Origin: a virus
Taxonomy: Duplodnaviria; Heunggongvirae; Uroviricota; Caudoviricetes
Strand: one strand, 5' to 3'
Length of the DNA stretch: 8,712 bases
Virus record (IMG/VR): IMGVR_UViG_2778261639_000012
Below are positions 1 through 8,712 of the stretch, piece by piece. How positions within the stretch are numbered: position 1 is the stretch's first letter; the number at the start of each line of letters is the position of its first letter. Both the position numbers and the translations under genes were made by a program. Below the pieces are notes generated by a model, which had not been told where the DNA came from, did not search any database, and saw only the letters and a program-made list of their open reading frames with translations.

Positions 1-167
1 CACTTCGCCTCTATCAGGCATGATGCTGAATTTCTGAATCCCATAGCATCTGGCTGTTCTCCGGTACTGGTTACAGCAACAAAGCGGTCATGAAAGCAAA
101 CCTTGAACCCGTTGCGCTTAAGGAACTTGTACGCAATCTGACAGAGTTCGTGGTGTGTTAACGCCAT
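1..167 (-). CDS. Partial CDS (5' end present, 3' end beyond window); putative PD-(D/E)xK-like nuclease-fold protein
   Basis: ATG at 167..165 preceded by AAAGGAG 6 nt upstream; frame open to window edge. N-terminus MALTHHELCQIAYKFLKRNGFKVCFHDRFVAVTSTGEQPDAMGFRNSASCLIEAK contains a D...E-x-K arrangement (PDAMGF...LIEAK) typical of PD-(D/E)xK nucleases. Family call is by eye only. Confidence 0.5.
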   Translation of the reverse strand, partial: MALTHHELCQIAYKFLKRNGFKVCFHDRFVAVTSTGEQPDAMGFRNSASCLIEAK

Positions 168-168
168 A

Positions 169-654
169 TCACTCTCCTTTGATGCGAATGCCTGTTGCAA
201 TGCTGTTTATGATGCTGTCAGTGCATGGGGTAGAAAGCTGGGCATCTCCAGCAATTTTCATGACCTCAACATCTGCATATCGAATACCGAGGTGTATCAG
301 ACCGGCTATGCCTGACTTAAGCCGAGCATTTTCCATAAATAGAACTTTTGCCCGCTGTTTTTCTGCTTCAAGCTCAACGCGCAGCTTCCCTACCGTTAGC
401 GCAATATCCTCGTTCTCCTGATCGCGGCTTTTGATGTATTGCAGGTTTCTTTCCCGTTCATCCAGCAGTGCCAGCACGGTTTCTGGTCCGGTCAGAAATT
501 TGAAGGCGTTGAGCGCATCAATATCCACACCGTAATCTTTAAGTTCCTGTTCACTTAACAAGTCATCATCAGCTGGCAACATTAACAGGCGTTCCATTGC
601 TGGAATTGCACGTTCCGCCACCTCACGCAGTGCCTGGTAATTAATTTCGCTCAC
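169..654 (-). CDS. Ead/Ea22-like family phage protein (161 aa)
   Basis: GTG start at 654 with AAGGAGG 6 nt upstream; N-terminus MSEINYQALREVAERA nearly identical to the paralog at 1720..2421; central coiled-coil segment; start overlaps upstream stop (GTGA). Confidence 0.7.
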   Translation of the reverse strand: MSEINYQALREVAERAIPAMERLLMLPADDDLLSEQELKDYGVDIDALNAFKFLTGPETVLALLDERERNLQYIKSRDQENEDIALTVGKLRVELEAEKQRAKVLFMENARLKSGIAGLIHLGIRYADVEVMKIAGDAQLSTPCTDSIINSIATGIRIKGE

Positions 655-1304
655 TGGTTGCCTCCTTTGCGAAGCTCAGCGGCGAAGGCTACTGCGTGAT
701 CATGATGTTCAAGCGTGTATGCACACTCCGCAAACATCTCCACGCCCTGCGCCCGGACTTCAGCCAGGAAAGCATCGGTGGCTGGCGTTTCCCGTGAACG
801 GTAAGACCAAACAATGTCGTCTGTTTCACTGGGTTCTTCATGAGAGCAATTTGGGCAGACAGCAGTACAACCAGCATGATCTTCTATGAGCATCTTCAGC
901 CACGAGTTCTCCTCCGCCAGCGTCACGCGACTGGCCTCCAGTTCTGCTACGCGCTGTTTTGCAGCATCCAGTTCAATCGACAATTTTTCCAACTGCTCTT
1001 TATGCTTTTTATATTCCTGATATGCGTGCCAAGACTGACCTTTGCGCACACTATCAGTGATATCAGCAACCTGCTCTGGTGTTAGCGTGGTCAGTGGCTG
1101 TGCTGGGAAAATAAGCACTTTCCCGGAATCCCAATCAAAACCAGCATGAATTGACTGAACCTCAACTGAAGGTGTTGAACCAATGCTGCCAGGCGAATGA
1201 ACAACGATCGTTACATCCATATCGCGACGATGGCTGTGGTTGTTGGACAAAATACGATTCAACAAAATACGATTCACCAACTCAGAAAATTTGGAGAATT
1301 TCAT
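651..1304 (-). CDS. Ead/Ea22-like family phage protein (217 aa; start uncertain)
   Basis: C-terminal SETPATDAFLAEVRAQG motif shared with the paralog at 1720..2421 (SETPATDAFLAEIRAEA); coiled-coil segment. ATG at 1304 has GAGG about 8 nt upstream and sits 8 nt after the upstream stop. Internal Met (MDVTIVV) is an alternative start without a Shine-Dalgarno. Confidence 0.6.
   Translation of the reverse strand: MKFSKFSELVNRILLNRILSNNHSHRRDMDVTIVVHSPGSIGSTPSVEVQSIHAGFDWDSGKVLIFPAQPLTTLTPEQVADITDSVRKGQSWHAYQEYKKHKEQLEKLSIELDAAKQRVAELEASRVTLAEENSWLKMLIEDHAGCTAVCPNCSHEEPSETDDIVWSYRSRETPATDAFLAEVRAQGVEMFAECAYTLEHHDHAVAFAAELRKGGNQ
1247..1276. repeat. Perfect 15-bp tandem direct repeat x2 (ACAAAATACGATTCA)
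   Basis: Read directly: 1247-1261 and 1262-1276 are identical. In frame within the N-terminal region of CDS 651..1304, encoding a duplicated LNRIL pentapeptide. Confidence 0.9.
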
Positions 1305-1312
1305 GCGGAGCC

Positions 1313-1723
1313 TCAGTATGTAAAATAGACAGTTGCCACGCCGTTATAGTGATCAAACGATACGGCATTTACTTCGTAGCTGGCAGGGAGCTTCGATCCG
1401 AGAACGTATCCGGGCCACGTTTTCCATGGAATTTCTCTGCGCTCACTATCGCCATATACCGTACATCCCAGAGAGCCTACAGCTTCATTAGAACGCGTGC
1501 CGCACGTTATGAATCCCAGATTTTGCTTACTGCTCTTAATGGTGATTGGGTGAACGCTGGCTGATGCATTAGCAGCACGCTGTGCCTGTTGGTTTGCGAT
1601 ATTCGCAGAGTTCGCAGCAGCTACAGCAGCCGTAGTCGCGGCGGTAGAGGCTACAATAGCTGCTGAAGCATGCACTTGTTGGATATTCACCAACAATGCC
1701 GCGACAAAAATCATCTTCTTCAC
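1313..1723 (-). CDS. Putative secreted/periplasmic protein with N-terminal signal peptide (136 aa)
   Basis: GTG start at 1723 with AAAGGAG 7 nt upstream, overlapping upstream stop (GTGA). N-terminus MKKMIFVAALLVNIQQVHA is a classic Sec signal peptide (AxA cleavage-like site), followed by an Ala/Asn/Gln-rich low-complexity linker and a C-terminal domain with two Cys. No lipobox. Confidence 0.6.
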   Translation of the reverse strand: MKKMIFVAALLVNIQQVHASAAIVASTAATTAAVAAANSANIANQQAQRAANASASVHPITIKSSKQNLGFITCGTRSNEAVGSLGCTVYGDSERREIPWKTWPGYVLGSKLPASYEVNAVSFDHYNGVATVYFTY

Positions 1724-2421
1724 TTGTCAGCTCCTTTGCGAATCTGTTCAGCCCATTCTTCAAGGGATTTCTCCGCATATTCACCGGACAGGCCATCAAT
1801 CGGGTACGGTTCATTAGCCAACTCTTCTTTCGCTGACAGAATCATGCGCGTAACGTCGAAAACTTCACGCAAAGACTTATTGATAAATCCGTGATTGAAC
1901 GCAGCAGCAAGACGGCTGGCGGTATAGTTAATCCCCTCGTTGCGTGCTTCCGCACGAATTTCAGCCAGAAAAGCATCGGTAGCTGGAGTTTCGCTGTGGT
2001 GTAGGGCATCGTTGATAATCATTGCAGCAACTCCGGCCTGCCCTGCATCCGTGACCGACACATGATCAAGAGTTACAGCCATTGCGTGTTTCAGCCCAGC
2101 GTTCTCTGCCACCAGAGCCGCGAGCTTAGTCTCAAGCGGTGCTATTCGGCACATAGCATCAATATTTGTGTCCTCCAGGCGCTTAATTTCACCAAGTAGC
2201 TCCAGTGCAACCTTTGGGTTGAATGCGGCAATATAACGAGCGTTGTTCTCTGCGTTTTTCAGTCCATCAAAGCCGGTCCATTTGATAACGTCTTCACATC
2301 GTTTATCACCGGGCGTATGCACCGCATACGTACCAGTACCCGGCGAAATAAATGCGACCCATTCGCCCTGTGTTGCCTGTTTTGCTATCTCACGCAGTGC
2401 CCGGTAATTAATTTCGCTCAC
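1720..2421 (-). CDS. Ead/Ea22-like family phage protein (233 aa from GTG; ORF track extends to 2457)
   Basis: GTG at 2421 preceded by AAGGAGG 6 nt upstream, giving N-terminus (M)SEINYRALREIAKQ, paralogous to 169..654. Contains the SETPATDAFLAE motif. The longer ORF-track start at 2457 lacks a Shine-Dalgarno and would overlap the upstream gene by 40 nt. Confidence 0.7.
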   Translation of the reverse strand: MSEINYRALREIAKQATQGEWVAFISPGTGTYAVHTPGDKRCEDVIKWTGFDGLKNAENNARYIAAFNPKVALELLGEIKRLEDTNIDAMCRIAPLETKLAALVAENAGLKHAMAVTLDHVSVTDAGQAGVAAMIINDALHHSETPATDAFLAEIRAEARNEGINYTASRLAAAFNHGFINKSLREVFDVTRMILSAKEELANEPYPIDGLSGEYAEKSLEEWAEQIRKGADK

Positions 2422-2657
2422 TGGCTGCCTCCTTTGCGGAGTTGCGCTTCGATGCACGAAAAAAAAGACTCCCGAGTATGACTGTTAAGAGCTGGTGCGA
2501 ACGCCGCGTTAAGAACGGCAGCATCACAGCCGTCATCAATATAGAGCGCAATTTTTTTCTCCAGGCGCGCTTTGGCTTCCTGCAACTGCATACCCCGGCA
2601 CGCACGCGGGATATAATCAGCAATTTGAGCGATAGCTTTTTCGTTCTGTTTAAACAT
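2418..2657 (-). CDS. Hypothetical phage protein (79 aa)
   Basis: ATG at 2657 with GAGGTGA 4-5 nt upstream; 8-nt overlap (ATGTTTAA) with the upstream gene; C-terminal ...RKGGSQ encoded by the Shine-Dalgarno of the next gene. Confidence 0.5.
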   Translation of the reverse strand: MFKQNEKAIAQIADYIPRACRGMQLQEAKARLEKKIALYIDDGCDAAVLNAAFAPALNSHTRESFFSCIEAQLRKGGSQ

Positions 2658-2853
2658 GCTTCACCTCGATAGGCTTGATGGTGTCTAACAGCAGTCGACG
2701 GCGCGTATTTTCTGCAAAGTGGCGGCGTCCGGTATCTTTGTGGTAAAACTCATTTTTGCCGACGACCCACATCCGCTCTGTTTGGTGCAGTTTTTTTACC
2801 TGCGGCCCGTCTTTGGTGATCACGGTGCCGGTATGGGTTTTTACGATTGTCAT
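2650..2853 (-). CDS. Hypothetical phage protein (67 aa)
   Basis: ATG at 2853 with GAGG about 9 nt upstream; translationally coupled to the downstream 79-aa gene. No recognisable motif. Confidence 0.45.
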   Translation of the reverse strand: MTIVKTHTGTVITKDGPQVKKLHQTERMWVVGKNEFYHKDTGRRHFAENTRRRLLLDTIKPIEVKHV

Positions 2854-2936
2854 GCCACTACCTCTTCGAACAGATGAACGAGACAGGCCGATGCTCGTCC
2901 ACCTGAAAAACTGACGATTTGATGCATACTCACGGT

Positions 2937-3227
2937 TTATTCCTGAATGCGCTTAAACTCGATTACCCACACCCAGGGATTAGCGTTCCAGCTTTCTTCA
3001 CCATAGATGGATTCCCACAGGTGCTGGAACGCAACCTTGGCCATTGCGAAATCCCTCTTGGGAGTAAGGAATGTTCCCGGGTGATCAGGAAGCAAACTTC
3101 CAGCAGGCGGAACGCCCTCAGCCCTTGCATCGCATTCGCTGATATCGTTCAACCGTTCAACGCGCACGTTGGTAATTTCCAACAGAATGGTGATGCCCAT
3201 CGCGGCATGTGAATTGATGGACGCCAC
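2937..3227 (-). CDS. ASCH-domain protein, C-terminal fragment (96-aa ORF; probably the 3' part of a frameshifted gene)
   Basis: C-terminus SIYGEESWNANPWVWVIEFKRI resembles the terminal beta-strand signature of ASCH proteins (compare E. coli YqfB ...DIYPGQTQFYVIEFK, recalled from memory). Starts only at a GTG with no Shine-Dalgarno, inside the 3' end of ORF 3149..3664. Confidence 0.45.
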   Translation of the reverse strand: MASINSHAAMGITILLEITNVRVERLNDISECDARAEGVPPAGSLLPDHPGTFLTPKRDFAMAKVAFQHLWESIYGEESWNANPWVWVIEFKRIQE

Positions 3228-3664
3228 CCACCATCAAACTTTTCATTCACAGTGTGAGGTTTCCAGTCGGCATCATCGGGTATCGACCATAAGCCGTAAT
3301 CACCAGGTTTTTGCTCACAACTGGCCCGATAAATCCTTGCTGCGTTCTTCTCATCGCCACGACAAAGGTTGTCGTTCCAGTCCACACTGCAACCATCTTC
3401 ATTGCCTAATATCGTCCATGTTTCACGAACCCAAATTCGATCGCCGACGATACCAAAGGGGCAATTGAAAACACTGCTTACACCATCAGCCCCGTACCAC
3501 TGAAAACCTGCACCAATTTCCCTAACCATCACTGGTGCTTCTGGACCAACTTCCGCAGGCTGATTTTTCATTATCCGCCGCGTCTGCGTTTTCCTTCCTT
3601 CGAGGATGGCTCGGACCATCTCATCGTTGAAAATCATGCCGCGCTCTTTCACTTCGCCTTTCAT
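3149..3664 (-). CDS. ASCH-domain protein, N-terminal part (171-aa ORF)
   Basis: ATG at 3664 with AAGGGGGA just upstream; N-terminal FNDEMVRAILEGRKTQTRR matches the ASCH GxKxxExR-type motif. ORF ends at 3149 in a different frame from the 96-aa ORF that carries the matching C-terminal ASCH strand. Confidence 0.6.
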   Translation of the reverse strand: MKGEVKERGMIFNDEMVRAILEGRKTQTRRIMKNQPAEVGPEAPVMVREIGAGFQWYGADGVSSVFNCPFGIVGDRIWVRETWTILGNEDGCSVDWNDNLCRGDEKNAARIYRASCEQKPGDYGLWSIPDDADWKPHTVNEKFDGGWRPSIHMPRWASPFCWKLPTCALNG

Positions 3665-3673
3665 GCATCCCCC

Positions 3674-3760
3674 TTACCCATGCGCGACGATGCCGCCAAA
3701 AGTGATAGAGAACAGCCAGAAATAGATCGCGGCCATAATGATTTTGAATGCCGTGTTCAT
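3674..3760 (-). CDS. Small hydrophobic peptide (28 aa, MNTAFKIIMAAIYFWLFSITFGGIVAHG), predicted single transmembrane helix
   Basis: Translated by hand. ATG at 3760 preceded by AGGAG with 8-nt spacing; TAA stop at 3676..3674, 9 nt before the ASCH gene start. Below the ORF-track length cutoff. Almost entirely hydrophobic/aromatic. Confidence 0.5.
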   Translation of the reverse strand: MNTAFKIIMAAIYFWLFSITFGGIVAHG

Positions 3761-3787
3761 ATTTTCAGCTCCTGTGATTGATTGGAT

Positions 3788-3820
3788 ACATGCCGCGCCT
3801 TGCGGCATGTTTTTATTTTC
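3788..3820 (+). terminator. Intrinsic-terminator-like hairpin oriented on the plus strand
   Basis: Stem ACATGCCGC (3788-3796), loop GCCTT, stem GCGGCATGT (3802-3810), then TTTTATTTTC (3811-3820). On the minus strand the hairpin is not followed by a U-tract. Confidence 0.5.
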
Positions 3821-3829
3821 ACTTTCTCT

Positions 3830-3859
3830 GTTTTAAAAATCAAGATTTATTAGAGCAAT
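3830..3859. repeat. 30-bp element GTTTTAAAAAT-N6-TTATTAGAGCAAT, copy A
   Basis: 26/30 identical to 5971-6000. Abuts the stop codon (3859-3861) of the HAD gene. Confidence 0.8.
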
Positions 3860-4365
3860 TATTGTTGATGGAGAAGCGCGTTTTCATACTCCCTGACCAT
3901 TAACGTAAGTACGCCGTGACTCCTGAAAACACGCGCCACGTCAATCTTATCTTCCAGCGCGAACGCAATTTTACTTAGACCAATTTTCTTCAGGAGATCA
4001 ATCTTTGCTGGACCGTCATTTCTGTCATCGGTGGCAGGACGCATAGATAGCAAAGGCTCAGTCCCATTTGTTACGTGCTTACGCAACCAGGCTCGTGTTT
4101 TATCCCTGGCTATCTCACAGCGCCCGGTTACAAACCAGAGGGTGTAAATGCCGGACAACTGGCGCACCATATCAATAACTGGAGTGATGGGAGCATCAGT
4201 GTCACAGGCAAGGTTAAACTCGTTCCAGTGCTCTGTTAATGCACCTTTGCCAGGTGGTGGAAGTAAATGCAGCCTGTCTTCCGTTGCCTCTGATATCGTC
4301 CCATCAATATCTACTATGACGATGTACGGACGTTCCTGGTGTGCGTGTTTATTGAAAATACTCAA
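3859..4365 (-). CDS. HAD-superfamily phosphatase-like protein (168 aa)
   Basis: Motif I DIDGT (IVIVDIDGTI) near the N-terminus, Thr motif II (WFVTGR), downstream Lys and acidic (EDKID) motifs consistent with the HAD fold; resembles phage polynucleotide 3'-phosphatase/nucleotidase domains. Only start is TTG at 4365, with GAGGAGG about 4 nt upstream. Confidence 0.6.
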   Translation of the reverse strand: MSIFNKHAHQERPYIVIVDIDGTISEATEDRLHLLPPPGKGALTEHWNEFNLACDTDAPITPVIDMVRQLSGIYTLWFVTGRCEIARDKTRAWLRKHVTNGTEPLLSMRPATDDRNDGPAKIDLLKKIGLSKIAFALEDKIDVARVFRSHGVLTLMVREYENALLHQQ

Positions 4366-4382
4366 ATGCCCTCCTCATTGGA

Positions 4383-4418
4383 CGAAAAAAATGCTGGTGG
4401 GAGCACTCCACCAGCATT
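4383..4418 (-). terminator. Rho-independent terminator (minus strand)
   Basis: 11-bp perfect stem AATGCTGGTGG (4390-4400) / CCACCAGCATT (4408-4418), 7-nt loop, followed on the minus strand by a run of about 7 T. Lies between the 420-aa gene and the HAD gene. Confidence 0.65.
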
Positions 4419-4437
4419 AAAAGTGACACTGTAACTA

Positions 4438-5700
4438 TCAGCGAACGTAAATAGTGCCGCCGTTCTCTTTTTCCCATGCATCGCTACGTGCATAGCAAAC
4501 ATCGAGAAGTCTTCTTGCCGCAGTTTCCTCTAAACCCAATTCGACAACCAACTGCTCATGACGGCGGGTAACCACATCAAACAGGGTATGCAGCCCTTTA
4601 GTTGCCAGATCATCAATGAATTCCGGTTCGAACGGCAGCTCTGCATCTGCCAACATAACCTCTTGCGCCCACTCAACTCGACGGACCAATTCCGGGCGGC
4701 GGCTTTCCATCTCTTTACAGATCAATTCATGGAAGAACTCTACCCAACCTTCCGGCTGGAACTCGCGGAAAATTGCCAACGGCTGGAAGTTTGGCATCAA
4801 CCATTCGTTGATTCGGATATCAATGGCATAGCCCATGTCGCAGCAGAACTGATAAGCAAAGTCCAGCTTAGACACGATATAAGGACGCTCGTTATTGAAC
4901 TCTTTAGGCGATGAGATCCCATAAGCCAGGAGGCGCGGGAAGAAGGATATTTGCCCTAACGTCGGATGAAGTTTGCTTGCAGGGAAACGGCGCTCAGTAA
5001 TGCCATACATTTCCTTCTTGAGCGTCGCAAATTTGGCATTCTCATTAACCAGCGCGGTAACCTCTGCTTTTTTATTAGCAAATGCCACGCGCGCTTCGCT
5101 TGCATCTTTAATAGTTTTTTTGAGCTGTTGGTTAAGGTCGGCGACCTGCTTACGCAGTTCCTGTCGCTCGCTTTTAGCTTTGTTATAGCGTTTCTCAAGG
5201 TTAAAAGGATCAAGTTTCATGATCTCTTTATATTGAGATTTTAGCGTTGAAATCTGTGAGTTCCGCAGTTCAACCATCGCGGTCATTTCATTGAGTTTTG
5301 TTTCCAGCTCAATGCTTATACGTTCGGCATTATCAGCACGCTGGTTGGCGTCATGCGTCGCATCGTCGATCGCGTCCTGTTGCTGGCGTTTCAAATGTTC
5401 AATTTGCAGCTGAAGCTCTTCAATTTCTTTATCCTTCAGACCGAGATCCAACTGCATATTTTCAGCTGCATCTACCAGGGAGTTATGGCTATCAGCTTCT
5501 GCGTTATAAACATCAATAAGCTGTGCGTGAAGCATCTCCGCTGACTGAACCGCATTATCAAAAAAACGCGCTGTGAGGTCATCACAACTAACGCGGCGTT
5601 GCGCGGCCCGGATGTTCTGGATAATGGCCGGGATACCGGCATTCAGGACGTCAGGGATAGATACATTTTCGATTGATTGGTTTTGTGCTGAAGTGATCAT
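4438..5700 (-). CDS. Hypothetical phage protein, N-terminal coiled coil plus C-terminal globular domain of unknown function (420 aa)
   Basis: Long ORF; residues about 80-250 are heptad-rich and charged (EIEELQLQIEHLKRQQQ..., ELRKQVADLNQQLKK); C-terminal 170 aa rich in aromatics with no recognisable catalytic motif. Start ATG at 5700 is 1 nt after the stop of the upstream 72-aa gene. Confidence 0.7.
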   Translation of the reverse strand: MITSAQNQSIENVSIPDVLNAGIPAIIQNIRAAQRRVSCDDLTARFFDNAVQSAEMLHAQLIDVYNAEADSHNSLVDAAENMQLDLGLKDKEIEELQLQIEHLKRQQQDAIDDATHDANQRADNAERISIELETKLNEMTAMVELRNSQISTLKSQYKEIMKLDPFNLEKRYNKAKSERQELRKQVADLNQQLKKTIKDASEARVAFANKKAEVTALVNENAKFATLKKEMYGITERRFPASKLHPTLGQISFFPRLLAYGISSPKEFNNERPYIVSKLDFAYQFCCDMGYAIDIRINEWLMPNFQPLAIFREFQPEGWVEFFHELICKEMESRRPELVRRVEWAQEVMLADAELPFEPEFIDDLATKGLHTLFDVVTRRHEQLVVELGLEETAARRLLDVCYARSDAWEKENGGTIYVR

Positions 5701-5701
5701 T

Positions 5702-5920
5702 TCAAAGTTCCGTATTAGCTTGTGCTTCGGTCATTTTTCCTAAGTATGAAGGAGGAAGGACTACGCAATTTGTATCCAGTCCCTCACCTATGGCAGCCTG
5801 TAAAATTCTGGCTAAGGTGAGTCTCTTGTTGCGATACCTGGTGATGACATGCCTGATACCGCCGGTCGGCGTAACAAAGGCGATCAGCCAGTAGTGATAT
5901 TTCCGTCGGAATGGCCACAT
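5702..5920 (-). CDS. Hypothetical small protein (72 aa)
   Basis: ATG at 5920 with AAGGTG 5 nt upstream; first gene after terminator T2. Basic, Arg-rich (MWPFRRKYHYWLIAFVTPTGGIRHVITRYRNKR...). Function unknown. Confidence 0.55.
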   Translation of the reverse strand: MWPFRRKYHYWLIAFVTPTGGIRHVITRYRNKRLTLARILQAAIGEGLDTNCVVLPPSYLGKMTEAQANTEL

Positions 5921-5932
5921 AGTGCACCTTGT

Positions 5933-6002
5933 ATATTGCTCTAATAAAAAACGTGATGAGTGTACATCACGTTTTAAAAATATGGAATTATTAGAGCAAT
6001 AT
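5933..6002. repeat. 15-bp perfect inverted repeat arms (ATATTGCTCTAATAA / TTATTAGAGCAATAT) flanking terminator T2; right arm is part of 30-bp element copy B (5971-6000)
   Basis: Read directly: 5933-5947 is the reverse complement of 5988-6002. 5971-6000 (GTTTTAAAAATATGGAATTATTAGAGCAAT) matches 3830-3859 at 26/30 positions. Confidence 0.8.
5943..5975 (-). terminator. Rho-independent terminator (mainly minus strand) nested within a 15-bp inverted repeat
   Basis: Stem AAAACGTGATG (5948-5958) / CATCACGTTTT (5965-5975), loop AGTGTA; on the minus strand followed by TTTTTTATT. Lies downstream of the stop of CDS 6002..6703. Confidence 0.65.
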
Positions 6003-6703
6003 TATTCTGATTCTCGCTCAAAAAATGAGCTGATAAGGGGAAGCCAATCCTCTGACACTTCGCGAGGTCGCGGTTTGCCGTGGAAAAAGATTATTCGGCA
6101 GTCTTTTGGTAATGCCCCATTCCCCCTGGAGTAACGCGCGCTCGCATATTTTGAACCAGGTTCCACAACATCGGCCTTGTAACTTACAAACCATCCTGGA
6201 TACAGATCCTGAAATGCTGGTGTATCATCGCCCATAACCTTTCGTAAGAACCCCTGGTCACCCCAACACTCAGTAGTGACACAACGAGAAATCCAACCTT
6301 CCGGATCTTGCCAGAATGAACTCCAGATATGCGCTTTAACACTATTTGGTATCCACAAGGCACCGCTGCCACGATATTGTGGATGGTAAAAATCCCTAAG
6401 CATGGTGAAGCTGGTTGGTGGATGCTCTAGGATTGGGCGTATATCACCGGCAATAACCGTGTCCAAATCCAGATAGAACAGATCATCGGTTATATCCGGT
6501 CGGAACAACTCGATTTTCGCCCACCAGCCACGGCACTTTTGCCACTGGTTGATCAATGGGACAACTTTGACGCCAGGTACATGTAAACGCTTCAGGTCTG
6601 TCAGGCAAATAATTTCATAGCCTTTTGGCAGTTGATTAACCAGCCACTGCACATCGGAAGCGTTATAGTCACCACCAGAGCGAAAAACTAAAGCAATCTT
6701 CAT
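6002..6703 (-). CDS. Putative GT-A-fold (GT8-like) glycosyltransferase with DxD motif (233 aa)
   Basis: N-terminal beta-strand [12 protein letters not shown] and DxD context [20 protein letters not shown] resemble retaining GT8 enzymes (compare LgtC ...VLYLDIDVLVRD..., recalled from memory). ATG at 6703 overlaps the phosphatase stop (ATGA) with AAGGTGA upstream. Confidence 0.5.
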
Positions 6704-7392
6704 GCTGCACCATCACCTTTCACTTTCATCAATGTCAGGTTTCCGCAAAATACGGCACCAGTGTCGATATACTGCTGATTCCAGAATGTCTTCGGGCTTT
6801 TCACCGGAGTGTGACCAAAGATAAAACGATCTGCGCCCGAAATTTCGCCACCAATATCATCCATCGAATCACTGATACGCTCGCGCGCCCAGACAACGTT
6901 GAAAAGCGGCACCTCCTTACCGAATTGGTATTCATTATCCGGATAGTCGGCATGGGCTATAACGATAGTTTCTTGCCCGGTGTTCAACTCAATGATATAG
7001 GGCAGACGCTTTACCAGCTCCACCAGCGCCCAGGCTAATATTTCCTGATCAGTGTCCAGCATGAAGAACCATTGTCCGCCATTCATTAGCCAGTTATTCA
7101 CGTTGCCATCTGGACTTAACGCATCAATCATCAGCCGCTCATGGTTCCCCATCACTGCCCTGAACCAGGGCATCTGCAATAGTTCCAGACATTCGACATT
7201 TTCAGTACCGCGATCGATAAGGTCGCCGACCGATATCAGTAAATCCTGCGCCGGGTCAAAATCCACACGATGGAGTTCGGACATCAGTCTGGTGTAGCAA
7301 CCATGCAGATCACCAACAACCCAGACATTCCTGTATTTGGTACCGTCGATACGGTGATAAATTGTGGGTGCCATCATGTATTCTTCAGCCAT
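6700..7392 (-). CDS. Serine/threonine protein phosphatase, lambda PPase / PrpA-PrpB family (calcineurin-like metallophosphoesterase)
   Basis: Conserved motifs GDLHG, GDLIDRG, GNHE and close overall resemblance to phage lambda ORF221 phosphatase ([21 protein letters not shown]...FRAVMGNHE...[14 protein letters not shown]). Real start may be the internal ATG at 7377 or 7374, matching the lambda PPase N-terminus and removing the overlap with the upstream gene. Confidence 0.85.
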
Positions 7393-8000
7393 TCTTTAAG
7401 AGTCATCTGCGGAATACCTCCCATTTTCCCGCATGAAACAACGTCAATCCGTTCACGCGCAGACTGGAATAACAAAGGCAGGTGACTTAGATTTTTTGGC
7501 GTGCCGCCGGAGTGAACGCGTGGTTCTTGTGTAGCGTCAACGCCCACCAGGGCGACATGTTTGAATCCGATATGGAAAGCCAGGTTCAGAGCGCCATATG
7601 CACTATTGCCGCTGGCAATTTCATTCTCATCTTCGCAAAGTCCGAAATGTGCGGACCAGCGCCACGCCCACCACTCGGGAGAATTCGTATTTTTTGGCTC
7701 CATGCCACGTTCAGCCACACGACGGAAGCACAGAACGCCGTCTCTGACTTCACGTTCTTTAACATCGGGTAGTGCCATGCAATAACAAACACCACGGCGA
7801 CGGCGGCCACGACCAACGCGCCGCATATTGTCTGGCGATGGATCAAGTGTGAAAAAATAAGAAGCGCGGTTCAGCCAGTCGATGGCCCCATTGACCGCTA
7901 TAATCGGCACTCCGCGCGGCGCAACAAAGTTTGCGGCGCTTGGGCCACTGCCGACGATAATAACGCGATCACTGCCTCTAAATTTATTCTTGGGAAACAT
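7374..8000 (-). CDS. DUF115/MAF-like (GT42 sialyltransferase-like / MptE-like) Rossmann-fold protein, paralog B (208 aa)
   Basis: N-terminal [14 protein letters not shown] ... [11 protein letters not shown] and later [26 protein letters not shown] match the GxGPS / G-S-x-L-x-LA-x-G-(x)n-LxGxD pattern I associate with PF01973-type proteins. ATG at 8000 with AGGAG upstream. Confidence 0.6.
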
Positions 8001-8527
8001 TGAATTGCACTGCTCCTACTTGCATTCAAAATATGTAAATCTGCGTGTTTTTTGCGGGTATCCAGGAACTGCTGTTGCCATTTTGAAATAGACACCTGCG
8101 TTGGATTCCGTAGGGCTTGAGGGTGCGCGCCATGCCAATGAAGGCCGTTTTGCAGAGAACAGTCATAGCCGACTAATACCACTACTTCAGCCCCTGATTC
8201 AGCAGCCAGACTGATAGCCTGCGCGCCGCTATTTACCCCTTCCGCCGGTCCACAATATCGCCTGTACTCCAACGAAAATGATTTCGCCGCCGCCAGGTTG
8301 GCTGTCACTTTGCGGAATCTCCCTCCCGGTATGGTGGATCCGTATTGCTTCCACCATGACAAATCACCGGCGTATAAGGCATAAATGTCATCGAACATCT
8401 GCCAGGAATTGTTAACCGCGATGATTGAACAGCCAGTTTTTTCTATAGCAGCACAGTCCTCACGAGTGAGTGACGGACCGCTACCGACACAAAAAACAGT
8501 CCTAGTCGCCCTGGGTGGTATGTTCAT
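7898..8527 (-). CDS. DUF115/MAF-like Rossmann-fold protein, paralog A (209 aa from ATG 8527; ORF track extends to 8560)
   Basis: TVFCVGSGPSLT ... IIAVNNSW and NSGAQAISLAAESGAEVVVLVGYDCS parallel paralog B. Start at 8527 chosen because it places GxGPS at the same distance from the N-terminus as in paralog B and shortens the overlap with the upstream gene; weak Shine-Dalgarno either way. Confidence 0.55.
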   Translation of the reverse strand: MNIPPRATRTVFCVGSGPSLTREDCAAIEKTGCSIIAVNNSWQMFDDIYALYAGDLSWWKQYGSTIPGGRFRKVTANLAAAKSFSLEYRRYCGPAEGVNSGAQAISLAAESGAEVVVLVGYDCSLQNGLHWHGAHPQALRNPTQVSISKWQQQFLDTRKKHADLHILNASRSSAIQCFPRINLEAVIALLSSAVAQAPQTLLRRAECRL

Positions 8528-8712
8528 TCTCAGCTGCAAATTCAGCCTCCAGGCGAGCATTCATTTCAGCGATTACAGGGTCCACTACAGCATCTGTTTC
8601 CTGTTCATTACGCGGCATGATCGATGCCAGCGATTCATAATTAGCCTTGGATGACACGACTATTCTCCCGATGTTAATGTGCGCTATATCAAATGGCGCA
8701 TATGTACTAATT
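8502..8712 (-). CDS. Partial CDS (3' end only; 5' end beyond window), hypothetical protein
   Basis: Open frame from the window edge to TAG at 8504..8502 (...VVDPVIAEMNARLEAEFAAENEHTTQGD*); overlaps the start of the next gene. No motif recognised. Confidence 0.45.
   Translation of the reverse strand, partial: ISTYAPFDIAHINIGRIVVSSKANYESLASIMPRNEQETDAVVDPVIAEMNARLEAEFAAENEHTTQGD

Follow-up and report, generated by a model that had tools for sequence, protein, structure and literature searches.

The minus strand of the stretch of viral DNA that we analysed (8,712 nucleotides; hereafter the window) carries, at positions 1313..1723, a gene for a predicted exported protein of 136 aa. The stop codon of this gene occupies 1313-1315, and its start codon is a GTG at 1721-1723, which appears as CAC on the plus strand. 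A Shine-Dalgarno sequence, AAGGAG, lies on the minus strand at 1731..1736, within the end of the upstream gene, and is separated from the GTG by a spacer of 7 nt. The GTG/VKK start is retained in homologues from other phage types, and both the Shine-Dalgarno site and the start codon are conserved. An ATG at codon 4 was considered as an alternative start and rejected: it is located 16 nt from the Shine-Dalgarno sequence, and the MKK N-terminus is conserved. The product can be divided into three parts, all encoded on the minus strand: a Sec-type (signal peptidase I) signal peptide (1667..1723, codons 1-19), a spacer rich in Ala, Ser, Thr, Asn and Gln (1526..1666, codons 20-66), and a beta-rich domain (1316..1525, codons 67-136). 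The signal peptide was delimited by its hydrophobicity, the -3/-1 rule and its conserved layout; the spacer by its composition and by its variable length and sequence in the family; and the domain by alignment, AlphaFold modelling and its dN/dS.

The coding sequence was taken from the ORF list and from the match of its product to the phrog_8805 profile (E=3.3e-87), in which residues 1-136 align with profile positions 1-136. The window protein is thus a full-length member of this family, and no differences from the profile were seen. It is identical to the RefSeq entry WP_000738195.1, a 'hypothetical protein', and its gene is an annotated CDS, with 100% DNA identity, in plasmid pTHO-010-4. The exact 136-aa sequence is present on 747 contigs, where it is labelled either "hypothetical protein" or, under the name assigned to it by UniRef, "Prophage exported protein". 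The dN/dS ratio of the whole gene, calculated pairwise against copies in other phage types, was 0.25-0.42. When the parts were compared pairwise, the ratio was 0.21-0.28 for the C-terminal domain and reached up to 0.76 in the spacer. Judging from these comparisons, the ORF at 1313-1723 is a genuine gene that evolves under purifying selection. An ORF overlapping it, at 1569..1814, was rejected as a gene; its conservation is only a by-product of DNA identity.

The first 19 residues, MKKMIFVAALLVNIQQVHA, have the n/h/c layout of a signal peptide. The n-region is MKK, in which K2 and K3 are basic, and no acidic residue occurs in residues 1-19. The h-region, MIFVAALLV, has nine residues, and the Kyte-Doolittle 8-mer maximum of 3.36 is found at residue 5. 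The c-region, NIQQVHA, is polar and ends with V17 at -3 and A19 at -1, with S20 next; cleavage is predicted between A19 and S20, giving a mature N-terminus of SAAIVAST. The n/h/c layout with an AxA-type site was found in all of the diverse homologues that were aligned (36/36), where M1 is the sole invariant residue of this region. In most of the 36, the AxA-type site lies at the aligned position, and MK(K/R/H) is retained at the N-terminus across the phrog_8805 family. A lipobox ([LVI][ASTVI][GAS]C) is absent, as residues 1-73 contain no Cys, and the sequence has no twin-arginine motif. A signal peptide was also recorded for the KLB16 homologue, in a note by an independent depositor. All of the sequence criteria that were applied therefore support the product being an exported protein with a predicted signal peptide.

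Residues 20-66, which separate the signal peptide from the domain, contain 17 Ala, 7 Ser, 4 Asn and 4 Thr. In the 36-member alignment the spacer varies, and is Ala/Asn/Gln-rich in some family members; in the homologues from T1-like phages the Ala-rich stretch is absent, and a shorter and different segment of the HDYTPERSGA type is found instead. The AlphaFold2 model of the full-length protein, built with the 36-sequence alignment, comprises a long, low-confidence helix over residues 5-55 (pLDDT 52-76) and a confident C-terminal domain. When residues 58-136 were modelled alone, a pLDDT of 90.1 and a pTM of 0.76 were obtained, and the elements were ordered as four beta strands, one helix and two beta strands. 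The protein has only two cysteines, C74 and C87, and both lie in residues 67-136. Both are invariant among the 36 aligned members, as are G70, T73, G75, P104, Y116, D124, T131, Y133, F134 and Y136. Two invariant cysteines in a small domain are in keeping with an oxidising compartment, and their occurrence together with a conserved signal peptide argues for a periplasmic, disulfide-bonded protein; from this we infer a putative C74-C87 disulfide made by DsbA.

The architecture set out in the original prediction was borne out by these results. The protein had been described as the only one in the window with a clear Sec signal peptide, and none of the other 16 ORFs that were checked encodes an N-terminus of this kind. 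The small two-Cys C-terminal domain is likewise as described. The segment in between had been called an Ala/Asn/Gln-rich flexible linker, which is apt with regard to its composition; the model gives a low-confidence helix rather than coil for this stretch. A homology and structure search on the mature domain had also been proposed, and it yielded no characterised relative in Pfam, NCBIfam, PADLOC or Foldseek against BFVD. All of the BFVD matches were members of the phrog_8805 family itself, and neither a PDB relative nor a convincing fold match was found for the domain, whose fold is treated here as unassigned.

The window is 98-99% identical to E. coli plasmids of ~85-100 kb that carry lpa, phd/doc, humD and dnaB, genes which mark these plasmids as P1-like phage-plasmids. 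A PmgS-like gene (phrog_1660) is located at 4438-5700. P1-like phage-plasmids have eight hypervariable regions, and one of these lies downstream of pmgS (PMC9603915). Going by this sequence context, the exported-protein gene is in the variable region after pmgS of a P1-like phage-plasmid, and not in the lambda setting that had been assumed. Its location between Ea22-like genes was correctly recognised. The upstream Ead/Ea22-like gene (1720..2457, minus strand; Pfam PF13935, Ead_Ea22, E=3.5e-26) ends in a TGA that overlaps the GTG of the exported-protein gene, the two forming GTGA at 1720-1723. The downstream Ea22-type gene (651..1304, minus strand; phrog_368, E=7.7e-57) starts 8 nt past the stop codon and is chimeric: residues 1-118 of its product are a phrog_6026 domain, while the rest is of the Ea22 type (phrog_368/492). 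The N-terminal part of this product has 59% identity to that of the gene following the homologue in phage Av-05, and by this sequence likeness the exported-protein gene and the downstream N-terminal module appear to form one module in some lineages.

We surveyed the 57 IMG/VR loci with a full ORF of the family, a sample dominated by E. coli. An Ea22-type gene was located upstream in 34 of them and downstream in 36, and most of the 57 loci had an overlap of 4 or 8 nt between the start of the gene and the stop codon before it. No universal partner gene was found across the contexts; only Av-05 and the window share the downstream N-terminal domain. A consensus scan, which is only indicative, found no sigma-70-like promoter upstream of the gene on the minus strand, and no terminator-like site was found on this strand at 1100-1320. 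The GC content is 0.45-0.50 across positions 1000-2000, and that of the exported-protein gene is the same as that of its flanks. Since the GTG start overlaps the upstream stop, the gene is read as part of an operon.

The breakpoints of blastn alignments, together with the annotation of a sister plasmid, define a cassette slot at 1310..1731. In the sister plasmid pCFSAN004176P_03, identity to the window is 99.4% from position 1732 onward, a DUF4752 gene replaces 1310-1731, and homology is back at 907-1309. A Mu-like prophage has only positions 1294-1737 in common with the window, at 88% identity; a lambdoid prophage shares 623-2115 at 97% identity, and the lytic phage Av-05 shares 984-1736 at 75% identity. 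These alignments directly support the view that the gene travels as a cassette of one ORF, whose junctions coincide with the ends of the gene, between early or accessory regions of unrelated enterobacterial phages. Among P1-like phage-plasmids, the gene occurs in two subfamilies. In lambdoid genomes it is located in the exo-xis region, between Ea22-like genes and the anti-RecBCD gene, kil and cIII, and in Mu-like genomes in the semi-essential early region, where a DUF2786 gene and gemA/mor flank it. It is also found in the virulent Vequintavirinae phage Av-05 and in obligately lytic T1-like siphoviruses (KW1E_UTAR, KLB16 and KLB22), where it lies directly after a cytosine methyltransferase gene and well away from the lysis genes. 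Linkage with the lysis cassette was considered and rejected, as the holins, endolysin and spanin of KW1E_UTAR are ~11 kb away.

Several of these loci have further features. In two T1-like phages (loci L004, 4248-4752, and L003, 4222-4803), three tiny genes follow the family gene, just upstream of the terminase; two of the three encode hydrophobic peptides, of 71 and 57 aa, which are probably membrane peptides. The copy in one Mu-like prophage (NZ_CP086627.1; locus L020, 7001-7411) is mixed. In the signal peptide, some of its codons are of the 'LLTITQQ' type, its spacer is identical to that of the window copy at both synonymous and nonsynonymous sites, and its domain is identical to the window copy in protein sequence with a dS of 0.26. 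This copy looks recombinant inside the gene, which suggests that exchange occurs even within the ORF. The left end of the window (1-360) is rearranged relative to sister plasmids (L001, 8001-8925, and L022, 501-1594), in which homology at 1-186 and homology from ~163 or 358 are parted by 0.6-0.9 kb of extra genes. On this alignment, the left end is probably another cassette junction in an Ea22-like gene series.

Other features were noticed elsewhere in the window. A 242-aa gene in the region 2937-3664 (minus strand) is split, by an indel after 3189, into the ORFs 3149..3664 and 2937..3227. The gene is intact in pTHO-010-4 and pCFSAN004176P_03, and the split is a frameshift due to a 1-bp deletion relative to both sister plasmids; the sequences indicate that the frameshifted gene is either a pseudogene or a sequencing error. 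It may be the 'ASCH domain-containing protein' named in another record. An ORF of 44 codons at 3674-3808 (minus strand), which is hypothetical protein WP_001312275.1 in a sister plasmid, has a strongly hydrophobic C-terminal half (Kyte-Doolittle 19-mer 2.10) and may encode a small membrane protein. A terminator-like hairpin at 3788-3810 lies on the strand opposite to this ORF. Two phosphatase genes on the minus strand, one of the HAD/PNKP type (3859-4365; PF25109, phrog_415) and one PrpA/PrpB-like serine/threonine phosphatase (6700-7392; NF008516, E=3e-81, below the curated cut-off), share an operon series with the PmgS-like gene. The ORFs 7374-8000 and 7898-8560 (minus strand) overlap by ~100 nt, and neither has an NCBIfam match; the list given in one record for the stretch 7374-8560 includes a 'motility associated factor glycosyltransferase family protein' that is not mapped to a particular ORF. 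Together with the product of 6002-6703, a DxD-containing protein of 233 aa, these ORFs may form a glycosylation-related module of the P1-like backbone.

Next, we determined the extent of the phrog_8805 family. A word-indexed search identified 55 close relatives, and an alignment-seeded search brought the family to ~100 members, distant ones included. An exhaustive HMMER profile scan of 1.84 billion representatives returned only 13 clusters at E<1e-10, and the remaining matches were of low complexity; the family is thus small. Examples are WP_000738195.1, Av-05 gp115 (AII27658.1), KW1E_UTAR QYA57202.1 and KLB16 WYD67260.1. The named hosts of the phages are Escherichia, Salmonella, Shigella, Citrobacter, Cronobacter, Rahnella and Klebsiella, and the family is limited to phages of Enterobacterales. 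The gene is carried by 97 of 5426 complete E. coli genomes, at 47 places on chromosomes and 53 on plasmids, and many of the carriers belong to pathogenic E. coli lineages, e.g., O111. Among the PHROG profiles phrog_8805 alone matched the protein, and none annotated with superinfection exclusion did. The protein had no match in Pfam, NCBIfam or PADLOC, and 30 family members searched against Pfam at E<=10 had none either. A literature search by accession numbers and PHROG id found no paper mentioning the family, and a generic search on periplasmic exclusion found nothing concerning it. The family is already catalogued as phrog_8805, flagged as exported by automated annotation and without a characterised function, and the gene is best placed among the "small exported phage accessory proteins", as a member to which no function is assigned.

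We consider it fairly probable that the gene is an exported, early-operon accessory cassette encoding a small periplasmic protein. Other readings of the locus were weighed against this one. There is next to no probability that the ORF arose by chance or is a decaying remnant with no function. The family lacks a functional annotation anywhere, and a few of its copies are truncated or frameshifted (e.g., P0054 and some partial entries), but the full-length ORF is kept in five phage lineages with a dN/dS below 0.5, its start codon and Shine-Dalgarno site have been retained, and 747 contigs carry the exact protein. This reading is already refuted by such conservation. It is rather unlikely that the protein is tethered to the membrane, with an N-terminus that is uncleaved or acts in a signal-anchor-release (SAR-like) manner and a domain at the outer face of the inner membrane; its role would then, with the same low probability, lie for example in the timing of lysis or in DNA entry, as with T4 RI or Imm. 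Tethering would agree with the single continuous helix over residues 5-55 in the AlphaFold model, with a second, weakly hydrophobic Ala/Ser/Thr-rich stretch after the h-region (Kyte-Doolittle 19-mer 1.53 at residue 19), with the hydrophobic V-I-V-type motif directly after the AxA site in most homologues, and with the record by the KLB16 depositor of a transmembrane domain as well as a signal peptide. However, the h-region spans only ~9 residues, a canonical V-x-A site is present in the polar c-region that comes after it, and the additive Hessa-scale score of residues 19-37 is unfavourable, at +3.2 kcal/mol, so that a membrane span is not favoured. In addition, the confidence of the helix is low (pLDDT 52-76), the T1-like homologues do not have the Ala-rich stretch, and the KW1E_UTAR homologue is not near the lysis cassette. 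The weakly hydrophobic Ala-rich stretch that follows the predicted cut could still allow the protein to associate with the membrane.

The original prediction saw in this locus a possible lysogenic-conversion moron. A moron, as defined by Hendrix and colleagues, is an autonomous extra gene in a phage genome with its own promoter and terminator. The gene resembles a moron in being optional and swappable, since a DUF4752 gene occupies the slot in the sister plasmid, but it lacks its own promoter and terminator, its GC content is not anomalous, and its start overlaps the preceding gene. Thus, of the four strict moron features, three were absent (promoter, terminator and a distinct base composition) and one was present (presence/absence between near-identical genomes). 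In the case of lysogenic conversion, the resident prophage or plasmid would express the protein, and the protein would alter the host surface, serum resistance or virulence, as Bor and Lom do. The patchy distribution of the gene (97/5426 complete E. coli genomes) and its replacement in the sister plasmid are consistent with such a role, as are the export of the protein by sequence criteria and the many carriers that are pathogenic E. coli such as O111; the P1-like operon could also be expressed in the lysogen. Against it stand the lack of an own promoter, terminator and GC anomaly, the translational coupling to the upstream gene, the lack of a lipobox and of similarity to Bor or Lom, the homologues in obligately lytic phages, and the early-operon location in lambdoid and Mu-like prophages, whose early operons are shut off by repressor in the lysogen. 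A lysogeny-specific conversion role is therefore unlikely, and this part of the prediction was not upheld. Very unlikely, in our estimate, is that the protein is a divergent member or mimic of the host DUF1471/YhcN proteins (BhsA, McbA, YdgH, SrfN and YjfN) that modulates envelope stress or biofilm behaviour. An hhalign comparison with six E. coli DUF1471 paralogues gave a probability of 1%, and PF07338 was not matched by any of 30 family members in Pfam at E<=10. The aligned DUF1471 sequences do not have the Cys pair of the exported protein, and, on our reading of its topology, the DUF1471 family lacks an extra beta-hairpin.

Herein, we describe how the exported accessory cassette, the reading that we prefer, might act. 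The sequence directly supports translation of the gene within a co-directional accessory operon, in which its start codon overlaps the stop codon of the gene before it. SecYEG would export the protein, with cleavage after A19, and the two cysteines would form a DsbA-made disulfide in the periplasm. There, during lytic growth, the domain would bind some envelope component of the infected cell. Two reports describe the exo-xis/ea22 regions as among the earliest to be transcribed on infection (PMC10834534, PMC8614690). Taken together, the strictly lytic carriers, the early-operon position and the early exo-xis transcription argue for a role in the infection cycle and not in the lysogen. Most plausibly, a soluble periplasmic protein that is made early acts on the envelope. 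Its specific role might be to shield the infected cell from the outside, whether by superinfection exclusion or by blocking lysis from without. This protective role, which is drawn by analogy with T4 Spackle or P1 Sim, is the leading specific suggestion and is put forward tentatively. Given that the carriers differ in the receptors that they use, the target would more likely be a general one than any single receptor. In an unlikely extension of this idea, the two-cysteine domain would be a new fold and a general periplasmic effector that either blocks the DNA entry or tail-lysozyme of a superinfecting phage or neutralises a host defence at the level of the envelope. The generality of such an effector would explain the exchange of this ORF between phages, both temperate and virulent, whose receptors are unrelated.

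To our knowledge, few periplasmic phage proteins are understood, and the main examples are Spackle, Sim, RI, Cor and Llp. The phrog_8805 family is common to P1-like, Mu-like, lambdoid, rV5-like and T1-like phages and is found on hundreds of E. coli and Salmonella contigs. A functional assignment by one experiment would thus cover a gene on hundreds of contigs, and the family offers a cheap test for receptor-independent exclusion or counter-defence at the level of the envelope.

Of the known envelope proteins of phages, Bor is a lipoprotein and Lom an outer-membrane beta-barrel, and both are expressed from the prophage as autonomous units. The exported protein resembles them as a presumed phage-borne envelope protein that is dispensable for phage growth. 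Unlike them, it lacks a lipobox, its gene has neither its own promoter nor its own terminator, and lytic phages carry it too; the comparison with Bor and Lom made in the original prediction did not extend to sequence, as no similarity to either was found with the Pfam and PHROG profiles. Cor (T1/phi80/N15) and Llp (T5) are receptor-blocking lipoproteins specific for FhuA. They too are small exported phage proteins, and members of phrog_8805 are also present in T1-like phages. In contrast to Cor and Llp, the exported protein has no lipobox and no sequence similarity to them, and the carriers of phrog_8805 have unrelated tail and receptor systems (P1-like, Mu-like, lambdoid and rV5-like). T4 Spackle (Sp, gp61.3) and P1 Sim are small phage proteins that reach the periplasm by Sec export and exclude superinfecting phage. 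The exported protein has no sequence relation to them that could be detected with PHROG or Pfam, and its predicted domain is beta-rich with a Cys pair. It shares with them a signal peptide, a small soluble periplasmic domain, which is predicted here, and a gene located outside the structural and lysis modules. The usual role of characterised proteins of this design is superinfection exclusion or protection from lysis from without.

Follow-up and report, generated by a model that had tools for sequence, protein, structure and literature searches.

Two overlapping open reading frames (ORFs) in a phage sequence raise the question of whether they are two genes, one gene read in two frames by design, or a single gene that has been broken. 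Both lie on the minus strand of the 8,712-nucleotide stretch of DNA analysed here, which we call the window. The upstream ORF (3149..3664) starts with ATG and encodes 171 amino acids, and the downstream ORF (2937..3227) starts with GTG and encodes 96. They occupy different frames, and their joint span is 728 nt. A preliminary description of the window had reported both ORFs in this span and in different frames, and the ORF list agrees. The motifs that it quoted as the two ends of an ASCH domain, EGRKTQTRR and VWVIEFKRI, are indeed present in the 171-aa and 96-aa ORFs, respectively. It had proposed one ancestral gene of about 242 codons carrying a 1-nt indel, and had offered a pseudogene, a sequencing error or, less probably, a programmed frameshift as the cause.

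The window belongs to a P1-like phage-plasmid of E. coli and includes the minus-strand block ppp-pmgQ-pmgR-pmgS-pap-pmgT, in which the two ORFs take the place of pmgT. The annotated order in P1 is ppp, pmgQ, pmgR, pmgS, pap, the C1 operator Op88 with the pmgT promoters, and pmgT, and the window has the same arrangement. Downstream, Ea22-like genes replace P1 pmgU and pmgV, as they also do in plasmid pCFSAN004176P_03. An 801-nt query covering the two ORFs matched P1 pmgT with 97.9% DNA identity, and matched several hundred plasmids of E. coli, Salmonella, Klebsiella and Shigella, ~90-100 kb in size, with up to 99.8% identity. In the closest relatives, the region is one 729-nt CDS of 242 codons (WP_000675633.1 and WP_000675630.1), and the RefSeq name of the latter product is "ASCH domain-containing protein".

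The signals expected to drive expression of this gene are preserved in the window. A Shine-Dalgarno sequence, AAGGGGGA, lies at 3668..3675 on the minus strand, 4 nt upstream of the ATG, and alignment shows that the start signals are identical to those of P1. Further upstream on the same strand, at 3843..3859, is a C1 repressor operator, ATTGCTCTAATAAATCT, that exactly matches P1 OpmgT/Op88 (0.04 such matches are expected by chance). According to the P1 annotation, OpmgT/Op88 overlaps the predicted pmgT promoters. Because the operator is identical to that of P1, the gene still lies in a C1-controlled unit.

The two ORFs correspond to successive parts of the pmgT-like gene. The 171-aa ORF is its 5' piece: codons 1-158 are native, the next 13, PFCWKLPTCALNG, are out of frame, and the ORF ends in TGA at 3149-3151. 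The native codons specify the ASCH octapeptide G23-R-K25-T-Q-T28-R-R30 and an insertion, at about residues 80-157, that is poorly modelled. The 96-aa ORF is a mechanical product of frame analysis that begins at GTG 3227 and opens with 13 codons in which native codons are read out of frame. The true 3' remnant, as delimited by the PHROG 874 profile and the restored translation, is 2937..3188 on the minus strand; it comprises native codons 160-242 and a TAA stop, and is shifted by -1 from the frame of the start codon. From the restored translation and a structural model, this remnant encodes the strand at 161-171, the invariant residues A180, E183 and G184, the helices at 209-228, and the last strand, VWVIEFKRI. 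Between the two pieces lies the deletion junction (3189..3190), where one minus-strand G is missing by alignment with intact genes. On the PHROG 874 profile, the 5' ORF matches positions 61-183 (E 3.5e-49) and the 3' ORF matches positions 184-259 (E 1.4e-37), so that the ORFs are collinear and without overlap on this profile, as they are on intact 729-nt genes. Judged by these profile scores, the consecutive matches are far beyond chance.

If the ORFs were two genes, homologues would be expected that end at the 171-aa stop and are accompanied by separate, conserved 96-aa genes. The homologues found are instead single ORFs of 204-260 aa. Among the matches listed, those of 213-260 aa align over 95-100% of the query length, and the entries of 161-175 aa are all partial proteins or are on contigs of ~1 kb or less. 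Distant homologues in phages of Salinibacter (219 aa), Pseudomonas (212 aa) and Roseburia (204 aa) are also single CDSs.

The lesion itself can be placed precisely. In a four-way DNA alignment there is a single gap, at which TCACGCATT in the relatives corresponds to TCAC-CATT in the window. The missing G falls at 3190/3189, within the interval from 3149 to 3227 to which the frame change had been assigned, and is the middle base of the Arg codon 159 (CGC). R159 is invariant in the family, and the site is not a homopolymer. Re-insertion of the G yields a 729-nt ORF of 242 codons, as the proposal of one ancestral gene with a 1-nt indel predicted, and the restored protein is 97-98% identical to two intact database proteins, P0001 and P0002 (5 and 7 residue differences). 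In a global alignment with pCFSAN004176P_03, the deletion is the sole indel in ~5 kb. Over window positions 1849-4182, this plasmid and the window have only two differences, both inside the pmgT-like gene. The second is a G-to-A change at 3022 (minus strand) that causes R215H in the 3' piece, at a position where the family consensus is Arg. A substitution of this kind downstream of the frameshift would fit a relaxation of constraint once the gene had been inactivated, but only one such event is seen.

We looked for the same junction in other records. The exact 171-aa product with its shifted tail is encoded on 14 contigs, and the loci of eight of these were retrieved. Three come from GenBank assemblies (GCA_002510355.1, GCA_002226495.1 and GCA_002485275.1), of which the first contains the window itself as contig NLVG01000105.1. 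The other five come from Logan assemblies of separate SRA runs (SRR7042065, SRR23232029, SRR3957112, SRR32401481 and SRR10721600). All eight loci have the deletion junction, none has the intact sequence, and each matches the window with 100% identity throughout the shared 1.8-8.7 kb. Some of the SRA runs may underlie the GenBank assemblies, so the independent data sets number at least five and not surely eight, and the evidence consists of assembled contigs rather than raw reads.

Outside this group of carriers the junction was not found. A 71-nt query spanning it matched 204 complete-genome E. coli records, 167 PLSDB plasmids and 10 phage records (in all, ~380 related records were checked), none of them exactly, and all relatives listed for this query span one extra base. 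A 36-nt junction query gave zero matches in both large collections, that is, complete E. coli genomes and PLSDB; it finds no seed in the intact allele and can therefore match deletion carriers only. Exact-pattern scans also returned no occurrence in genome_contigs, IMG/VR or JGI metagenome contigs, although the zero for genome_contigs says little because that collection holds one genome per species. Phage vB_EcoM-813R1 was considered as a second carrier, since it aligned over 801 nt versus 802, and was rejected; it has an intact 729-nt CDS, and the length difference lies elsewhere.

These data bear on whether the 242-codon gene is really intact and the missing G merely an artefact of draft assembly. 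As would be expected of an artefact, none of the complete genomes, plasmids and phage records searched has the allele, and the contigs that carry it are all draft or automatic assemblies. However, the same junction was recovered in three GenBank and five Logan assemblies that were made with different pipelines, and its site is not a homopolymer. That the deletion is the only indel over ~5 kb relative to the closest intact plasmid implies that the contig is not generally indel-prone, and in relatives with identical local sequence the G is routinely present in the assembly. The sequencing error envisaged in the preliminary description is therefore highly improbable, given an identical frameshifted product on 14 contigs. 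The recurrence of one non-homopolymer deletion in different runs and with different assemblers instead indicates a real mutation in one phage-plasmid clone. We conclude that the deletion is very probably a real, clonally inherited mutation and that the gene is an ordinary pseudogene, which is by far the best of the available explanations and the one of the three earlier options that our data support.

Two further readings would grant that the deletion is real but not that the gene is dead. Under programmed recoding, a -1 ribosome shift or RNA polymerase slippage in the overlap would generate the full-length ASCH protein. The frames overlap by 85 nt (3149-3233), a shift anywhere in this interval would give a near-native protein, and the allele persists in a circulating clone. 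Yet the overlap contains no in-frame X XXY YYZ heptamer and no homopolymer of four or more nucleotides. Programmed frameshifts are conserved features of gene families, not private alleles, whereas every relative examined has a single ORF, the two-frame layout is not conserved, and the junction was found nowhere else in the collections searched. A private allele without a slippery site is not a recoding signal, and we regard this reading, to which the preliminary description had already given the lowest rank, as extremely improbable. Alternatively, both pieces might be translated and come together again as an active ASCH domain, or the 5' piece might by itself have kept a function or gained a new one. 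The break lies where the insertion gives way to the C-terminal half of the barrel, a point at which complementation by fragments could in principle occur. In addition, gene callers report an 87-aa ORF starting at the ATG at 3200 on two related contigs (L010 and L011), and the small PHROGs families phrog_27495 and phrog_18361 match only the N- or the C-terminal part of the protein. This in-frame ATG shows that the 96-aa ORF does not have a GTG start only, as had been stated, although the accompanying remark that it lacks a Shine-Dalgarno sequence holds for either start. Indeed, the 3' frame has five candidate starts (GTG 3227, ATG 3200, TTG 3182, GTG 3167 and TTG 3152), and a Shine-Dalgarno-like sequence at a usable distance precedes none of them. 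They lie 1-76 nt upstream of the stop codon of the 5' ORF, which is poor geometry for coupled re-initiation. Moreover, the deletion destroys the codon for an invariant Arg, the R215H change in the 3' piece fits relaxed constraint, and a conserved split occurs in no relative. A functional split is thus very unlikely. There is a comparably slim chance that the broken allele is not dead because its 158-residue N-terminal piece works alone or reassembles with a weakly translated C-terminal piece. If so, this would explain why the unchanged frameshift allele continues to circulate. Unchanged persistence in isolates with widely spaced run accessions would also be seen if the truncated form were neutral or useful. 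Recovery of the frame at a low level is a further slim possibility.

Returning to the pseudogene, the consequences of the lesion depend on what the intact protein is. The assignment to the ASCH family in the preliminary description was upheld by fold comparison and by a conserved motif, but not by the Pfam ASCH model, which matches neither fragment nor the intact protein. Scans with Pfam and NCBIfam at E <= 1 gave no match for the intact 242-aa protein or for either fragment, and the sole match for P1 PmgT is a sub-threshold one to T4_Y13H (E 0.12). A profile of the family built from 39 sequences matched no PDB sequence at E <= 10, and a comparison of folds was therefore needed. For this purpose an AlphaFold2 model of P0002 was made from the 39-sequence alignment. 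The model is of moderate quality (mean pLDDT 59, pTM 0.59), with pLDDT of about 55-88 for residues 1-79 and 158-242, and below 50 for residues 80-157. Comparison with the PDB assigns it an ASCH/PUA-like beta-barrel fold. The best matches are 3s9x, an ASCH domain of Lactobacillus crispatus (score 8.3), and 9kyf, E. coli YqfB (7.8; 26% identity over 99 residues), followed by 2z0t (PH0355; 7.1), 1t62 (EF3133; 6.4), 1xne (PF0470; 5.7) and 5guq (Zymomonas ASCH; 4.7).

The catalytic residues of YqfB are Lys21, Thr24, Arg26 and Glu74 (PMC9599836). In alignments made with hhalign, GRKTQTRR of the pmgT-like protein is aligned with GRKTITIR of YqfB (local E 0.0064). The match of the family profile to YqfB is confined to this N-terminal octapeptide region, with a probability of 5.9%, so that sequence alone does not establish homology over the whole domain. 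Residues K25, T28, R29, R30, R159, E183 and G184, as well as the motif PSIHMP, are invariant in the family, even between phages from different phyla, and for K25, T28, R30 and E183 this extends from E. coli to the phages of Salinibacter and Roseburia. A weak local alignment places E183 opposite Glu74 of YqfB. The family thus has both a conserved N-terminal octapeptide with Lys and Thr, of the GxKxxxxR type, and an acidic partner.

The model supports a view of the intact protein as an ASCH barrel that is interrupted by a family-specific insertion of ~80 amino acids and variable length. YqfB, an N4-acetylcytidine amidohydrolase (9kyf/1te7), and other single-domain ASCH proteins are less than half as long as the intact protein, and YqfB has no counterpart of the insertion at 80-157 with its conserved Cys and Trp residues and PSIHMP. 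Also unlike YqfB, the window has its catalytic-type residues split between two frames. The insertion (window ~3191-3426, minus strand) is associated with invariant or near-invariant Cys residues, C68, C92 and C116, and with several Trp residues. Its PSIHMP motif directly precedes the break point. In the homologues from Roseburia, Pseudomonas and Salinibacter phages, the insertion is much shorter.

By analogy with YqfB and other ASCH proteins, the intact protein probably binds or hydrolyses a modified cytosine-type nucleoside or nucleic acid. More speculatively, the intact PmgT family may represent an uncharacterised YqfB-like hydrolase of modified cytosine with an extra domain. A literature search found no experimental paper on PmgT function. 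Members occur in phages of Enterobacteria, Pseudomonas, Vibrio, Salinibacter, cyanobacteria and Firmicutes, and the pmgT-like ASCH proteins are, on the basis of their sequences, a widespread phage family with putative function only. The C-terminal 84 residues have homologues in 345 phage records (184 from Salinibacter, 35 from Pseudomonas and 33 from Vibrio phages), and these records also include phages of Microcystis, Flavobacterium, Roseburia and Bacteroides. Annotations in the 345 records vary, and include RNA-binding, PUA-like, YqfB-like ASCH, PmgT and morphogenetic protein. There is modest annotation value in the observation that P1 PmgT, long listed as having a "putative morphogenetic function", is predicted to have an ASCH fold with YqfB-like conserved residues.

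In this P1-like phage-plasmid lineage, codon 159 has lost a single G. Translation from the intact start would then produce 158 native residues and end after 13 junk residues, while the remaining 83 codons, in the -1 frame and lacking a ribosome-binding site, would most likely go untranslated. The deletion separates the Lys/Thr/Arg motif in the 5' ORF from Glu183, the strand at 161-171, the C-terminal helices and the last strand in the 3' ORF. The truncated product would keep the Lys25/Thr28/Arg30 motif and would be deprived of Glu183 and of roughly half of the barrel. With only 158 native residues the barrel cannot close, so function is expected to be lost, and the broken pmgT-like gene is, from the model, most likely inactive.

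Since P1 can grow and form lysogens without pmgT, such a loss would be tolerated. A genome-wide CRISPRi screen of P1 scored the gene as non-essential, as did the earlier work that the paper cites (PMC10695390). Among P1-like phage-plasmids it is located in one of the highly variable regions, and in phage JL22 it has been replaced without effect on lysogeny (PMC9603915). A non-essential gene in a variable region fits with the expected loss of function. The event is an ordinary, lineage-specific frameshift pseudogene in an accessory gene. For annotation, the two ORFs should be merged into one frameshifted pseudogene, and not listed as two hypothetical proteins. The junction CATCACCATTCTG, in its context, provides a clone-specific marker with which this phage-plasmid lineage could be tracked in E. 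coli surveillance.

Comparison with other alleles reveals additional variation at this locus. P1 pmgT (P1_gp095, "putative morphogenetic function") and the window share the locus and its synteny, namely pap, the C1 operator Op88, a small ORF and pmgT. P1 pmgT and the 242-aa alleles of P1-like phage-plasmids have 97-99.8% DNA identity to the window, and the start codon, Shine-Dalgarno sequence and operator of P1 are identical to those of the window. Relative to all of these alleles, that of the window is one G short in codon 159 and is consequently divided between two frames. P1 PmgT differs from the 242-aa proteins at its C-terminal end: it is 309 aa long, diverges after about residue 231 and does not have the last strand VWVIEFKRI. 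Sequence comparison suggests that the reference P1 pmgT may be a 3'-rearranged, possibly non-functional form. In P1 (NC_005856.1, locus L001, 3037-3966, compared with window 2937-2970), the 78-aa extension of PmgT shares DNA with pmgU, which is read in another frame, and in a 312-aa variant (P0003) this extension is joined on at a different point.

The same gene is also broken in the P1-like Escherichia phage vB_EcoM-Ro157c2YLVW (NC_050153.1; locus L013, 837-1557), where it is annotated as two overlapping CDSs, gp66 and gp65. A second break in pmgT is in keeping with its dispensability. The lesion in this phage is a 2-nt deletion near codon 94, which converts GTGTGGACTGG to GTGT--ACTGG, and is independent of the one in the window. 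This allele also carries a mosaic replacement of codons ~30-67 that is 6 nt shorter. In vB_EcoM-813R1 (ON470617.2, locus L012), product names appear to be shifted by one gene, such that "PmgS" stands as the name of the pap homologue and "3'-phosphatase, 5'-polynucleotide kinase" as that of the intact ASCH/pmgT homologue.

Several other elements in the window were observed near this gene or elsewhere in the block. Two more sites resembling C1 operators are at 5935-5951 (plus strand) and 5984-6000 (minus strand), with 3 and 2 mismatches to the Op88 sequence, respectively. They flank the pmgQ/pmgR intergenic region and correspond to P1 OpmgRa and OpmgRb (Op86a/b). Between the C1 operator and pmgT is a small conserved ORF (3674-3808, minus strand) that is represented in RefSeq by the 44-aa protein WP_001312275.1 and is absent from the P1 reference annotation. 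Its stop codon overlaps the pmgT Shine-Dalgarno sequence, and an internal ATG following AGGAG would give a 28-aa hydrophobic peptide, MNTAFKIIMAAIYFWLFSITFGGIVAHG. Finally, positions 3788-3810 can form a hairpin with a near-perfect 10-bp stem, ACATGCCGC..GCGGCATGT. Read on the gene strand, the hairpin separates the predicted pmgT promoters from the small ORF. On the plus strand, which is antisense to the pmgT operon, TTTTATTTTC comes after it, a terminator-like arrangement.

Follow-up and report, generated by a model that had tools for sequence, protein, structure and literature searches.

The DNA between pap and the first cargo gene of a P1-like phage-plasmid holds a short open reading frame (ORF) that, on balance, we take to be the leading cistron in the early operon that C1 represses at Op88, and to encode a single-pass membrane micro-protein. 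It lies on the minus strand of the window, the 8,712-nucleotide stretch of DNA analysed here, where its 28 codons follow a C1 operator, a hairpin and a strong Shine–Dalgarno (SD) sequence (Table 1). It is very probable that this is a real gene for a small membrane protein, because its ribosome-binding region, its start position and its hydrophobic segment are conserved in divergent relatives, which also display a coding pattern of substitutions.

Genomic Location of the Small ORF

The window is recognisable as a P1-like phage-plasmid. The 701 bases around the small ORF are 100% identical to several E. coli plasmids of ≈95–108 kb, including pCFSAN004176P_03 and O111:H8 plasmids, and 97.3% identical to bacteriophage P1. 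All long ORFs of the window are on the minus strand; pap is the last gene ahead of the operator–hairpin–ORF element, and in the P1 GenBank record (AF234172/NC_005856) the small ORF falls within the 194 bp that separate pap from pmgT. For this gap, the record lists a monovalent C1 operator, OpmgT (formerly Op88), and the predicted σ70 promoters P1pmgT and P2pmgT, but neither a gene nor a terminator. The same operator is annotated in the P7 record. Window coordinates equal those of locus L001 plus 399, the operator being at 3444–3460 in L001. It shares one base with the stop codon of pap and is conserved in Cronobacter phage JK004 and in the related loci L092–L096 and L101. At the place of P1pmgT, sequences read by eye in the sister clades have TTGATT or TTGTTT, then 17 nt, then GAAAAT, AAGAAT, AATAAT or CAGAAT. 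On the downstream side, the ASCH-domain gene is frameshifted in the window. The genes from pmgT to humD constitute variable region 8 of P1-like phage-plasmids (PMC9603915), and both pap and pmgT are dispensable for plaque formation, according to CRISPRi and amber data (PMC10695390).

Table 1. Features of the pap–pmgT interval and flanking genes (window coordinates).
Feature	Position	Strand	Basis or remark
pap, 3'-phosphatase/5'-polynucleotide kinase-like HAD gene	3859–4365	−	ORF list; pap in P1, P7 and SJ46 annotation
C1 repressor operator Op88/OpmgT, ATTGCTCTAATAAATCT	3843–3859	−	P1 and P7 annotation
P2pmgT, predicted σ70 promoter	−35 TTGCTC 3858–3853; −10 TAAAAC 3835–3830	−	P1 GenBank record
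P1pmgT, predicted σ70 promoter	−35 TTGATT 3843–3838; −10 GAAAAT 3820–3815	−	P1 GenBank record
T-tract, TTTTATTTTC	3811–3820	+	Tail of plus-strand terminator with hairpin 3788–3810
Leader hairpin, ACAUGCCGC-AAGGC-GCGGCAUGU	3788–3810	−	Arms 3810–3802 and 3796–3788, 9 bp; loop AAGGC
Conserved translation-initiation leader, CCAATCAATCAC-AGGAG-CTGAAAAT	3761–3785	−	Unpaired in hairpin-only folds
28-codon ORF, MNTAFKIIMAAIYFWLFSITFGGIVAHG	3674–3760	−	ATG 3760–3758; stop TAA 3676–3674
SD (GGGGGA) and ATG (3664–3662) of the next gene	3662–3673	−	ATG 9 nt past the stop of the small ORF
ASCH-domain gene, pmgT/upf86.8 type	2937–3664	−	ORF list; first gene of variable region 8

Start Site and Annotation of the 28-Codon ORF

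A preliminary description of this DNA had proposed a minus-strand gene for a 28-aa hydrophobic peptide with an AGGAG-N8-ATG context and one predicted transmembrane helix, and these sequence features are all present as described. The AGGAG lies at 3773–3769, 8 nt ahead of the ATG; the peptide has a 19-residue Kyte–Doolittle maximum of 2.1, and a single transmembrane segment is predicted at residues ≈7–26. Neither the ORF nor the terminator on the opposite strand (see below) is likely to occur by chance. None of 300 shuffles yielded an ORF of ≥25 aa that starts in an AGGAG-N5-9-ATG context and contains a 19-residue window with a Kyte–Doolittle mean of ≥2.0. A comparable terminator motif, defined as a perfect stem of ≥8 bp with ≥5 G/C followed by ≥8 T in 10, was present in one of 100 dinucleotide-shuffled versions of the 8.7-kb window, counting both strands. 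The leader ahead of the ATG is retained as AATCA(C/T)NGGAGC in all clades, despite the divergence of its flanks. Its SD region was unpaired in the hairpin-only folds and partly paired in a 165-nt fold.

The gene had also been described as unannotated. This is true of the P1 reference record; elsewhere, however, calls exist. A 44-aa form is annotated as a hypothetical or membrane protein (RefSeq WP_001312275.1; AMR60016.1 in SJ46, with the label “membrane protein”), and this 44-aa sequence is present on at least 1000 contigs, while the exact 28-aa form is called in a few GenBank genomes (EIL21725.1 and others). The 44-aa form would start at ATG 3808, inside the hairpin. We prefer the start at ATG 3760, because ATG 3808 has no SD, is thrown out of frame with the ORF in relatives by indels (a +2-nt loop insertion in at least seven loci, and spacer deletions), and is absent from the sister clades. 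A literature search found no paper that mentions the peptide or its accessions, and no transcription start, transcript, ribosome-occupancy or peptide data for the locus; two RNA-seq studies of P1vir report nothing on this region, on antisense transcripts or on small ORFs.

Homologues in Sister Clades

Besides the RefSeq and GenBank forms, the homology searches found homologues of 37, 48 and 53 aa in P1-like elements. The Pap protein of JK004 shows 71% identity, and the phage has the same layout, with operator ATTGCTCTAATAAATAT, a hairpin, CCAATCAATCACCGGAGCC and an ATG, which opens an ORF of 53 aa (MHLIFKLAITAFYAWMLTVVITSFKPDANMKASRYLGNLSASYDCDQQGDDSL) whose stop overlaps the ATG of the next gene. 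Searches with the JK004 peptide and with profiles gave three more 53-aa variants and one 48-aa variant, in the same position on P1-like contigs of 17–94 kb, some of them without pap. The order of operator, hairpin, AATCAC-GGAGC and ATG is retained in five clades, and in the sister clades the stop overlaps the next start (ATGA). In an alignment, the peptides stay in register with the P1 form, keeping M1, K6, A11 and W15 invariant and retaining the hydrophobic run.

The substitutions among the 53-aa forms bear the mark of a translated sequence. Third codon positions account for 12 of 21 and 19 of 39 differences, dN/dS is 0.22–0.39, and the purifying selection covers the tail as well. A P1-clade variant, L104, has a form of 37 aa with the tail YQNEDAPKK; compared with the tail of L101, its YQN(E)DAP codons carry synonymous differences only, plus one codon indel. 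On this comparative evidence, the family represents a true protein-coding gene, whose products share a conserved N-terminal transmembrane segment and vary in their hydrophilic tails; the common 28-aa P1 form is the version with no tail.

Because the family does not extend beyond P1-like elements, the comparative sample is small. When the 44-aa and 53-aa forms were used in a word-indexed search, P1-like elements alone were returned, and a HMMER profile search of 1.84 billion representatives gave eight matches, all of them P1-like small ORFs of the same two groups. Pfam and NCBIfam yielded no match at E ≤ 10, and the best match in PHROGs (E = 0.16) was to a family of unknown function, with no toxin family matched. 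The use of Pap as an anchor for finding distant relatives was abandoned, as matches of ≤41% identity lie in unrelated T1-like or other phages, and only JK004 was useful. A search of IMG/VR with the Pap protein of L093 gave no match. The operator–leader DNA pattern was likewise not found in IMG/VR, and matched one JK004-like metagenome contig.

A Conserved Leader Hairpin

Upstream of the SD, the preliminary description had seen a GC-rich hairpin with a U-tract on the plus strand. Both elements are present (Table 1), and the hairpin is the more widely conserved of the two. Its stem begins 5 nt past the −10 of P1pmgT, and in all clades the stem starts 3–8 nt after a predicted −10-like hexamer, itself 17 nt from a TTGATT-like −35. 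The hairpin occupies the same position in five clades with unrelated stems (CAUGCCGC, AAGGCCAC, GGCCGC, UUGGCAGUCAC), yet pairing is always retained. The two arms are ACAUGCCGC/GCGGCAUGU in the P1 clade, AAGGCCAC/GUGGCCUU in L101, GGCCGC/GCGGCC in JK004 and UUGGCAGUCAC/GUGACUGCCAA in L092, while L093, L095 and L096 have variants with G·U pairs. Compensatory double changes were found at five stem positions, with the register set by hand, since MAFFT misaligned the hairpins and RNAalifold was uninformative. The hairpin dominates the sense-strand fold in every clade, whereas most antisense folds differ. Five stem substitutions keep G·U pairing in the sense RNA only, versus one in the antisense RNA only, a difference that is suggestive, but not significant. 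From these comparisons, we conclude that the conserved function of the hairpin would be exerted on the sense RNA, and the most economical reading is that of a 5'-proximal stabilising stem-loop at the predicted +1.

Stem-loops at the 5' terminus, of the type found in the ompA 5' UTR, protect the message from 5'-end-dependent decay. The P1 leader resembles these in having a stable hairpin at or near the predicted +1, followed by an unstructured leader and an SD, and here the hairpin is maintained by compensatory changes in five clades. It differs from the ompA type in that the same DNA of the P1 clade also forms a terminator on the opposite strand, and in that its start is a predicted one.

Other roles for the hairpin were considered and rejected. 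It cannot be read as a terminator of the sense strand, as no U-tract follows it in any clade. The sole Rfam match, to GcvB at 3733–3816 (E = 0.44; 20 bits against a gathering threshold of 42 bits), was treated as a chance match because the terminator and a U-rich stretch account for it; no antitoxin RNA was matched in Rfam. The C4 antisense RNA of P1 was considered as a regulator of the leader, but the leader contains neither of the motifs annotated as C4 targets, TTGACAG and GTTAGTGC.

A Probable Opposite-Strand Terminator and hsdR

On the plus strand, the hairpin of the P1 clade makes a strong terminator motif: a stem of 9–10 bp with six G–C pairs, followed by TTTTATTTTC, which is the complement of the P1pmgT −10 hexamer GAAAAT plus AAAA. 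The number of opposite-strand U residues in the first 10 nt after the hairpin is 8 in the window versus 3–5 in four sister clades. JK004, L095, L092/L093, L096 and L101 all retain the ORF and the hairpin, with the opposing U-tract absent or marginal; the T-tract is confined to the P1 clade.

A candidate source of plus-strand transcription is present in some relatives. In 21 of the 81 P1-clade loci in which the 3' end of the ORF was located, a convergent type IC hsdR gene ends ≈80 nt beyond the ORF stop. Between the end of hsdR and 3788–3820, no other terminator-like site was found, the one hairpin there having no U-tail. In these loci, hsdR transcription would run antisense across the small ORF and end at the terminator, sparing pap and pmgS. 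The window itself has no plus-strand gene within 3.6 kb of the terminator. The earlier proposal that the hairpin terminates antisense rather than sense transcription thus stands in part. The strength of the plus-strand motif and the convergence of hsdR speak for it, and the P1-clade terminator probably does stop convergent transcription; however, the U-tract is not kept in the sister clades and the conserved role of the hairpin appears to lie on the sense strand, so that termination is probably a clade-specific secondary use of it. Separately, ≈280 IncF plasmids contain an 84-bp fossil of the ORF beside the same hsdR, cut by IS1.

A Model for the Op88 Operon

In the reading that we favour, the departure of C1 from its operator would allow transcription to start a few bases upstream of, or inside, the hairpin. 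The resulting mRNA would carry the stem-loop at or near its 5' end, guarding it against 5'-end-dependent decay, and the open, conserved leader with its strong SD would drive translation of the peptide. Ribosomes would terminate 9 nt before the next start, or at the overlapping ATGA in relatives, and would be handed on to the following cargo gene. Via the transmembrane segment conserved at its N-terminus, the peptide is predicted to insert into the inner membrane. In the P1 clade, the hairpin and the A-rich −10/start region may double as a terminator that insulates the conserved pmgS–pap block from the cargo region. The layout and its conservation, on which this scheme is built, are observed, as are the coding pattern in the relatives and the covariation of the stem; we infer the start of transcription, the stabilisation of the mRNA, the coupling of translation, the insertion into the membrane and actual termination.

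Variation within the P1 Clade

The region was present in 88 loci sampled from the P1 clade, among which the SD–ATG could be located in 86 and the 3' end of the ORF in 81. Copies on record number ≈900 in E. coli and ≈590 among plasmids. The 28-codon ORF is intact in 84 of the 86 loci, with no frameshift or stop; in the remaining two, unrelated sequence follows codon 19. The peptide is identical in 66 of the 86, and none has an indel in the ORF, whereas the hairpin loop and the spacer do have indels. Variable sites in the ORF are nevertheless spread evenly over the codon positions (5, 4 and 5 at positions 1, 2 and 3), with 6 synonymous versus 9 non-synonymous changes, and include the radical replacements G22D, L16Q and G28R. 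In pap, which served as a positive control in the same alignment, the corresponding numbers are 23, 11 and 64 (64 of 98 at the third position), with 64 synonymous versus 42 non-synonymous changes. The substitution pattern of the ORF within the P1 clade is, as far as these counts go, no proof of coding and indistinguishable from a neutral one.

The ORF belongs to an island of low diversity at 3800–3640 (π = 0.002–0.006, compared to 0.044 for pap and 0.08 for the next gene), which runs from the hairpin across the ORF and ≈8 codons into the next gene, and which forms the left edge of variable region 8. Diversity in the island is ≈5–10 times below that of pap and the downstream gene at all codon positions. 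This appears to fit constraint at the nucleotide level, or a recent recombination sweep, better than simple selection on the protein, and every model that we considered accounts for the nucleotide-level conservation of 3800–3640 only in part.

Beyond the ORF, homology among relatives repeatedly breaks at 3670, 4 nt past the stop. In the 81 loci, the ORF is followed by an ASCH-domain gene with varied C-terminal parts (≈59), by the convergent hsdR gene (21) or by other sequence (1). In L104, a later locus beyond the 81, the break is at the ORF stop itself; the whole variable region is missing, and humD-phd-doc come after the ORF. The ORF is retained where pap is absent and also where the whole variable region is absent. 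The low-diversity island at the left edge of variable region 8 (PMC9603915) and the homology breaks within a few bases of the ORF stop are reminiscent of the “linker” sequences at module junctions in mosaic phage genomes. Unlike such linkers, the boundary here holds a translated-looking ORF and a structured RNA element.

We considered the possibility that the 28-aa form is a truncated relic that is tolerated and not under selection as a protein, since the P1-clade ORF shows no codon-position bias and has undergone some radical changes. According to this explanation, an ancestral hydrophilic tail, as in the forms of 37–53 aa, was cut off after codon 28 by cassette exchange at the edge of variable region 8, and the stub, perhaps still translated, was kept only for its leader, SD and coupling site for the downstream gene. 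The selection on the tails of the longer homologues, the repeated homology breaks at 3670 or, in L104, at the stop, and the neutral-looking substitutions would all follow from it. A stub kept for its flanks would not, however, be expected to stay open and unchanged in 66 of the 86 loci, with no indels despite adjacent ones, nor to have a diversity far below that of nearby synonymous sites, and the 21 loci with a converging hsdR retain it, although no gene comes after it in the sense direction. We consider this explanation unlikely.

A second explanation is that the ORF is a regulatory leader, in which translation itself is what counts: ribosomes traversing the ORF would open a helix that hides the SD of the next gene, and thereby couple or control its expression. 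The short distance from the stop to the next ATG in the window and the ATGA overlap in the sister clades are suited to such a role, as is the reach of nucleotide conservation across the ORF and ≈8 codons past the next start, and the predicted minimum-energy fold pairs GGGGGAUGC (3673–3665) with codons 16–18 of the ORF. However, the z-score of this fold is only −1.9, and the convergent-hsdR loci keep the ORF with no gene to couple it to. Purifying selection acts on the amino acids in the 53-aa clade, tail included, and across clades the hydrophobic segment persists despite nucleotide divergence. A purely regulatory leader is therefore improbable.

Toxin–Antitoxin Loci and Early Host-Interference Peptides

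The preliminary description had likened the locus to type I toxin–antitoxin loci or to Kil-like peptides of phages. The products of lambda or Rac kil and of P1 icd are host-interference proteins encoded by repressor-controlled early operons of temperate phages. The small ORF is comparable to these early-operon small membrane proteins in its short product, in being predicted to be expressed early in the lytic cycle, only upon inactivation of the repressor, and in presumably being dispensable for plaque formation, as pap and pmgT are. It differs in sequence, as neither the Kil-type peptides nor P1 KilA or Icd have homology to it, and to our knowledge Kil, KilR and Icd are not single-helix membrane peptides. 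With no homology, only P1-like ORFs in the profile search and no match in Pfam or PHROGs, the comparison to Kil does not hold at the level of family.

A more speculative reading is that the peptide is a membrane-active effector of the early lytic phase, acting for instance by depolarisation or host interference, and that it is doubly gated, by C1 at Op88 and, in the quarter of relatives that carry hsd, by the perfectly complementary 3' UTR of hsdR, which would end at the 3788–3820 terminator. We regard this combination as distinctly improbable. The two genes would form an excludon-like pair, in which derepression of Op88 sends antisense transcription into hsdR, turning restriction down as the phage goes lytic, while read-through from hsdR would silence leaky mRNA for the peptide in the lysogen. 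This would be a logic like that of type I toxin–antitoxin systems, derived from the 3' UTR of an mRNA, with no dedicated small RNA.

A type I locus proper, with a membrane toxin and a plus-strand antisense RNA that begins within or beyond the ORF, ends at 3788–3820 and blocks translation of the toxin or triggers decay, is highly improbable. The peptides of ibs/sib, hok/sok and ldr/rdl are similarly short (<60 aa) with one hydrophobic helix; the P1-clade terminator, just upstream of the ribosome-binding site on the opposite strand, is placed like the ends of Sib RNAs, and an antisense RNA ending there would overlie this site; and the ORF, SD and hairpin have an unusual nucleotide-level conservation, as in loci of the hok/sok type. 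A strong SD, a −10-like CATAAT at 3734–3739 and, in the quarter of relatives with hsd, the 3' UTR of hsdR as a ready-made antisense partner could be added to the list. However, the antisense RNA has no apparent promoter. Scans of the plus strand found no σ70-like site scoring ≥9/12 at 3300–4300, none of ≥8/12 in a second scan, over the stretch between the hairpin and a point 330 nt past the ATG, and no antisense promoter that keeps its position among seven loci chosen to represent all five clades. The lack of a convincing plus-strand promoter had already been pointed out in the preliminary description, and CATAAT, with its poor −35, remains the sole candidate. In addition, the four sister clades retain the ORF and hairpin but have a marginal opposing U-tract or none, and the “T-tract” is accounted for as the −10 of the sense promoter. 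The ORF itself lies under a C1 operator rather than a constitutive promoter, as the first gene of a polycistronic operon with its stop coupled to the gene that follows; no long structured 5' UTR hides its SD; and there is neither sequence similarity to known type I toxins nor any match to toxin families in Pfam, NCBIfam and PHROGs or to antitoxin RNAs in Rfam. The type I reading is not supported.

Implications

P1 has long served as a model phage and as an everyday tool of genetics. Even so, its reference annotation lacks this ORF, and we found no publication on it, although in the proposed operon, transcripts from one of the few early promoters under C1 control would have it as the first sequence to be translated. 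In practice the consequence is modest, given the narrowness of the family and the fact that plaques form without the neighbouring genes. What is gained is a corrected start (28 aa, not the 44 aa of RefSeq) with a candidate membrane micro-protein, a reading of the hairpin as a leader element conserved where a cargo hot-spot has its fixed edge, and the removal of a tempting toxin–antitoxin annotation as unsupported. The ORF, which is present in hundreds of sequenced phage-plasmids from clinical and veterinary E. coli, Salmonella and Klebsiella, is probably not a toxin–antitoxin locus, but an uncharacterised small phage membrane protein that heads a repressor-controlled operon.

Structure and Diversity Around the Small ORF

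Nucleotide diversity drops into a sharp trough that extends from the leader hairpin, located upstream of the ribosome-binding site of the predicted membrane-peptide gene (the small ORF), through the small ORF itself and into the first ≈8 codons of the next gene, with π of ≈0.002–0.006, compared to 0.04–0.08 in the flanks. The reduction touches all codon positions, and protein coding alone is not sufficient to explain it. Either the stretch is constrained at the nucleotide level, or it is a recombination linker bordering variable region 8.

The leader hairpins of four non-P1 clades differ in their stems, but share a loop of 9 nt with similar sequences (ACGCUAUCA, GCACUACCA and GCGCUUCCA), different from the 5-nt loop of the P1 clade. 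The similar loops on differing stems hint that the loop may be contacted in a sequence-specific manner.

Coordinates of features in the window and in related loci (L-numbers)
Feature	Location	Strand	Remarks
Second strong intrinsic terminator	window 4390-4418	minus	between pmgS (4438-5700) and pap
Diversity trough	window 3640-3800
ASCH-domain gene	window 2937-3664	minus	frameshift near 3195
Edge ORF	window 1-167	minus	start at 167
Leader hairpins with 9-nt loop	L091 3528-3549		also L092, L093, L096, L101
P1-like contig without variable region 8	L104 2501-2760
Small-ORF fossil	L006/L007/L008, about 4001-4084		equivalent to window 3670-3753

Neighboring Genes and Signals

The terminator between pmgS and pap is oriented in the sense direction. 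Its hairpin arms are GCTGGTGG and CCACCAGC, so that a Chi site is present on both strands. Downstream of the small ORF, a frameshift breaks the ASCH-domain gene into two ORFs, one of 171 aa and the other of 96 aa; in pCFSAN004176P_03, a plasmid that is otherwise 99.4% identical, it is a single CDS of 242 aa. Either the gene in the window is a pseudogene, or the frameshift is an error of sequencing. Separately, a second ORF with an AGGAG-spaced ATG runs off the end of the window. It encodes at least 55 aa, beginning MALTHHELCQIAYKFLKRNGFKV, and probably represents a genuine gene truncated at the window boundary.

The Unit in Other Contexts

Two sister clades (L096–L101) lack pap, and the operator, hairpin and small ORF directly follow pmgS, showing that this unit is independent of pap. 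In the contig from which variable region 8 is wholly missing, the small ORF encodes 37 aa with the tail YQNEDAPKK, and is followed after ≈120 nt by humD-phd-doc.

On ≈280 IncF-type plasmids from E. coli, Klebsiella and Salmonella, a type IC hsdR is directly followed by a fossil of the small ORF, 84 bp long and cut at small-ORF nucleotide 8 by an IS1 end (GGTGATGCTGCCAACTTACTGAT). A P1-like phage-plasmid was evidently the source of the hsd cassette on these IncF-type plasmids.

Follow-up and report, generated by a model that had tools for sequence, protein, structure and literature searches.

The operators Op86 and Op88 have been on the map of bacteriophage P1 since the late 1980s. In the P1 record (AF234172), Op88, Op86a and Op86b are labelled as binding features of the "phage repressor C1", with a note on Op86a that it "controls expression of pmgR and pmgS"; in the P7 record (AF503408), these sites carry the names Op(hea), Op(sht[a]) and Op(sht[b]). 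For experimental binding of C1 at these sites, the sources are the GenBank annotation and the entries M25414 and X98146 to which it refers, and a literature search on the names Op86 and Op88 yielded no relevant paper. The consensus of C1 operators has been given as ATTGCTCTAATAAATTT (PMC8546580). Downstream of Op86, pmgR is essential to virion completion, at head completion (PMC9024508), and both pmgR and pmgS are listed as extremely conserved in P1-like phage-plasmids (PMC9603915).

The DNA analyzed here, a stretch of 8,712 nucleotides that we refer to as the window, was compared with phage records by megablast. Phage P1 (AF234172/NC_005856) matched positions 2971-8712 with 98.3% identity, vB_EcoM-Ro157c2YLVW matched 84% of the window with 97.6% identity, and P7 matched 61% of it with 98% identity; positions 1-2971 are replaced relative to P1. 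The closest plasmid found was the IncY plasmid pCFSAN004177G_03 (CP012494.1), which showed 99.3% identity over positions 1719-8712. This plasmid encodes a C1 protein identical to P1 C1.100 at 282 of 283 positions as well as Coi and Lpa; therefore, the cognate repressor is present in the lineage, with c1 located outside the window. Every long ORF of the window is carried by the minus strand. Judged by these matches, the window is part of a P1-like phage-plasmid.

A repeat search of the window returned a 30-nt direct repeat (3830-3859 and 5971-6000) with 87% identity (26/30), as described in the first-pass annotation. The gapped pattern of this element, ATTGCTCTAATAA-N6-ATTTTTAAAAC on the minus strand, had exactly two matches in the window and was found in none of 200 dinucleotide-preserving shuffles. 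Read in gene direction, each copy starts with ATTGCTCTAATAA, the core of a 17-bp asymmetric C1 operator. The copies had been said to abut the stop codons of two genes, which was borne out: the pap stop overlaps copy 1 by one base (the first base of Op88 doubles as the last base of the pap TAA codon), and Op86a follows the pmgQ stop codon at a distance of 1 nt. This closeness to stop codons reflects the compact genome, where the promoter-operator of an early operon begins as soon as the gene before it has ended. The features of the locus are collected in Table 1.

Table 1. Operators, predicted promoters, hairpins and genes around the two copies of the 30-bp element (window coordinates)
Feature	Position	Strand	Remarks
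28-aa hydrophobic leader ORF (MNTAFKIIMAAIYFWLFSITFGGIVAHG)	3674..3760	-	Unannotated; AGGAG ribosome-binding site; first ORF of the Op88 unit
GC-rich hairpin, 10-bp stem	3788..3810	.	Scan and fold; T-run follows on the plus strand
P1pmgT, predicted sigma-70 promoter	3815..3843	-	AF234172 84309-84337; -35 TTGATT 3843-3838, -10 GAAAAT 3820-3815
P2pmgT, predicted sigma-70 promoter	3830..3858	-	AF234172 84294-84322, identical sequence; -35 TTGCTC 3858-3853 inside Op88, 17-bp spacer, -10 TAAAAC 3835-3830
C1 operator Op88 (OpmgT), ATTGCTCTAATAAATCT	3843..3859	-	AF234172 protein_bind 84293-84309, identical sequence
pap, HAD/PNKP-type phosphatase	3859..4365	-	Stop abuts Op88; Pfam HAD_PNKP, E = 3.6e-11
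Strong pmgS terminator	4390-4418		Generic terminator scan
pmgS	4438-5700	-	Operon under Op86a/b
pmgR	5702-5920	-	Operon under Op86a/b
C1 operator Op86b (OpmgRb), ATTGCTCTAATAAAAAA	5935..5951	+	AF234172 82201-82217, identical; inverted relative to Op86a
Intrinsic-terminator-like hairpin (AAAACGUGAUG / CAUCACGUUUU)	5948..5975	-	Fold; 11-bp stem, 6-nt loop; U-run after
PpmgR, predicted sigma-70 promoter	5971..5999	-	AF234172 82153-82181, identical sequence; -35 TTGCTC 5999-5994 inside Op86a, -10 TAAAAC 5976-5971
C1 operator Op86a (OpmgRa), ATTGCTCTAATAATTCC	5984..6000	-	AF234172 82152-82168, identical sequence
pmgQ (hdmD in P7), 233 aa	6002..6703	-	Last gene of upstream operon; stop abuts Op86a
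Op83-like (Oppp) C1 operator, first 12 nt	8701..8712	+	Cut at window end; TATGTACTAATT vs P1 CATGCACTAATT

Alignment showed the window to match P1 base for base across the three operators and both 30-bp modules. A search of the window for the consensus ATTGCTCTAATAAATTT with up to three mismatches detected only the three operators (one mismatch in Op88, three each in Op86a and Op86b), compared to 0.04 expected matches, and three matches were reached in 0 of 200 shuffles. AF234172 lists 20 monovalent C1 operators; the 17 that lie outside the window were used to train a position weight matrix, with which we also scored the window. Op88, Op86a and Op86b scored 24.3, 20.2 and 19.9 bits, respectively, values comparable to those of bona fide operators (mostly 15 to 27 bits), and the next-best nonoperator 17-mer of the window scored 10.4 bits (window mean, -19.5; standard deviation, 7.6). 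By sequence identity, the three sites are the P1 C1 repressor operators Op88, Op86a and Op86b, orthologous to the P1 and P7 sites, and they mark the window as a piece of a C1-immune P1-type phage-plasmid. The proposal that the element is a protein-binding site is thus supported by its identity with annotated operators, but the predicted protein is C1 and not IHF or Fis. The element is real, does not arise by chance and belongs to a regulatory system that has already been described; it does not change the known biology.

The limits of the 30-bp element coincide with those of P2pmgT and PpmgR, two promoters that AF234172 annotates as predicted. Both have weak hexamers: TTGCTC agrees with the -35 consensus at 3 of 6 positions, and TAAAAC agrees with the -10 consensus at 4 of 6 and lacks the T at position 6. 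A generic sigma-70 scan of the window did not flag P2pmgT, P1pmgT or PpmgR. No transcription start-site data for these promoters were found in the P1 literature searched, and the text of the P1vir RNA-seq paper is silent on these operons. The first-pass annotation had considered minus-strand promoter cores, and at the level of published prediction this was correct for TTGATT...GAAAAT, which is the annotated P1pmgT; the second suggested pair, TTCCAT...TACACT, is unannotated and constitutes a plausible alternative promoter. Across the 20 P1 operators, positions 19 to 25 counted from the operator start are T-rich, with TA frequently following near the position of a -10. When P1 operators were compared over 30 bp, Op86a and Op88 (26/30) tied for the highest similarity, and several other pairs reached 24 to 25 of 30 (among them Op88/Op99e and Op68/Op99e). 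Therefore, the 30-bp element reflects the general build of C1-controlled promoters and not a separate motif.

Taken on sequence grounds, the element is very probably an early promoter that C1 can repress in a P1-type phage-plasmid. The initial idea, a T4-type MotA box or a phage-RNA-polymerase promoter, was dropped when the window proved to be P1. P1 itself offers another promoter class, as the elements could be Lpa-dependent late promoters instead of C1-controlled early ones. Late expression would fit the label "putative morphogenetic function" of the downstream genes and the involvement of pmgR in head completion (PMC9024508). In most annotated P1 late promoters, however, a -22 box resembling AAGTGACTT precedes a TAnnnT -10 by 4 nt, and AF234172 annotates no late promoter at these positions. 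A scan built from all annotated P1 late promoters (a AAGTGACTT-like box with up to two mismatches and a TAnnnT -10) found no match on either strand of the window. We consequently rejected an Lpa-type promoter, the probability of which we regard as negligible.

The C1-repressible promoter that we favor would work as follows. In gene direction, the module consists of a 17-bp asymmetric C1 operator that holds the predicted -35 TTGCTC, a T-rich spacer and the predicted -10 TAAAAC. In the lysogen, where the prophage is a plasmid, operator-bound C1, tightened by the corepressor Lxc, would occlude the -35 and keep the downstream operon silent. Upon inactivation of C1 (by Coi, by Ant1/2 or, for c1.100, by heat), host sigma-70 RNA polymerase would initiate transcription. 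Copy 1, at Op88, would then drive the leader ORF followed by a variable pmgT-type cassette, and copy 2, at Op86a, would drive pmgR-pmgS. The start of PpmgR is expected about 7 nt downstream of the -10, near 5964, which would place the second C1 site, Op86b, just past the start point at about +13 to +30. We infer C1 occupancy in this replicon, the choice of the -10, the start site and escape from termination (see below); Op86b would presumably act either as a roadblock or through cooperative or looped binding. The sites place pmgR-pmgS as well as the variable cassette (positions 1-3664) among the putative C1-repressed genes, which would be switched on at induction.

A hairpin had been reported beside each copy of the element, and both are present. 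The one at 5948-5975 lies 27 nt past the pmgQ stop codon, has a stem with only four G-C pairs and is followed by UUAUUAG, the last four stem bases also being U. With its stable stem-loop, immediate U-run and location after a stop codon, it has the features of a predicted Rho-independent terminator. A simple terminator scan did not flag it, possibly, at a guess, because A/T pairing prolongs the stem so that it includes part of the T-run. Situated between Op86a and Op86b, this hairpin is probably where transcription of the preceding operon, pmgN-pmgQ, comes to an end, and read-through RNA coming from pmgQ would contain the full stem and the U-run and terminate. The -10 of PpmgR overlaps the 5′ arm of the hairpin; therefore, transcripts initiated at PpmgR would not carry the complete stem and would avoid termination. 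The other hairpin, at 3788-3810, is terminator-like on the plus strand, where the scan flagged it. On the gene strand no U-run follows its stem-loop, which falls within the leader of the Op88 transcript and would presumably act as a leader hairpin.

The terminator hairpin at Op86 is enclosed by 15-nt arms (5933-5947 and 5988-6002) that are perfectly complementary in the window, as stated previously, but the right arm is not confined to the 30-bp element: it exceeds it by two bases and reaches 6002, inside the pmgQ stop codon. Perfect inversion is limited to the 13 bp of ATTGCTCTAATAA in P1 and P7. The extension to 15 bp is due to one substitution, which lies just outside Op86b and is private to the window among the three genomes aligned. 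Together with the hairpin, the arms form a very stable composite stem on both strands (-29.8 and -28.8 kcal/mol, z = -8.9 and -6.9). This stability and the gene-strand U-run behind the inner stem would be expected if arms and inner hairpin formed an RNA-level 3′ stem-loop that terminates or stabilizes the pmgQ transcript, with only an incidental likeness to 3830-3859. The arms, however, correspond exactly to ATTGCTCTAATAA, the core that all operators share, and most other P1 operators have this core unpaired, which makes a purely RNA-structural role of the arms unlikely. Moreover, the perfection beyond 13 bp stems from the single private substitution, no inverted counterpart accompanies the copy at Op88, and a terminator function of the inner hairpin fits the C1-promoter explanation, of which it forms a part. 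We therefore consider a mainly RNA-level role of the arms and inner hairpin highly improbable.

The arrangement could also go beyond a C1-repressible promoter followed by a second operator. Op86a, the terminator hairpin and Op86b might form a composite device in which C1, bound at two inverted sites flanking the terminator, gates both initiation and upstream read-through, for instance by looping or as a roadblock. In a related manner, the T-rich tract at positions 19 to 25 of most C1 operators might extend the site functionally, for instance for Lxc or for DNA bending, beyond being a mere promoter spacer. We see a small chance for such an extended function, which we regard as unlikely.

The identity of the flanking genes was addressed with Pfam. 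Among six flanking proteins, the only match was HAD_PNKP in Pap, which agrees with the earlier call of a HAD phosphatase; PmgQ, PmgR, a 171-aa protein and the 28-aa ORF had no match. The designation of the 233-aa protein as a glycosyltransferase accordingly lacks Pfam support and is merely the RefSeq product name of pmgQ. The 28-aa ORF is identical in P1 and differs by one base in P7. On the minus strand, the operon order starts with Op83, pmgN to pmgQ and the hairpin at 5948-5975, continues with Op86a/PpmgR/Op86b, pmgR-pmgS, the terminator at 4390-4418 and pap, and ends with Op88 and the promoters P1pmgT and P2pmgT, the leader hairpin, the 28-aa ORF and the variable cassette.

The variability of this cassette bears on the proposal that cassettes are shuffled by recombination at the elements, which would then be boundaries conserved as short stretches of homology for illegitimate or homologous exchange. 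Op88 heads the most variable region among P1-like elements (pmgT to humD constitute "variable region 8" [PMC9603915]), the replaced part of the window (1-2971) lies downstream of it, and fragments of the Op88 leader adjoin hsd loci in IncF plasmids. We examined the end points of alignments in a spread sample of 60 of 1,032 matching plasmid records. Recurrent ends were located at positions 3670, 3113 and 2943 but not within 3830-3859. They lie at least 170 bp downstream of Op88, and the one at 3670 directly follows the 28-aa ORF; the joint falls after the conserved leader and small ORF and not on the operator. Since the sampled alignment ends lie outside the operator, the reading as a recombination joint is not supported. 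It is further opposed by Op86, as the downstream genes pmgR and pmgS are extremely conserved (PMC9603915) and its surroundings are conserved in the three aligned genomes, and by the distribution of the 17-bp motif, which occurs at about 20 sites in P1, mostly inside stable regions. A role of the elements as joints is thus very unlikely.

The C1-repressible early promoters proposed here can be compared with three described arrangements. The closest are Op88 and Op86a/b of P1 (AF234172) and their P7 equivalents (AF503408), which share with the window the sequence, the flanking genes pap, pmgQ, pmgR and pmgS, the orientation and the spacing. Relative to P1, the window differs by the one substitution outside Op86b (an inverted repeat of 15 instead of 13 bp) and by ea22/ead-like genes that replace pmgT-V after Op88 and are nearer to the "hea" operon of P7. 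The bivalent P1 operators Op72ab (ban) and Op99ab (c1) resemble Op86 in having two inverted C1 sites per promoter; however, their 17-mers overlap in a 28-bp unit, whereas Op86a and Op86b are 32 bp apart, enclose a terminator hairpin and are each annotated as monovalent. Finally, the locus would resemble OR and OL of phage lambda in that a prophage repressor covers the -35/-10 region of early lytic promoters. In lambda, the operators are dimer sites of palindromic sequence that lie together in a single immunity region, whereas the C1 sites are asymmetric 17-mers scattered over about 20 places in the genome.

Immediately behind the pap stop codon lies the C1 repressor operator Op88 (OpmgT), and the leader of its transcript was found to contain a small ORF for a hydrophobic peptide of 28 aa, with the ATG of the next gene located 9 nt past its stop codon. 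In an alignment, the P1 copy of this ORF was identical and the P7 copy differed by a single base. The ORF carries no annotation in the P1 GenBank record AF234172, and a Pfam search with its product returned no match.

Features of the window
Feature	Position	Strand	Details
Op83-like C1 operator, cut by window end	8701-8712	+	TATGTACTAATT
28-aa hydrophobic ORF	3674-3760	-	MNTAFKIIMAAIYFWLFSITFGGIVAHG; in Op88 transcript leader; AGGAG ribosome-binding site
Strong intrinsic terminator (terminator scan)	4390-4418	-	between pmgS and pap; 11-bp stem, 6 G-C pairs, T-run
80-nt direct repeat	606-685 and 2373-2452		83% identity
Third, shorter copy of the 80-nt repeat	1720-1745		

Behind most of the C1 operators annotated in P1, positions 19 to 25 from the operator start form a T-rich tract (0.5 to 1.0 bit per position; loci L001 and L003 to L005), which often precedes a TA at the -10 position. 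Thus, the conserved unit exceeds the 17-bp consensus. By our own count, 20 monovalent C1 sites are annotated in AF234172, compared to the 22 given for P1 in PMC8546580. Scoring with the operator matrix yielded 18.5 bits each, within the range of the annotated operators, for two unannotated sites of this record (1485-1501, ATTGCTATAATTATTTG; 17166-17182, ATTGCCCTAATGTATTT). The 18-nt Omat (Op2b; AF234172 2628-2645) is annotated on the minus strand; it is the plus strand that carries its consensus-like sequence, CATGCACTAATAAATAT. The site at the window end, which resembles Op83 (Oppp), the operator ahead of the pmgN-pmgQ operon, differs from P1 by two substitutions (P1, CATGCACTAATT); the nearest plasmid (CP012494.1) reads TATGCACTAATT at this site. 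In P1 (AF234172), pap lacks an annotated promoter, and a terminator was detected upstream of the gene (see the table).

Similarity searches revealed that the region downstream of Op88 (window 1-3670) is mosaic. Similarity to P1 ends at 2971, while that to other P1-like genomes ends at 3670, 3113, or 3018, and positions 1-2400 match ea22/ead-type genes from Stx and other lambdoid phages. Among P1-like phage-plasmids, the counterpart of this cassette is "variable region 8" (PMC9603915). The copies of the 80-nt repeat cover junctions of ea22/ead-like genes, comprising the stop/start overlap and a ribosome-binding site.

An 84-bp fragment of the 28-aa ORF (window 3670-3753) was recovered with 98.8% identity from plasmids (15 of 60 sampled rows), where it is likewise unannotated. 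Its surroundings were examined in one of these 15 rows, an IncF conjugative plasmid (L007), in which the type I restriction gene hsdR is followed directly by the fragment (L007 3501-3584) and then by IS1. The fragment near hsdR looks like a P1 remnant; similarity to the EcoDXXI/R124 hsd flanks is already recorded in the P1 GenBank notes (AF234172).

What the first reader, a model, noticed from the sequence alone, without database searches (positions are those of the whole stretch)
6002..8560. Coupled four-gene cassette: two DUF115/MAF-like paralogs, a lambda-type Ser/Thr phosphatase and a DxD glycosyltransferase
Four minus-strand genes are packed with overlapping or abutting stop-start junctions and end at a clean intrinsic terminator, so they look co-translated as a unit. 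Two are paralogs with the GxGPS Rossmann signature I associate with the DUF115 family (Campylobacter Maf flagellin-glycosylation proteins, GT42 sialyltransferases such as CstII, archaeal MptE pyrophosphokinase). One has a GT8-like DxD core. One is a near-canonical lambda PPase. The sequence suggests a prophage-encoded sugar or nucleotide-sugar transfer module acting on a host or phage macromolecule (LPS core, a protein, or nucleic acid), possibly regulated by or coupled to dephosphorylation. I know of no characterised lambdoid function for DUF115-type proteins, so this is a candidate undescribed system; the functional link is inference.
Basis: partly seen in the sequence, partly recalled or inferred. 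Interest (0 to 1): 0.75.

Follow-up and report, generated by a model that had tools for sequence, protein, structure and literature searches.

The report
Phage P1 pmgO-pmgP-ppp-pmgQ sugar-transfer cassette
These four genes are the long-annotated but uncharacterised pmgO, pmgP, ppp and pmgQ of a P1-like phage-plasmid; three of them form a sugar-transfer module that recurs beside head genes in many phages of Gram-negative bacteria and probably glycosylates phage structural proteins, while the phosphatase is an unrelated insertion.

Summary
Four tightly packed minus-strand genes at 6002-8560 end at a strong terminator hairpin. They are not lambdoid and not new. The DNA is 98.5% identical to phage P1 pmgO-pmgP-ppp-pmgQ, which published work lists as non-essential and of unknown function.

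- Ppp matches lambda phosphatase at E 1e-94.

The four-gene unit does not hold. The O/P/Q trio recurs without Ppp in about 20 unrelated contexts, and phage D6 has ppp without the trio.

The trio usually sits in late or head operons, often directly after the major capsid gene (for example Pseudomonas phage D3 orf7). In P1 it lies just upstream of the head-completion gene pmgR. Partners and fusions include methyltransferases (one a TylF-type sugar O-methyltransferase), extra glycosyltransferases, Ig-like domains and invasin-like genes. All matching isolated phages with an informative bacterial host label infect Gram-negatives.

Best reading (about 0.45): a cytoplasmic glycosylation cassette acting on virion or surface proteins. 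Main rival (about 0.2): LPS-core remodelling by WaaZ/WaaJ-like enzymes.

The parts
8502..8657 (-). pmgN, a 51-aa ORF and first gene of the operon; it overlaps the pmgO start by 59 nt
   Evidence: ORF; annotated PmgN in P1. No Pfam or PADLOC hit. A CRISPRi knock-down scored it as essential, but the same table lists the knockout as non-essential.
7898..8560 (-). pmgO, 220 aa, a DUF115/MptE-like single-domain enzyme (phrog_4603). The start may really be Met12 at 8527.
   Evidence: phrog_4603 at 4e-74. Pfam MptE-like is sub-threshold at 23.4 bits against 34.6. hhalign to the PmgP family gives Prob 98.1, E 9e-14. There is a weak CstII match on the GPSL and SG..G.D motifs. Invariant residues are GPSL 28-31, N50, D66, SG 111-112, GYDCS 131-135, H141 and H143.
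7374..8000 (-). pmgP, 208 aa, the second and more conserved DUF115/MptE-like paralog (phrog_2111)
6700..7392 (-). ppp, 230 aa, a lambda-type Ser/Thr (PPP-family) metallophosphatase; an insertion specific to the P1 lineage, between pmgP and pmgQ
   Evidence: 1g5b lambda PPase at E 1.5e-94. Pfam Metallophos scores 59.3 bits against 21.5. The motifs GDLHG, GDLIDRG, GNHE and GHTP are present in the translation. It is absent from all non-P1 trio loci and present alone in D6.
6002..6703 (-). pmgQ, 233 aa, a GT8-like GT-A glycosyltransferase (phrog_1962)
5942..5975 (-). intrinsic terminator hairpin (AAAACGUGAUG-UACACU-CAUCACGUUUU plus a U-rich tail) that ends the operon
   Evidence: Sequence. The fold of 5935-6010 gives -26.6 kcal/mol with z -8.6.
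5935..6000 (.). pair of inverted C1-repressor operator-like sites (P1 Op86a/b) flanking the terminator; control region of the next operon (pmgR-pmgS)
   Evidence: the DNA search finds 3 window matches against 0.04 expected. The P1 annotation names them OpmgRa and OpmgRb and places PpmgR here.
5702..5920 (-). [quoted passage not shown] It provides context and is not part of the cassette.
   Evidence: ORF; P1 annotation. The knockout gives unjoined heads and tails (PMC9024508).

Best explanation
The region is the pmgN-pmgO-pmgP-ppp-pmgQ operon of a P1-like phage-plasmid.

Shown:
- pmgO and pmgP encode two distantly related single-domain enzymes with the DUF115/MptE-like nucleotide-binding fold.
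- pmgQ encodes a GT8-like, DxD-containing GT-A glycosyltransferase.
- ppp encodes a lambda-type phosphatase.
- O, P and Q form a module conserved across many unrelated phages of Gram-negative bacteria. Ppp is not part of that module.

Inferred:
- The trio is a cytoplasmic glycan-building cassette expressed during lytic growth. It would use host nucleotide sugars: a UDP-hexose for PmgQ, and a CMP-activated ulosonic acid for the DUF115 pair. CMP-Kdo is the obvious candidate in these hosts.
- It builds a short O-linked glycan on proteins that end up outside the cell. In phages these would be virion proteins, most likely head proteins. In some enterobacterial chromosomes they would be invasin/intimin-like proteins.
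- PmgO, the more divergent paralog and the one encoded next to the putative substrate gene, would prime the acceptor. PmgP and PmgQ would extend the glycan.
- The modification is dispensable in the laboratory. It would matter for particle surface properties such as shielding, stability or adsorption.
- ppp is an independent accessory gene that landed inside the cassette in the P1 lineage.
For: Identity: the DNA is 98.5-99% identical to P1, P7, RCS47 and SJ46 across pmgN-pmgR.

Folds and families.

Conserved trio without Ppp: an HMM scan of 25 loci found PmgP together with PmgQ in 22, PmgO in most, and Ppp only in the three P1-like loci. The same holds for phiNP, EP_H11, XacN1 and L305-L307.

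Late or head-module position, with overlapping stop and start codons and no room for promoters:
- MCP, then O-P-Q, then connectors in a Pseudomonas prophage.
- MCP and adaptor, then P-Q, then head closure in Ochrobactrum.
- MCP, then O-P-MTase-Q, then the Ad1 adaptor in Zhongshania.
- P-Q-GT, then Ad1 and Hc1.
- Lysis genes, then O-P-Q, then TerS in C. rodentium phiNP.
- Lysis genes, then P-MTase-Q-O, then TerS.
- An O-P fusion followed by Q, after the lysis genes.

A PmgO-like gene lies within 1 kb downstream of HK97-type capsid genes in 44 of 80 loci of one capsid lineage and 15 of 65 of another. In the second lineage the capsid proteins of PmgO-positive loci are about 33-93% identical to the query. 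The first lineage includes Pseudomonas phage D3 orf7.

P1 keeps the same synteny: pmgQ is followed by pmgR, a head-completion gene.

Carbohydrate context:
- Class-I methyltransferases and extra GT-A genes sit inside the module.
- One fusion joins PmgO to a TylF-type sugar O-methyltransferase.
- Natural O-P fusions exist.

Protein-acceptor hints:
- PmgO lies directly downstream of an invasin/intimin-family gene in five Enterobacteriaceae genomes.
- PmgO lies next to Big_1 proteins in Serratia.
- One protein fuses PmgO to Big_1 and Big_13 domains.

Hosts: all matching isolated phages with an informative bacterial host label infect Gram-negative bacteria; the collection holds 50,697 records. This fits a donor such as CMP-Kdo. 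A weak but specific similarity links the DUF115 pair to the Kdo transferase WaaZ (PMC6358824).
Against: - No direct evidence exists that any P1 or D3 virion protein is glycosylated. The P1 proteomics paper and the recent P1 head-structure paper mention no glycan.
- Neither DUF115 protein reaches the Pfam threshold on its own.
- The invariant Asp (PmgO D66, PmgP D53) appears to sit where CstII has an Asn. That is my reading from a recalled CstII sequence and was not aligned here.
- The expected acceptor signal was not general. Ser-rich capsid C-terminal tails track the module in three close comparisons but not across lineages.
- Two contexts place the module next to ribonucleotide reductase or exonuclease genes rather than head genes.
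- The P1 operon has an early, C1-controlled promoter in the annotation.
- The Gram-negative restriction and the WaaZ/WaaJ similarity fit an LPS acceptor equally well.
Confidence: 0.45

Rival explanations
1. LPS-core remodelling. PmgO and PmgP act like WaaZ, adding an extra Kdo to the inner core. PmgQ acts like the GT8 core enzymes WaaJ and WaaO. Together they would change the LPS glycoform of the infected cell. This could remove or mask the LPS-core receptor, so that progeny are not lost on debris or superinfection is limited.
For: Among the 14 E. coli K-12 Waa proteins, the PmgO and PmgP HMMs pick WaaZ (11.7 and 15.0 bits, against at most 5 bits for 500 shuffles). The PmgQ HMM picks WaaJ (17.2 bits). 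The waaJ and waaZ genes lie close together in the host operon. The O-P fusion protein P0051 carries a faint precomputed WaaZ_KDO_III hit, and BLASTP aligns it to WaaZ at E 3e-4 over the shared motifs. WaaZ-driven addition of a third Kdo goes with truncation of the outer core (PMC6358824). From my own knowledge, P1 adsorbs to the LPS core. The family occurs only in phages of Gram-negative bacteria. The high conservation of PmgP across host orders fits a universal acceptor such as Kdo2-lipid A.
Against: - The similarity to WaaZ is only at superfamily level, about as strong as the match to CstII. hhalign against the single WaaZ sequence gives only 14-16% probability.
- In most phages the genes are embedded in head or late operons with overlapping codons. 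In P1 they are repressed in the lysogen. That is too late in infection to replace outer-membrane LPS and rules out lysogenic conversion.
- The links to capsid genes, invasin-like genes and Ig-like domains are not explained.
- D3 has its own seroconversion genes, which from my own knowledge lie elsewhere in its genome.
Confidence: 0.2
2. One reading: all four genes form one functional unit, in which the Ser/Thr phosphatase regulates the sugar transfer or is chemically coupled to it. One example would be removal of a phosphate from the acceptor or from a phospho-sugar intermediate.
For: The four genes are translationally coupled and form one transcription unit ending at a terminator. All 80 P1-like loci begin O-P-Ppp, and 78 read exactly O-P-Ppp-Q. 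The ppp insertion is old within the lineage: it is present in the Pantoea alvi locus, where PmgP is only 72% identical. The DUF115 fold also includes pyrophosphokinases.
Against: Ppp is absent from all of the roughly 20 non-P1 contexts of the trio. It occurs without the trio in the P1 relative D6, among nin-region-type small ORFs. It is 64% identical to lambda PPase according to the P1 annotation; from my own knowledge the lambda gene lies in the unrelated nin region. Published tables list ppp and each pmg gene as non-essential.
Confidence: 0.08
3. PmgO and PmgP are not glycosyltransferases. They would be MptE- or thiamin-pyrophosphokinase-like enzymes that pyrophosphorylate a small molecule or a sugar, with PmgQ using or modifying the product.
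Against: The module co-occurs with GT-A glycosyltransferases, and one family member is fused to a TylF-type sugar O-methyltransferase. Three of the four characterised branches of the fold transfer CMP-ulosonic acids: Maf, the GT42 and GT29 sialyltransferases, and WaaZ. No pterin or thiamin pathway genes appear in any neighbourhood examined.
Confidence: 0.07
4. Nucleic-acid modification: the cassette glycosylates phage DNA or RNA late in infection as an anti-restriction measure, in the manner of Mom.
For: In a Sinomicrobium phage and in the jumbo phage XacN1 the module lies beside ribonucleotide reductase or exonuclease genes. From my own knowledge, late-expressed DNA modification has a precedent in Mu Mom.
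Against: The 24 non-essential P1 knockouts showed no change in antirestriction activity (PMC9024508). From my own knowledge, the GT8 and DUF115 folds are not known to act on DNA. The accompanying methyltransferases are of the small-molecule type, not DNA methyltransferases. None of the proteins hits a defence-related model.
Confidence: 0.05

Closest known systems
Maf (motility-associated factor) flagellin glycosyltransferases, e.g. Magnetospirillum Maf, PDB 5mu5
   Different: The 5mu5 chain is 632 residues. From my own knowledge, Maf proteins carry extra N- and C-terminal domains for substrate binding. PmgO and PmgP are bare domains of about 200 aa at 19% identity. The window carries no nonulosonic-acid synthesis genes, and the neighbourhoods that were annotated showed none. 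The acceptor here is not flagellin.
GT42 sialyltransferases CstI and CstII (Campylobacter)
   Different: The sequence match is only E 0.2-0.6. The hosts are not known to make CMP-sialic acid as a rule, so sialyl transfer itself is unlikely. From my recollection of the CstII sequence and mechanism, PmgO and PmgP lack the lid and membrane-association regions, and an invariant Asp replaces CstII Asn51. The equivalent of catalytic His188 was not established.
WaaZ, the LPS inner-core Kdo III transferase of E. coli K-12
   Same: It has the same motif set (SGP[ST]xQ, AVNGS, L[DT]D, AYxL..I..G.D.T). It is the specific top hit of both the PmgO and PmgP HMMs among the Waa proteins. From my own knowledge its donor is CMP-Kdo, which all Gram-negative hosts make. 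Its role as the third-Kdo transferase is stated in PMC6358824.
   Different: The match is only 12-15 bits. WaaZ is 283 aa. It acts on lipid-linked core oligosaccharide. The phage genes have head-module and surface-protein gene neighbours instead.
GT8 retaining glycosyltransferases (LgtC, glycogenin, GlyE, Skp1 alpha-GalT, WaaJ, WaaO)
   Different: It falls below the Pfam PF01501 threshold: there is no hit for the window protein, and 9 of 31 relatives hit at E of 0.026 or worse. It is small (233 aa) and 13-17% identical. The donor sugar and acceptor are unknown.
Mycobacteriophage virion glycosylation (Che8, Corndog, Myrna; Freeman et al. 2023, known to me and cited within papers)
   Same: Both involve phage-encoded glycosyltransferases, non-essential in the laboratory, that modify (or here are proposed to modify) capsid or tail subunits. 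The gene content is similar (glycosyltransferases plus a methyltransferase).
   Different: In mycobacteriophages the glycans were shown by experiment. Here glycosylation is an inference. The hosts here are Gram-negative. I did not test whether the enzymes are homologous. DUF115-type enzymes were found only in phages of Gram-negative bacteria.
Bacteriophage lambda Ser/Thr protein phosphatase (PDB 1g5b; NinI)
   Same: Ppp aligns over 219 residues at E 1.5e-94 with all metal-binding motifs.
   Different: The genomic position differs. It sits inside the pmg cassette rather than in a nin region. Its substrates in P1 are unknown.

Membership tests
Pfam PF01973 MptE-like / DUF115 | Score at or above the Pfam gathering threshold (34.6 bits) | tested here: not met
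   PmgO scores 23.4 bits and PmgP 21.0 bits, matching only the C-terminal part of the profile. All 45 PmgP relatives hit weakly, the best at 8.6e-7. Natural O-P fusion proteins do pass, at 41.5-44.6 bits. Several homologs carry a precomputed PF01973 hit.
Pfam PF01973 MptE-like / DUF115 | Three-dimensional fold of the family (Maf, MptE, CstI/II) | tested here: met
Pfam PF01973 MptE-like / DUF115 | N-terminal GxGPS nucleotide-binding loop and the central SG...G-x-D motif | tested here: met
   PmgO has GSGPS at 26-30, NSG at 110-112 and GYD at 131-133. PmgP has GSGPS at 17-21, NS at 132-133 and GVD at 153-155. These are invariant or nearly invariant in alignments A1 and A2 and align to the CstII motifs.
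GT42 sialyltransferase (CstII type) | Catalytic His (CstII His188) and phosphate-binding Tyr156 and Tyr162; CMP-Neu5Ac as donor | tested here: inconclusive
   Conserved His residues exist downstream of the G-x-D motif (PmgO H141, H143, H146; PmgP H173). No alignment to His188 was obtained. The Tyr positions are not conserved. The donor cannot be tested with these tools.
Maf flagellin glycosyltransferase | Multi-domain architecture (about 600 aa) with flanking substrate-binding domains; located in a flagellar glycosylation island | tested here: not met
   PmgO and PmgP are single domains of 220 and 208 aa, while the 5mu5 chain is 632 residues. The neighbours are phage head or lysis genes, not flagellar genes.
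WaaZ / Kdo III transferase family (Pfam PF27901) | Significant sequence match to WaaZ | tested here: inconclusive
   WaaZ scores 15.0 bits (PmgP HMM) and 11.7 bits (PmgO HMM), against at most 5 bits for 500 shuffles, and is the top hit among 14 Waa proteins. BLASTP of the fusion P0051 against WaaZ gives E 3e-4. hhalign probability is only 14-16% against the single sequence. Only a 'faint' PF27901 hit is on record, for one relative.
GT8 glycosyltransferase (Pfam PF01501; CAZy GT8) | Pfam gathering-threshold match | tested here: not met
   The window PmgQ has no Pfam hit. Nine of 31 relatives match weakly, the best at E 0.026.
GT8 glycosyltransferase (Pfam PF01501; CAZy GT8) | GT-A fold closest to GT8 members, a DxD metal and nucleotide-sugar motif, and a C-terminal His ligand | tested here: met
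PPP-family / lambda phosphatase (Pfam PF00149 Metallophos) | Pfam threshold; the GDxHG, GDxxDRG and GNHE motifs; close match to lambda PPase | tested here: met
   Ppp scores 59.3 bits against a cutoff of 21.5. 1g5b matches at E 1.5e-94 over 219 residues. GDLHG at 27-31, GDLIDRG at 56-62 and GNHE at 82-85 are in the translation.
Phage virion glycosylation system (mycobacteriophage type) | Glycans demonstrated on capsid or tail subunits, dependent on the phage glycosyltransferase genes | not testable with these tools
   Only context supports it: the head-module position and the P1 synteny with pmgR. The P1 papers searched mention no glycan.
Anti-phage defence or counter-defence systems (PADLOC models) | Match to a known defence-system protein model | tested here: not met
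   PmgN, PmgO, PmgP, Ppp, PmgQ and PmgR have no hit.

The most novel reading that the evidence does not exclude
P1, D3 and thousands of other phages of Gram-negative bacteria decorate their capsid or other virion proteins with a short O-glycan. The glycan would contain Kdo or another CMP-activated ulosonic acid and would be built by a WaaZ/Maf-like DUF115 pair plus a GT8 enzyme. To my knowledge this would be the first virion glycosylation system in phages of Gram-negative bacteria and the first protein-linked Kdo. Related chromosomal copies would glycosylate invasin/intimin-type adhesins.
Probability: 0.15. Interest if true: 0.85.

Novelty: new variant of a known kind. Interest (0 to 1): 0.55.

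Why it matters
P1 is a workhorse of E. coli genetics, yet about a third of its genes, including these four, have no known role.

If the O/P/Q trio glycosylates virions, particle glycosylation would extend from mycobacteriophages to a very large set of phages of Gram-negative bacteria. The PmgO family alone has 7685 clusters at 50% identity, and it includes phages of Pseudomonas, Klebsiella, Caulobacter and Xanthomonas. That bears on antibody recognition and clearance in phage therapy, on particle stability, and on how cryo-EM and proteomics of these phages are read.

It would also define the chemistry of a large, uncharacterised branch of the DUF115 fold. If the LPS rival is right instead, the cassette would be a lytic-phase receptor-editing device, which would also be new.

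Either way, the practical point is that the unit to study is O+P+Q, with or without a methyltransferase, and not the four-gene block.

Tried and rejected
1. **Capsid C-terminal tail as the acceptor signature.**
   - In three close comparisons the module-positive capsid proteins end in Ser-rich tails (GSLSES or GSLTAS against GPLTPAA or GDLTAA; SGATGS against AAA, AE or AVNP; CTLS against CEA or CAE).
   - Across the third lineage, PmgO-positive capsids end in GDFI, GSF, GNLTL or GDLTI, and one GSF capsid lacks PmgO.
   - The signal is suggestive, phylogenetically confounded and not general.
2. **The small S/A/P-rich protein after the capsid gene (D3 orf6.5 type) as partner or substrate.** It is present in PmgO-positive and PmgO-negative relatives alike, so I rejected it.
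3. **Isoelectric point as a discriminator of membrane-peripheral LPS enzymes.** It was not informative.
4. **PADLOC defence models.** No hits.
5. **The IMG/VR scan with the PmgP alignment.** It returned only near-identical P1-like loci, which were useful only for checking gene order.
6. **Organism names for distant or fused homologs.** All were unnamed metagenomic proteins.
7. **hhalign of the family profiles against the single WaaZ sequence.** Probability was low, 14-16%.
8. **Foldseek against AFDB50,** to see whether WaaZ is a top structural neighbour. The library was not available. The BFVD search gave only uncharacterised viral DUF115 proteins.
9. **Literature searches** for capsid or virion glycosylation in phages of Gram-negative bacteria and for DUF115 in phages. 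Nothing relevant was found in the held library. The P1 genome paper (Lobocka 2004) is not held.
10. **The simple terminator scan.** It missed the hairpin, which was confirmed by folding.

Full report
**What is there**

| Coordinates | Length |
|---|---|
| 7898-8560 | 220 aa |
| 7374-8000 | 208 aa |
| 6700-7392 | 230 aa |
| 6002-6703 | 233 aa |

Their junctions overlap by 103, 19 and 4 nt. A fifth, 51-aa ORF (8502-8657) overlaps the start of the first gene.

Downstream of the last gene lies an 11-bp stem, 6-nt loop hairpin followed by a U-rich tail. Folded with its flanks it gives -26.6 kcal/mol, z = -8.6. The hairpin is nested between two inverted copies of the P1 C1-repressor operator (three matches in the window against 0.04 expected).

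**Identity**

Megablast shows the region is 98.5-99% identical to phage P1, P7, RCS47, SJ46 and related P1-like phage-plasmids. The window as a whole matches 1419 plasmid records.

In the curated P1 record the genes are pmgN, pmgO, pmgP, ppp and pmgQ. A C1 operator (Oppp/Op83) and a sigma-70 promoter lie upstream. The bivalent C1 operator Op86a/b of the pmgR-pmgS operon lies downstream.

The element is therefore not lambdoid and the genes are not newly seen. A genome-wide CRISPRi study lists pmgO, pmgP, ppp and pmgQ as non-essential and cites the single-gene knockout study for the same result (PMC10695390). That study reports 24 knockouts without plaque or antirestriction defects (PMC9024508). 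No function has been assigned.

**The proteins**

- **Ppp** is an unambiguous lambda-type phosphatase: 1g5b at E 1.5e-94, and Metallophos at 59 bits.
- **PmgO and PmgP** share only the N-terminal GSGPS stretch by BLASTP (E 0.003).
  - Their family alignments match at hhalign probability 98.1%, E 9e-14, over 164 columns, so they are distant paralogs.
  - Both fall below the Pfam MptE-like/DUF115 threshold (23 and 21 bits against 34.6). All 45 PmgP relatives hit the family weakly.
  - Natural PmgO-PmgP fusion proteins do pass the threshold.
- **PmgQ** has no Pfam hit.
  - Its family profile finds GT8 structures (6mw5 at E 2.5e-6).
  - It has an invariant DLD motif and a conserved FHGxPRP motif.

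**The unit is three genes, not four**

I looked up distant homologs in their contigs and scanned one genome per species. The PmgO/PmgP/PmgQ trio recurs, in varying order, in about 20 unrelated contexts. Ppp appears only in the P1-like loci.

Conversely, the P1 relative D6 has ppp among nin-type small ORFs and lacks the trio. Within the P1 lineage the insertion is fixed: all 80 loci begin O-P-Ppp, 78 of them reading exactly O-P-Ppp-Q. Ppp is therefore an accessory gene that landed inside a pre-existing module. Comparative data give no support for functional coupling to dephosphorylation.

**Where the trio sits**

In most phage contexts it is embedded in late or head operons, with overlapping stop and start codons:

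| Host or phage | Arrangement |
|---|---|
| Pseudomonas prophage | capsid gene, O-P-Q plus an extra DxD-containing ORF (my reading), connectors |
| Ochrobactrum | capsid gene and adaptor, P-Q, head closure |
| Zhongshania | capsid gene, O-P-methyltransferase-Q, adaptor |
| Methylophilaceae | P-Q-glucosyltransferase, adaptor and head closure |
| C. rodentium phage phiNP | lysis genes, O-P-Q, small terminase |
| Alloalcanivorax | lysis genes, P-methyltransferase-Q-O, terminase |
| Uncultured phage (Logan contig L305) | lysis genes, O-P fusion, Q |

Sampling from the capsid side gave the same picture. A PmgO-like gene lies within 1 kb downstream of HK97-type capsid genes in 44 of 80 loci of one lineage. 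That lineage is the Pseudomonas phage D3/PMG1 group, where the gene is orf7. In a second lineage the figure is 15 of 65 loci, with capsid identity to the query of about 33-93% among PmgO-positive loci.

P1 keeps the same logic. The gene right after pmgQ is pmgR, whose deletion gives unjoined heads and tails.

There are exceptions. In a Sinomicrobium phage and in the jumbo phage XacN1 the module lies beside ribonucleotide reductase genes.

**What it probably does**

Several results point to glycan synthesis rather than pyrophosphoryl transfer:
- The constant pairing with a GT8-like enzyme.
- Class-I methyltransferases and additional GT-A genes inside the module.
- A PmgO fusion to a TylF-type sugar O-methyltransferase.
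- Three of the four characterised branches of the fold (Maf, sialyltransferases, WaaZ) transfer CMP-activated ulosonic acids.

Several results point to a protein acceptor:
- The persistent linkage of PmgO to capsid genes.
- A PmgO gene directly downstream of an invasin/intimin-family inverse autotransporter in five Enterobacteriaceae genomes (4e1t at E 3.5e-84).
- PmgO next to Big_1 proteins in Serratia.
- A PmgO-Big_1-Big_13 fusion.

Natural O-P fusions suggest that the two paralogs work together.

Among 50,697 phage records, every matching isolated phage with an informative bacterial host label infects a Gram-negative host. The collection contains very many phages of Gram-positive hosts. This fits a donor peculiar to Gram-negative bacteria.

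Both DUF115 HMMs specifically pick the Kdo transferase WaaZ among the E. coli Waa proteins (15.0 and 11.7 bits, against at most 5 for 500 shuffles). The window encodes no sugar-nucleotide synthesis genes. CMP-Kdo is therefore my leading guess for the donor. That step is inference only.

**The main rival**

The same WaaZ similarity, the WaaJ similarity of PmgQ, the Gram-negative restriction and the strong conservation of PmgP across host orders also fit an LPS-core acceptor. WaaZ-dependent Kdo III addition goes with truncation of the outer core (PMC6358824). From my own knowledge, that outer core carries the P1 receptor.

I rank this rival lower for three reasons:
- The genes are repressed in the P1 lysogen.
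- In other phages they are wired into head operons, which is late for replacing outer-membrane LPS.
- It does not explain the links to capsid genes, invasin-like genes and Ig-like domains.

It is not excluded.

**What failed**

A Ser-rich capsid C-terminal tail tracks the module in three close comparisons but not generally. The small protein encoded after the capsid gene is not module-specific. No paper in the held library reports glycans on P1 or D3 particles.

**Verdict**

The genes are known. Their function is not. The comparative picture gives a specific, testable hypothesis: a widespread O/P/Q glycosylation cassette linked to virion head genes in phages of Gram-negative bacteria.

My confidence that the trio builds a glycan is about 0.7. 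My confidence in the best explanation as stated, which includes a virion or surface-protein acceptor, is about 0.45.

Noticed in passing
window 7898-8000 (pmgO/pmgP overlap); locus L305 7962-9131: pmgO and pmgP overlap by 103 nt in different frames. In an unrelated phage contig the two are a single fused protein: the N-terminal half is PmgO-like (218 bits) and the C-terminal half PmgP-like (335 bits). Other tandem DUF115-DUF115 fusions exist (P0223, P0242). The last 11 residues or so of the window PmgO are a P1-specific extension, absent from close homologs.
   Followed up: partly
loci L093-L097 (about 3357-9248); L003; L103: There are chromosomal, not obviously prophage copies of the trio in Pseudescherichia, Buttiauxella and Serratia. 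PmgO lies directly downstream of an invasin/intimin-family inverse autotransporter (1178 aa). P and Q lie beside an endolysin/spanin/holin cassette. This may be a system that glycosylates adhesins or proteins released by lysis.
   Followed up: partly
locus L191 (Pseudomonas phage D3) 5813-6409, 7748-9143: D3 orf7 is a PmgO homolog. Its annotated start (5951) cuts off the GPS nucleotide-binding loop, and the ORF extends upstream to 5813. Between the connector and tail genes D3 also carries orf12 (275 aa, no family hit) and orf13, a class-I methyltransferase.
   Followed up: partly
window 5935-6000: The terminator hairpin of the ppp operon is nested inside the inverted pair of C1 operators of the next operon. 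Repressor binding and termination therefore share one 66-bp palindromic element.
   Followed up: partly
window 8502-8657 (pmgN): A CRISPRi knock-down of pmgN scored as essential (efficiency of plating 1.4e-2). The same table lists the pmgN knockout, and knock-downs of the four downstream genes, as non-essential. A simple polar effect does not explain this.
   Followed up: no
window 3843-3859 and 1-3800: A near-perfect C1 operator (1 mismatch) sits just downstream of pap. Beyond it the window departs from P1: pmgT, pmgU and pmgV are replaced by genes that the best plasmid matches annotate as ead/Ea22-like and DUF4752. This looks like a variable cargo region of P1-like plasmids.
   Followed up: no
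window 169-654, 651-1304, 1720-2457 (all minus strand): Three neighbouring ORFs share sequence blocks. SEINY[QR]ALRE[VI]A occurs in the 161-aa and 245-aa ORFs. ETPATDAFLAE[VI]RA occurs in the 217-aa and 245-aa ORFs. This suggests mosaic paralogs made by recombination.
   Followed up: no
window 1313-1723 (minus strand): A 136-aa ORF has a signal-peptide-like N-terminus (MKKMIFVAALLVNIQQVHA/SA). It may be a secreted or envelope moron product.
   Followed up: no
window 3859-4365 (pap) and 4438-5700 (pmgS): Pap is annotated in P1 as a putative acid phosphatase. The best plasmid matches list a '3'-phosphatase 5'-polynucleotide kinase phage-associated protein' among the features under the window, which I take to be pap. 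If so, the region carries two unrelated phosphatases. The weak LmuB hits of PmgS are probably noise from its coiled-coil region, which the P1 annotation notes.
   Followed up: no
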